Below, in pieces: positions 1-64,000 of a DNA stretch of 64,000 nt; the first letter of the stretch is position 1, and each line of letters begins with the position of its first letter. The translations under genes were made by a program, and so were the position numbers. Source of the stretch: Trichodelitschia bisporula (Eukaryota); the NCBI GenBank assembly GCA_010356995.1, contig ML996687.1, positions 249,803 to 313,802 on the forward strand, given 5' to 3'. Under the pieces are notes generated by a model. The model saw only the letters and a list, made by a program, of their open reading frames with translations. It was not told the DNA's origin and did not search any database.

Positions 1-1
1 C

Positions 2-3000
2 TACCTGAGAGACAGCGGCCACGACACCCCCGTTTTCCCTCCACATCTTACACAACCAACTCGTACCAGTGCGTCACGGTCGTCGAGCCATGACGAAGGA
101 GTTGAAGCTGGGAATATCCCGGGTGTTGTCACCGTGGATGATTTGAACGAAGAGCGGGAGCTGATTCGGGAGGATGCAATTGATCGCTGCTTGGATGTTC
201 TGAGCACCCACGACGATGTCACCTTTGAGCTTGCGGAGCTCATCGCCGCTGCGGTGCTGAAGGCTCCTGGGCAGTCTACATTACGATCGGACATCGGCAC
301 AACGCTTTTGCATTCTCTCCTCTCCCTGCAGCCCGATGGTGTTGAGCCCGCGCAGGCCAAGAAGATTGCAACATACGCTCATCTATTTGGGCTCGTTCTC
401 CAAGATAGGCGGTTCTACGAGGATACGCGTGCCCAGTTGCTCGACGAATTCGCCTCGTTAGTTGACTTCGTCAAGCTTGATCCTGCCACTAAAACTCAGA
501 ATGCAGTCACCTGGGTTGGCCAGGTCCTTCTCATTCTTGAGCGGCTGCTCTCAGAAGATGCTGAGCCGGCTCAAATCGACCACAAAATTCCCGGCCCAGA
601 TGAGGTCATCAAGGATACTCCCATTATCGTGTACAAGCCGCTTATTCCCCACGAGAATAAGTTCAAGCTATTCAACGCTGTCCTCGATATCCTGCCGCAC
701 ATCGGAAAAGATGACACTCTGGCGCTGTCGGTCGCTCGGATTCTGGTGATCCTCACGCGGGATAGGAAGCTGGCGATGGCCCTCGGAGAGAAGAACAATA
801 TGCGTCGTCTTTTCACCATGATCAAGCAACTTCACGGAGTAACGAATGAGCGATTGCAAGGCGCCATAATGCTGGTACTGCGCCACATCATCGAAGATGC
901 AGACACGATCCGTCAGATCATGCGTAGCGAGATACAGGCGATGTTCGAAGGCAAACAGCGGCGTGACACCGATACGACTGCGTACATCCGGGCCATGCAT
1001 CACCTTGTCCTTCGGTCTCCAGACATCTTTGTGGAAGTCACCAACGAGAAGCTCATGTTTAAGCAATACGATACACGTCAGAATCACCAAACGCTTGTGT
1101 TGAAGAAGGAGCCTCCAGCCGAGGAGTCGACAGACCAGAAGGGCAAGGACGCTACCGAGCCCGTTAGCGCTTCCAACAAGGACGAGCCAGAAGTTGAAAA
1201 GTCGAAGCCCGAGCTAAAGATGCCTGTTGTGGAAAATCCGGACGGAGTCGTTCACTTCATCCTCAGCGAGTTGCTCAACTATCGGGACGTTCCAGACATC
1301 GAAGTGTCGCAAGAAAAGCCAAAGGATTCCGGTACCACCGATGTCGAGATGGCGAACGCTGAGACCGGCACCAGCTCGGATAAGCCAGCCACTCCCAAGC
1401 CGGAGAAGAAATCCGAGAAGTCCGAATTCAAGATAGAAGACCACCCGATCTTCACCTATCGATGCTTTTTGCTGCAATGTCTGACCGAGCTCCTCTCCTG
1501 CTACAACCGTGCGAAGATCGAGTTTATCAACTATAAACGCAAAGCAGATCCTGTGGGAACGACGCCTTCGAAGCCTCGCTCACACGTTCTGAACTACCTT
1601 CTCAACGGCTTGATCCCCATTGGCACCCTGGAGCATCCAGATAGCATTGCCGCCAAAAAGAAGGTTGCCACTTCAGTCTGGGCCATGCTGGCGATCGTTG
1701 CGCTTTGCCAAAAGACGGGCGAGCGGGTTCACGTTCGGCTCGATCTTCTGACCACCCGGGATCTTTCCCACTCGGAAGAAGAATTTGAACTCTTTTACGT
1801 GAGGAAATTTGTGCTTGAGCATGCCTTGAAGGCATTCAAAGAGGTGCAGTCGAATACCTCAGAATCTCTTGATCAAAAGTACTCTCATCTCATGAATTTG
1901 GCGGACCTGTTCCAGCGCATGCTTACTAGCAAACCCAACGGCGGTAGCAGCAACAACGCACACCTGACCGACCGGTTTATGTTTTCTCAGCGTTTGCTTA
2001 CCAAGCTCATGTACGAGAAGAACTATATCTCTGCTTTGACCAACGCAGTTGCCGAGATGGACCTGAACTTCCCTGGAGCTCGACGCGCTGTGAAGTACAT
2101 TCTTCGGCCGCTTAAGCTTCTCTCTCAACTTGCGGTCGAGCTGAGCTTCCACTCAGAGGTTCCAGTCACTCAGGATTCCGAAGGTGATGAGATCTCATCC
2201 GCCACCTCCGTGTCCGACATGGACGATACTCGCGAGGAAACGCCCGATTTGTTTAGGAATTCCGCACTGGGTATCCTTGATCCTGCGCGCCAAGATGACT
2301 CGGAATCTGAGGATGAAGATGAAGATCCTGACGAAGAGATGTACGATGACGAATATGCAGACGAAATGGAGTATGAGGAAGAGATGCATGATCCCGACGA
2401 GGTCGTGAGCGACGAAGATGAAGATGAAGGCATGGAAGGCATGGGACCAATTGAGGGGCTTCCCGGCGATGTGGAGGTTGTGATGGATGACGACGATGAT
2501 GACATGACTGAGGGCGATACCGACGAAGACGGATCTGATGAAGACGATGAAGAAGACATGCTCGAAGAGGGCGAGGATATCGAGGATGGAGACGGAGGTA
2601 GCGATGATGAGGGTGATGAAGAAGACTGGGGGACGGAAGAAGATGAAGCTGTCGACTATCCGGATGACAATGAAGATGACGACGATGACGATGTGAATCA
2701 TCGCGGCATGCAGGACATTGTCCGTGTCTTTGAGGAAGCGGGCAACCCGCAGGAGATCATGGAACGCCTCGAGACAGAGGGCCATTTTGATGACGATGTC
2801 GTTCAAGACTTTATGGAGGAGGAAATGCGCGAAGAAGGTAAGCGATCATTGAAAACCGCCGTGCATGTCGAAGCTAAATGTATGACAGATGAAGAAGAGG
2901 ATGAGGAAGACTATGATGATGAAGACATCGTCTATGAGCCTGGCATGGATGGTAATTACCCTACATGGCAATTTCTTTGGGGGAATCCACTAATCGCGGC

Positions 3001-6000
3001 GCCAGAAGAAGAAGAGATAGATTTGCGTCAAAACATGCCCTGGACATGGGATACCGACAGTCACGGGTTCGCTGGGCGTCACCATCACCACCATCATGCC
3101 CACATCCACCGCCACGGAAACCCTTGGGGCCTTTTCGGAGGACCGCCAGGTGCAGTGGATCGTGTCTTCCCGCATGCCTATCGCTCGCATCGTCCTGCAG
3201 GCGGCCAGCGTGCCAATGACGACGGAACTAACCCTTTGCTTCAGCGTCAAGGTCGTGGTTCTCGAGGGACATCGTATAGCCGTCGCGGAGAGGCCATGAG
3301 CGACTGGGTGGCGGCGCTTGACCCAGCTCGATCTGGGCGTATGGCTGCTGATGGTGGTCCCGTTGCCTTCATTAACAACCTCATCAACATGATGTCTCAA
3401 GGTCACCCGCCCAGTGGTTCAACTTTACACTTTCACATTTCGGCTCCCGGCCTGCCTCTGAACCTTCCTCCTGACATCGCGGCTGCTCTTCGGTACCCGC
3501 CTCGCTATCGCGCGGACCAAACTGCTCGGCCTTCTCGGGATGATCCCTCCCAAGCTGTCAACTTCAACATCCTCTCGACGCCAACTCGCTGGCAGGAGGA
3601 AGCCCGCATCCTGTTCGGCGCGAGCGCGGCGGAAAAGGCCGCGCGCATTGGAACGGCCATCCTCGCTCTTCTTATACCTCCAGCCCGCGAAGCCCAGAAG
3701 AAGGAGGCCGAGCGACAGCAAAAGCTCAAGGAGGCACATGCTAAAGTTATAGAAGAAGCGGAGCGCGAGACACGTGAAAAGCGTGAGAAACAGGAACGCG
3801 AAGCGCGTGAACAGCAGGAGCGTGAGGCTGCAGAAGCTGCAGAAGCCGAGGCTGCTCGTGCTCGCGAGCAGGCAGCGATCGGGGCTCAACAAGTTGCCGC
3901 ATCAGACGAGATGGAAGGCGTCGAGTTGACGCAGCCAGCTGCAGCGTCTGAAGAGCAGGCTGCTGGCCCGTCAGAGCCCGCCCAGCGCATAACGACAACA
4001 ATTCGCGGCCGCGAGCTTGACATCACCAACCTGGGTATTGACTTGGATTATCTGGAGGCTTTACCTGAAGAATTCCGCGAGGAAGTTCTCATGACTCAGA
4101 TTGCCCAACAGCGCTCCCAAGCTGCAGCGTCTGGACAAGAGTCGTCAGGTATTGAGCCCGAGTTCCTGGACGCCCTTCCACCCGAAATTCGCCATGAGCT
4201 GCTTCAACAAGAAGCAGCTGAGCGTCGTCGCCGCGAGCGTGAGGAAGGTCGTAGGCGGACGGCTGGCACTGCAGCGGCTCCTACTGCCCAAGCGGAAGAC
4301 ATGGACGTTCCAAGCTTCTTTGCAACCCTGGATCCCAGTCTCCGTCAAACACTGCTTCTGGAATCAGACGATGACTTGCTTGCGCAGTTGCCTTCACACA
4401 TTGCAGAGGAAGCTCGTCTCCTTAGCGGTGACCGTCGGCTACATCACTACATGGAGCCGCCTCGTCCTGGTCCTGGTCCTGCTGCCGGGCAGCCGGCGGT
4501 TGAGCCACCGAAAAAGAAGCCAACCCAATACGTTCAGATTCTCGACAAGGCTGGCGTGGCTACCCTTTTACGCCTGATGTTCATCCCCGTCCAAGGCAGC
4601 ATGAAGCATACTTTGAACGGCGTCTTGAGGGATGCTTGCTGCAACAAGCACAACCGGGCCGAAATTGTTAGCACCCTGCTCTCAATCCTGCAGGACGGCA
4701 GTAACGACTTCAATGCCATCGAACGCAGCTTTGCGCATCTTTCCCTTCGAGCAAAGCAGACCTCCGCGCAGAAGACTCCTCAGCCGAAGCGGACGAACAA
4801 CGAGCCTATCATCACCAGTGGCGAAATGTCTCCCCTCATGGTCGTTCAGCAGTGCCTTGGGACTCTTGAGTTCTTAACGCAGTGCAGCCCGCGCATTGCC
4901 GAGTTCTTCTTCACCGAGCACGAGACTTCTACAGGGTTCAAGTCGCGCTCTAGCCGCAAAGGCAAGTCGAAGGAGAGCAAAGCGAGCCGTTATCCATTGA
5001 ACGCATTGCTTGGCCTCCTGGACCGTAGCATTGTCATTGAGAGCTCGCCTGTCATGGAGCAGCTGGCCTCTTTGCTCCAGCGTATCACTCACCCTCTCAG
5101 TGTTGTCCTTCGGAAGGACAAAGAAAAGCCAGCTGAGGAGCCGAAGCCTGCTGAATCGACAGCGGAAGCCGCGCCTGCTGCCGAGGCTCCGGCGCCTGCC
5201 CCAACGACCGCCGCTGAGGAGAGTGCGGCGATTCCACCGCCAGAGGGCGTATCCACGGGCGAATCCGCGCCTGTGGTTGGACCTTCAGACGAGGCTAAAA
5301 CCAAAGAGCCAGCTCCCCCGCCTGCGGACGAAAAGAAGAAGTCCCGCGCTTTAGTCACTCCCCCGGAGGTTCCCGAGTACAACCTGAGGCTCATCATCAA
5401 CATCATAGCCGCTCGCGAATGTCCTAGCAAGACATTCAAAGATACCCTCTCACTCATCACGAATCTGTCTGCGATTCCCGAAGCTCGGGATATCTTCGGC
5501 AAGGAGCTGATTGCTAAGGCGCAAGAGCTGGCTGAAAACATCTTGGATGATCTCGAAGAGTTGTATGCCCAAATCTTTAAGGCCAAGACTGGCACCGATG
5601 TTCAAGGCATGGCGCTTTCACGGTTCTCACCTGCTAGCTCGGATCAGGCGAAGCTGTTGCGTGTCATCACCGCGCTGGATTTCTTATTCAATCCCAAGCG
5701 CCCCGATTCCACGACAGGCAGCGACGAGGGCCTTGACAATGCGCTGAAGGAAGACATGCTCACCACGCTGTACGAGCACAAGACATTTGGCGAACTCTGG
5801 AAGCAGCTCAGCAAGTGCCTGACCTCAATTCGCATCCGCGGCAACATGTTCAATGTCGCTAACATCCTCCTTCCTTTGATTGAGGTGCTGATGGTGGTCT
5901 GTAAGAACACCACGCTCAAGGAGGTTTCTCTCGCCAAAGCAGCGCCTAAGGAGTTCGCGCTCTCGAGCCCTCCACCCGAGTCTCACATCGAAAACCTCTT

Positions 6001-7312
6001 TTTCGAGTTCACCGAGGAGCATCGTCGTATCCTGAACGACTTGGTGCGCCACAATCCCAAGCTCATGAGCGGATCGTTCTCCCTTTTGGTCAAGAACTCG
6101 AAGGTGTTGGAGTTCGACAACAAGCGCAACTACTTCAGCCGCAAGCTCCACTCGCGCAATGCGGAAGGTCGTCAGTCTCATCCGACTCTACAACTTCAAG
6201 TCCGTCGCGACCAGGTCTTCCTCGATTCTTTCCGGTCACTCTACTTCAAGAAGCCGGATGAATTCAAGTATGGGAAGCTCAGCATTCGCTTCCATGGAGA
6301 AGAAGGTGTTGATGCTGGAGGCGTGACCCGTGAGTGGTTCCAAGTGCTTACGAAGCAAATGTTCGACCCCAATTATGCCCTTTTCAACCCGGTTGCGTCG
6401 GATAGGACAACTTTCCACCCCAATCCTCTGAGTGGAATCAACGGAGAGCATCTCCTGTTCTTCAAGTTCATCGGGCGTGTTATCGGCAAGGCCCTGTACG
6501 AAGGTCGCGTGCTTGATTGTCATTTCAGCCGCGCCGTCTACAAGCGCATCCTGGGTCGCCCTGTTAGCATCAAGGACATGGAGACCCTCGACCTCGAGTA
6601 CTACAAGTCTCTCTCATGGATGCTGGAGAATGACATCACCGATGTCATCACGGAGACCTTCTCGGTGGAGTCAGATTCATTTGGCGAGACCACAACCGTA
6701 GATCTGATCGAAAATGGGCGTAACATACTGGTCACCGAAGAGAACAAGGCCGAGTATGTGCGTCTGGTGGTGGAGTACAAGATGATTGGCTCGGTCAAGG
6801 AGCAGCTTGAACACTTCCTCGCAGGTATATATCTCCCCCTTCAGCGATTGACATCAGCTAACCACATTGAAGGGTTTCATGACATTGTCCCTGCCGACTT
6901 GATCGCAATATTCAACGAGCAGGAACTCGAATTGCTCATTTCCGGTCTCCCTGATATCGACGTTGATGACTGGAAGAACAACACTGAGTACCACAACTAC
7001 CAAGCTTCATCCCCTCAGATCCAGTGGTTCTGGCGTGCCGTTCGTTCCTTCGACAAGGAAGAGCGCGCGAAGCTTCTCCAGTTCGTGACAGGAACCAGCA
7101 AAGTGCCTCTCAATGGTTTCAAGGAGCTTGAAGGCATGAATGGCTTCAGCCGATTCAACATCCACCGCGACTATGGGAACAAGGATCGGCTGCCGAGCTC
7201 GCACACTTGCTTCAATCAGCTTGACTTGCCCGAGTATGAGAACTACGAAATTCTGCGCAAGCAGCTGTACACGGCCATGACTGCTGGCAGCGAGTATTTC
7301 GGGTTTGCCTAA
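2..7312 (+). CDS. TOM1: HECT E3 ubiquitin ligase Tom1/HUWE1 family, 5' part outside the window; introns 2838-2888, 2952-3005, 6825-6872
   Basis: The frame is open from position 2. It has a long acidic tract, UBM-like repeats (DYLEALPEEFREEV, EFLDALPPEIRHEL) and a C-terminal HECT domain (FHGEEGVDAGGVTREWF ... LPSSHTCFNQLDLPEY ... EYFGFA*). Introns have GTAAGC/GTAATT/GTATAT donors and CTAA-type branch points. Confidence 0.96.
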   Translation, partial: YLRDSGHDTPVFPPHLTQPTRTSASRSSSHDEGVEAGNIPGVVTVDDLNEERELIREDAIDRCLDVLSTHDDVTFELAELIAAAVLKAPGQSTLRSDIGTTLLHSLLSLQPDGVEPAQAKKIATYAHLFGLVLQDRRFYEDTRAQLLDEFASLVDFVKLDPATKTQNAVTWVGQVLLILERLLSEDAEPAQIDHKIPGPDEVIKDTPIIVYKPLIPHENKFKLFNAVLDILPHIGKDDTLALSVARILVILTRDRKLAMALGEKNNMRRLFTMIKQLHGVTNERLQGAIMLVLRHIIEDADTIRQIMRSEIQAMFEGKQRRDTDTTAYIRAMHHLVLRSPDIFVEVTNEKLMFKQYDTRQNHQTLVLKKEPPAEESTDQKGKDATEPVSASNKDEPEVEKSKPELKMPVVENPDGVVHFILSELLNYRDVPDIEVSQEKPKDSGTTDVEMANAETGTSSDKPATPKPEKKSEKSEFKIEDHPIFTYRCFLLQCLTELLSCYNRAKIEFINYKRKADPVGTTPSKPRSHVLNYLLNGLIPIGTLEHPDSIAAKKKVATSVWAMLAIVALCQKTGERVHVRLDLLTTRDLSHSEEEFELFYVRKFVLEHALKAFKEVQSNTSESLDQKYSHLMNLADLFQRMLTSKPNGGSSNNAHLTDRFMFSQRLLTKLMYEKNYISALTNAVAEMDLNFPGARRAVKYILRPLKLLSQLAVELSFHSEVPVTQDSEGDEISSATSVSDMDDTREETPDLFRNSALGILDPARQDDSESEDEDEDPDEEMYDDEYADEMEYEEEMHDPDEVVSDEDEDEGMEGMGPIEGLPGDVEVVMDDDDDDMTEGDTDEDGSDEDDEEDMLEEGEDIEDGDGGSDDEGDEEDWGTEEDEAVDYPDDNEDDDDDDVNHRGMQDIVRVFEEAGNPQEIMERLETEGHFDDDVVQDFMEEEMREEGKRSLKTAVHVEAKCMTDEEEDEEDYDDEDIVYEPGMDGNYPTWQFLWGNPLIAAPEEEEIDLRQNMPWTWDTDSHGFAGRHHHHHHAHIHRHGNPWGLFGGPPGAVDRVFPHAYRSHRPAGGQRANDDGTNPLLQRQGRGSRGTSYSRRGEAMSDWVAALDPARSGRMAADGGPVAFINNLINMMSQGHPPSGSTLHFHISAPGLPLNLPPDIAAALRYPPRYRADQTARPSRDDPSQAVNFNILSTPTRWQEEARILFGASAAEKAARIGTAILALLIPPAREAQKKEAERQQKLKEAHAKVIEEAERETREKREKQEREAREQQEREAAEAAEAEAARAREQAAIGAQQVAASDEMEGVELTQPAAASEEQAAGPSEPAQRITTTIRGRELDITNLGIDLDYLEALPEEFREEVLMTQIAQQRSQAAASGQESSGIEPEFLDALPPEIRHELLQQEAAERRRREREEGRRRTAGTAAAPTAQAEDMDVPSFFATLDPSLRQTLLLESDDDLLAQLPSHIAEEARLLSGDRRLHHYMEPPRPGPGPAAGQPAVEPPKKKPTQYVQILDKAGVATLLRLMFIPVQGSMKHTLNGVLRDACCNKHNRAEIVSTLLSILQDGSNDFNAIERSFAHLSLRAKQTSAQKTPQPKRTNNEPIITSGEMSPLMVVQQCLGTLEFLTQCSPRIAEFFFTEHETSTGFKSRSSRKGKSKESKASRYPLNALLGLLDRSIVIESSPVMEQLASLLQRITHPLSVVLRKDKEKPAEEPKPAESTAEAAPAAEAPAPAPTTAAEESAAIPPPEGVSTGESAPVVGPSDEAKTKEPAPPPADEKKKSRALVTPPEVPEYNLRLIINIIAARECPSKTFKDTLSLITNLSAIPEARDIFGKELIAKAQELAENILDDLEELYAQIFKAKTGTDVQGMALSRFSPASSDQAKLLRVITALDFLFNPKRPDSTTGSDEGLDNALKEDMLTTLYEHKTFGELWKQLSKCLTSIRIRGNMFNVANILLPLIEVLMVVCKNTTLKEVSLAKAAPKEFALSSPPPESHIENLFFEFTEEHRRILNDLVRHNPKLMSGSFSLLVKNSKVLEFDNKRNYFSRKLHSRNAEGRQSHPTLQLQVRRDQVFLDSFRSLYFKKPDEFKYGKLSIRFHGEEGVDAGGVTREWFQVLTKQMFDPNYALFNPVASDRTTFHPNPLSGINGEHLLFFKFIGRVIGKALYEGRVLDCHFSRAVYKRILGRPVSIKDMETLDLEYYKSLSWMLENDITDVITETFSVESDSFGETTTVDLIENGRNILVTEENKAEYVRLVVEYKMIGSVKEQLEHFLAGIYLPLQRLTSANHIEGFHDIVPADLIAIFNEQELELLISGLPDIDVDDWKNNTEYHNYQASSPQIQWFWRAVRSFDKEERAKLLQFVTGTSKVPLNGFKELEGMNGFSRFNIHRDYGNKDRLPSSHTCFNQLDLPEYENYEILRKQLYTAMTAGSEYFGFA

Positions 7313-7804
7313 GTGCGGGTTACAAGAGCAAGTTGCTTGTCAGACTGCATTGTCAAGGCGCATATTTTTCGGGAGGTGCTGATGTGCTTTACTCAAGGCG
7401 GTCGTTTTGATGCAGGGGAGGGTAATGACCAAGCATATTTGGGCGTTCGTTCTAATTGCTCTATTGTACTACTACTATTGTGGAGGACATAGATGATCAC
7501 TGGGCACCGCAAGTGGGAATAGGTGGGCATTGCTGGGATGCGGGAGGAGGATGGCTCGACGTGCAGGTTGATGCTGTTCTACTCCCGTGTTTTCCGGCCG
7601 TTTAGAGTAGCTAACATTCACTTAATCAAGCCCCGTCATTTGTACGTAGAATGACCCATCAGCATAATATTGAATGTGTCTCCCGCAACTCCATGTGTCA
7701 GAAGTGACGCAAAGCGTCGTGGACTTGAAGATTGAACACGATGCAAGCATCCACGTTCGGCTGAGGCTAAAAACAGGGCACGTCTCCGCAGCTCTCCGCA
7801 AATG

Positions 7805-7810
7805 CCGAGG
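7805..7810 (+). promoter_or_regulatory. CCGAGG motif, candidate FarA/FarB (Ctf1) fatty-acid-induction site
   Basis: CCGAGG lies about 200 nt upstream of the PXA2 ATG. CCGAGG/CCTCGG is the known FarA/FarB core in Aspergillus peroxisomal and beta-oxidation genes. As a 6-mer it could occur by chance. Confidence 0.45.
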
Positions 7811-8009
7811 GTGCCACCCCAGCCGCGCCACCCCCAGCTTCTGATGTCGCCGACCGTCACATGCTGTCCAGGAAACATACCACAAGCACCGGGGGTGGCG
7901 CATAACACCGCAACTCGCGAAGCAGCTCGAAAGCTGTAAGACGATGCAGCAGCAGCCTAACGGCTAACCTTTATACCTTCTCCCATCCCTCCAACGATAC
8001 TCAGCAGCC

Positions 8010-10263
8010 ATGGCCGCCCAGTCGAAGCTCCCGACCATGTCGGCGGGCTCCATCAAGCGCCTCGTGTCCGACCTCACGTCCGTCTACCTCAAGAACCGCA
8101 CGCGCATCTCGCGCACCATGTACCTGACGCTTCTGATTGCGCTGATTCATCGCATTCGCGGCGCAGTTTCGGAGCAGAAGGCTTCATCGGTGCGCCAGGC
8201 GGAGGCGCGTAAGAAGGGTACGGGGCCGGCGCCTGCAGGCGAGCGCAAGAAGGTGGAGCTCAATCGCGAGTTTTTTAGGAACTTGATGCGTTTGTTGCGC
8301 ATTTGTATTCCTGGGTGGAGGAGCAAGGAGCTCAAGCTTCTCATCTCGCATAGCGTGTTTCTGGTCCTGCGTACGTTGATCAGTCTCTATGTTGCGGAGC
8401 TGGATGGCAAGTTGGTGAGCCATCTTGTGCGTGGGAGGGGTAAGGAGTTCTTGAAGGGTCTGGTTTGGTGGATGGCTGTGGCTATTCCGGCGACGTTCAC
8501 GAATTCCATGGTGAGTGTGTATCGCGGAGAAGGACTGGAAGCTGACGAGTGTAGCTCTCGTATCACCAGTGCAAGTTATCACTGCAGTATCGGACGAGAC
8601 TCACGAACTACATCCACAACAAGTATCTTTCGCAAATGACCTTCTACACACTCTCCGCCTTGGATGACCGGATAAAGAATGCGGATCAGCTCATCACAGT
8701 GGACGTGGCCAAGTTCTCCAACAGCCTGGCGGAACTCTACTCGAACATTGCGAAGCCGGTTCTGGACATGGCCATTTACAACTATTCTCTGTCTCGGAGC
8801 GTTGGTGGCGAAGGGCTGTTCTTCATGAGCCTGGTGGTTCAGCTGTCCGCCAGTGTAATGCGTGCCCTTACACCACCATTTGGAAGATACGTCGCGGACG
8901 AGGCACGCCTTGAAGGAGAATTCCGATTCCAGCATTCCCGGCTAATAGACTACAGCGAAGAGATCGCACTTTATCACGGACAGGAAGCAGAGAAAGACAC
9001 CTTAGACAAGGGCTACTTCACGCTCATCAAGCACGTCAATCGCATCCTTAGACGGCGTTTCTACCACGGCATCATGGAGGACTTTGTGATCAAGTACTTC
9101 TGGGGCGCACTAGGCTTGATGCTTTGCAGCGTGCCTGTTTTCTTCAAGGTCCCAGGCGTTGCAGGCAATACCATGGGAGACCGCACCGAGAGTAAGAAAT
9201 CCACCTGTCTTCTCGCTCCAGTAGCTGACACGTACAGGCTTCGTCACAAACCGCCGCATGCTCCTCATGTCCTCCGACGCCTTCGGCCGTGTCATGTTCT
9301 CCTACAAAGAGATCTCCGAGCTAGCAGGCTACACCGCGCGCGTCTCCACGCTCCTCGACGTCATCGACGACGTGCAAGCCGGGCACTTCGAAAAGAAACT
9401 CGTCTCCTCCGCCGACACGGAGGAAAACGCTGAAGTCCTCCGCGGCCGCGGCACCGTTATCGAAGGCCCCGACATCGAGTTTACAGATGTCCCCATCGTG
9501 TCGCCCAACGGCGACGTGCTCGTCCGCGCGCTCAGCTTCTCCGTCCACCCCGGCGAGCACATGCTCATTGTCGGGCCGAATGGGTGCGGCAAGTCCAGTC
9601 TGTTCCGCATCCTCGGCGGGTTGTGGCCTGTGTACGGCGGCACGGTGCGCAAGCCCCCTTTCTCGGATATCTTTTACATCCCTCAACGCCCGTACTTGTC
9701 CCGTGGTAGTCTGCGGCAGCAAATTATTTACCCGGACAGCGTGCGCGAGATGCGCGACAAGGGCGCCACGGACGCGGATTTGTTCCGCATCCTGAGCGTT
9801 GTGGAGATCGAGCATGTGGTCGAGCGGCAGGGGGGGTGGGATGCCGAGGCGGAATGGACGGATGTGCTCAGCGGGGGGTTGCAGCAGCGCGTTGCTATGG
9901 CGCGGCTCTTCTACCATGCCCCTAAGTATGCGATTTTGGATGAATGCACCAGTAGCGTTACGTTGGAGATTGAGCGGGTTATGTACGACGAGGCGAAGAG
10001 GCTGGGCATTACGTTGATGACGGTGAGCCATCGGAGGAGTTTGTGGAAGTACCATGAGAATATTTTGCAGTTTGATGGGCAGGGGAATTTTGTGTTTACG
10101 AGGCTGGATGCAGAGCGCAGGTTGCAGCTTGAGGAGTAAGTGCCGACCTTTCCTGATTTGTGAGTGTGGGCTAACGGTGGATAGTGAGAAGGAGGAGTTG
10201 GATCTCCAGCTTAGGGCTGTGCCTGATATTGAGCGCCGGATTGCGGAGTTGACCGCTGCGTGA
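8010..10263 (+). CDS. PXA2: Peroxisomal ABCD half-transporter for long-chain acyl-CoA (Pxa2-like); exons 8010-8510, 8555-9191, 9238-10135, 10185-10263
   Basis: ABC_membrane_2 features ([18 protein letters not shown]), Walker [10 protein letters not shown], signature LSGGLQQR, Walker B ILDECTS. Three GT-AG introns restore a continuous frame. Confidence 0.92.
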
Positions 10264-11071
10264 GACGGGCGATGTGGTGGATACTCGGAAGCTGGTAAAG
10301 CTAATTCGTGTACTTGTAGAGGCGTGCTGAGCGAAACAAAGAAATTAGAGCCGATGTGCAACGGTCTTTGGTCCCGTGGCGCCGTTCCTTTATTCCGATC
10401 CACGTGTGCGGCTAACATCTTTCCTTGGGAAGATACCGGAAGGGTTTACGGCGTCAGAGACAATGGAATACGTCGTATCTAGACGTCCGCGTCGGGCTTT
10501 ATGCAGCTGCCAAGCTTAATTTCAGCCTGCTTGTGACTACATCGTCTGTCGGGGGGCCGCAGTCGGGCTGATCTTGACTTGGGAGACCGTTGATGGCTGG
10601 TCTTGATTGTCACCCGTCATTGTTTCTGTCTACTTCAGTACGAAGTATTCCGGAGGCTGGAACAGTGTGTTGGAGTTGAATATCGGTCTCGATTCCGGTG
10701 ACTGAAAGCGAGACGCCGTTGGAATATATCACGCATGAACTTAAAATCTGAACAAGTGATCCGTGCTTGAAGCTAACTCAAGTTACGGGGTGTGCTAGAC
10801 CAGTTTATACGGTATTGTATGATGGAGCAGCTGAACGTTCGCTTGATTCAAACGGTTTCAACGAGGGCTCCTTCAGCCCACTCCGAGAGAACTCGATTAA
10901 ACTTTGTAATTCGCCCTCAAACACAATTACAATCCATATTTCCCCCCATCGGCAGCATGCCAACCCATTTCCCGGCTCCCGCGAAAAGAAAAGCGAGCGT
11001 GAAAGCAGTATATATCCCATGGTATCTCTCCCAAACCAGTCCACTCAACACCATCCCAAACCCACAACACA

Positions 11072-13696
11072 TCACTCCTCACCCCCCACCCTGCCCTTCC
11101 CCTTAAGAAACACCCTCCTCGTCCCACCACTCCTCCCCATATCCCCAAACTCAACCTTCGTGCCCACCTTCTTCGCCTGCTCCACAATCCCCTCCACCCA
11201 CTCCTTCTTCTCACTACTCATATCGCCAACCAACTTCCGCGCCGCCGGCCCCGCGAGGCCCACCTCCTCAAACCCAGTACTCCTTCTCGAGCCCCCACAA
11301 CTACCATGCGCGCTCTGCGGCCGCCTTTCCTCGCCCGCAGGCGTAGGCGTATGCGCGCCCGCCGTCGGGGTAAACCGCCCACTCGTCGGCGGCCCCACAA
11401 ACGACGTGCGGCGACTGCTACTACTGGGCGTCACACGACCGCTCGCCGGCTCCGGCGTCGGAAGCCCGACAACCTCAACGCGGCCCTCGCTCACCGCACG
11501 CCGCCCATGGTGCTCAGCATACATGCGCAGGTACTCGCCGAGATCAGCCCACCCCCCTCCAACACGCACCATGACGCGTTCGCCGTTTTCGCCAACCCGC
11601 CTGACGAAGAGCTTGATTGGCTTGTCCATGTCGTTACGGGAGAGGTGGTAGAGTTTGATTTCGGGGTCTGAGGCTGTGCCGGAGCGACGGGAGGTTGATT
11701 CATCGGCGGGGGCGAGGGTGAGGGTTGGGAGAGGGGTCAGGGAGGGGGTTGCGGAGCGGCGGTGCAGGTTGTTGGAGCTCGGCTTGCGGTGGGTTAGGTT
11801 TGGGGTTGGGGTTGTGGCTCGGGGATGGGACCGGAGGCGGATGGGCGCTGGTAGGGTCTCGAGGATGTTGCTGATTTGCTGCTCGAGGGGTATGTTCGGT
11901 GAAGTTGGCTTGGTGGGTGATTTGGCGGGCGATGAGTGCGGGCCGTTGGACATGTCGGCGGTATCCCAGAACGGAGACGAGGGTTGACGTCTGTGGTTTG
12001 ACGACACAGCTTCTTTGTTCCGACGCTTGGTCATGGCGGAGTTCAGTGGCGGGCGAGGACCTCTGACAAACGGCCTGTTCGGTCGTACAGAGGGTGAGTC
12101 GTCCATCGGTGGGCTGCTTTGCTCGGAGCCGTCGGATACGATTGAGAAGATGCTCTCTCCACGGTGGTGGTTACGTTCTTGATTCGGAGTACGAGGCCCA
12201 TCCTTCTTTTTTCCTGCACTGTCCTCCTCTGCATTCGCCACATTCGTTAGCTCTGAATTTTCGATACTTGGGAGCACCGTATCGCCTGAAGGCAAGCCGC
12301 CGTCCCAAGCGTCTTGCTCTTGAGTGGACGACTCGGCGTCATGACGAATTAGCGTCACCAGTGTGACATTCTGCAAAACCGGCGCTTCTTCACCTGAGCT
12401 GTCCCCACCAGGATCCAAATTTTCATCGGTAGGAGGTGGCCCATGGCTTGACGAAAGTAGCGGACTCGGACCAGAGGCTCCAGTCAAGTTTTTGGGTACG
12501 GAAGTGAGATCCGCCGAATCTTCACGTACGAAACTATTCTCACTTCCTTTCCCACCTTCAATCGCAGGAAGTGGAGTCCCATTGTGAGACGAAGTCGGTG
12601 GGAACTCAAAGGGCGAAGCGTCCAGAACAGCTCTCAAGGACGTCTTCTTCGGTGATAAACGCTCCCGGGCCGGTGTTTGCGGCTCTACCTTTTTCGGTGA
12701 GGTGACGGTGAATGCCAACATCTGTAGTTCAAACAGCCGCCGCTGTGCTTCAACAGCCCAGTTAGCATATTCCGTCTCCGCCGTTTCGTAGCTGTCGATC
12801 CAGCGATCGGGCACACAATCATCGCTGCCCTCAAGTGCATCCAGCATTCCGTCTAGCTGGCGGCCCATATCCCCTATCTTGACAGACAGTGCGTCCCGTA
12901 CTTCTTGGATCTCCTTCAATTGTAACTGTATCGACGGCAATGTCGAGTCTGGAACATTGCGGCTGATGACTGCCTTCCAGGCGAAGTCAAGTGTGTCCCG
13001 TATGCCTTTCAGGTCCGCCAGAAACTGCGGTGCGTCCCTGAGCACCACCAGACGGACAGACCACGATCTCAAGTATTGTTTCAGCGACGCAAGGTATGGG
13101 AGTGTCTGCATGATCGTGTGGGTTACGAAAAGGGTAAAGTCGTCAAGAAGATTGACGACCGAGAAACTCTGTGTGGAATAGCTCGAAGTTGGCCTGGACC
13201 GGTTGCGGTGTATGCCGAGAATCTGCTCCTTCAGCTCGTCCATGTCAAGCGCGACCAACTCGTCCGTTATGCCGTCGAGGCGGTCCTCGTAGCGCTCGAC
13301 AACCTTCGTGGGAAGACTGCCGCAGCATTCGGACGGATCCTCCAAGTCCACTTCATCCACGTTGTCCTTCTCAGCCTCCGGCGCGTCGAAACTGCCCGTC
13401 CAGCCCCATTGTTCGATTTCGGCACACCATTCCTTCAACTTGTCGGCGGCCCGCACGACACGCGTCGCGAGCTCCCGCTGAGCCGTGGTTGTGGTGTCGT
13501 TGGCGAGTAGGGCATGGAATTCGTCCAGGTACGGCGTGGACCGCGAGTATCGAAGGGTTTTGGACGGAGAGCGGCGAAAATGAGGATCTTTGAAGGAGGC
13601 GCGAGCGGGCGTTGAAGGTTGCGCGAAGTGCACGTTGGGAGAGACAGCGGCAGCATGGCTGTCGAACGTCGCGGGTTCCAGATGGCTGGCCATCAT
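11072..13696 (-). CDS. GAS2/GAR-domain protein with N-terminal helical/coiled-coil region
   Basis: Single long ORF with first ATG at 13696. C-terminal KLFVRRVGENGERVMVRVGGGWADLGEYL matches the GAS2 microtubule-binding motif. Confidence 0.85.
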   Translation of the reverse strand: MMASHLEPATFDSHAAAVSPNVHFAQPSTPARASFKDPHFRRSPSKTLRYSRSTPYLDEFHALLANDTTTTAQRELATRVVRAADKLKEWCAEIEQWGWTGSFDAPEAEKDNVDEVDLEDPSECCGSLPTKVVERYEDRLDGITDELVALDMDELKEQILGIHRNRSRPTSSYSTQSFSVVNLLDDFTLFVTHTIMQTLPYLASLKQYLRSWSVRLVVLRDAPQFLADLKGIRDTLDFAWKAVISRNVPDSTLPSIQLQLKEIQEVRDALSVKIGDMGRQLDGMLDALEGSDDCVPDRWIDSYETAETEYANWAVEAQRRLFELQMLAFTVTSPKKVEPQTPARERLSPKKTSLRAVLDASPFEFPPTSSHNGTPLPAIEGGKGSENSFVREDSADLTSVPKNLTGASGPSPLLSSSHGPPPTDENLDPGGDSSGEEAPVLQNVTLVTLIRHDAESSTQEQDAWDGGLPSGDTVLPSIENSELTNVANAEEDSAGKKKDGPRTPNQERNHHRGESIFSIVSDGSEQSSPPMDDSPSVRPNRPFVRGPRPPLNSAMTKRRNKEAVSSNHRRQPSSPFWDTADMSNGPHSSPAKSPTKPTSPNIPLEQQISNILETLPAPIRLRSHPRATTPTPNLTHRKPSSNNLHRRSATPSLTPLPTLTLAPADESTSRRSGTASDPEIKLYHLSRNDMDKPIKLFVRRVGENGERVMVRVGGGWADLGEYLRMYAEHHGRRAVSEGRVEVVGLPTPEPASGRVTPSSSSRRTSFVGPPTSGRFTPTAGAHTPTPAGEERRPQSAHGSCGGSRRSTGFEEVGLAGPAARKLVGDMSSEKKEWVEGIVEQAKKVGTKVEFGDMGRSGGTRRVFLKGKGRVGGEE

Positions 13697-15929
13697 GGCA
13701 GACAATCTGCAATCTCAGGTGGAGAGTGTAGAAATGGAGAGTGAATAAAGAAAGCGCCTAAACCCCCAAAGTGTAAAGAGAGCGGGTATGCAAGAATTGG
13801 CGTCTCGCGATGGACGACGATCGGTGGGTGAGGTTGAAGTTGGGGGAAGCCAATAATGCACGATGTCGTAAGGGTACTGTACTGAGAAAGCTCGAGCCTT
13901 CTTCCCTTCTCCGTGGCGGCGCTCCCTGCAGCCGCTCCGCACTTGTCACTCGCAGCTCGCACGTCGGTTTCCGGGTAGGCGGGAGAGGGACGATCGAAAA
14001 AGATTTGCAAGATGTCGATGATTTTGCAGTCGCAACTTTTGTTTTGATGTCGGTTTGCTGCACGCGCGTGTGCATGTGTGTTGTTCCTGCGCGCGCCTCG
14101 GAGACTTGCGTCGCCGCCAACCTCCGCCGGTGAAGGTTTCGCCTCGAACCCCTCTGGACAACTGACAAACACCAAGCACATAATTTTGTACTTGCTCGCC
14201 TCGTCAAGGCATCACCTTTGCTACGTTTCAATATCAACGTAGCAGACCTATCTACCCAACTCGCCCCATCGTTTCCTCTCGTGTCGTCCTTCTACTGGCC
14301 AAGCCGGTCACTGACAGCCAGCGAAGCTTTTCCCGAAGTTCGACATTTACGGAATGTTTCACCGTCATGCAGCACTGCATGTCTTGGGAGCTCAAGTCCA
14401 TGTCTTCAGATCATATATCGACTGTTAATGACGCCTCGGCGCGGACGCAATATTCTACGACAGCAAGAGCCGTCGTGCCCCGTAGGACTCGTCATGCCCA
14501 AAACGTCTATGGCTCGTCGTGCAGGAGCCGTGAACCCGCAATCCGTACTGATCTGGAGAGCATGGCATTGCCTCCAGTCTACACCGAGCTGGACACTTCA
14601 CGGCATAATTCTGCTTTCATTCACAAAGGTGCTTGTATACCCGGATAGGAAGCCGTGCCAGCTCACCCTCCAATCTCAGTGATCACCGCCATGGATCAAG
14701 CTTTGTAAGGCCGATAAATGAGTGTCCCCCGGATTGAGACAGCCGTCGGCTTCGTGCTGGGTTGCTCCATGGTACGAGTACCGTTCAAGCTCCCTGTTCA
14801 GGATGCTTCTGCCCATTCTTTGCTGGTCGGCGTGGTCCGTTTTCAGTCATCCTTCGGTCCAGACCCTCCAGGCAAGACACCTTGTTCTTGTGCGGGTTGA
14901 GATCTTCCTATCTACGGAAAGGATGTGCTTCAGGGGCAGCTCGGTCGATTTCTTTGTCTTTGTTGCGGGATGGAGTATTTGCCTGCTATGTCTGTTGCTC
15001 CAGGCTCCAAAGCCTCTGTTCGTTGGTGGAAGGACTACGACAGGCATTGGGCTCGGTGTTGATAAGGCTCATAGACGGGAATTCATAACTCTCTTTGAAG
15101 AGAAAATGGCAAGTTGGCGTAGTGCTGCTCGGAACAAGCATGAGAAGAGAGGAGTGGGGAATTGCAGATTGTAATCAGCCTGCTTCTCGCAATGGAAATT
15201 CCGTGTTCAAGTCTCAGAATTGAAAAGCACATGCGAAGTGGGATGCAACTCAATCTTCAATGGAACAAGTCCTTCGGCTTTTGTTTTAGCGCTCCCATTC
15301 GGTGTCGACAAGTGGTGAGGGACGTTTGGAGATGTTATCGCTGTCATCGCTGCCATGAATGGAGTTGACGTTCAAGCCTCGCGTGCCTCGTCAGCTGCGG
15401 GGCCCCCCGAGCTCGGCCCGGTCTTCCCCCACGCGGCACTTCAGTGTGGCGCAGAATGGCACAGATGATTCCCATGTGCAAAGACGTCCCCGAGTTTCCC
15501 TCTTCGACCAGACCACCGAACGTTATCCGCTTCTACCATTCGTCTCCAATAATAAATCTCTCCAATCCAAATGTCCAACCCCTGATGGTGAAGTGACATG
15601 ACCTTCTCGTGGCACCAACGTGGAGTCCCTCGGACCCCATGCTCCAAGTTAGGACGCCATCATCGGCGCTACCCAGACCGTGACGCGCAAGCTTCCGCAG
15701 AACCGCGTGTAGGGTAAAACGCCTGAAGTTGCCGACTTCAAGCGCTACATAGCTCATCTACTGCTTCTTTGCTCTCTGAAGGAAATCCCCATATTCAGCT
15801 CATCGTACACTGTACATACTGTATTGACATTCAACAAACTATCGTCATCTCACCCCTCCGTCCCTTCGCCTATCTCGGACAGATGCGCAAGCGTTGTACA
15901 CCGTCCCGATAAGCAGTTTCTCGGAAGTG

Positions 15930-17284
15930 ATGCACCTCCGCTATCTCACACGACTCCGCCTCGTTGCGTTTCTTGCCGTTTTGAGCATCTTGTATTGCGC
16001 CTGGCGTTTCCCCTCTCTCCAGGTTTCGACGCGCCTTGAAAAGGCCTTTCACGGAGTATCAACTCGCATTGTTGTGTTCGGTGACTCCTTCAGTGACACC
16101 GGAGCTAATGTCGAACGCTCTTCAATTGGCGAATCATTGGCGAACCGACCGGTAGGCAGCCGGCCATGGGTCACGACGCTATGCGACGAGGTGAGATAAT
16201 AAGGCTCTTTGTCCCTTTCCTCTAAAGGAACCGCCGTGTTTGCCCAGCAGATGGCGGCGCACGTCACCGTACCTCGGATTAGACTGACGTTTGCCAGTTC
16301 GTTTGCGATCACATACATAATTTTGCTCAGTCGTATCCCGCTGGCCGGGAAGCCGTCAGCGGTGGCGCTGTGCTTGACAACGGCATCTACGCCAACACGA
16401 CATCCGACCGCGCCATCGCCTCCAAACTGCTCCCGGACCTCAAGGCTCAAGTCCAGAAATGGATAGCCTTCGAGGACAAGCACTTGACCCCGACCCAAAG
16501 GAGGTTGGATGACATCCTCTTTACCATCACTTTTGGCCCGTGGGACCTGCTGCATTATGCCACCCTTGACAGCGAAATCGCCCAGGAGGCTATAGGATCT
16601 TCCATCTACGTGCTGTTTCAGCAGCTCGATATAATCGCCGATAGGTCGGTTAAACCGCCAAGGATAGTCATCCCACTGCTCTGGGACGTCACCTTCTCTC
16701 CGTACTTCATGTCACTCTCCGACAACATCACCTTGTCCGAATACGGCAACCAGCAGCGCAGGACGGCTTTCTTGATTAGATTCTGGAACGAAGCGATCCG
16801 CTACATGGCCGGCCAGTGGGCGAGAGGCTTCTTGTTCCTGCCTGACTGGAACGCTTGGGTGGCGGAGCAGCTCCGCATTAACCAGCTCCAAGCCAGCGGA
16901 ACGACGGACGCAAGTGGCGCTGGCAAAGATGTGGCTGCGTTTAGTGATGTTTCTACTCCATGCCTACACAATACCGCATCGAAAAAGCCCGGCGCGCTCC
17001 CAGCTGTGGGGGCGGGTTGCGACAACCCCGGCGAACATCTCTTTTGGTACGCGTAAGAGCAGTGTCTTGACGTCGTTTGCTCATTGACTTACACTTGATG
17101 CAGGGACGACTTGCATTTCAGCGAGAAGGCGAACCGGCTACTGGGACGCAGTGCTGTGGATCTGCTCGCGGCTAATGACACCGCAAACGCGCCGCTGCGC
17201 GCATCTTCAGTCCCCGCGGACACGAACAGAGCAACACGGCGCATCGATGTGCACGTTGGGCCGGGCATGCCGCCTGGTCTCTGA
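15930..17284 (+). CDS. SGNH/GDSL-family esterase with N-terminal signal/anchor; exons 15930-16190, 16298-17046, 17104-17284
   Basis: Hydrophobic N-terminus, block I VVFGDSFSDTG, and block V FWDDLHFS assembled across intron 17047-17103. Confidence 0.82.
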
Positions 17285-18067
17285 GCAGCATTACTGGGAA
17301 CGATGCTCTTGGTTCGTTTTGGGGGGTTCATGCATCATCTGGAGTTAGCAACATGCGCCCTGGGGTTCTACAAATACATTACAAGCTCCCTGTTTCCGTC
17401 CCAAGTCTTTTTCTTTATTATGGGTTCTCTCGCGCGCGTACGTGTTTGGTGCATCCTTCACCGCTCCTTACTTTGGACTTGGTGGGGAGGGGGCGCGTGT
17501 TCGTTTCACGCAGGCTGGCATTCCACGCCGGTTTTGGCGATACGTTTTACAAGCAGAACAAAGAAAGCCGGGCTCGCGCTCTCCCGCCCGCCTCTGGAGA
17601 GCTGCAGCCGTACGAGCCGACGGGGCGCACTTGGACGATTCCGGCGGAATGGATGAACTGAGCTGGAAACAAAGAGACCCCAGTCACCGTTTGGCTATCT
17701 TCCCGTCGAACCTTTCTTGCACCTTTTCCACCCGGTGGACAAAGCGAACTCGCAACATCCATCTCCTTCTCACATCGGGCGTACCACAGAATCCATCCCT
17801 CTATTCATTGTCGATTGTCGCAAACAGCCCCTCCCACTGGTACAATAGCTCGTGGCGTGTACTCCCCCAGTCCGAGTATTCCCCTTTCATAATTGCGCAG
17901 CCTGGCCCTCAGCCTCAAGCTTGTTTCCCTTTTCGTTCATTTCTTTCTCTTCCCTCTTCTCCCATGCAAAATTCTCGCATCATTCTTCTCCCCCATTACC
18001 CTTCTGCCCTCGAAGGCGTTTGTCCCGCATTCTCCTCCCTCTCCCGCCCCCTCAATTCCTTTAAAAT

Positions 18068-20490
18068 ATGTCCCACGCGCACCCACCAACCGGCCCCTCC
18101 TCTCCTCACGTCAAGGTTTCGGGAAGGAAGATCCAGCCCAGCAGCACGCCGACCGAAAACCCTGAAGCGGGACTACAGCAAACGACGACGTCTCAGACGG
18201 CCTCCCTGAGCACTACATCTGGGCCTCCGCAGTCGAAACCCACCTCACCCACCCTCAGCGTCAAGTCCCCCTCATCGCCCACCACCAGTTCCGCGTCTAG
18301 TTCCTCCCTGGATGACTCTAATTGCTGCCCTGTCCCAGGCGAGAAGCTCAAGACCCGCCAGCAGCACTCGACCCCGCCCACCCTTCGCATGACTCGGAAA
18401 CGGGCATCCACCCTCGCGGACCTAGCTGAGGAACCGGAGCCCCGTGAAAAGGCCGGCGACAGCCCGCCCCGCAGCGCTGACAGCGACGCCCATAAACCGC
18501 AGACCTCGCCCGACGTTTTTCCTCATATCTGCCTCTGCCAACCTGACCCCAAGATCCCGAGGCCCAGGAACGGTACGTTGTGTGGGGCCTTGTTGCTCTT
18601 TCGCCCGTTGACAAAGGAACCCGACCCGCTGACCTCTTTCCCAGCTTTCATCCTTTACCGCCAGCGCCATCAGCAGACCATCATCGCGCGACACCCCGGC
18701 CTTCCCAACCCGGAAATCTCAAAGATCGCCGGCGAGCTCTGGCGCGCGGAACCCGAATCCGTGAAGAGCGAGTGGAAGCATCTAGCTGAGGTGCGCTTCC
18801 CCCCCGTATTATCCGCCGCATGAAAGCTAACAAAGTCACAAAGGAGGAAAAAGCCCGCCACGCGCAGCAGTACCCAGACTATCGCTTCCAGCCGCGGCAC
18901 AAATCCCGCATCAGCCCAGGCGTCGCCTCTGAAAACCATCGCTGCGCCAAGTGCGGCGGGCGAAGCATCATCGTCACCCGTGGGCCATACCTCACGCCCC
19001 CCTCCACCTCCGGTGCCCCCGACTCTGCGACGAAGAACCTGATATCCCCCACGAAGGTCCTCCCGCCAGCACGCTTCTCCCAATCCTCCGAACCAACCCC
19101 GCAAACCAGCCGCTTCGGCAACATGCTCAACTCACTCACCCTCTCCTCCCCCACCCCCAACGGAACCGCAACCCACCTCGCCCACCAAATCGACCCACGC
19201 ATCTCATCCCCACCACACACCGCCGGCGCTACGTCCACAATTCCCGACCCCAAACGTCGCCGCTTCAACCCCTACCCCGCCGCCGCACGCGACGCCGAAA
19301 CGCCCACCTCCCGCCCCCCTACCTCACCCTCGCACCCCACCCTCCCCCCGCCATCAAACTACCACCACCCCACCACAATGCTCCGCCGCGTGTCCGCCCC
19401 CTACTCCCCCTCACCGACGCTACACCCGCCCACCATCGCCCCCCTCCGTCAAATCCCCCCCACAACAACCCAAACCACCAACCCCCTCACCGCCCCCATA
19501 ATGGGCCCACCCCCCTCCCGCCTCCACCACAACACCCCAACTTACCCACCCACGCCCCACCGCCGCCTAGGCTCCCTCTCCAGCGGCCCCCCAACCTCCT
19601 CAGGACCACGGCACGACTCCCTCCGCCTCCCCCCCCTGCGCGTCCCCTCCCCCACCAGCGCCACGCGCTCCGTCGAAGCAATGGTCATGTCCATCCCCTT
19701 CATGGGCAAGATCAAAATCCTCCGTCGCGTCGCGCCTCCAATCCGCAACCCCGGCCCTCTGTCCCCTGGACCGCGCCAGCGGGGCCTCATCGCCGCGGTC
19801 GAGGGCGAGGACGATGCTGCTGTCGAGCAAGTCGTGCGCGGACTCGAGGGATGCCTGGGAAGGGCCGGCGAGTTCGATGTGCGGGTTGTGCCTGGCCCAC
19901 GGGGTCCGGGTGCTGAAGTCGGGTTCGGGGATTTCGTGAAGGTGGTTGCGGAGTGGCATGCGCGGTGCGGGGAGCTGACTGCGTTTGTGAACAGCCGCGG
20001 GGAGGGAGATGCGGGGCGGATGGACGTGGACGGCCCTGTGGAGGATATGAAGCCAGCGGTTGAGGGGTCGAGTGGCGCGGGGACGCCGGATACGGGGGCG
20101 GGCAAGATCCCGCTTTTGCTGATTCCACGGTATATCCTGCAGGCGAGCAATGCGTGGGCGTCGGCGCTGCCGATTAATGACGCGTACTCGCCGGCGGACC
20201 ACTGGCAGTGGGTTGCGACGCTGTGGCGGGGGATTGTAGGGCCTGATGTTACGGTGTACGTGCGTGGGGGGGATAAGGAGCGGGAACGGGGGGAGGACGG
20301 CGGGGAGTTTGCGAAAGAGGGGTGGGTGGCTGGGAAGGCGGTGGTGGATATGAAGGAGGAGATTGGGGCCGTAGTTTTGAGGAGGGAGAGGGGAGGGAAG
20401 GTGGATGAGGGGGCGGTTAGGAGGGTGGCGTTTGAGGTTGGGGAGTGGGCGAGGAGTGGGATGGTAGGTGGGGGAGAGGGGCCGGCGTAG
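18068..20490 (+). CDS. Sequence-specific HMG-box transcription factor, Rox1/Rfg1-like; introns 18573-18644 and 18791-18843; start codon uncertain (18068 or later)
   Basis: Spliced HMG box PKIPRPRN|AFILYRQRHQ...NPEISKIAGELWRAE...KHLAE|EEKARHAQQYPDYRFQPR, followed by CAKC, a Pro-rich region and a globular-looking C-terminal region (DAYSPADHWQWVATLWRGIVGPD). Confidence 0.88.
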
Positions 20491-21491
20491 GTTTAGGAGT
20501 GGGATAAGATGATATTCTTTGGGGGTATGATAGCTTGCTTGGAGCATTTAGGAATCATGACTTTGGTTTGGACTATTGCTGTTCAGTGTATCGGGTTGTG
20601 GGAAGTGCGTGTTGTCCCTACGAATACTCAACTCACGCCTATCTCTAGTCAACTTTTGTTTGAACACCTTCAGCCTCTTACATCTAAGCACCTTGATGGG
20701 AAAAAGGCTCAAAAACAGGCAACAGCAACTGTATCAACTGAAGATTGAAGTAGAAGACAAAGAGAGGAAGAGAGTCAGAGACTCTCAAGACTCAAATACA
20801 CGATGCCGAGTATCCTCCTTTGCCCCTTCCTTCTATCATGCGCTTATTACATCATGACCCTTAGTATGTACCTTCCTGACATAACAATGCTCCTTCTATG
20901 TCCACATCACACCCTCAGCGCCCACGAATGACCCTCCGAAGCAGATGCCAAAGAGGTTAAGGCCTCGAGAGTAGCCCATTAGGCCAGATGCCAAAGGCTC
21001 ACCTCAAAGCAGCGACACTGCGAAGACCACACGACAGCACAAGACAACCTGACTCTTCAGTCCTAAGGCCTATGAACCTTGATACATACATCCAAAACGC
21101 AGCGACCACAAACGACAGGACGTAGACAAGCAAGGGAAAACAGCTATCTACAAGCTCCAAAATGCCCACCTACACGTCTGTACATAGAACTTGAAACTTT
21201 GTCGAAGCCGATACTCCCAATCTACCAAAAAGGCCAAGATAGCAAACGAAGGGGGAAACCAAGATAAGTCCAAAGCTCATGTGGAGGCATGTCGCGTGAT
21301 GCTCGTTCACTTTTCCAGAAACAACGCTTTCTTCTGCTCCCTCAATTGTCGATGAAGACCAAGAACCAAGCGAACGGAACGCCAGACAGACGCCGGGCAA
21401 AGAGAGTTCAGAAGATGACTGCTATTAAATTACCATTATTCCTAACCCGGCGGACGAAAGTGCCCTGGCAGCAATAGCGACATGCGGTCGA

Positions 21492-23774
21492 TTAACCCTT
21501 AAACTCGTCGTTGGCCTTGCATCCATGCATGAACGAGTTCTTCGGCCACACATAGCCAGTGTCGTCCCTAAAGACAGATGAGCAACATTCCAAAAATGAA
21601 AAGAAACCGCTTGCCAATGCGTGATGTTGGGATTGCTGTAGGGAACTGGGTGCTTTGCAATATAATCAGTCGTCGGATATCCAGGCGGATCACAAGTGAT
21701 CATCACGTTGTCCTCGTCCTGATAGATACGGACATAATCAAGGCGCATCGTCGCAGGCATGAGATCCGCGAGGCCCGTGAGATTAAGCAGCGCAAAACCG
21801 TTCGACATGCCGAAGTTGATGACCATGGCCATGGGCTCCTCGGGGATGACGCGCTGCCCGATATTCCCGTTCGGTCCAAGAGAGCGAGCGTCCAAAGTCC
21901 AGGTTGCTTCTTCGCCAACGTACCACGTCACGGCACCTGTCCGTCCAGGGGTGTACTCGAAGGCATATTTCTGATACCATTTGCTGCTGCCGTCGTACCA
22001 GTGGTTGTTGAGGAAGGAGACTCCAGAGGCAGCTTGCTGATAGACGCTGCCTTGATATGTATTCATCTTCGTAATATGCGGGTTGTAAACTTCCACGAAA
22101 TCTGCGCCACTTAGTCCAATTTTGAAGCATGCAACAGCAGTGCTTACCGTAATCTGGCCTCCAGAGGACATCGAACGGTGCAACCTGAATGCTCTGTGAC
22201 GCAGAACCAACGGCATTTCCAAGCGGTGGATCAAGATAATCGACACTGGCCTCAACCGCATCGATCTCTGGAGCACTCCTTGACTTCCCGGGAGTCGGAT
22301 GGTCCTCTCCAAGACAAGTACACGCCGGCAGTCTCATGCCCGGTAGTCCGCTTAAGCCGGTTGGGTCACTCTGATTCGGGGTGATGCCCACGTCGCAAAT
22401 ATCGTCGTAAGTGTAAGGCCACATTCCGTCAGTTGTAGCCGCATATCCAGGCCGTCCGAGATTTCCCATGGCCCAGAACCCAGGCCAGAAGCCAATGGTG
22501 TCACCTCGTCCAGGCAATGAGATGCTGGCTTCCATATATCCTCCTTTGAAGCACATCTTATTCCAGGACTGGAGCATGCCGGAGCGGTAGTTCAGGTAGT
22601 GGTTTTGGAAGGCATCGAAGCGGATGTTGAGCGTCCCATTCCCCGTTGTCACCGCATCTGGATCGTACCACTAGCCAGTTTAGCAAAGGCCTTGAAGCCT
22701 TAAAGCAAGGACCCGACTTGCCTGCAAATCTGCTGTCACACCATACCACAGATCAACTGCTTGGAAATATGGATCATCGCCGTCGTAAAAGGTCCGCCCA
22801 TCCTTGTTAAATTCGTCCGAAAACTAGCGGGAAGTGAGAAAGGCAGTCAGGGACATCAAATGATAAAAGTACCACTAGCCTCTGCTTCTTCCCAGTAAAT
22901 GTCGTTCTAGTCATCGCTGACTGTGGGGTATCCGGATCTATGAGACCCTGTCTCACGTTCTTCAACAGCGGCATGTTCGGGGTATCCAAGCACATGGGAT
23001 CCTTTGCACAATGGTCATACGCCGGCTGATTGAATCGTTCAACGAAGGTCCTGTCGGAGTTAGCAGTCTGTCGCGCAGGCGCGTGGAGAGACTGACTCAC
23101 AGCATTGGATATCCAATGAACAGCATTAAAATCCCCAGCGTCAGTAGTATCAAGCCGCCACAGTTAAGCAGTCCCCGCCTGGAGGTGCAATCGCAGTCAT
23201 TCTCTAGATCATTTGGGTCCGGAGTGTGCATATCGTCGTCCTTCTCAACGTCCTCTGGGAAGATGATCAGATCAGACGAGGGAAAGATGCCATATTTTTC
23301 CCCAACGGTCTGCGTGTTGATAAAGTCATCCTCCAGGTATGACGGGGTATTCAGATCATCAAGTGAGCAAGCGAAGGGGCTCCGGCTGTTGCGACTGAGC
23401 GCAGAATCCTCACTGCTCCAACTCGGTTGACGAGGGGGGAAGGCTGACGGTTGCAGCGGTGGAGTGTCCTCTTTCGAATCATTGTCAGGGGGATTGTCTA
23501 CAGTCAAGAGGATATCAGGCGATACTCCTCCCCTCGGTGACTCGCCGCCGTGTCTGTAGCGCGAATGCGAGGGCACTGGTGAGATTCTGCCGTGATTCGC
23601 TTCACGCAAGAGGTATGGCGGAAGGTAGTACACCGTTGGTTGAAGCGGGCGCTGTAGCGGTTGAAGGCCATCGGTTAGGCGGGTTAGAATGTTTTCCATG
23701 CCAGAGTTCAGCCGGATGTGCGGCGTGCTTTGCCGCGAGGGTCCGCTGTCGGAGTATTTGCTTGATCCCGACAT
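21492..23774 (-). CDS. KRE6: Beta-1,6-glucan synthesis-associated GH16 protein (Kre6/Skn1); introns 23051-23100, 22824-22872, 22671-22721 (GC-AG), 22102-22147, 21568-21614 (GC-AG)
   Basis: Type II TM helix ([17 protein letters not shown]), [36 protein letters not shown]16 motif APEIDAVEA, and C-terminal [10 protein letters not shown]. Confidence 0.92.
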
Positions 23775-24420
23775 CGTCTCAAAGCGTTCTGGAGGTGGCC
23801 AGCGCCTCGTCGCTGCGATGCAATGTTGCTGTCCGTCTCAAGATACTGAATCCGTTGCAAGTGAAGGAGATGACTGAGAACCAAAAAAAGCTCTACGCCA
23901 TGGGTGCAACAGGCGATAGAATGCAGTGAGTCTGGCTGAGAAACAACAGAGAGTGACAGGTCAGTATATTGAGGTAGGCAAAACAGAAACGGGCTGGGAA
24001 GAAGGATAGAGGTAATGGCCGTAGCCCATAGGCACGGAATTCGGAAACTGCATGCTGGGGGGGATAGGAGTAGCAGGCGATACAGTCGAGCTTGCTATGG
24101 GCATCTTTCAGAAAGAAGCATAGAACACAAATGAGCGAGTCTCTATTAGAGAGAAAGAACAGCAGAGGTCCTTCGTCTGTACTAAGGAAGGAGCGCATTT
24201 CTGTATTCCGGTTGCCGTGAGCATACGGGTAGTGCCGGTTGGCGCCAAATAGTGTGGCATTAACCTCCTCGTCACGTTCAAAGTCCAGACGGAATACTAC
24301 GATTTTCCTGGGGCCAATCCGCTGCATCAGACCGTCAGCTGGGTAACCGAAAGAAGGGATGAGGTTGGGAAGGACTGTCGTTACATACCAAGATAGACGC
24401 GTGTCAGCCACACGGTGCAA

Positions 24421-24450
24421 GGACCAACTGTGCGAGGACCAACTGTGCGA
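24421..24450. repeat. Perfect tandem duplication of the 15-mer GGACCAACTGTGCGA, followed by an A13 run at 24481-24493
   Basis: Read directly from the sequence. Confidence 0.85.
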
Positions 24451-24568
24451 CATCACCTCTTGCTCTGCTGCAAGGAACGCAAAAAAAAAAAAACATCAAA
24501 AATTTCCATAGTCAATCTGGGCGCACTGCCACTCATACGCACAACGGCTTCATCCTCCCGGCACCATC

Positions 24569-25063
24569 TCAGGACTCAATTGAAAGAGCCTTCAATCCGA
24601 CCACCCTCTCCCCCTTCTTGTCCACACTAACCACGAAGTACTCCACCCTCGTGCCATCCAGCACTACCTTAAAGAAGTGCAGCTTTCCATCACCGGCCTT
24701 TCCGACTGCATCAACGACCTTGGCATATTCACCCTGGGAATCGAAATCCTCCTGCTTGATCTTCTCGGCCTTATCCCCAATCAACTTGCCGAATTCCCCT
24801 TCTGAAATCAGCTTCATCGCCCCAGATCAATGGGAAGCAAGCAGACCTTCTGACAGTTCCACATCGCGACTCCATTTCAAACTAACGGGCTCAAACGGTT
24901 CATCTGCCTCGGAAACATAGTACTCCTCGACGCCGAGCAGCGCAGCCGGAACATCCGTATCGACGGCCTTGTTCCTGACCTCACCCTTCGACTCTTCGGT
25001 TGGATAGCCCGTGTCCTGGTTCGCCTTGTCAAGGAAGGCGGCGTAATCCTCGTCGCTGCCCAT
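24569..25063 (-). CDS. Small acidic protein resembling nuclease A inhibitor NuiA; intron 24802-24846 (NAGNAG acceptor); optional in-frame N-terminal extension from ATG 25318
   Basis: MGSDEDYAAFLDKANQD...YYVSEADEPFEPV...|GEFGKL...RVEYFVVSVDKKGERVVGLKALSIES*. GTCTGC donor, CTGAT-type branch point, CAG/AAG acceptor. Confidence 0.8.
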
Positions 25064-27175
25064 GGTGGATGGAGTAGAGCGGAAGGCGCGGTTTCGGAGT
25101 GTGAATTGAGTGCAAGATGTTACGGCGGGGCTTGCACGGATATCGGTAGTTATTCGCTGATGGCCGAAGTGGTGGTGGCGTAGGCGAGAAAAGTTATAGC
25201 AGGTCGAAAGGTTTTGTTCACGGATGATTGTCCGAGTGTACACTGTATACTGCAGGCATGAATGATATCGAGGGAGGAAGCAAGCAGGCAGGCGGAATGA
25301 CATAATGGGCCTTGGCATCTACTGGACGTTGGTGTTCGAGATCTTTGGGGCACGAGCGTGACGAGGTACTAACGCGTCGTGCGCGTATCTAGCGGGAGTG
25401 GCGGCCCAATAAGACTGTCCCCCTGGAACTGGGGAACGGGCGTGACGGGGAACGGGGTACTCACCAATCCCTCCTCACTCGCTCACTATCTCCCTGACCC
25501 CACCGATCAGTTGCCCCTCCCCACGAGGGTGAAAACGACAATACGCACGCATACTGCCCCTCTACTGCAGAGTGACAGCTTCACGCTGACGACATCAACA
25601 TAGCAGGCGATAAACAATCATCCAAACTCGATCTGTGCATGCAGATGGATGTCCAAACTACACTTGACAAGTTTGTTGAATCTCTCTCCGTTGTTGCGAC
25701 TCAGAGTGAGTGAGGAAGAGCAAGGACGAATGAGGAAGCAGGCACGGCAGACACCAATGACGAGAAAGTCTGGGGTGAGCTCTCCATCTGACAAGGGTCT
25801 GGACGATGCTCTAGACGCCAAGTGGTTGTCAAAGCCAACATCACTTCATAAACCCCAAAGTCAATTCCAAGGGGCCCAACACCCGGATTCTCGAGATAGC
25901 GTTTCCGTGATACCCTAGATGGCCATATATCCACGAGCTGACACGCCTGGAGCCTTTAGCAGGCCGTTAACAACGGCAGTTCGCCGTTAAGCCGTTTGGT
26001 CACGTGATCAGCCACGCAGTCCTCTGCACAACATGAAATCGACCTGACAGGATCTAAATCAAATTCAGAAAAGTCTGTTTCTTGAAGCCAGAAGCTCAAT
26101 GAAGTGTCTATATAGTGGGTGCAATAGCACGTGTAGAGGCGCTGCAGTCCACTCGAACCCCTGCTGCCTGCCGGGCTAAGCATCTGGAGTCTTTCCAGGA
26201 CTGAGGCCCCCCCCCATCACTTCCCATCCCCAGAGCATCCCATTTTCCTCTCACCACCCATGCCCGTAGCGAATTTCTTCAACGACATCTAATGAACTAG
26301 CCGTGCACAGATTTTGCATTAGCTTCGGTACGAGTTTGAAAAACGTATGAGCCATCTCTCTTTAATTTCTGTTGGTCGGGGACAGATGCCCGAGTGTCGA
26401 CCCAGCCTTGCAATATGATTAAGCAACGGCCAGCAATGCGGTGATGCAAGCTCATATCTGGAAGTCTGCATCATCGGTAGCCCGTTAGAAGCAAAAGGAG
26501 TCATTGAGAATTCCCTAGAGCAATGAGCCGTTCGATGCACAAAAGCCTCCGACCCGGTTGTCAATCGTAAAGTAGGTGAGCCCAACCGTGGACTGGCTGA
26601 GGTGCACTCTGTGAAATTGGAGAGCTGGCACCCTCTGAAGGCGTCCCAGGATGCATCTGGACCCAACAAGCAAGTCCGTAGGCTCAAATCGGACTGGTGC
26701 GGCTGTATAAATGCGAAATACCATGAACAAGGCTGGAAATCTCCAACGAAGCCTGTCAGCCGGATAATGAGCGTACTCAGCATATCCAATGCCTCTGGCC
26801 GTTCCAAACCACAAACTGGTATCATTGGGGGCCCTGTACGAATGCTGCAAATGAGAAGGGGATTACCGCGTGCGTAGCCAGGTGAGGAGGGGTCGGGGGT
26901 CGGATGTCCAGCACATGCGCCAAGGAACTGACCTGCACTTAAAGGACGCATCCCCCCCCCAGGATCGAACTCTCTTCCTCGTCGCCCGTGCCCCAACACC
27001 CATTCCTTGCCCCCCCAAACCTTCTTCTCTCACCCACACCCCATCTCTTCCTGTTGCGTTGCCAACGTTCATGCACTAGGTCGGGTGCACCAAAATCACA
27101 TCTGTCATTTTTCTCCCCCTCATTTATCCCCCCTCAACTGTCCGGCATCGATTGGGTCGGTTGCGCAACGCCAGC

Positions 27176-27793
27176 ATGTTCGTCATCGCACCGATTGCGT
27201 CCTTCTTCACCGTTCTCCGAAAGACGTACAGAGTCGCCATTGCCATCCTCTCTGCAATGGGGCTCCACTTCGAAAATCTGCCTTATCGGCAGAAAGAAGC
27301 TGATGATAAAAAAATCGCCCGCACGACAACTGAGGTAGGTGGTCAGGCCATGTCGGCAGACTCCAACGGAGCGAATGCCAACACCGTGCAGCTACCATTT
27401 AACCGGGCGAACGTTGATTCTTCGGGGACCACCGTGCCCGCGGCTGGCGAAAATGTTAGCCCGATCGACAACCCCAACAATGTATGGGAAGAAACGATGA
27501 CTCTGCAATCTCCACCTACCGCTGCGCAGCTGCCAGTCAATCCCGACAGCGCCGAATGGGACTCGGAAATAATTCCACGTATGCCACCTACGCCTAGGAT
27601 GCGGCATGTGGATCTACCGCAGAACTACGGCGACGAGCACGGTCTCTTTTGCGAGTGCTACGCTTGCGCACGCAAATGGAAGCACTCGTCCCTTTGCGTG
27701 TGCTACAATTGCAAACGCAACGGGAAAGGCGCAGCCCATCCGTCGGCACGTCCTGCTCGGGTCTCGACATCCGCAAAGAGGCACACTCCCTAA
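27176..27793 (+). CDS. Hypothetical protein with a C-terminal tandem HxxxCxCxxC (putative zinc-binding) repeat
   Basis: ATG-initiated ORF of about 205 aa with HGLFCECYAC and HSSLCVCYNC. No family recognised. Confidence 0.5.
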   Translation: MFVIAPIASFFTVLRKTYRVAIAILSAMGLHFENLPYRQKEADDKKIARTTTEVGGQAMSADSNGANANTVQLPFNRANVDSSGTTVPAAGENVSPIDNPNNVWEETMTLQSPPTAAQLPVNPDSAEWDSEIIPRMPPTPRMRHVDLPQNYGDEHGLFCECYACARKWKHSSLCVCYNCKRNGKGAAHPSARPARVSTSAKRHTP

Positions 27794-29351
27794 GGCTTCA
27801 CCTTATCGACTGGTGGCTGAGACACTTGTGTATGCTGTACAAACGCCAGACTACAGCAATTGATCCGTTTTGCTTAAGTTAGGCCCGGGCACTCCATCCC
27901 ATTCCCTAAACACAAACTAAGGGATCAGTCTTCCTGCGAGCATAGCAGCTTTCGTAACCAGGTGCATTCTTGACGAAACGAAGTTCAGGTGGCGGTACCC
28001 GACCGAGGGTGGAGTCTGCTGATTGGGCGACGGGAGGTCCCCTTGGTTACTGCGATTCCTGTTTACGAGCGATGATTTGATGATTTGATGCTATGTTGTC
28101 GTTCCAATGTTTTGAAGCTGCGGGTGGTTTTGCTGATCGAGACACCGCTACAAATTGGGATGATGGCATAGGTTGGGACAACGCGGTGCATTTCTTTAAC
28201 CTTGCGCTGTTAGCGGGTGTACAGATGCTACGAAAATTGAGCGTACGAGCGCCATACCATGTTTGAAAAGAGGAGGATTGTCAAGTATTCAGCTTCAGTA
28301 CGTAATTTCAAGTCCCTGCGTTCGCAGCATATTCGCCAAGAATTGTGATACAGTGACAGCTGGTTTGAGATGCTCGGGCACAGTGACAGGAGTCACGAAG
28401 CATCGCTTAACAGGCAAGTCAAAGACCGAGGGAGGAGCAGCTGCTAACACTCGCTAGGATTGTGGCAGCAAGCGGGCGTGCCGCGAGGGCACCGATGGGT
28501 TTCGGCCCGATGGCCGCAATTCACGAAAAAAAACAGTACAAGGGTTCGAACGAAAAGCTTTGGCTCCCCTACCATCCATTTTCTGGCCCCAGATCAGAGG
28601 AGAGGCGGGAAAAGGCTGAACAGATGGATGTGAGTGATGAGGTGAAGTTGAAGCACCCTTGTTGATGAAGGCGGCCTGGCTTGTTGTGCCGCCAAGCATA
28701 CGGGTAGTTGGCTGGAGCTATCTGCCGCTGACAAAGGGTTGCAGGGATGTAGAGATGGGCCGAGCGTCGCCTTGAGGATGCTGACGATAACTTCAGAGTT
28801 AATGGATGAGCCTCTTGCCATAGTGAAACGGTGCGGTGGATGAAGGGGATTTGAAGGAGGGCGTGCCGAGGCATTCAGCTGGCTTGACGTGGAGGAGACG
28901 AGCGGAACGATCTGAGACATCACGAAGTTCGAGCGCCAAGCTTTTTACCTGGAGATGGGAAAGGTTCACTGTCCTGACTCCAGCTGTGAAGGCTACTTGA
29001 AGGGAAGATTCGTCAAGGCATTCGCTGGCTTGACCTTGAGGAACGAGCAACACGATAACTACAGCGATGACCACAGAGATCTCGAAGCCCAAGCACATGT
29101 AATTCACCTGAAGATGGTAGAGCTTCGGTATTCTGACTTCAGTTGAATAGACAACTGTGAAGGAAGCTAGTCGAGCAACGCGTCTGAAATCTAGGCGGAG
29201 AGACGATGACATGTGTCTTCGATGCCGAACAAGCTCGTTGCTGTCTCTAACTCGCACCTCCTAACGAACCCAGACTCCACAACCATGCTAGCGCAAATAA
29301 CCACCCATTATGCCCATCCGAACGCCCCATCCCGGAACCACACACCCATTA

Positions 29352-29989
29352 TCACTCCTCCTCCCCAAACACAATCTCCACCAGCGCCATAAACTCCCTC
29401 ACCCCCTCCTCCTTCTCCACCAGCCGCGACAGGACCTCAACCGCCACATCATCCGCTTTCTCCTGCGTCCACTGGCCCTCCACCCGCGGCATACCGGGCG
29501 GCGGCTCCCAGACTGGCTTCTTATCCTCGTCTCCGTCCTCGTCACGATATAACTCGGCTGCCGGGACGGCGGGGTTCAGCGTAGCGGTGTAGATTTGGCG
29601 GAGTTGGCTGCGCAGGTGTGGGTACTTCATGAAGAGAGGGAGGAAGGCGGGGTGGTTTCGGAGTGCGAGGAAGGGGTTCTGTTGTGGCGAGTCTGACGGC
29701 GCGGTCGGCTGGGAGGACGCCTCGCGGATGGTGGTGGAGCTCGCGGATGTGTTCTCAGACTTGGTGGTAGGAGGTGAAGACGAGTTCTCGGCCTTGGTGG
29801 TGTTTTGCGGGGTGGTATCTTCGTTCTCATGGACCAGAATATGCTCTTTGAAGCATTTGATCGAGCAGCTGCAAACGCATCAGCAAGACCGCTCCAACCC
29901 AGACAAGACACAACATACTACGGAAGCTGGCAGTGCGGACACTTATACTTCGGTGACGCCTCCTTGCAAACTCCACAAGTCGTCGCCAT
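29352..29989 (-). CDS. HIT1: zf-HIT protein (Hit1/ZNHIT3-like, box C/D snoRNP assembly); intron 29869-29918
   Basis: Spliced N-terminus MATTCGVCKEASPKYKCPHCQLPY|CSIKCFKEH; C-terminal YPHLRSQLRQIY...GVREFMALV. Confidence 0.82.
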
Positions 29990-30203
29990 CGTCTCTCAAC
30001 TTCTCGTCGCGCAAACAATTTCAGACGTGTCGTCCCTTGCAGCGGGAGCTAGAACTAATAGCCGCGTCGCCGTTGCGGCAACGGCGGCGGGGAACCCTCC
30101 GCCGCGCGCCAAGCCCGTCAAATCTTCCGCATCACATCACCAAATGCTCAACTCCATCCCATCCCATACACCCCGCTCCGGAGTCTCACACAGCCCTGCC
30201 CCA

Positions 30204-31166
30204 ATGCCGCCTCCCCGACTCCCGCGCGCCTTTGCGCAGCTCCCTCGACCCTCGCCCTGGACATGTCGTTCATGTCGCCGCCCCATCGCGCCTTTGCGGA
30301 GCTTCAGCGCGCCGTTACGTAGCTTCACCAGCCCCGCCCGGCGCTCCCAGCAGTACCAGCAGTCGCAGTACTACGAAGCAGGCAGCGCAGTACCGACCAT
30401 GGAAGCCATGCGCGCGCAGTACCGGCGGAAGAACCAGACGCTGATGTTCGCGATCCCTCCCCTCCAACCCAAGCCACCCTGACGCGCGGCAGGTACTACA
30501 CGCTAAGCGTGATCCTCGGCACCGTGGCGCTGAGCTACGGATCCGTGCCTATGTACAAGATGGTGGGTTTGGGGTGTGAGAACCCGAGGGAGGAGGGCTG
30601 ATTCCCGCAGATATGCCAGCAAATGGGCTGGGGCGGGCAACCGATCAAATCGGCCAGCCACTTCGGCGGCGGCGACGGCGACGCAGCAGCGCGCCTAACA
30701 CCCGTGACAGACGGGAAACGGATTCGGATCACATTCAACGGGAACGTCTCCTCCGTCCTACCATGGAAATTCGTCCCCCAGCAACGCGAAGTACGCGTCT
30801 ACCCCGGCGAGACAGCTCTGGCGTTCTACACCGCGACGAACACAAGCGACGACGACATCATTGGGATCGCGACGTACAGCGTGACGCCGGGGCAGGTGGC
30901 GCCGTATTTCAGCAAGATACAGTGCTTTTGCTTTGAGGAGCAGAGGCTGAATGCGGGGGAGACGGTGGATATGCCGGTTTTCTTTTATATTGATCCTGAG
31001 TTTGCGAATGATCCGAGTATGAAGGGGATTGAGACGGTTACGCTGAGTTATACGTTTTTCAGTAAGTTGAGCTTGGGTGGTTGGTGTGGTTTTGCTGCGC
31101 TGACTAGGCGCAGAGGCGAAGTACGATCGGGAAGGGCATTTGAGACCGGTGCCGATGAGTATGTAA
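30204..31166 (+). CDS. COX11: Cytochrome c oxidase copper chaperone Cox11; introns 30446-30492, 30563-30610, 31062-31113; alternative start at 30144
   Basis: Arg-rich presequence, TM segment ending SYGSVPMYKM|ICQQ, copper motif KIQCFCFEEQRL, and DMPVFFYIDP. Confidence 0.95.
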
Positions 31167-31375
31167 CGGGTAGATATCATCTCCACTCCGAATTGGTTCC
31201 AGGTGATGAACACACGCATACAGCTTCGAAAACACGAGACTCGGGGCCAGGATATTGACATTGCATCGACCTCTAGCAATAACTCTACGGGTTCAGTCTA
31301 GGACCTCCCAACACCTCCGACCCCGGGTTCAACCAACTCCACGCTGAAAATACCAACCCAAAGGACGCCATCCTC

Positions 31376-34174
31376 CTACCCTCCCCCCCTCTCCCTCCTC
31401 CCCTGTTCCCTTTCCCTCTCCTCCCTCTCCTTCCTCGCCTCCTCCTCAGCCCGTCTAACCAACTCCACACTCTCAGCCGCCAAATCCGTCCCCACACGCC
31501 AACCCTTCAACACCACGCCCCTATCCCTCATAACCCGCTCCGCAGTCGCCCACCTCGCCCTCCACATCTGCTCCCTCTTATTCACCCCCTCCGTCCCCGG
31601 CGTCGACCCCGACCCACTGCTCGCATACCCACGCACCTGCGCCTCGCCACCATAATACGCATTCCACGCATTCGTGACCCTGCTCTGCGCGAACTGGGCC
31701 GCGGCGGCGGGGTACGCGACTAGATTGTTCCGGCGGGACGGCAGGGCGGGCGCGGGTTCGTCGTCGGCGTGGGGAGTAGCTGCGGTTTGGGGTGGGGGCT
31801 TGGTGGCTGTGCTGGGGCGCGGGGGGGGGGGTGGCGGTCTCTCGTCTGAGATGCTGGCGGCACGGTCTGCGCCGGGGTTTGCTTGCGCGGAGGACCAGAG
31901 GGAGGGTGCGGCAGGGAGGTGGTTGTATACGGCGGAGATGCCCTTGCGCGCGGTGCTGGTGTAGGATTGCTGCGAGCTTGTAGAGGTGGCGGTGTCGCGG
32001 CGGGGTGGGGGCGGGGGGAGGACCTTTCTTGGATTCGATGTTGGGGACGAGGACGAAGATGAGGATTGCAGGTCTGGATTCGCGCTTGGGCGGCGCGGTT
32101 TCGGGACTGGCGGGGCTTTCTTTGCTTCGGTCCGGTACTGCAGGTCGCTGGTTGAGGTTGAGGTGCGGAGGGCGAGTGGTTTGGCCGGTGGAGGGGGCGC
32201 GGATTTGAGCGGAGAGGGCGAGGCAGACATGACCGGAGGGGCGGGCGAAGATTTGAGGTTCGGAGGGGGAAGAGGGCGCCGGCGCGTCTTGGGCTCGACT
32301 TTCGGCTCGGTGTCGGAGCGTCTGACGCCTGGCTTCGGGGGTTCAGCGTCGTTCAAGTCGATCAGGTCTTCAGTCTCCTTCCAGATCCTTCGTGGAGGGA
32401 GACTGGGGCCCCGGCGGCGTTCCTCCTCAGCCAAGTCACGAATCGATGCTTCGATCGCGGCTTTGAGATCCGAGTCATCGTCCTCGTCGTACTTTTCGCT
32501 TGAGGAGGCGTTGGCGCTTGCGCTCCTTGATCCCAATGGCGAAGCGCTGGTTCCAGACGGATTCTTTGAGCCTGGCGTTATGGCGTCGAAGAACCCTGGA
32601 GAATCCGTGGTTGTCACGTCGCGGATGTAGACAGCGAGGACGCGGCCTGGGTTCTCGAGCACAAAGTCGGTGTAGACTTCGAGATCGGCCTCCCCGCTGT
32701 CGCCTATGAGAAGGAATTTGCGCTCCGGAAAGTCACGGGCGATCCTGTCCAACGTGCTTTTCTTCCGCTCTGCAACGGGCTCGAAGATGCCCTGGAGCAT
32801 TCCGCTGTACTGCTTCAGATGGAATGAACCAGGTGGCAGGCCGGCGAGCGAGAAAAACTTGGTGAGCACAGGGAATAGTTGCCACGGCGAGTTGGAGACG
32901 TAATGGAAGTGGACGCCAATGCCGGCTAATTGGTTGTACCATTCCCTGACACCGTCGATCGAAAGATCATCCAGATCCCGGATGAACGCATTACGAAACA
33001 TCTCGCGGGCGCCGCTGGTGATAGCTGTGTGCTTGATGGTGTCATCAATATCGCTGATGACGCTGACACCCTTTGCTTCCGTGATGATGACCTTCTCGAC
33101 GACTGAGAGGTCCTCTGAGGCGAGAACTCTCACGTGGGTAGGAACGAAATCCAGAGCTGCTCGAAGCGCAAAGTGGCCATACGGATCCGTGTAGATAGGC
33201 CGATGTCGGGACTGCGTGTCGTTGAAGAAGAACACACTGATGGCCGAATTGGCGTGCGGATTAGCGATGAATGGTTTGAGTCGAGCCATGAGGTTCGCGT
33301 TCGCCACGGCAACTTCGGCTGGGCTCATGCCGCCAGGCTGGCTCCAAGCTGCCCGTTTCTGAACCGGCGATACGATGGAAGCGAGGTTCTGATTGGAAGA
33401 GTTGTTGGTAGCGATTCTGCGTAGGTTGTCTCGGGTGGATTTGTTGGGGCCCTCGCTGTACAGTCCGCGCTCGGCAGCATCGCCTTCAATCTTAGCCCGC
33501 TCGAGCATCGCCTCTGCTTCCTCGGCAGCCTTTCGCTCCTCCCTACTGTCGGCCTTCTCTTGCAACCGGGAGTGTGGACTGCTTGATCTGCTTCCCCTGG
33601 GAGAGGATCCAGGACTGGGGGGGGAAGGCAGTCCGGCAAGCTGTCGAGCAAGACGGACCAAGAAGCGCTGCTTACGGGACATCTGCCCCTTGTGCGGTGA
33701 GAAGACCCAACCGCGCACGTCGACGTCAACAACGGCATTGTCATCCTCATACTCCTCCCACCTCTGGCGCCAGAACTCGGCGTCGCCGGTGCCCGAAGTG
33801 TCCCGTATATCTCTCCCCGCGCCAGGCTCCTCCTGTATCGTGCCAGGCTGTGCTTGGGGCTACGCAGTCAGCATTGACATCCAGCTTCTCGTAGGTAACC
33901 ATACCTTGCTCTTCGTATGTCTCCGCGCATAACTTGGGAACAAAATCATCTCCTCTGCCCCGCTCTGCGCAACCATAGCATCGGGATATGGATTTCCATG
34001 CTCATCCTCCAGCCGCATGCTCTTCTGCCCCGCTCCCCATCCCGCCGAGTAATTCTGCTGATACGACTGCCGCAAATCATTCGCCGCCTTCAAGTACCCC
34101 TTCAGCTTAGTACGCTTCCACCCAGGCTCCCTATCCACGTCATCTCGCCCACGGCCATACGTGTAGTCCGTCAT
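31376..34174 (-). CDS. APP1: Actin-patch phosphatidate phosphatase App1 (DUF2183); intron 33860-33904
   Basis: VISDIDDTIK (DxDxT), FHYVSNSPWQL, LIGDSGEADLEVY, and a Pro-rich SH3-ligand tail. Confidence 0.9.
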
Positions 34175-34957
34175 TGCGCCTCGTGGTTCATTCTTCCGCT
34201 GCTCGTTTCCAGAAATGCGTCCGCCGTGCCGCCGTAAAAGGCCAAGTATACTCTGAGCTCCGCGCGCGTGCTGCCGACCCTGAATGTAGCGGAAAATGCG
34301 GCTCTGAGCGCGGTGCTTGAGGAGGGGTAGAGTCTCGAAGCGGAGACGGTGGAGCTGCAGCCCTGCGTGATGCGTGGCTTTGGGGAAGAGGGTACGGAGG
34401 AGAGAGCGGCGAGGTGGAGGTCTGCGTGGATGTAGAGGCGCCAGGTTGAAGCGCTGGACTGGGTCCGTCGGTCCTTTTAATCGCGCTCTTAAAGCGGAGG
34501 CGAATGTGGGTTGTGAGCGGGTGAGACGTCATGCACACGCGAGGTCTCGTGGCTGTGCCAAGTGGCTGGGGATGGGTACCCGGTGCGAGAGCGGGGAGTC
34601 ACGGGGAGAGCTTCACGAGGCTGCTACACGTTGGTTGGATCGAGGTTCTGGTTTGCCTTCGGTTCAAGGTGTCTGAGATAATGAGATCCGGCGAGTTGGG
34701 GAAAGGTATCATGCAAATAAAGCTCCTCAGAAGATATCATGATGAGCAAACACGTTTCCCTTCTCTCATCCTGATAACCTTATGCGTTCAGATTTCGTGA
34801 AGGTGATATATGCCGTCCTCCCACTCAACAGAGGCTTCTGGCGGCCACCGGGTATCATCTTCAAAATATGCCATGCTCTTGTGAAGCCTTCATGCCCCCA
34901 GATGACATGCATCATGTCGCTAGGGCATCTCCAGTCTCTCAACGCCTCCAAAGCGCC

Positions 34958-35621
34958 TCACCTCCCCACCCAAATCCCCTCCCTCCCAAGCGCCCCCAAC
35001 CGTCCCAAACTCCCCACGCCGCTGTCCCCAGTCGGCCTCTTCGCGACTCTCCCCTGACTCTTGACACCTTCCACTACCCTCTCCAAGCCCGTCTCAACTA
35101 CCACACCCCCCACAATCATCTCCGCAAGCGTAGCATGCAGCGTCTCGAAGTTGAAGATGAGATCTAGCTCGCATACATTCTCAAACAGCCGGTCCAGCGC
35201 CTCGACGTACACTTGGATCAGATCGAGTAGTGCAAGAGGTGACTCCGTTGACGTCGAGATGATGATGAAGTAGAGTGTTGCGTAGTGGCGGTACGTTACA
35301 AGTGAGGGTGTGTCATTGTGCTGTGCTGTCGGGGAGGGCGTGGTGCTGCTGCCGGCGAGAAGGGGTGGGAGTCTGGGAGGTCAGCATGCAGCTGGAGAGA
35401 CGGAAGGGTGGTGCGTACGGCAAGAAGTTGCACGACGAGTTTGGCCTGTTGGCGACGAGTGTAAAGATTTCAGAGATGAGGCGCTGCTGCACGCTCGTGT
35501 CCTGCTAGGTGTTAGGCGCGTTTGTCGCAAGCGCATTGAGACGAAGGCCTACGAGTTGGGTGTAAAACTTGGTCAGGCGGGGCTGGCCGTTGTTGTTGAA
35601 GACGAGCACGGCGTTGATCAT
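34958..35621 (-). CDS. APS3: AP-3 adaptor complex sigma subunit; introns 35502-35552 and 35373-35418
   Basis: MINAVLVFNNNGQPRLTKFY, YRHYATLYF, LALLDLIQVYVEALDRLFENVCELDLIF. Confidence 0.94.
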
Positions 35622-36023
35622 CGTGGCGGGAATAGAAACGGGGATAGATACGCGAGATAGAGCAAGCGCTGGGTCTGATGTCGATCGCGATGGTTTGGAG
35701 ATTAGCAAGGTCAAACGCTGAGAGTAAGTGGCTCAAGGTACTGTACAGCGGGCGGATCTCTCGAATGACGAGCCACCAAACGGACAGCAGCAACAGCTCC
35801 CGCCAGCTCAAACGGCGGGGACCAGGGTTTGCCGCAGCACTGCACACCAAGCACCAGCACAAGCAGCACACGCCGCCCAAAAGCGGGGATCATCATTCAC
35901 CCAAAAGAAGCTCACCCTCCCACCAAAAACCTTAATCGCTCAATTCCCCCCCGCCTTCATCACCCACCCGCATCCCGTCCCAACAACCACATCACATCCC
36001 CAATTCCTCACCCCATCACCAAA

Positions 36024-36692
36024 ATGCCCCCCCTCCGTCCCGCCCTGCTCCTCCGCCGTCTCCCCCGCGCACAATCAGTCCGCGCGCCCTTCCGTGCCGC
36101 CCGCGTCTACGCCCCCTTCACCACCGCAGCTCGATACAGGGCTCCCTCCCTCCTCCCGGACACGCCCGACCCCGCGCCTCGCGAGGCGGAGAGCCATGAC
36201 GAGGGCCACGTGACGCAGCGCACGGAGTTGTCCATGGAGGACTACCACCGGCGCGCGGACGAGCTGATGGAGACACTGTATACGCGGTTGGAGAAGCGGC
36301 AGGAGGAGAGCGGCGACGTGGATGCCGAGTACCATGTACGTAGCCCCCTCCAACACTGAACCTTGATCGCGGGCAATTACTACTCGTATTTATGCTGTGC
36401 CCAATTGTTTTCGTTGCAATGGCTAACCCGCTGCTAGGATGGTGTCATGAACATCGACACCCCCAAGATAGGCACCTTCGTCATCAACAAGCAGCCGCCC
36501 AGCCGGCAAATCTGGCTCAGCTCGCCCATCAGCGGGCCCAAGCGCTTCGACTTCGTGCTGGTCGGGGAATCGATGCACCAGAAAGAGGGCGGCGGGTCAG
36601 GCGACTGGGTGTACCTGCGCGACGGCACGAGCCTGTCGAAGCTGCTGAAGAAGGAGATCGGCGTGGACATAGAGGCCGAGGAGATGGTTTGA
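36024..36692 (+). CDS. YFH1: Mitochondrial frataxin; intron 36336-36437
   Basis: Arg-rich presequence, [33 protein letters not shown]. Confidence 0.95.
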
Positions 36693-37140
36693 TCTCCGCT
36701 CGCCTGGGGTCATGACGAATTTTCTTCTTCCTTGTCGCGCTTCTTGCGCTATTCACGCTGCTACATTACGGTCCTTGATGGATGAGGGCGAGCGCTGATG
36801 AGGGGCTTTTGAGGGTTGCTGGCTATGTATCTCTAGTGAAAGCGGATTTTCGACTCTGTCTTGCATCTGATACTGGTGCTTCATGCCACTCGGGGCCGGT
36901 ATTCCGCGCTCCTGTCTCATGGCAAGCCACGATGTGCCGTGCCGTGATGGCGATATGCGGGTCTGAGTCCTTCATCTGGCCCATCCTCCCGATCTCCGAC
37001 ACCGTGTCACACTGCCGTGTGCAAGACAGGTATGCGGCACTCCCCGCTCAGGCCGCCGATTCGCGGGCAACCATCCTTCCACGACATGCGAACTCCCGAA
37101 CTCCCATTGTTGCGAACTCCCATTCTCCGCTTATTCCACT

Positions 37141-37427
37141 CTACGCCTTCACCGCAACAGCCTGCTCCGGCACTTTCTCTTCAGGCAAATCATCCTGCAA
37201 CCACCATCAGCCACCCCTTCTCAACCCAAGATAGGGTAACGACTCACCACCTCAAATATAACCCGTATCATCAAACTGCAGCTCGGACACACAGCCACCT
37301 CCTCCCCGTCACGCAGATCGCCAAGCGATATTTCGAACCGATCACCGCAGGGGCACGGGTAGTGGTAGAGTTCGAGCGCGGGGTCGAAGGTCATGTCTTC
37401 GATTTCGATTTCGTCGTAGATGGACAT
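37141..37427 (-). CDS. DPH3: Diphthamide biosynthesis protein Dph3/Kti11 (zf-CSL); intron 37195-37247
   Basis: [12 protein letters not shown]...[11 protein letters not shown]...[14 protein letters not shown]. Confidence 0.95.
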
Positions 37428-37792
37428 TTTTGAGAGGCGGATGGGAGGGAAGTAGTGAGGACGACGAGGGCTGATTAGCGGCACGGATGGGCTGTGATGG
37501 CTGGACGGTGTCGAGATGCGGTCTCTGATGTGGAAGGAGGCGTGGGGAGTTGTTGGATGACGGTGGGCAAGTTGTGCTGATGAGTCTTTCGACAGCGGCA
37601 AAAGTCTCAGGACCCCGCGTCACATGGCTCGAGCCCAGAAACCCCCGCTCAGCCTTGCGGGGAGGCGCTCTTGGCACATCCGCCCCGAGATTCGTCACCA
37701 GGCACATTGTCCCAATCCGGCAATTATCAAAAGCTTCACTTTCAGAGAACAGCGACTTAATTCATGTACAGTCTCCTCATCCACCTGAGCAC

Positions 37793-38842
37793 TTACTCAA
37801 CGTAGGTAATGCCCACCAAGATTCCCAGTCCGCTCGCAATCTTCTTCTTATTCTTCCCCTCCAAATCGCTCAACCAAACCTGGCCCCTCAAATCTGTAGC
37901 CCAAACCTGGTTACTCGGAACATCAACCGCGATCCCAATCCCCGTCCCCAGCCCGCCATACAGCACCTGCGCCTTCGCGCCCTGCACCGCGCCCCCGGCC
38001 GCCGCCGCCCCAAGCACCAGCTTATTCACGCTATTCCCGCCCGTCGTCCGCCCCCGATCCGTCCAATACAGCGTCCCGGACTCCGCAACCCAATGCGCAT
38101 CAATCGGCTCTGGCAACCCCTTAAGCAGCGTCTGAACATCGCTCCTCGCACCAGCCGTCTCCCCCGCCTTCAGCGTCGTCGGCGCGCGATGAATACTCCC
38201 CTGCCCCCCCGCCTCCCCACCCTTCTGCGTCCAGTACACGAACCCATTCTTCGTATCCACCGCCACGCCAACGACATGCTTGCACGGCTCGCCGCTGCAC
38301 GCATACTTCGCCGTATCCACCACGACCTCTAACCCAGACCCATCAATATTCGCGCGCATAACCTTCATCCCCTCCCTATCCCCCCAATAAAGCTTCTTCT
38401 TCCCTCCCTCCTCAACCAGCGTAAGCTGCTTCGCCGTATGCGTCTTCCCGGGCTGCACCACCGTAACCAACCCCTTCCCATCGAGCCCCACCCGCTGCAC
38501 ACTCCCCGCTGCCGTGTTCCCAGCGCTCGTCCCCATGTTCGTAAAGTAGATATACCCCGCTGCCCTGTCGACCGCAATACCATCGGGTGCAGCCCGAAGC
38601 CCCTCAAGGATAACCCGCAAATCCGTCCCATCGGCCTTGGTGCTCAGGATACGGCCGGCCTTGAACCCGCCTTGGTCGAGGAAGTAGAGGCGCCCGCCGG
38701 CGGAGGTGGCGTTGAGCGGCGCGGCGACGACGGTTTCCGCATCGTCGGAGTCGGAGAGGTCGGGCCACTGGCGCTCGCTGAGAGGGGCAGCGCGCGCAAG
38801 GAGCAACAGCGCGGCGAGGCTGGCGGTCCGCAGGAAATGCAT
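37793..38842 (-). CDS. Secreted YWTD (LDL-receptor class B) beta-propeller protein, intronless
   Basis: Signal peptide MHFLRTASLAALLLLARA; repeats PDGIAVD..IYFTN, LYWGDREG, VYWTQKG, LYWTDRG, VWATD. Confidence 0.85.
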   Translation of the reverse strand: MHFLRTASLAALLLLARAAPLSERQWPDLSDSDDAETVVAAPLNATSAGGRLYFLDQGGFKAGRILSTKADGTDLRVILEGLRAAPDGIAVDRAAGYIYFTNMGTSAGNTAAGSVQRVGLDGKGLVTVVQPGKTHTAKQLTLVEEGGKKKLYWGDREGMKVMRANIDGSGLEVVVDTAKYACSGEPCKHVVGVAVDTKNGFVYWTQKGGEAGGQGSIHRAPTTLKAGETAGARSDVQTLLKGLPEPIDAHWVAESGTLYWTDRGRTTGGNSVNKLVLGAAAAGGAVQGAKAQVLYGGLGTGIGIAVDVPSNQVWATDLRGQVWLSDLEGKNKKKIASGLGILVGITYVE

Positions 38843-39352
38843 GGTGGTGGGTGAAGGAGTGACTGTAGGGTTGGAGATGCGGTGCGGTGCGCGTGGCGGG
38901 GGTTATAACACGGTCATCGGGGAGAGGACGTCAGTCGCCGACGACGATCGGGGTGCGCCAATCGCATTTGTTGCGAGGGCATGGTTGCGGCGGAAAGGGT
39001 GCGTCCGATATATGGAGGTCAATGAAGGGTGTGTGGAAGATCTGAGTCTCGTTACGGATAGATTGAGTGGGTGGTGGGAGGGCGGGGGGGTTGCAGCGCA
39101 GAGATCGGATAAGAGGGCAGGGTAATACTATCGATGATGGGATTTGAGCTGCTCGTAAGATTGAAGTGGACGATAAAGTGCTTGTTCTTGAGCGGGTGCT
39201 GGGAACGAGTGGCCGAGAACCGAGCCGACCTTGTCGGCGCATAGTGGCGCCTACCTGATGTTCCTGTCAGCGGACATTCTGGAAGCGGACAAGATAAGCT
39301 AAGCTTTAATACCTGGCGGCGACGGCTCGCTTAAAGCTGTGAAGCATTTATG

Positions 39353-39380
39353 ATGATAGATCTCCGATGATAAATCTCCG
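39353..39380. repeat. Tandem 14-mer ATGATA(G/A)ATCTCCG x2
   Basis: Read directly from the sequence. It lies just past the NRK1 stop and upstream of the YWTD gene. Confidence 0.7.
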
Positions 39381-39414
39381 CATAGTCGCGGTTGAGGCCG
39401 CGCCGACGTCGCGC

Positions 39415-40374
39415 TCATCCCGCAACAACCCCGCGCTCCCGACAAAACTCCTCGTAGATCTTCTGTAAAGCCTCCGAAATTGTGACCGGCTTATAATTCG
39501 GCCCATTGCTCACCGATTCCGTCGGTATGCCTTCGATGCGCAAGTCCTTGCAAACCGCCTCATCCAGCTCTCCCTCCACATTCCCATCCTTGAAGAGAAA
39601 GGCGTGATCGCGCACGTAATTCGGCCACATGATCGCGTCTACGTATCCCTCTGGATCTTCCCAGAAGCCTTCGATTGTGACGTAGCCGCGTCTAGCTTCG
39701 CGACGTGTCTTAACGGTCTCGTAATTTGCACGTAGAAGTAGTTTGATGTCGAACAGATCGCGTGCGGCGGCGAGGTCTTCGGAGAAGAGCAGGAAGCCAT
39801 CCACGATGACGACCTTCACGGACGTATCCTGTGATTTGTCGTCTTTGTCTGCCTCTGCGCCCTCCTTCAGCCCAAGTGCCTGCCTCAGCCGCGTCCGCCA
39901 GTAATCCACTAGCGATGGATCAATTGGCACCTCTTTAACGTCGTTTTGATCCTCCTTGCTGTTCCAAGTTCTGTTCACGAAGCCGTTCTGCTTGATATTT
40001 CTCAGAGCTTCCACCAGCTTGGGGATGTCGAGTGCGCCAGCAGAGTCCCAGTCTTGGACCAAAGACTGCTCCTCCGATTTATCTTCTCCAGCTGTTATCC
40101 TCGCTTCATCGTCCTTCTTTCCCGACCCATTTGCTCCGCTCTCCTCACGTTGTTGCCTCTTGATGTCTACGAGCGGAATTTCCCCGTCGGGCTTGTAGAA
40201 GTCATCTTCGTGGAGGATCACGGCGTGAGGCCCAAGCATGGACTTCAAGAGGCGTGCGATGGTTGTTTTGCCGCTGCAGGACGGGCCTGAGAGGGCCAGA
40301 AGGAGAGTTGTGGAGGTTCCTTCTTTGTAGGAGGCCGATGCGGGAGGTGGGGAGGAAGTAGGCGGGGTACTCAT
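39415..40374 (-). CDS. NRK1: Nicotinamide riboside kinase (P-loop kinase)
   Basis: ALSGPSCSGKTT, ILHEDDFYK, VDGFLLF, RREARRGYVTIEGFWEDPEGYVDAIMWPNY. Confidence 0.9.
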   Translation of the reverse strand: MSTPPTSSPPPASASYKEGTSTTLLLALSGPSCSGKTTIARLLKSMLGPHAVILHEDDFYKPDGEIPLVDIKRQQREESGANGSGKKDDEARITAGEDKSEEQSLVQDWDSAGALDIPKLVEALRNIKQNGFVNRTWNSKEDQNDVKEVPIDPSLVDYWRTRLRQALGLKEGAEADKDDKSQDTSVKVVIVDGFLLFSEDLAAARDLFDIKLLLRANYETVKTRREARRGYVTIEGFWEDPEGYVDAIMWPNYVRDHAFLFKDGNVEGELDEAVCKDLRIEGIPTESVSNGPNYKPVTISEALQKIYEEFCRERGVVAG

Positions 40375-40952
40375 TTTGGCTGTGAGATGAGGAAACGGCC
40401 CGGGATGAAGCTGATAGAGGGAGGTGAAGCTTGAAGAAACTTGTGCAAATCTGGTGAGACGGCGTTCGATGTCAAAAATATTTTTAGTGAGGCATTGTTA
40501 GCAGACTGTTCATCGGAGGCAAGTGCTGAGTCAAAGCTCCGGGGGTGCGGGATGCGATACTGGGATACTCCGTTTCGGCATCCTGAGCCTTGTCACTGCT
40601 AATTTAGGTTAAAGGATAAATTCACCACGGGAGAGCATGTCTTTCACCATCTAGTAAATACTGAAGACTCAGCTAGAACTATGACTATCTAAACATCGTT
40701 AAGAAGCCTATCTATCCTCAGATAAAGGTCCACCTCTGACATACGCCGCTTCGTTGGATATCCGCGCCCATATTCATCACAGATCGCCAAACCCAGATCC
40801 AGCCATTCGTACATGATATCCGCCCAAAAACACCGGCTATGCATACAGGCAAGTAGAGACAGTCCGCCGACTATGGGTATCACGCGCCCAACCAGTACAC
40901 CAAGCCAAAGGGAACAAACGCCGCAGACCAGATCCATCCGCGAGGAGACCCA

Positions 40953-42483
40953 TTAAACAGCCTCCTTCTTCTCCTCGCTCTGCTCGCTTTCCTCCTCTTC
41001 CTCCTTCCAGTAGCCCCCTCGTGAGCCCAACCCCTCCTGCAACTTCCACTGCGCTTCTTCATCCCTTATTCGTCGCCCGTATCGACTCCTGCCATCACCG
41101 CTGCTCTCCCCGCTCCCCCCTGAGTCGCCAGTGCCAGTTCGACTCCCCCGCCGCTCGTAAACGTCGTCTTCGTCTAGAACCCCGAGAGCATCCAGATCCT
41201 CCCTTCCAAACAGCCCCTGTTCCCGCCACGAGGGCACTTTTGCAGGTTTCAGAGGTGCAATCGAAGAACGTGAGTCGAACGAAGTCGGCTTGTGTAAGTT
41301 TGTGTGGTGCCCATGGTGTGAGTTATGGTGTAAGCTAGTAAACGCGTGCGCAATGGCATGAGAATGCGCATGAGAGTGGCTGTGAGAAGAATGGGCGTGG
41401 GATTGCGGGGGAGAATGGGGGCGAGTGTGATCTGCTGGTCCCAACGGGAGCTGCAGCTGTGTCATATCGAGGCTAGAGTGCTGGCTGCGCGGTTTATGGC
41501 TCGCGCTGGCTCCCGTCCAACCATTCCTCCCCGACGATCCGCTGTGCCTCTGCGGAGCGTGGCGCGCGCGGGCCGTGCGCTGAGAGTGATACGGAATCGA
41601 CCGAACCGTGAGATCGTGGTCAAAAGCATCTAAAGGGAACACGCGGCGGAGGAGAGGCCACATGAACGGCAAGTTCGCGACCAGCAGTGCGGTGCTGCTC
41701 TCGCGCACGTACCAGTAGGTCCAGGCAGAGCCGTACGGGTGGCGGAAGGAGTAGTACTTGTTGAGCACGGCGGCGAGGATGACGAAAACACCAACGCCGA
41801 AAATGCAGCCGAGGATGGCCTTGCGATTCCAGGGGAGAGAGGAGCGGAGGAAAAGCGAGAAGCCAAGTGTGAGCATGGCAACGTCGGAGGAGATGTTGAA
41901 GGCGGCATTGGTGATGAGGTGATGGGTTGCGGTGCTGCATTGCGAGTTTAGGGTGGGGAGGGCCCAGTAGGCGGAGAAGGGCCGGCACCAGACGGCTAGG
42001 TAGAGAATCTCCATGATGACGAAGGTCGCTAACACATAGACGGAGAGGAGCTTGACGGCTAGGTTGGCGGGCAGGTTCAGCCTTGCATGGTCAGCAGAGG
42101 CATACTTTAATATCAAGAGACACGCACGTAAGCCTGTTGTACAGGAACAAGAGGCATGCTTTCAGCATCCAAATGGTCACACATTGCATCTGCTCAACGA
42201 CAAGCACGAGTTTACTGCCGCGCATGCGCTCTGCGCGCTCCTCGGGTGAAAAGGCATTGACATCCTCGCCAGGGGCGATGAGATTCGACTTGGTGGAATA
42301 GACTTCGTTGATGACGACGATGAGGGTGGTATAACAGGCGAGAGCCAGGAGCATTAACCAGTCGTCTATCTTGAGCTTCTTGATAGACCCGAAGTTGAGA
42401 GTTCGAGCCAGAATGCGACAAGCAACGATGAACACGCCGCTGGCGTACCAGATCCATGACTCGACGTGAAACGGCGTGCCCAT
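40953..42483 (-). CDS. PTH11-like (fungal rhodopsin-domain) 7-TM membrane protein without CFEM; intron 42082-42127
   Basis: KIDDWLMLLA, IWMLKACLLFLYNRL, WCRPFSAYW..QC, AAFNISSDV, WYVRESSTALLVANLP. Confidence 0.88.
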
Positions 42484-44054
42484 GTCTCGGGATGAGGTTT
42501 TGAACGCTCAGTAAGGCGCGGGGAGACCTCAGGTCGGAGCCAAGCCGGGAAGCAACGACATAATTGGGAGATTTGGAGCTATCCGGTTGCCGAAAGACTC
42601 TGCAGCGGGGAGGCGGGTAGAGCGATGGAAGCAGTGTATCCTCAAAATTTTGGGGTTTGACGTGGACGTGAGGGAGTTGATGACACGGAGGAAGAGGTGA
42701 CGAGCGTCAAGACGGGGAGACGAGATGACAACCAAGCAAGTTGAGGAACACAAAAGACACCAGGTGCCGCAGATGATATGAGAGTGTGGGGTGGGAGGAG
42801 GGAGGCGAAGCAAGCAAGCAAGCAGCGGGCCATATCTCCAATCTCCAAGGCCCTTATCTTCCACTGGCTGCGAGATTCCTCCAGAGCCCAGCCAGTGAAT
42901 AGCTCACGAAGCTAGCCTTCTTAGAGGCCGAATCCGTCATCCACACCCCACCCCACCACCACCAACACCACCAAAGCCGTCCCCGGTGATCGACTACAAG
43001 GCCCCGCTCCTAACATAGGACGGGTGCGTTCGGGAGGGCTGCGGGTGAGGCGAATTTCGTGTGCATTAAAGTCGCACACCGAGGGGTCGGTGAGGCACAA
43101 TGTACAACGAACACGGCATTTCTGCTGCTTCCCGCTGCATTGGCAGTGAAGATCGAGGCAAACTACAACGAAACCGCATCGTTTGACTCGACCTCAATGC
43201 CTTGTACCGGGGATCGCGACATTAAAGTGCGCAACCCGCGCGACCGGTTGAAAATACTCTGGGGCCCCACGGTTTCTCTCGTCAGGCAGGCTGCGAGGAA
43301 AAGAGAGGGGCGATGAGGCGCTCTTGGTGCATGATGAGCTGAAGCGGGAACTGGGAACCCCAGGAATAGTATAACTGGACGCTTCGGGCGCATATGATGA
43401 TATGTACAGTAGGAACTGGGGGGTGGGGGAGTGCAGCGGCGCATGAAGTTGCAGAATGGTGGAGATGGTGGTAGGTTGAGAGTGGGATGAGGCGCTGTCT
43501 GAACCGGCGTGGGGTGCGTGGGGTGTGTGATGGCAAGCATGAGTGAAGATCGCGGGTGAGGCGGGCGGGCGGGTGATGAAGAGGAAGAGGAAGAGGCAGT
43601 GCCGAGAGAACCAGCCTGGAGGCGGTGGCGCGTGAGCGATTTCCGCACCGTCGGGCAAGAGTGGGGATCTTGGCAGGACTTTTTTCGGCGCAAACTACTT
43701 TTGCGACTGAACGGCTTTTATGGCTGTTGTTGTGTGCGCTTTCTGATACAAGCCTTCTGCGTATTTCCAGGGGTGACAGCCTTTATATCGCTTCGTTTAA
43801 GACTAGCGCTATGGACATGTAGATAGTAGATATCCAGGGCATCTCACACACATGGCACTCAGCAGCAGCACAGGGAGCATTTTGACATGACTGAAATAGA
43901 CAGAATCCGTTCATTGACCTTGAACACCATTTTGACCACCCAACCATATGCACGATAGCTTACTCAGCGGACCCAATAGACCCGAACACCATCCCCGCCA
44001 TTGCGCCGCCAAGGACTCCCCGAAAACAGCAGTGTCCAACCGCACTACGTACTC

Positions 44055-45317
44055 TTACTGAGCAGAGACGTAAGGCCGCGACAAGAACCGCTCGATGTTA
44101 TCAGAGCGAGACAGCCAGTTTGTGAACTGGTTCAGCTCTTCTCGGAGACGGCCAACCGACTGCGTATCCATGTCAGTGTAGGCGATCAGCGATGGAAGCT
44201 GGGCTGCACATCATCAATAAATCATCCTCACCACAATTCAAAGAGCTACACTTACTTAGCAGGCGCAGGAGGTGTTCTGCGCCATAGACATCGCTCAGGG
44301 GGCGTTTCATGAGGGAATCGCTTGGGTCATCAAAACGAGCCAGCAGCTGAGCGTACTGGGCACGCTCCTGCTTGTACAGCAAAAGGGTGCCGCACGCCTT
44401 GTTGAAGTACTCTTTCAACCCATACACGACTTCCTCGAGGATGTCCGCACGCGCCTGACCGTGGCCAGCCTGGTTCTGCTTATGGTACTCGTCCAGGACT
44501 AGAGAGGCCGGAATGTCGGCCGGAACAGCAGTCAACTGGCCGTTCCGGGTGATGTTCTCCCAATCATCGACAAGAATCGACTTGAGGATGTCTGGTATGA
44601 TGATCCGGACCGTGGGCTTCGAATGGAAGTCCTCCAACTGGGAAGCATTAGCAAATTCTCACGTGATAGCATCCATGAGCTGCTTAGCAACTACGTTAGA
44701 TGGCTGCGGTGAAATATCGCTATTCATGGCGGCCTGGTAATCGTATGAAGTGGCGATGAAGCAGACAACTGAACACACAGCTGTAAATGGGAAGTGGCCT
44801 GGAAACTAACCTTCTCAATTTCGAAGTCACGTCCCCGCTTCTTGCCGGCAGCAGGGACGGAGGAATTCCGATCCTCGCTGTCGCGGGTTGACGTGCCCTT
44901 CTTCTTCGCGTGAGACTTGCGAGCCGCGTCTCGCGCCGCGTCCATGTCTTTTTTCAGTTGCCGGGCGAGCGCTTGGTTTTCGTCGTTGAACTGGCGTAGA
45001 CGATCCTCGGCTACCCAGTCATCCCAGCTGTGGCAAAGTTAGCAATGTAAACACGAACAGTGAAGGGGAATATAGAGGCCAGCTGCCAAGAAGAACTCGA
45101 TACACCATAACGGAGGACAATGATATCCAGGCTATGGTCCAGTTCGGACGAGAACTCACGTGTTTTTCCATCCTTTGTAGTGGACCATGTAGACCCACGC
45201 CCCCTTCTTCTCATTCTCTTCGAACTTCACGCCCAGCACACGCGCTTCATACATGAGGTTTTCATGGAAGCAAAGCACTCTTTCGTCCTTCGAGAACGCA
45301 GCGATGGGAGGCGCCAT
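44055..45317 (-). CDS. EAF3: Chromodomain + MRG-domain protein Eaf3/MRG15; introns 45028-45159, 44638-44810, 44204-44255
   Basis: ERVLCFHENLMYEARV, VHYKGWKNT|WDDWV, LKSILVDDWENIT, GLKEYFN, VYGAEHLLRL, TDMDTQS. Confidence 0.93.
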
Positions 45318-46569
45318 GGTGGCCACTCGGAAGACCGGAGAGATGAAACTGAAGGTGGACGAGCAGAAATGAGCGTCACAACACGATACAGGGCCAAATC
45401 GAGAAGGTGAGATGATGGTAGTTCGTGGAGGTTGGGCTACAAGGTGCTGATGGGTGTGAAGTTGAATAGTTGCACTACGAGATGGCTTTCGCAACCGCGT
45501 CTGCGCGTCACCCCTGTTTTCACGTGCTAGAAACTTTGCCAAGTCCTAGATATCGATCTACGCTCGTAGATCATGAGCCCATCTGGAGCCCTGGGAATGT
45601 AGGTCTACGGGTATCCATATCTTCTTCTTGTCTGAATGTCAATTTACATAGTAAGACACTAAAACATTGAGATATATATCTTGGTGTTGCAACCCTTGAT
45701 AATATGAACTTGCGAGATACGGTGTCTGAAGATCGGGATCTTCCAGCAGGAACCTCCAGACATCTATGTCAGCCGTAGGTGAAGTTTAGGGTCGAGTATT
45801 GTGTGCCTCGCTTGCTTGTCGGACGAGCTTGTGCCTTAAGTAGCTGACCACCTCTCAACAAACAGGACGGGTTGGTGTTTGGCAAGTAATTGCCCCAAGT
45901 TCCACACATGGCCGTTGGGTCGGCCCGAAGAATTTCTGATGTCAACCATTGCCTACGCTACGAGTAGCTTATGCATCTAGAGAGCATTGTTCTATGGGAG
46001 CAAAGGCCTGAAGACGATTTGCCTTGGTCTCGAGGTCAGAACCCAGTAGTCGAGGCGGAGGATCCCTAAAGTTGGATGTTCTCCAGGACGATGACATTGC
46101 GACCAAGGATATCGGCTGAAACGAACTTTAAAACTAACCGTTTTGCGGAACTTAGGAACCAATCTTAGTGTGGGCTGGAGTATGCCTTGGAAGGGGAATG
46201 CCAGAATAGAGTCCGCTTGTCATAGCCATCTGCTGAGAGTTGAAGCGCCTACACCTTTGACGCCTTCATCCCAAACCATTTGAAAATTATCAAACTGAAT
46301 TCTGGATTCAATGAGCACAGCAAAACTCAAGGATAACGTCCTCTCTAGCAGCATTGCGTCCCTCCAGCAAGCCTCAGCCTTGCGCCATGCGCAGAAGATA
46401 GAAGTTGAGCACTAATTAAACCAGCATCCTATCTTCCGAATCATTGTATCAGTGCTTAAGCCAAACGCACTCGGGTGAGGCTAAAAGAGACACTGCTGTC
46501 GTAATCCAGCAGCAAATTAAAGAGATTTGAGGCATCAGCCAACCCCAATACCACGATGGGGTACTCCTG

Positions 46570-47349
46570 ATGAAGCGAAACGCTCCGACCCGCGTCTACA
46601 TAAAACCCACATCACAGGTCTGCAATCATGCTTACGGATTATTCCTAATCGAGCCCACCTCCCTACACCTTCCGGAAGCCGAATGGGAGTCCATCGACCG
46701 CGGAGAACAAACTTACTGGAGACTCACCACACACGCGCCCGCGCCCGATCCGCAGCGCAACTCCTCCACCCGACTCACCCATCCCACCGACCACATACGC
46801 AGACGCAACCCGGAAACCCCGCCCCCAACCCACCCGTTTCACCCCGTGCCACAGCACGCCCGCACCTCGCAACGTCGCACAACCTTCGTGCCACCCTCTG
46901 CGGGGGCGCGCATGTCGTGCATCGTCGGATACGCACAGCAGGGAACGCCACCCGGGTCCGGTAGCAGCGAGGGCGCGCAGCAAGGACGGGCTGTGTACAA
47001 CCCTCGCTGCGGGCACGGGTTCTGCTAAGTCTGTGGCTGCACCTGTTGCTGTGCCGGCGTCTTCTTACTGCGGAAACCGGGCGCGAGGTTTGGAGCGCGT
47101 TCGTGGGTTAGGGGGACTGCTGCGACGCGTTGCGCGAATAGTTGCGGAAGACGAGGCGTGCTTGCCGGCGGGATTGCCGCTATTGAATGGGTCCGGGCTA
47201 AGAGGTCGGTTCGGGTCTGGGGGCGGATCGGGTGGAGATGGTTCGGGCCGATAGTCGGCGGTCGGAAATTACGTGGATCATATCAGAAGACGAGAGATCG
47301 GCGCGGTAATTTGGTGTCCCGGTGTCGGATACTCCACACGATGGATTGA
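46570..47349 (+). pseudogene. Possible decayed IBR/RBR zinc-finger gene
   Basis: The frame reads RMSC...RCGHGFC*VCG, resembling IBR HMxC...CGxxFCxxCG, with TAA at 47026-47028 inside the motif. Confidence 0.35.
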
Positions 47350-50300
47350 CACGAGAGTATATGCGCTGGTAGGCGTATTTTGGACATCCGTTGAAGTCAA
47401 TTCGGATGACCCTTCCAGCCCGCCTTGTCTGACATCTGGGACCGGGTGCGGATCGGGCTGGATCTAGCGTCCACCGGGCCCACTACGTGACCCGTTGAGG
47501 GGAATGATGTTGGGAGGGGTCATGGTTGTGGGGCTGGCCGGAAAGTGGAGACGGGGCTTGCCTTTGATGGGGTACGTATGCCTCGGGGCTCGGGTTACGT
47601 GTTCCCACGCTGTGATCGAGATGAATGCGTGGATGAAAGCGTGGAGAGATTTTGGACACGGCTGCGATCGAGAACAACCGGCACGTGAAGCTGGGAAGGC
47701 ACCGGCCCGATCTCCTTGTGGTCGACTGGTCCACAACGTCCCATCGGCTCCCCGGCAAGAATAAGTGACTCGTATGATAGGGCTGCGAAATGCGCAAAAT
47801 TATCTTGTCGGAGAGGAACTTGCTCCAGGAGTTCGCACGTGTGAGCTTCGTCAGCGGTATCGTTGTGCTACCAGACACAAGGCGTACCCAAACATCAATG
47901 GCATCCGATAATTTCCGTTATGCCACCATGACCTCTGCAAATCATGGTAAGGTGAGCTGTTGAAATAAGCACCCAACGCACGCGCGTCTCGGCCCCGCAT
48001 CTCAGTTAGCATCTGATAGCTGCAAGGTCGAGAAGCCGGGACTAAATGTCTAGCCCGATGTTTCTGACCGAGCCTTTTATTCTGCGTTCGAAGTCGGAGC
48101 AGCCCGAATGTCCCAACCGGGAAGACTCAGGCTCTTTCTCGGAGGGTGATATCACAAATTTTCGCACCATGATCCGACCTTGCCTGTGATCGTCGGCGGA
48201 CGCGTCGCTAGATGAAGCGGAGGGCCGCGAACAACTAGCTTCCGGAAAGCGTGGAAAACCGGTCATGGATGAGGCAGGTGGAGTCTCTTAGGGTGCCGAC
48301 CTGCCTAGCGGTTAGACGACAACCATCCACCAGGGGTACAGTAAAAAGGTAATAATGACACCGGCCCATCGGCGCTCTGCAGTGTACAATGTCAACGTTG
48401 CGCATGCGCTTTGTTCCTCGGGATCCGCGTCCAGCCGCGTGCGCTGTCTTCATCAATATAGATGGAAGGAACCCGGTCGCGGATGGCCCGGGCGGGGGCA
48501 GGATAAGGGATGTTGAATGAGGGCAGGCTGCGGCTGCGGCAACGATGCGGACCGGCCTGGAGGTCCGGATGTGCGTGCGCTAGACCGAGTTGCAACAAAT
48601 TTCCCGTCGCAGTCGTAGATTGATGCACGGTCGGGGAAAGGATGGAGGGGAAACGCGCGCTGTTGCGCGGCACTCTATCTGCTCTCTGATGCCCATATAT
48701 CGGCTGCATCTCCTCCCAACACTCCACAAACGCCGGAGGTGACACAGGCTTCAAATCCCAAGCGGGAGAGGCCGAACGGCAGGAGAAAAACAATGCCGCT
48801 CACGGATAGTGGAGCAGATACGCGATCTTGGAGAACTCGCTGCCGCCTCCGGCAAGCTTTCTCTTAGGTTGTAATGGTTACGACTTTGTCCCCCGCGCCG
48901 TCCACACTCCACCACTCCCCTGTGCGGGTTGTGTGTCTCACGCAAAGCGGCAGAACCCTTGCTCCACCCACGTAACCCCTCCCCCTTCCGAATGGCGGGT
49001 GATCGATCGTCTCGGCTTTTAAGCTTAGCTTGCCGGGCGGCCGGGAACGTGGTCGGGAAGAGAGAAGGGGAGTTGAGAGCAGCCCACACGGCTAAATTTC
49101 ACACACGAGCCTCGCCTCCTGCAGCTGGACGGAGGCAATATGCGCAGTTCATCTATCACAAGGGGCTGGTTAGGCCCAATAGATTGCTGTCCTCAAGGCC
49201 TGCGAAGTCTGGCCAGCGTCGTGATCACGCCGCAGCGTGCGGCAGCGTGTGCAGCGTGCCCGCCCGCGTCAAGCCAGCCAAGCGCCGGTGGGACGGCATG
49301 GTGACAAGTAACGACTCCGGAAGCCACTCCTCATCAACTGGCGTCAGACAGGTGGGGGGTTGTTAAAGTGTGGTAACAGAGGTGGCAGTAGTGCGCCCGC
49401 TACGGGCTGGCAAAACAAGGGGCGCTGATCCTCGGTGATACAAGCGATTGTCCTGCGGCTGCGTCCGAACACGCCCGTCACTCGCGCGGCGCGCGGTGAG
49501 GCGGGCGGCGGCGGGTGGAAGGTGATGTGTGTGGATAGGATGGAGAGGCGAGAGTAGAAGGGGGGGGTAGGGCCAAAAACTTCAGCAATGGAGAAGAGGT
49601 AAAACTCTCCCCCTCCTTTTCCACTGGCTCAAGCCACCCTTCCACCAAGCCACCCCAGCCTCCCAAGGTCCTATCCTAGGCGGACCGCTGGCCAAAACGC
49701 CATGCCCGGGCATGGGTGGCTCAACTGCAAATCATCGCCCCGCCCCCGGGTCTCCGCAGGCAAACTCGTTCCGGATGAGGCAGGGCGCCATTTCAGCCCC
49801 GCACGGCTCTGCGTTGGCCCTCGACTGGGGAGATAGCCGTAGACATTCGGAATCCCAGGCGGGCCATCTTGGCTTTGCCGTGTCAGCTTTGTGCATTGGT
49901 TGAAATGGTCGAATCTGACGTTTTCCAATCGGAGACAACTTGCGCGGTTCTGCAGCCTCTGTGGGCGTCAATGGCATGACGCTTGGTTCAGCTGTTCGGT
50001 CAGGGTTGGTGAAGCCTGGGGTGGTGCGGAAGTGAGGATGACTTGAAAATTCATGACTGAAGCAACGAAGACGAGACAATCAGGAGGGGGAGTCGGCCTA
50101 TGTATAGACAAGGACTAAGCAGGCTAGGAGGCCCTTTTGATGTTGGCGGAGGAAAGAAGAGACGGTGTGGAAGATTGGCTGATGATTCACGTGATGACGG
50201 CCTCCTGAAGTGTGACTCTTGACGCCACAGTGACGGAGACCATAGTATCGTGAAGCGCGCTCTGAACGAGGATGAGACGTTTGTGACGATATCTTCCCTA

Positions 50301-52896
50301 ATACGGAGCATATTGTTCTTCACACCATTTCCCTTGCCTTCCTTGCTGGTATGTAAAGCTTGGATCCTCTTTACAAGCTTCAAGACACCATCGTCATCTG
50401 GCCACATTCCCCACAAGTCGACCGCCAAGAACAGGACTGTCACTTGTGCACTACCGTACCGAACGTAGAACCCGTCGGAGGAGACACCGCACTATGGGAA
50501 TACCAACTCCATGTCAAGCACGCAAGAGTAGGACGTGTGTACAGAGTACGATCCGTACGCGGCACATGAGTCTCTCAAATACGACCCAAGATGGAAGAAC
50601 TGTATGATCGTCGCTTCCATCTGCGGAAGAAAGGATCGTGGTTCAGGCCCTCCCCTCCCCGCCCAGCAAGGCCAAGTTGGGCTTGGGAGATGGGCCTCAA
50701 AGCTTGGTGAGCAGCAAGACCACGATCTCACAACTCTTGCCGACGAAGTTGCAACCACCCGCACCCGCCCCGTTGCACAGGACTCGCCCCGCCGCTCCGT
50801 CAACCTTTGTTCTGTACCTCCATGCTTCAGCACGTCAGCAATCTGCTGTCCGGTGAGGAGAACATCACGATGCATCGCGCGCGCTGCAGGTGGGCGACGT
50901 GCGCTGCTTATGTATCCATCTCATGCCGGCACGCACTCGCTGCTTCTATTGCTTCTCTTTCCAAAAAGGCCCAGCTTATCCGCACTCGTCGCGCACGCCG
51001 TTGGATCCTCGGCGTCGTGCGCGGCGCCGCCGAGAGGGCCGTGGCTGCCGCGACGCAGCTTGCCGTCGCCGTGTGGGTGCACAAGGAGACCAGTGGCCGG
51101 TTACGAGATGGAACGGAGTGGTTGCTTTTTGCGTGGGTGAGGTTTTTTGGCCGAGCGCCGCCTTCGACTCCGCAGTAGCCCACCCCCGACTTGTGGAGCG
51201 GTGGCTGGCGGGGCGTTATTCGCGGACGCTCCCATGGCGTGGTGGCCCGGTGGGAGGCGGCGCCTAAAGGCTCGTCGTGGCATCGCGCAGCAACGACCGT
51301 CGCTGCCGCAGCGGGAGGTTCGACTCGCACGCCATCCTGTGTTTCGTCTTGTTTCCTAAGGTGGTGGCTGGGGGAAGGACGATGGGCGTTCGTTGCGACC
51401 TCACGAGTTGGTGATGAAAGGAAGACCTCGAATATTATAACATGGCACGAAGCACATAGGTCTTCAGGAAGCATCTCGACGAGATCTGGATTGTCTCATC
51501 GCAGACGCACCCAGCAACTTGCTTTTTGCAGCTGCCATGAGCTATCGCGCGTGTTCACCTAGGCCTTCGCCGCCCCCACTTCTCCCAGCCCCCTGTCAAC
51601 TCAACTTCGGGTTGCTGCAGCGGGCATCTCAGCCTGAAAGCTTTGACAGGATGCGATTGCGGATCTATCAAATACTTATCCAACTGCACGCATCCCGGCG
51701 TCATTATCATCTCAGTTATCTGCGTTGTCTTTTCCCATCTCGACTTTTAGTGTCTATTCAACGTCATCGGCGGCATGCCGATCATCTGGGGCACCCGCAC
51801 GGGAAGTGTTTGGCGGGTGCGGCAGCTTGATGGCCGGTTGAGTTTTTATTTGTGACAGCCGCTGCACGTGTGCTGTACGGGACGCAGCGGGCGCGGCGGA
51901 TGGAAGAGCGTGCATGCGCAGCAGGAGCAAGGCGGTTATTCTGTTGATTCCCATCCTTTTTCTTTCTAATGGTCCATCATCACGGAATGGCCAGGCGTTT
52001 ATTCCGTTCATCCTGCATCCTGGAAAAGGGCAAACCATCACGACGTCAACCCGCCCGACGTTTCTTGTCTCTGAGCATGTGGAGCAGAGGTACGTACCCT
52101 TCCCGCCTTGCCGTGTGGCCCTGTTGGGGCTTTGACGGAGTAGGGAGTGGTAGACGGTTGTACCGCGCGGTTCCGAACACCGTCCCACACCGGTATTGAA
52201 TGCCGTTTACTTTGGTAAGCCCCTTCCGAACTTTTGGTCCGTGCGTTCTGCTCAAGAGGAAAAGGCTCGTTTTGGTGATGAGACGGGAGATGGGACAGAT
52301 GATGCGTTGTGCGATTTCGGCTCAGTATGCTGGATAAAGGGCAGATGGTCTACCAAGCTGCTTGAGACGCTTATTTTTCCCATCACGCCAGCGAGACTTC
52401 TTCCATGCCTTGGGTTTTCCATTCTGCGATCCAGCCTTACGCAGCGCGTTAAATTGGTACGGTACAGTGCACTCCCACCCCATCTCATCTCATCTCCATA
52501 TCCGCGGCAACTCCTTCTCTATCTCCAGCCCTCCCCACCATGAGCCAGCGCGCCCCGTCCAGATCGGGCTTGGATCCCCCTCAAATACGGTCTAGCGCAG
52601 TAGGGCAGACGTTATTAAGGGTAAGATGGCTAATTAGGGAGCTTTTACATGGCATCTGCTCGTGTCGGCTTCTGGGCGCTTCGTCAAATAATCGTCATGA
52701 CATGGGGTAGAAGTTGTGGCGTGCGGGCGTTGCTGGGCTTGACCGGGATAGCCTTGCTCAAACAACCCGCAGGCTCGCGACACCCACACACACTGCCGGC
52801 GCCACTTTCTCACTTCCATGACCCCCAGTGGCCCTTCCACCCCTGGTGTCCACCCCTGGTAACTTTAGTGTTGCTCCAGTGGGCCAGTCCCTCTCA

Positions 52897-53260
52897 CCCC
52901 CCCCCCCCCCTCCCTGCCCTCCCCCTCCAAGACTTTCCTTCGCTCCACTCCCTAAAGACCTCCGCGCATGTTCCTCATTCCCCTAACCCACGCTGGCGAA
53001 CACAGTCTCCTCGCGGCCTCGCTCGGCGCCCTCTCTCGCTCGTCCTTCTCCTCCCGCCTCTTCCCTCCCGCCCTTCTTCCCCGTTTCTTCCCCCATCCTC
53101 CCAACACCATACACCATACTTTCCCCTATCATCGGGAATATCGTCTCCATCAACTGTTTGTCATTAGCACTCTCTCATCGCACTTCATCTTTCCCTTTTC
53201 CTCGGCCTATCACACCCATTTCCGCCGAGCCCCTCCTCCAACCCCCGGTCTCATTCGGTG
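52897..53260 (+). promoter_or_regulatory. C14 run and CT-rich tract, probable core promoter/5' leader of SSN6
   Basis: C14 at 52897-52910 followed by pyrimidine-rich sequence typical of fungal transcription-start regions. Confidence 0.5.
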
Positions 53261-53476
53261 ATCGTGGACGGTGGTCGTTGCCGACCAAAAAGTTGCGCTT
53301 TGGCGAAGACTGGCACTACGTCGTCTTCGCCTTTTCATCTGTCGCTCGTCGCAGCGTTCAGCTGATCTTTTTTTTCTTCGCTACTGCAGTCAACTTGCCC
53401 GCCGTCGCGCGAATTTGCGACCCGAACGAGCTCAACTGCCCCACGACCACAACACGTCCTCCGAGTGAGATAAGTA

Positions 53477-56400
53477 ATGGCGTCCCACCCGCATACATCA
53501 CCGTCCGGCGCTATGCCAGGACATCATGGACCTCCACCTGCCGGCCACCAGCAGCAAAATGGACATATTCCCGTGGGACAGCAGCAACCTAAGACAATTG
53601 GACAGCTGTTGGCTCAGGTCAACGAAGGCACCTGGATGCAGCTTGGTAGGCTTCAACGTACACTATGTTTAAGAGCCCAAATTAATCTTGCAGGGCAACT
53701 CTGTGAGCTTCAAGGGGACCTTGACGGTGCCAATTATGCCTATGAACAAGTCATCCGCCATAATTCGTGGTCGGTCCCCGCGATGCAAGCTATTTCCTGC
53801 ATTTTGCGCAGTCGTGATCAGTTCGCACCTGCTATCGACTATCTGCGTGCGATTCTCAAGATTGAGCCAAACAACGGCGAGACTTGGGGAAGCCTTGGTA
53901 AGACTCTTATGGTAGACTCTCTTCTCATACTTTGACCTAACCCATCCAGGCCACTGCTACCTCATGCTAGACAACCTGCAGGAGGCATATTCCGCCTATC
54001 AGCAGGCCTTGTACCATCTTCAAGATCCCAAGGTTCGTTGCGGTCCGTGACAACGCGCAGCATTTGCTCACTAGTACAGGAACCCAAGCTTTGGTACGGG
54101 ATTGGCATCCTGTATGATCGCTATGGCTCGCTTGAGCATGCCGAGGAGGCCTTTTCTCAAGTTATGCGCATGGCGCCAGACTTCGAGAAGGCCAACGAAG
54201 TCTACTTCAGGCTTGGTATAATATACAAGCAGCAGCAGAAGTACCGCGAATCCCTTGAAGTAAGTCTGCTGGTCGCGAATCTCACAAAGACTAACTGGTC
54301 AGTGCTTCAAATACATCGTCGGTGATCCGCCTCGGCCGCTCACCGAGGAGGACATTTGGTTCCAGATCGGACATGTCCACGAACAGCAGAAGGATGTAAG
54401 TTTATTATCGGCCCAATGTAAGCAAATGCTCACATCCGGTAGTTTGATGCTGCAAAGACCGCGTACAAACGCGTCCTTGACCGCGACCCGAAGCACGCCA
54501 AAGTCCTACAGCAGCTTGGTTGGCTCTACCACCAACAGAGCTCAAACTTCCAGAGCCAGGAGCAGGCTATCGAGTACCTGGAGAAGTCCGTCGCCTCAGG
54601 TGAGTTGCCGCCCGGTCATCCCTTGGTACGACGTGCAATCGGTCTGACGGTGCACAGATCAAACGGATGCTCAAAGCTGGTACCTCCTTGGCCGTTGCTA
54701 TATGTCACAGCAGAAGTACCCGAAGGCCTACGAGGCGTACCAGCAGGCCGTCTACCGCGACGGGCGAAATCCGACTTTCTGGTGCTCGATTGGTGTCCTT
54801 TACTACCAAATCAACCAGTATCGCGACGCGTTGGATGCATACTCCCGCGCGATCCGCCTGAACCCCAACATTTCCGAGGTCTGGTACGACCTAGGCACTC
54901 TGGTAAGTTGCAGTGACACGGCGACATGTTGTACAGAGGGCTGATCATGTTTTAGTACGAGTCTTGCAACAATCAGACAACAGATGCGCTCGACGCCTAT
55001 CAGCGCGCCGCTGACCTTGACCCGACCAATGTGCACATCAAAGCCCGTCTGCAGCTACTGCAGAGCGGCCAGGCCACGACCGGCATGCCCAACCAAAACA
55101 GCGCACCGCTACCTCAGGACATTCATCCGCAGGCCTACCAGCCGGCCGCCGTCAATGGTCCACCCGGCCCGCAATGGGGCGCTGCACCGCAGGCTGCCCA
55201 ACCTCCGCAGGGCCCTCCTCCGCCGGCCTTCGACTATGACCGTAGACTCGCGGAGATTCGGCAGACGCAGCCTGTGTCGGCGCCGCAGCACCAGTACCAC
55301 CCCTCGTATGATCAGCGCGATGGTGGCCGGCCGCCTGCGCCTCCACCGCTGCCTGCCGTTCAGCGGCCTGCCACCCCGAGGCAGGATATGCGGCCCTACC
55401 AGGAACCGCCACGTCCCAACCCCGCTGGGCGGCGTGGCTTGACGCCGTCACCCAAATCACAAAATGCTGTGCCAACTTATCAAAGTACTCAGCAGGCGCT
55501 GCCGCTGCCTCCCCCGCCTCCAATTCAGCCGGTGCACAATCAGCCGCCGCCGCCCAGCTCTGTGCCGCAGCCCAATCGGATCACCAATCCCAACTATGGC
55601 CCGCAGGCTTCAAACGTTCCGGCACCGCCCATCACAGCCACCCAGGGGCCGATGGGATATAACCGTGGCACGCCGCCGCCGGATGTCAAAGTACGCCCGT
55701 TGAACCTCGAAGCCCGTCCTCCGTCTGCGGGCTCCAACTATCAGCACCAGCAATATCAGCACCATGCCAGTGCGACCGCGCCGCCGTCAATTGCTAATGG
55801 TGCCCCTGCACCAGCATCCGCTCTAGTCGCTGCTGAGAGTGCTGCCCGCGAACGCGACGAACGCGCCCCGAAGCGTATGCGGGAGTGGGAAGACGAGAGT
55901 GGTATGAACGGCAAGCCGGCGCAGAATGATGAGAAGCGCTTACGACTCGACGAAGGTCACGCTGTCCGCCCCCCTCCTTCGCTGGCTGCCCACGCACCCC
56001 CCAATGCCACGCCGCCTCGCCCGCGTTCTGTCGACACTGAAGGCACGGGTCGGCGTCCGCAGGAGGACCCTCAGCGTCGTGGCGGTCCCCCTGAGTACCA
56101 CCCGTCCGAAGCTGCACATCATCCATCGCTTCCAGCGATCCAGCCTCCTCTTCCTGCTGTGCAGGGTCCACCCCCTCCTCCTCCCTCTATCCCGCGTCTT
56201 AACGACACTATCAAAGAGGAACGCGGGGCCCCTCCCCCTCCGCCCCCACCTCCGCCTTCCGCCGGGCCAGACAACATCGCGAACCGTCCGTCTGCTCAGC
56301 GTGAACCGTCACGTGAGACTGTGCACGAGGCAGCGGCGCGCAAGATGGAGGTGGATGAGGACTACGATGATGAAGAGGATGAGAAACGTACTGGACCTAA

Positions 56401-56491
56401 TGTTCAAGGTCCACCTCCGCCACCGCCTCAGCTCGCTCATGGTGGGAAGGAGAGGGAGTCGCCCCGGGGTGGAGAGACTGATCGCTCGTAA
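53477..56491 (+). CDS. SSN6: TPR corepressor Ssn6/Cyc8; introns 53646-53693, 53898-53949, 54033-54079, 54260-54302, 54396-54442, 54600-54657, 54903-54955
   Basis: TPR series (NGETWGSLGHCYLM, EPKLWYGIGILYDRYGS, DIWFQIGHVHEQQ, AYQQAVYRDGRNPTFWCSIGVLYYQINQYRDALDAY), Pro/Gln-rich tail, AARKMEVDEDYDDE. Confidence 0.96.
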
Positions 56492-58297
56492 TGTATATCC
56501 CATCATGACGACCAACTCTGACGTCCTATGTCTCAAGGACATTCGCATGCGGCTATCATGAAGAGGACAGCTTCGACTTTTTGTCGCCTGCTGTAGGAAG
56601 GCTTCGCCCTGTAGGTCGGTGTTGATACTTGCGTTGGAGTCCTGATTTTGCCAGTCCATTACTGGTATTTCCTTTGTTTCTGCTTATGAATTTCGGTGGG
56701 CCGGAACGGGGTGTTGTATCTCTCGTTTGGTGGGAGGGAAACGGGATTTGGTTGGGGAGGGGCGGATGGATGAATCAACCACGAAAAGCCCGGCGGCGTT
56801 TGCGTTTTTCGAGTGATGAATCCAGGAATGGAACGGGTGTCTCGTTTTCATTTACTCTTTTGTGTCGCAATCTGTGGATGGTCTTTCGATCTGATATGCA
56901 TTTTGTGTTCTGGCTCCAGTACGGAAGGTGGAGGATCCGCTGGTAGGAGGCATGGTTTGCCTAGCAGGCTTTGCTCTTCCTTTGCGTTGAGTTATGCCAT
57001 TCCTTTTGTTTCTCGATTGGTCTCAGGTGGTCTTACTTGGAGGGGAAATGTTGCGGGTCGAGGTCCGAAGGGTTGATGAATTCGCAGAGTCATCCCACTG
57101 CTGCTTTAAGAAATAGCTAGGAAGCGGTCAAATGACCAGGCTTCTACAGTAATCTCTTTACTTAAACGGCTCTTCATCTGTCAATAGGCATTCCACGGTG
57201 CGTCCATGCGAAAGCAGTTCTCTCATGTGGAACCGCGTTTGTCGTCATGGCTTGGCAATCTTGACATCGACTTTGCCTCGCATCTCACGCTTCAACTCCA
57301 GGCATCAAACCATCATGTCTCATGTCTGCATCCTCGAGCGCGGCTGAAAGTTATAAGCTGAAAGATGAGCTGTTGCATTCTTTTCCTTCATGTTAGTGTT
57401 GGCATCCGATGGATGTTGACGAGCAGCGCAATGGCGCCAACCACTGGTGAACTCATCAACTTCTCATGCACGAATGGCACTGGAATTGCATGAGGCCTAC
57501 TGCGCTAGGTTTGGGGAGAATTGTCCACAGATATTGACACTGTGGTTTGATCTAGCAGTTCCAAGTTTGCGATGCTGGCAGGGAAATCTACAAACGCGGA
57601 GCACTGTCTCGTGGATGAGTTCGTTGACTACAGGAGAGCCCACGCATCTTCAAACAGAGTCACGCGCTTCTCGGCTTCCACTCTTACCCCTCAATTGAGG
57701 ACATACTGAAGGCCGACAAGCAACTTGTGTTGATGCTTCGGCTGACGTGGCTCACGCATCCGGCCATGTTTACAGACGTCAGATTCGTTGAAATCCCTTC
57801 CTCTGTCCCATCATCACGCAGAGCAGACCATTGGGGATCTGTGCAAGGAGTACGAGGGAGTGTCGACGGACGTCAGGAAGAAGATCGTGAGAATTCACGT
57901 TTGGCTGGACTCCATGTGAGCCACAATCCCGCCGATGAAAATGCTAAGGAAAATGAAGCACCGAACGATCATCGCCCACCGGTTGTACATCATAGCGGTG
58001 TTCAACATCAAGATGAACATGCTTAAGACTGTCCTCCGCACTCTTCCAGCCGACAATTCGAGGAGTTGGGGCTGCACGACGCGGGAAGGATTAAAGACGC
58101 GATGTCTGTTTCACAAGGACGGATATATCATGAATCCATGAATTACGCTGAAATCAACGAGCTAATAAAGACCGACCATGACCACATGCGCCTACTACCT
58201 AACGCCCAGCCTCGAGAAGTGAGTTCATCCCACCATATGTACCTAGAATTGCCACCTTCTAAACAGCCAATGCCTCAAACATTCCAATCGCACCATA

Positions 58298-59193
58298 TCA
58301 CTCACTGTACAGCATGTCCGTCTTAACCGCCGCACTATCCGTCCTCCCCATCCGCTGCGCACTGGTCCTCCCCCACTTCCTCGCATCAGTCACCATGTCC
58401 ATAGACACTCCCTCCTTGCCAGGCACGGTACAAGCACTCAACCCCGTCGGAGCCATCTGAATATAAATCGCCTCCCAGCTGTGGGCCGGCACATCATACG
58501 CCTCATGGTAAATACCAAGGTGAGGATACTGCTTCCCATTCTTATTCCACCAGCCCCAGCCCTTGCGATGCACTTCGCTATGCGCAAACGCATGCAGCGA
58601 CTCCATGTCCTTGAAGTACCCGATGATCCCGACCTGCGCGTTCTCGTCCCCCGAGTTCGGCGCGCCCGTGAAGTTGGTGCCGCCGAGGTAGCCCAGCTCG
58701 GCGCTGCGGGTGTTCAGATCGCGCATCATTTCGCCCATGAAGGCGCCGAGCTCTTTGACGCCCGGGGCGAAGACGCCGAGCGGGTGGCTCGACTTGGCGC
58801 CGAGGATGAGCACCGTCACGTTGCGGCTCGCGCCGATGACTGCGCCCGAGGCATCGCGGTCCTGGAAGGAGGCGGCGAAGCGGTGGGGGATGGCGGCGTC
58901 GAGTTCGGGATTGCGGAGGTGCTTGGTTGCGATGAGGTGGTTTTTGAGCAGGCGCCCGCCGAGGAGGATGAGGAAGAGGAAGGCGGAGAGGCGTGGGGTG
59001 AGGAGTGTGCTTAGGAGGAGGTGCAGGCAGCCGCCGAGGAGCATCCAGGTGGTTGTTCGGGCTTGGCTGCGGAAGACCTGCGGAGGGTTAGGGGATATTA
59101 TTCTCGTGGGGAAGAGTAGAGGCATACATGGGAGTCGAGGAGTTTATAGATGAACTTGGGGGCCCGAGTGAGCTTGCGCAAGTTCGGGGCCAT
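58298..59193 (-). CDS. DUF4188-type monooxygenase-like protein with N-terminal TM helices; intron 59078-59127
   Basis: LILGAKSSHPLGVFAPG, GYLGG, YFKDMESLHAFAH..HRKGWGWW, HLGIYHEAYDVP..WEAIY. Confidence 0.82.
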
Positions 59194-59920
59194 GATGGGT
59201 GGATTGGATAGAAGATTGATGGATAATCGGTGAAGTTGCTCTGTTCACTGGAGTTCAAACAGGATATGTTGAGGGGCTTTTATAGATTGATATGATATAG
59301 GCAGCAGACAAACGGGGGGACGGTGGCTATCTGTATATCAGATCCAGCCATCCTGCAGATGAACCCCAACGACCAGCCACACGGAGCCGCTTAGCTATTC
59401 ATGCATCAGCCAGCTCGCTCGGGGGATCCTCCAGGGCTTTACGAGGCTGCGTTGTGGCCGTAGGCTGCAGGACGCGGGGGTGGAATCCCTCCGGTTGTGA
59501 GTATTTTGTGTCCCGTACAGAGAGGCTTCCGTCACGTAGCTCCGCGTGTTCACTTGCAGCCGTTCTCACTTCTACGCCCCTTGGAGCATATCGTGTCCCT
59601 AATGCAAAAGAGCATATCCCTCCTCTACGTCAGTGCCAGGCACAAGCCCGCCGCTTTTAGACCGGGAGATGCACAATTCTATTGTGCTTCTCCGCGCGAT
59701 GAAGTTAAAAACCTGCGAGCATGACATGGACAACTGTAGCATTCACCTCCAATTGCCCCCAGAACAAAGATTATGTCCTGTCTGAAAGCGGCCAAAGGCG
59801 AAACATAACCTGATACCATTACCCCCATCCGCTAGCGCCGACGTCAAAACAGCATTCCCGCGGACTTCCATCACCGCAACATCCCACATCCACTCTCTCT
59901 GATTACCACACAGCTCAATC

Positions 59921-60656
59921 ATGGCAGAGGCTGTCATCGTAGGAGGCACCGGCCTCGTGGTGTGTATTCCTTATCCCTCAAGCTTGATCCCTGTAGAACT
60001 AACTTCTCCAACAGGGCTCTCGGATCGTCGCCGCACTGCTCTCCTCCTCTACCTTCAACTGTGTACATGCCTTCACACGTCGTCCCCTCCCCGTCTCCTC
60101 GCCCAAGCTCTCAAACATAGACAACCTGGACCCCGTATCCTGGCCCTCTGGCTTCCCCTCCCTGTCCGGGCAGCTAGCCTTCTTCTCCGGCTTGGGCACC
60201 ACACGTGCCGCAGCCGGCGGCTTCGCAAACCAGCGCAAGATCGACTATGAACTGAACCTGGAGCTGGCAAAGGCGGCAAAGGCAGCGGGTATACAGACAT
60301 ACGTGCTCATTTCGAGCGCCGGCTCCAGCTCCAAGAGCCTTACGGGCTACGCGAAGATGAAGGGGGAGCTAGAGGATGCGGTTAAGGAGCTGGGGTTTGA
60401 GCATTGCGTTATCCTGCAGCCTGGCCTGCTGATGGGCAAGAGGGATGAAATGCGTATCCCCGAGCTGATAGCTCAGAAGGCGGCGGATTTTATCGGGATG
60501 TTTGGGAAGGGCTGGGTGGAGAGCTGGGCGCAGGATGTCGGGGTTATTGGGAGGGCGGCGGTGAGGGCAGCGGAGGCTTGTGTCAAGGGTGAGAAGGAGA
60601 AGGGGGTGTGGGTGGTTGGGATCACGGAGATCAATAAACTGGGGAAAGAGGAGTAG
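59921..60656 (+). CDS. FMP52: Fmp52/TIP30-like NAD(P)-binding Rossmann protein; intron 59960-60014
   Basis: IVGGTGLV|GS, LGTTRAAAGGFANQRKIDYELN, YAKMKGELE, ILQPGLLMG. Confidence 0.88.
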
Positions 60657-61100
60657 GAATGGGATTGCTTGGCAGCTGGGGGAAGAGGTGAGGGGGTGAG
60701 GATGAGGTGATGCGTCCGAGTCTGGCAGTGCACATAATGAGGAACCGTACATATGGGACTGAACTCAACTGGATTGAGACAATGGAGACTTCTCTTTTTG
60801 CTTCTGCTTCTCGCTTCCGTGTTTCTCAAGAGCTCCCCCCATCATCACATGTATGCAGGGTATTTCCGAATGCGGTTAGATGCTGCTATGCATCACGTTC
60901 GGCGGCATCCGATCGAGTGTCTGTGCTCAAAGACTCGTGGAACGACATCAAATTAATATGTTTTGAAGGCAAACGTTCAGTCTCTTGAGCATATCCTTCC
61001 TCAATGAATCACCAAAGCCGTTATTACCGGCTTTGAAGCTTTCAGGCTCCCAGGCCCCTCTAACCAGTCAGTAGTCGGCTAAAAAGCAGGGTCAGCAGGG

Positions 61101-61257
61101 TCGGGGAACCCCGCGCGGGGCATCGTCTCGACTATCGGCGAACTCCTCACAAGCTTATGCGGAAAAGACGTGGTGGCCGGGGGTGATAAGCGCGGTGTGT
61201 GTTTGCTTCTTCTAATGCTACTAGATTTCGCTCTTCCTCTCTTAAGCTCCTTTATCG
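61101..61257 (+). promoter_or_regulatory. Candidate UaY-type site TCGG-N6-CCGC (61101-61114) with GATA boxes at 61132, 61184 and 61252
   Basis: The motifs are read directly, 200-350 nt upstream of the XDH ATG, and resemble the known UaY (TCGG-N6-CCGA) and AreA (HGATAR) sites. Confidence 0.55.
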
Positions 61258-61456
61258 CCTGTAATTGATCAAGATTCGTTCCTTCCCAAGCGCAGATCGT
61301 GTCCAATATTGCCGTCTCGCCCCCCCTTGTACAGGTTTGCCATTCACCCGTGTGCTACATAAACCAGACGCCACCCCGCTTGCGCCCAAGCTCTCCCGTC
61401 TGGTTTTGCTTGCGAGAGAGTAATCGGTGAAGCTTACATCGCCACTTCATGCTGTA

Positions 61457-64000
61457 ATGGCTCCTGGAGTTCTCGTCGAGCCCGCTGTAGCATCGGAATC
61501 GAGTCGGTCACTCGCCACCGTAACCGCTGACTACGATGACACTCTGCGCTTCTACCTCAATGGCACAAAGGTCGTGCTAGACTCGGCCGATCCTGAGGTC
61601 ACCTTGCTCGAATACCTGCGGGGCATTGGGTTGACGGGCACGAAGTTGGGATGCGCCGAGGGGGGTTGCGGCGCTTGCACTGTTGTACGTCTCAATTTCT
61701 CTCCCCGTCAGCACGGCACTGATCAGTCATTAGGTTGTGTCACAGTACAATCCGACCACGAGGAAGGTCTACCATGCCTCGGTAAATGCGTGTTTGGCGC
61801 CCCTCGTCAGCGTTGACGGCAAGCATGTCATCACTGTCGAGGGCATTGGCAGTGTGAAGCAGCCTCATCCGGCGCAGGAGCGCATCGCCAAAGCCAATGG
61901 CAGTCAGTGCGGATTTTGCACGCCTGGAATTGTGATGGTGGGTGTCTTCGCCGATTTTCGTACAGTTCGTCTAACTGTGGCGTAGAGCCTGTATGCTTTG
62001 CTCAGAAACAATCCCGAGCCGACGGAGCACGATGTCGAAGAAGCATTCGACGGCAACTTGTGCCGGTGTACTGGATACCGGCCGATCCTCGATGCTGCGC
62101 AGTCGTTCAGTGCCTCGAAGGGCTGTGGCAAGGCGACAGCAAATGGCGGCAGTGGATGTTGTATGGAAAAGGGGGAAGGCGGAGGTTGCTGTAAGAACAA
62201 GGCTGGCACCGAAGAAGAGCCCTTCATCAAATTTGAGCCACCAGAGTTCATCGCATACAACCCGGAGACCGAACTCATCTTCCCGCCCGCACTCCACAAG
62301 CACGAATTCAAGCCCCTAGCCTTCGGCAACAAGCGCAAGAAATGGTATCGACCAGTCACACTAGAACAACTTCTGGAAATCAAGAGCGTCTATCCGTCGG
62401 CCAAAATCATTGGCGGCAGCACTGAGACACAAATCGAAGTCAAGTTCAAGGCTATGCAGTACACTGTGTCCGTCTTCGTCGGAGATATCCCCGAGCTGCG
62501 ACAGTACTCGTTCGAGGACGAGTACCTCGAAGTCGGCGGCAATGTCGTTCTTACCGACCTCGAGCGCATCGCCACCAAGGCCATCGCCCACTACGGCGAG
62601 GCACGCGGCCAACCCTTCGCTGCGATGCTGAAACAACTGCGTTACTTCGCCGGCCGGCAAATCCGCAACGTGGGCACGCCGGCGGGCAACTTGGCCACTG
62701 CATCGCCCATCTCGGATTTGAACCCGGTGTTCATGGCCACGAATTCGGTCCTCATCGGCAAGTCTGCGGAGACGACGACGGAGCTTCCAATGAGCGAGTT
62801 TTTCAAGGGATATCGTACTACGGCTTTGCCGCCGGATGCGATCATTGCGAGTATCCGTGTGCCAACCGCGAAGCCAGAGCGCGAGTATATCCGCGCGTAC
62901 AAGCAGGCGAAGAGGAAGGACGATGATATTGCCATCGTCAACGCGGCGCTTCGGGTGCGCCTCAGCGAAAATAACGCTGTCGAAGACTGCAGCCTCATCT
63001 TCGGCGGCATGGCGCCCGTTACCATTGCTGCGAAGAAGGCCACCGAATTCCTGGTTGGAAAGCCCTGGGCTGACCTTGGTACGCTGGAAGGCGTGATGAA
63101 TGCGCTGGAGCAGGACTTTGATCTCCGCTTCGGTGTCCCTGGAGGAATGGCGACCTACCGCAAGTCGCTTGCGCTGGGCTTCTTCTACAAGTTCTACCAC
63201 GAGGTGCTTTCCTTGCTCGCTGGCGCTGAAGCTGAAGTCGACACTGAGGCTATCGGCGAGATCGAGCGCGGTATATCGAAGGGGAAGAAGGACCACGCGG
63301 TCGCGAAAGAATACGAGCAGAAAATTTTGGGCAAGGAACGCAATCATGTTGCTGCCATGAAGCAGTGCACCGGCGAGGCACAGTACACGGACGACATCCC
63401 GCCGCAACGGAACGAGCTGTACGGCTGCTTGGTGCTGTCGACGAAGGCGCATGCCAGGCTTCTGTCTGTGGATCCGTCAGCTGCGCTCGAGCTCCCGGGC
63501 GTGGCGGACTGGGTTGATCATCGCGATTTACCGAACCCGGAGGCCAACTGGTGGGGCGCGCCGCGGTGTGACGAAGTCTTCTTCGCGGTCGATGAGGTGT
63601 ACACAGCTGGACAGCCCATTGGTATCATTTTGGCGGACTCGGCGAAGCAAGCTGAGATCGCGGCGCGGGCCGTCAAGGTCGAGTATGAGGATCTACCGGC
63701 GATTTTTACGATTGAGGAGGCGATCGAGAAGGACAGCTTCTTTGACCATTTTCGGTACATCATTAGGGGAGATACGGAAAAGGGGTTCGCGGAGGCGGAT
63801 CATGTGTTCACAGGCGTGACGAGGATGGGTGGTCAGGAGCATTTCTACCTCGAGACGAATGCGTGCGTCGTGGTTCCGAAGCCGGAGGACGGTGAGATCG
63901 AGGTTTTCAGCAGCACTCAGAACCCAGCTGAGACGTAAGTTTTCCCGGTATCTTGAGATCAAGGCTGACACCTCTAGGCAATCGTACGTCGCGCAGGTCT
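61457..64000 (+). CDS. hxA: Xanthine dehydrogenase, 3' end outside the window; introns 61685-61733, 61938-61985, 63935-63977
   Basis: 2Fe-2S motifs [24 protein letters not shown] and [12 protein letters not shown] domain [25 protein letters not shown]; Moco domain start [10 protein letters not shown]. Confidence 0.97.

What the first reader, a model, noticed from the sequence alone, without database searches (positions are those of the whole stretch)
24569..25318. Fungal NuiA-like nuclease inhibitor with an optional mitochondrial-presequence-like extension: candidate Nuc1/EndoG control system
Seen: the spliced protein of about 150 aa contains YYVSEADEPFE and ends VEYFVVSVDKKGERVVGLKALSIES*. 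An 85-codon in-frame extension (ATGs at 25318 and 25303) precedes ATG 25063. It has about 12 Arg, only 2 acidic residues, is Ser/Thr-rich and ends in RAFRST. Knowledge (recalled, not searched): Anabaena NuiA has FMSESEYPFE and ends roughly LDVYVIGE..GNLAGISTKVVET. Its S-E glutamate and terminal residue contact the NucA active-site Mg site. NucA is a homologue of the mitochondrial nuclease Nuc1/EndoG. Inference: this gene may yield both a cytosolic and a mitochondrial inhibitor of Nuc1-type nucleases, protecting against leaked nuclease or tuning cell death or antiviral defence. No cognate nuclease is present in this window.
Basis: partly seen in the sequence, partly recalled or inferred. Interest (0 to 1): 0.8.

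Follow-up and report, generated by a model that had tools for sequence, protein, structure and literature searches.

The report
Fungal inhibitor of mitochondrial nuclease EndoG
Filamentous fungi carry a small relative of a cyanobacterial nuclease blocker that is predicted to plug the active site of their own mitochondrial DNA/RNA-cutting enzyme and that seems to be made in both a cytosolic and a mitochondrial form, which would give them a built-in brake on a cell-death and antiviral nuclease.

Summary
The gene (25063-24569, minus strand, 48-nt intron bridged by RNA contigs) encodes a 148-aa member of Pfam PF23151 'NuiA-like', so the NuiA resemblance is already catalogued; no paper on the fungal family turned up in my searches. 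Best reading: a NuiA-type competitive Nuc1 inhibitor made as a cytosolic and a mitochondrial isoform. Inhibition, import and use of the upstream ATG in this species are not shown; some lineages have lost the extension.

The parts
25064..25318 (-). 85-codon in-frame N-terminal extension (ATG 25318 with T at -3; ATG 25303 with A at -3); presequence-like: 12 Arg, 2 acidic, no transmembrane stretch
   Evidence: open, basic, acid-poor frame kept in orthologous loci
25218..25259 (-). out-of-frame ATG and 13-codon uORF inside the extension
24847..25063 (-). exon 1 of the short form, from the conserved ATG 25063 (A at -3, G at +4)
25022..25054 (-). helix D84-A94 (P0001 numbering; D84, Y87, F90, L91 invariant in 110 of 110), not aligned to NuiA; second contact on Nuc1 in the predicted complex
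24902..24913 (-). S131-E132-A133-D134; E132 aligns with NuiA E24 and touches Nuc1 D154/R155/G156/H157 and N189 in the model
24799..24846 (-). 48-nt GT..AG intron (distal AG of a CAGAAG acceptor)
   Evidence: joint in one contig of each of runs X1 and X2
24569..24798 (-). exon 2
24569..24580 (-). C-terminal I-E-S-stop, in register with NuiA V-E-T135

Best explanation
A single-copy Pezizomycotina gene for a NuiA-type competitive inhibitor of the fungus's own mitochondrial nuclease Nuc1/EndoG. The NuiA-fold domain (about residues 116-228 of P0001) inserts the acidic S-[DE]-x-D loop and the free C-terminal carboxylate into the DRGH/Mg active site as a substrate mimic; a helix that NuiA lacks (D..Y..FL..AN), tethered by a flexible linker, docks in a neighbouring hydrophobic groove of Nuc1 and adds affinity or specificity. 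Two in-frame start codons give a short cytosolic/nuclear form, guarding against nuclease that is mis-sorted or released from mitochondria, and a long form with a cleavable matrix-type presequence, guarding mitochondrial DNA/RNA; the choice is by leaky scanning and/or an alternative transcription start. Shown: gene structure, family membership, conservation of the key positions, selection on the upstream frame. Predicted by a model: the complex. Inferred: inhibition, import, isoform use, physiological role.
For: Homology: PF23151 E 2e-46 for P0001; 54 of 110 aligned orthologues match PF07924 at E<=0.01, best 5.8e-9; NuiA ranks first by Foldseek (2o3b_B, E 7.9e-3, prob 1.00) and among 48,161 chains by VIA-align (1j57_A, Z 5.7, rmsd 3.3, 104 aligned, model 116-228 to chain 12-143). 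Key positions: position 132 is D in 77 and E in 33 of 110; position 134 D/E in 110 of 110; last residue S/T in 108 of 110; from DNA, 74 of 76 scored loci (80 examined) end VES/IES/VET/VQS-stop. The NuiA C-terminal residue bridges the NucA metal (PMC2790893, section read). Complex with the own Nuc1 (dimer + Mg): 0.90 in three runs, best of 3 controls 0.00; the mark was reached by 51 of 78 solved complexes and 2 of 108 mismatched pairs (eukaryotes: 39 of 65 without a like complex, 2 of 126 unrelated); runs agree in >=84% of contacts, partner pLDDT >=89; E132 and 226-228 sit on D154-H157/N189/R190, residues 82-101 on 219-222, 246, 268-293. One PF01223 gene and one PF23151 gene found in the genome. 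Extension: frame open >=50 codons in 41 of 44 locus groups versus 13 and 14 of 44 in the other frames (30 versus 8 and 7 of 32 at looser grouping); stops within 180 nt upstream 10 versus 74 and 64, equal beyond 180 nt; 32 of 44 have an in-frame ATG 20-125 codons up (median 72), net charge +9.2 versus +3.4 and D+E 1.25 versus 3.4 for the same DNA in other frames; pyrimidine at -3 in 20 of 32 upstream ATGs, purine at -3 in 42 of 44 downstream ATGs, the pattern described for dual-localised fungal proteins (PMC7049704, passages).
Against: No inhibition, binding or localisation was measured. The NucA-NuiA complex (2O3B) is solved and Nuc1 is 29% identical to NucA over 210 aa, so the active-site pose may come from the model's memory; a pass does not say which family member binds. 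Fold scores are modest (Z 5.7; Maf1 follows at 4.9, within 1) and profile-profile probabilities are low (19-22%); P0001 itself does not match PF07924. The extension is not universal: 23 of 73 loci lack an in-frame ATG 20-125 codons up, including 7 of the 9 near-identical loci L012-L020 and L036, where a 1-nt indel breaks the frame seen in close relatives; indels in related pairs were 13 in threes versus 16 not. An R-x-[FLYI]-[SHT] cleavage-like motif is not enriched (8 of 32, shuffles 5.6) and the amphipathic moment is only slightly above shuffles (0.594 versus 0.544+-0.023). Yeast Nuc1 is listed as inner-membrane and EndoG as targeted to the intermembrane space, so a matrix form would not meet it in healthy cells. 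The P values ignore relatedness among loci.
Confidence: 0.62

Rival explanations
1. It inhibits Nuc1, but only as a cytosolic/nuclear protein; the extension is rarely or never used for import (an untranslated leader in most conditions, or a tolerated extension).
For: Extension absent or frameshifted in several lineages and among near-identical loci; cleavage motif not enriched; the known animal inhibitor EndoGI is mostly nuclear.
Against: Stops are depleted only in the coding frame and only within 180 nt (10 versus 74 and 64), in-frame ATGs peak at 180-270 nt (36 versus 17 and 19), and the composition differs from the other frames of the same DNA: this needs translation under selection in most lineages.
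Confidence: 0.15
2. It is an inhibitor of a different nuclease: foreign NucA/Serratia-type enzymes from bacteria or competing fungi, or the genome's secreted-type PF14040 nuclease; the fit to Nuc1 reflects family likeness only.
For: The tool states that close cousins of a true partner also pass (10 of 12); the genome has one PF14040 match on C20; bacterial NuiA guards against a secreted enzyme.
Against: A mitochondrial presequence points to a mitochondrial target; the helix absent from NuiA makes confident contacts with Nuc1; Bacillus NucA/NucB-type enzymes are inhibited by the unrelated Nin (PMC5758888 passage).
Confidence: 0.12
3. A NuiA-fold protein that has taken on another job (for example a general acidic nucleic-acid mimic, a Maf1/PsbP/Mog1-fold adaptor or a folding chaperone of Nuc1) and does not regulate nuclease activity in vivo.
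For: Related folds score close behind NuiA (Maf1 Z 4.9); identity to NuiA is 12-14%; no genomic linkage to a nuclease gene.
Against: The two positions kept most strictly besides the N-helix are those that sit in the nuclease active site, including an exact chain end; half of the orthologues match PF07924 by sequence.
Confidence: 0.11

Closest known systems
Pfam PF23151 NuiA_2 (NuiA-like)
   Same: The protein is a full-length member (E 2e-46, model positions 2-154); all 110 aligned orthologues match.
   Different: Pfam names the likeness only; records seen are 'hypothetical/uncharacterized'. Target, the extra helix's role and the optional presequence were not found described.
Anabaena (Nostoc) PCC 7120 NuiA, inhibitor of NucA (PF07924; PDB 1J57, 2O3B)
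   Same: Same fold as top hit, colinear alignment from S23-E24 to the last residue T135; predicted to bind the same DRGH active site of a homologous nuclease.
   Different: 12-14% identity; eukaryotic, intron-bearing; not next to its nuclease gene (bacterial nuiA lies tail-to-tail with a nuclease gene in L083, L084, L087); about 35 extra N-terminal residues with an invariant helix; optional presequence; target would be a dimeric mitochondrial enzyme, not a secreted one.
Drosophila EndoGI
   Same: Protein inhibitor of EndoG blocking the active site with acidic residues; proposed as insurance against leaked or mis-sorted EndoG (PMC2790893, introduction and section 15).
   Different: Unrelated all-helical fold, evolved independently of NuiA, reported from Drosophila species and mostly nuclear; the fungal protein is a NuiA homologue with a predicted mitochondrial isoform.
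Dual-AUG dual-localised fungal proteins (e.g. aminoacyl-tRNA synthetases of Cryptococcus and Neurospora)
   Same: Weak upstream AUG, presequence-like spacer, strong downstream AUG (PMC7049704 passages).
   Different: The mechanism is common; its use for a nuclease inhibitor was not found reported, and here it is lost in some lineages.

Membership tests
PF23151 NuiA_2 | Score above the curated cut-off over the model | tested here: met
   158 bits versus cut-off 27, positions 2-154 of 154; each exon passes alone
NuiA (PF07924) | Sequence match to the NuiA profile | tested here: inconclusive
   P0001 itself gives no match at E<=0.01; 54 of 110 orthologues do, best 5.8e-9
NuiA (PF07924) | NuiA alpha/beta fold | tested here: met
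   AF2 model, pLDDT 92-97 over residues 121-228; NuiA first in both searches, scores modest: Foldseek E 7.9e-3, VIA Z 5.7, rmsd 3.3, 104 aligned
NuiA (PF07924) | Acidic residue at the E24 position (its active-site role is recalled from Ghosh et al. 2007, which I could not read) | tested here: met
   E132 aligns to E24 of the PCC 7120 protein; D or E in 110 of 110
NuiA (PF07924) | Free C-terminus in register with T135, which bridges the nuclease metal | tested here: met
   Ends align exactly; 74 of 76 scored loci end [VI][EQ][ST]-stop; residues 226-228 are in the predicted interface. The direct contact with Mg was not reported by the tool
NuiA (PF07924) | Gene adjacent to its cognate nuclease gene | tested here: not met
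   The only PF01223 match is on contig C8, the window on C1
NuiA (PF07924) | Inhibits a DRGH-type sugar-non-specific nuclease | not testable with these tools
   Only a predicted complex: 0.90, best control 0.00, like complex solved
Dual-AUG mitochondrial/cytosolic isoforms | In-frame upstream AUG with basic, acid-poor spacer and weaker context than the downstream AUG | tested here: met
   Window and 32 of 44 locus groups
Dual-AUG mitochondrial/cytosolic isoforms | Transcript and ribosomes cover the upstream AUG; long form is imported | not testable with these tools
   Only assembled contigs of one sample were available; no targeting predictor or ribosome profile at hand

The most novel reading that the evidence does not exclude
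Filamentous ascomycetes (named hits span Pezizo-, Dothideo-, Lecanoro-, Eurotio-, Leotio- and Sordariomycetes) took a bacterial NuiA and turned it into a two-point clamp for their own EndoG, placed on both sides of the compartment that holds the nuclease by alternative start codons. It would be a NuiA-family inhibitor of a eukaryotic EndoG and a switch that sets how much released Nuc1 acts in cell death, antiviral defence and mitochondrial DNA turnover in hyphae that share cytoplasm; it could explain why the EndoG homologue of Aspergillus nidulans appears not to take part in cell death, unlike yeast Nuc1.
Probability: 0.45. Interest if true: 0.87.

Novelty: new variant of a known kind. Interest (0 to 1): 0.72.

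Why it matters
EndoG/Nuc1 is a toxic nuclease tied to cell death, mitochondrial DNA turnover and, in yeast, defence against dsRNA viruses (PMC6697816 passages). The protein inhibitor described in the papers read here is the Drosophila EndoGI. A conserved single-copy inhibitor across filamentous ascomycetes would give a direct handle on open questions: how cells survive leaked EndoG, and why the A. nidulans homologue shows no role in farnesol-induced death while yeast Nuc1 does (review PMC5613156 passage). The claim is cheap to test (one nuclease assay, two point mutants, one GFP fusion), and a small tight EndoG inhibitor would be a useful reagent for expressing and switching off these nucleases.

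Tried and rejected
RNA evidence for the upstream ATGs in this species: no run on record as RNA was listed; contigs of two runs guessed to be RNA (one sample) cover 24480-25235 at most and nothing was laid on 25236-25464, which holds both upstream ATGs; contigs cannot show starts, so this is neither for nor against. L023 lacks the 54-nt intron of its twin L029 and is colinear over 1,500 nt upstream, so a spliced contig spans the upstream ATGs in another species, but it may join neighbouring transcripts or DNA: not counted. A 45-nt intron (proximal CAG) was considered; only the 48-nt joint was seen. Sequence search of the PDB with alignment A1: no match to E 10. Viral contigs: 86 pattern matches, none a relative. 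PF07924 and PF13930 in the own genome: no match (the PF07924 control rang nowhere). Indel-phase test and cleavage-motif test gave no support. Co-evolution of the second interface could not be judged: the Nuc1 residues touched (L219, P220, H246, V268/P270) are near-invariant in the 118 close Nuc1 relatives aligned. A role in uniparental mitochondrial inheritance was considered; NUC1 deletion had no such effect in Cryptococcus (PMC7016115 passages), so it is not proposed. Range outside Pezizomycotina: no named yeast, Taphrinomycotina or basidiomycete hit among the best 120 rows, but only 120 of 150 and 120 of 338 were listed, so absence is not shown. Earlier findings of this scan: nothing by sequence, words or relatives. 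The primary NucA-NuiA structure paper and the A. nidulans nucA paper were not held. Supplements were not read; large gene tables in supplements could hold phenotypes or localisation for orthologues.

Full report
Observation. The minus strand carries an open frame from ATG 25318 (directly after an in-frame TAG) through ATG 25303 to ATG 25063 and on to the splice donor. The 85-codon extension has 12 Arg, one Asp, one Glu, 8 Ser and 11 Thr and ends RAFRSTPST. One contig in each of two runs guessed to be RNA (one sample) skips 48 nt with GT..AG ends; removing 24846-24799 gives a 148-aa protein identical to residues 81-228 of P0001, a database protein named by its source as a hypothetical protein of Trichodelitschia bisporula and annotated from ATG 25303; that annotation is a gene caller's choice, not evidence of use.

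Family. Each exon alone and the whole protein match Pfam PF23151 NuiA_2 'NuiA-like' far above the cut-off. The likeness to NuiA is therefore already catalogued. The family is large: 788 representatives at 50% identity with E<=0.001, of which 150 were listed. Named hits are all filamentous ascomycetes: Pezizales, Dothideomycetes, lichen-forming classes, Penicillium, Aspergillus, Leotiomycetes, Fusarium, Cordyceps, Hypoxylon; the lists are cut at 120 rows, so the outer range is open. The ESM Atlas puts the PF23151 clusters at 95-98% Eukaryota and finds bacterial PF07924 clusters next by features and by structure (TM 0.61-0.65). The genome holds one PF23151 match (this gene) and one PF01223 match, an intronless 334-aa Nuc1 with the DRGH motif on contig C8.

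Homology to NuiA. I aligned 110 full-length members (A2: 86 of the 150 listed, chosen for covering the whole profile, plus 24). P0001 itself does not match PF07924, but 54 of the 110 do at E<=0.01 (best 5.8e-9). An AlphaFold2 model is confident over residues 121-228 (pLDDT 92-97), has a separate helix at 84-94 and a low-confidence extension. NuiA is the first hit by Foldseek (2o3b_B, E 7.9e-3, probability 1.00) and among 48,161 chains by VIA-align (1j57_A, Z 5.7, rmsd 3.3, 104 aligned, 116-228 onto 12-143; Maf1 follows at Z 4.9). These scores are modest and would not stand alone. Profile alignments with cyanobacterial NuiA from plasmid records have low probability (19-22%, E about 1e-3) but are colinear from the S-E motif to the last residue: E132 pairs with E24 and S228 with T135 of the PCC 7120 protein.

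Functional positions. Position 132 is D in 77 and E in 33 of 110, position 134 is D/E in 110 of 110, and the last residue is S or T in 108 of 110 with nothing beyond it. Because A2 was picked for reaching the end of the profile, I checked DNA too: of 80 metagenome loci (the best 80 of 134), 76 could be scored and 74 end VES, IES, VET or VQS followed by a stop; two read LMR. In NuiA the C-terminal residue displaces a water and bridges the NucA metal (PMC2790893, section 15 read); the role of E24 is recalled from Ghosh et al. 2007, which was not held. An exact chain end kept across the family is what a C-terminal carboxylate ligand would require. The helix D84-A94 is as strictly kept (D84, Y87, F90, L91 in 110 of 110) and has no counterpart in the NuiA alignments.

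Predicted complex. Residues 81-228 were folded with two copies of Nuc1 (70-334) and two Mg; my alignments were not used. Score 0.90 in all three runs, best of 3 controls 0.00; the mark was reached by 51 of 78 solved complexes and 2 of 108 mismatched pairs, and on eukaryotes by 39 of 65 pairs without a like complex and 2 of 126 unrelated pairs; the runs agree in at least 84% of contacts, partner pLDDT at least 89; the counts hold only roughly with a ligand present. E132 touches Nuc1 D154, R155, G156, H157, G185, N189 and R190; A133/D134 touch 148-155; residues 226-228 are in the interface; and residues 82-101 contact 219-222, 246 and 268-293. A like complex (NucA-NuiA, 2O3B) is solved and Nuc1 is 29% identical to NucA over 210 aa, so the active-site pose may be from memory and shows likeness, not that this copy binds. 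The second contact, by the helix that NuiA lacks, cannot be copied from that structure (inference) and gives a reason for its invariance.

The extension. Starts were found in 79 of the 80 loci; 72 plus the window had at least 300 nt upstream and were grouped into 44 clusters at 90% identity of the 150 nt upstream, the first member standing for each. The coding frame is open for at least 50 codons in 41 of 44, the other two frames in 13 and 14; with looser grouping 30 versus 8 and 7 of 32. Stops within 180 nt upstream number 10 in frame against 74 and 64; from 180 to 1,200 nt the frames are about equal; in-frame ATGs peak at 180-270 nt (36 versus 17 and 19). In 32 of 44 there is an in-frame ATG 20-125 codons up (median 72). 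These extensions have mean net charge +9.2 and 1.25 acidic residues, against +3.4 and 3.4 for the same DNA in the other frames; Arg is 11.1% against 7.6 and 6.4%. The nearest upstream ATG has a pyrimidine at -3 in 20 of 32, the conserved ATG a purine in 42 of 44, the arrangement reported for dual-localised proteins in Cryptococcus and Neurospora (PMC7049704, passages). None has a transmembrane-like stretch (highest 17-residue hydropathy 1.28, Nuc1's N-terminus 1.98), which fits a matrix-type rather than an anchored signal (inference). Relatedness among loci is not corrected for in the P values.

Against the extension. 23 of the 73 loci lack an in-frame ATG 20-125 codons up. These include 7 of the 9 near-identical loci L012-L020, whose cluster was represented by the intact L012, and L036, where one-base indels break a frame that is open in close relatives, and L025/26/40/41/44 and L073; seven others have long open frames of a different type. 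Indels in related pairs were not biased to threes (13 versus 16), a cleavage-like motif was not enriched (8 of 32; shuffles 5.6) and the amphipathic moment was only slightly above shuffles (8 of 300 reached it). So the long form is widespread and under selection but dispensable in some lineages. For this species its use is not established; an out-of-frame ATG at 25259 also lies in the way.

How it most likely works. The short form is a cytosolic or nuclear guard that binds Nuc1 mis-sorted or released from mitochondria, plugging the active site with the acidic loop and the C-terminal carboxylate and clamping a second groove with the N-terminal helix. The long form carries the same domain into mitochondria, where it would shield mitochondrial DNA and RNA if the inner-membrane/intermembrane-space nuclease (locations from PMC2275078 table and PMC2790893 introduction) reaches the matrix. 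Confidence: inhibitor of own Nuc1 about 0.75, mitochondrial isoform in the family about 0.75, both together 0.62. Yeast Nuc1 is released on a meiotic programme and attenuates cytosolic dsRNA viruses (PMC6697816, passages), whereas the A. nidulans homologue was reported not to act in farnesol-induced death (review PMC5613156, passage); an inhibitor in filamentous ascomycetes would bear on both, but that link is speculation.

Novelty. Searches of the held library for NuiA with fungal (3 papers), 'nuclease A inhibitor' (4), NuiA with NucA (18, 17 listed), Nuc1/endonuclease G with inhibitor terms (two searches, listings only), NuiA-like/PF23151/PF07924/IPR012489 (0) and three Fusarium gene ids (0) showed no paper on the fungal family by title or abstract start; a 2026 review of nuclease inhibitors mentions NuiA only for Anabaena in the passages seen (PMC13522737). 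Subscription journals and supplements were not covered. The EndoG inhibitor described in these papers, Drosophila EndoGI, is unrelated to NuiA. Verdict: a known family name, but a target, a second binding element and a dual-start design not found described: new variant of a known kind, interest 0.72.

Noticed in passing
proteins P0167, P0182, P0186, P0190, P0194, P0220, P0456; locus L082 upstream: In named Leotiomycete orthologues the extension is of another type: it starts MG-[AVIMT]-[ILV]-[LI]-S/A followed by a Lys/Arg run, resembling an N-myristoylation plus polybasic membrane anchor (recalled motif, not tested); several still hold an 'R-x-F-x-S' stretch near the conserved ATG. This may be a third localisation.
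   Followed up: partly
window 21425-24495 (-); loci L009, L029, L049/50/53, L071: The downstream gene is a KRE6/SKN1 beta-glucan synthesis gene (PF03935); the same neighbour lies downstream in three or more unrelated orthologous loci, although flanks were only 1,500 nt.
   Followed up: partly
window 24322-24388 (-): A 67-nt GT..AG intron between the two genes is skipped in one contig of run X1 that runs from 25172 through this gene into the KRE6/SKN1-like gene; a contig across two genes shows no single transcript.
   Followed up: no
window 24799-24804: The intron ends in a tandem acceptor (CAG-AAG); only the distal AG was seen used; the proximal one would add one Glu.
   Followed up: partly
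ESM Atlas: A Bacteroidota cluster of 104 members fuses a NuiA domain to a HIT/DcpS_C domain.
   Followed up: no
L083 491-4510, L084 1215-4507: Cyanobacterial plasmid nuiA genes sit in clusters with one or two non-specific nucleases and an S1/P1 nuclease.
   Followed up: no
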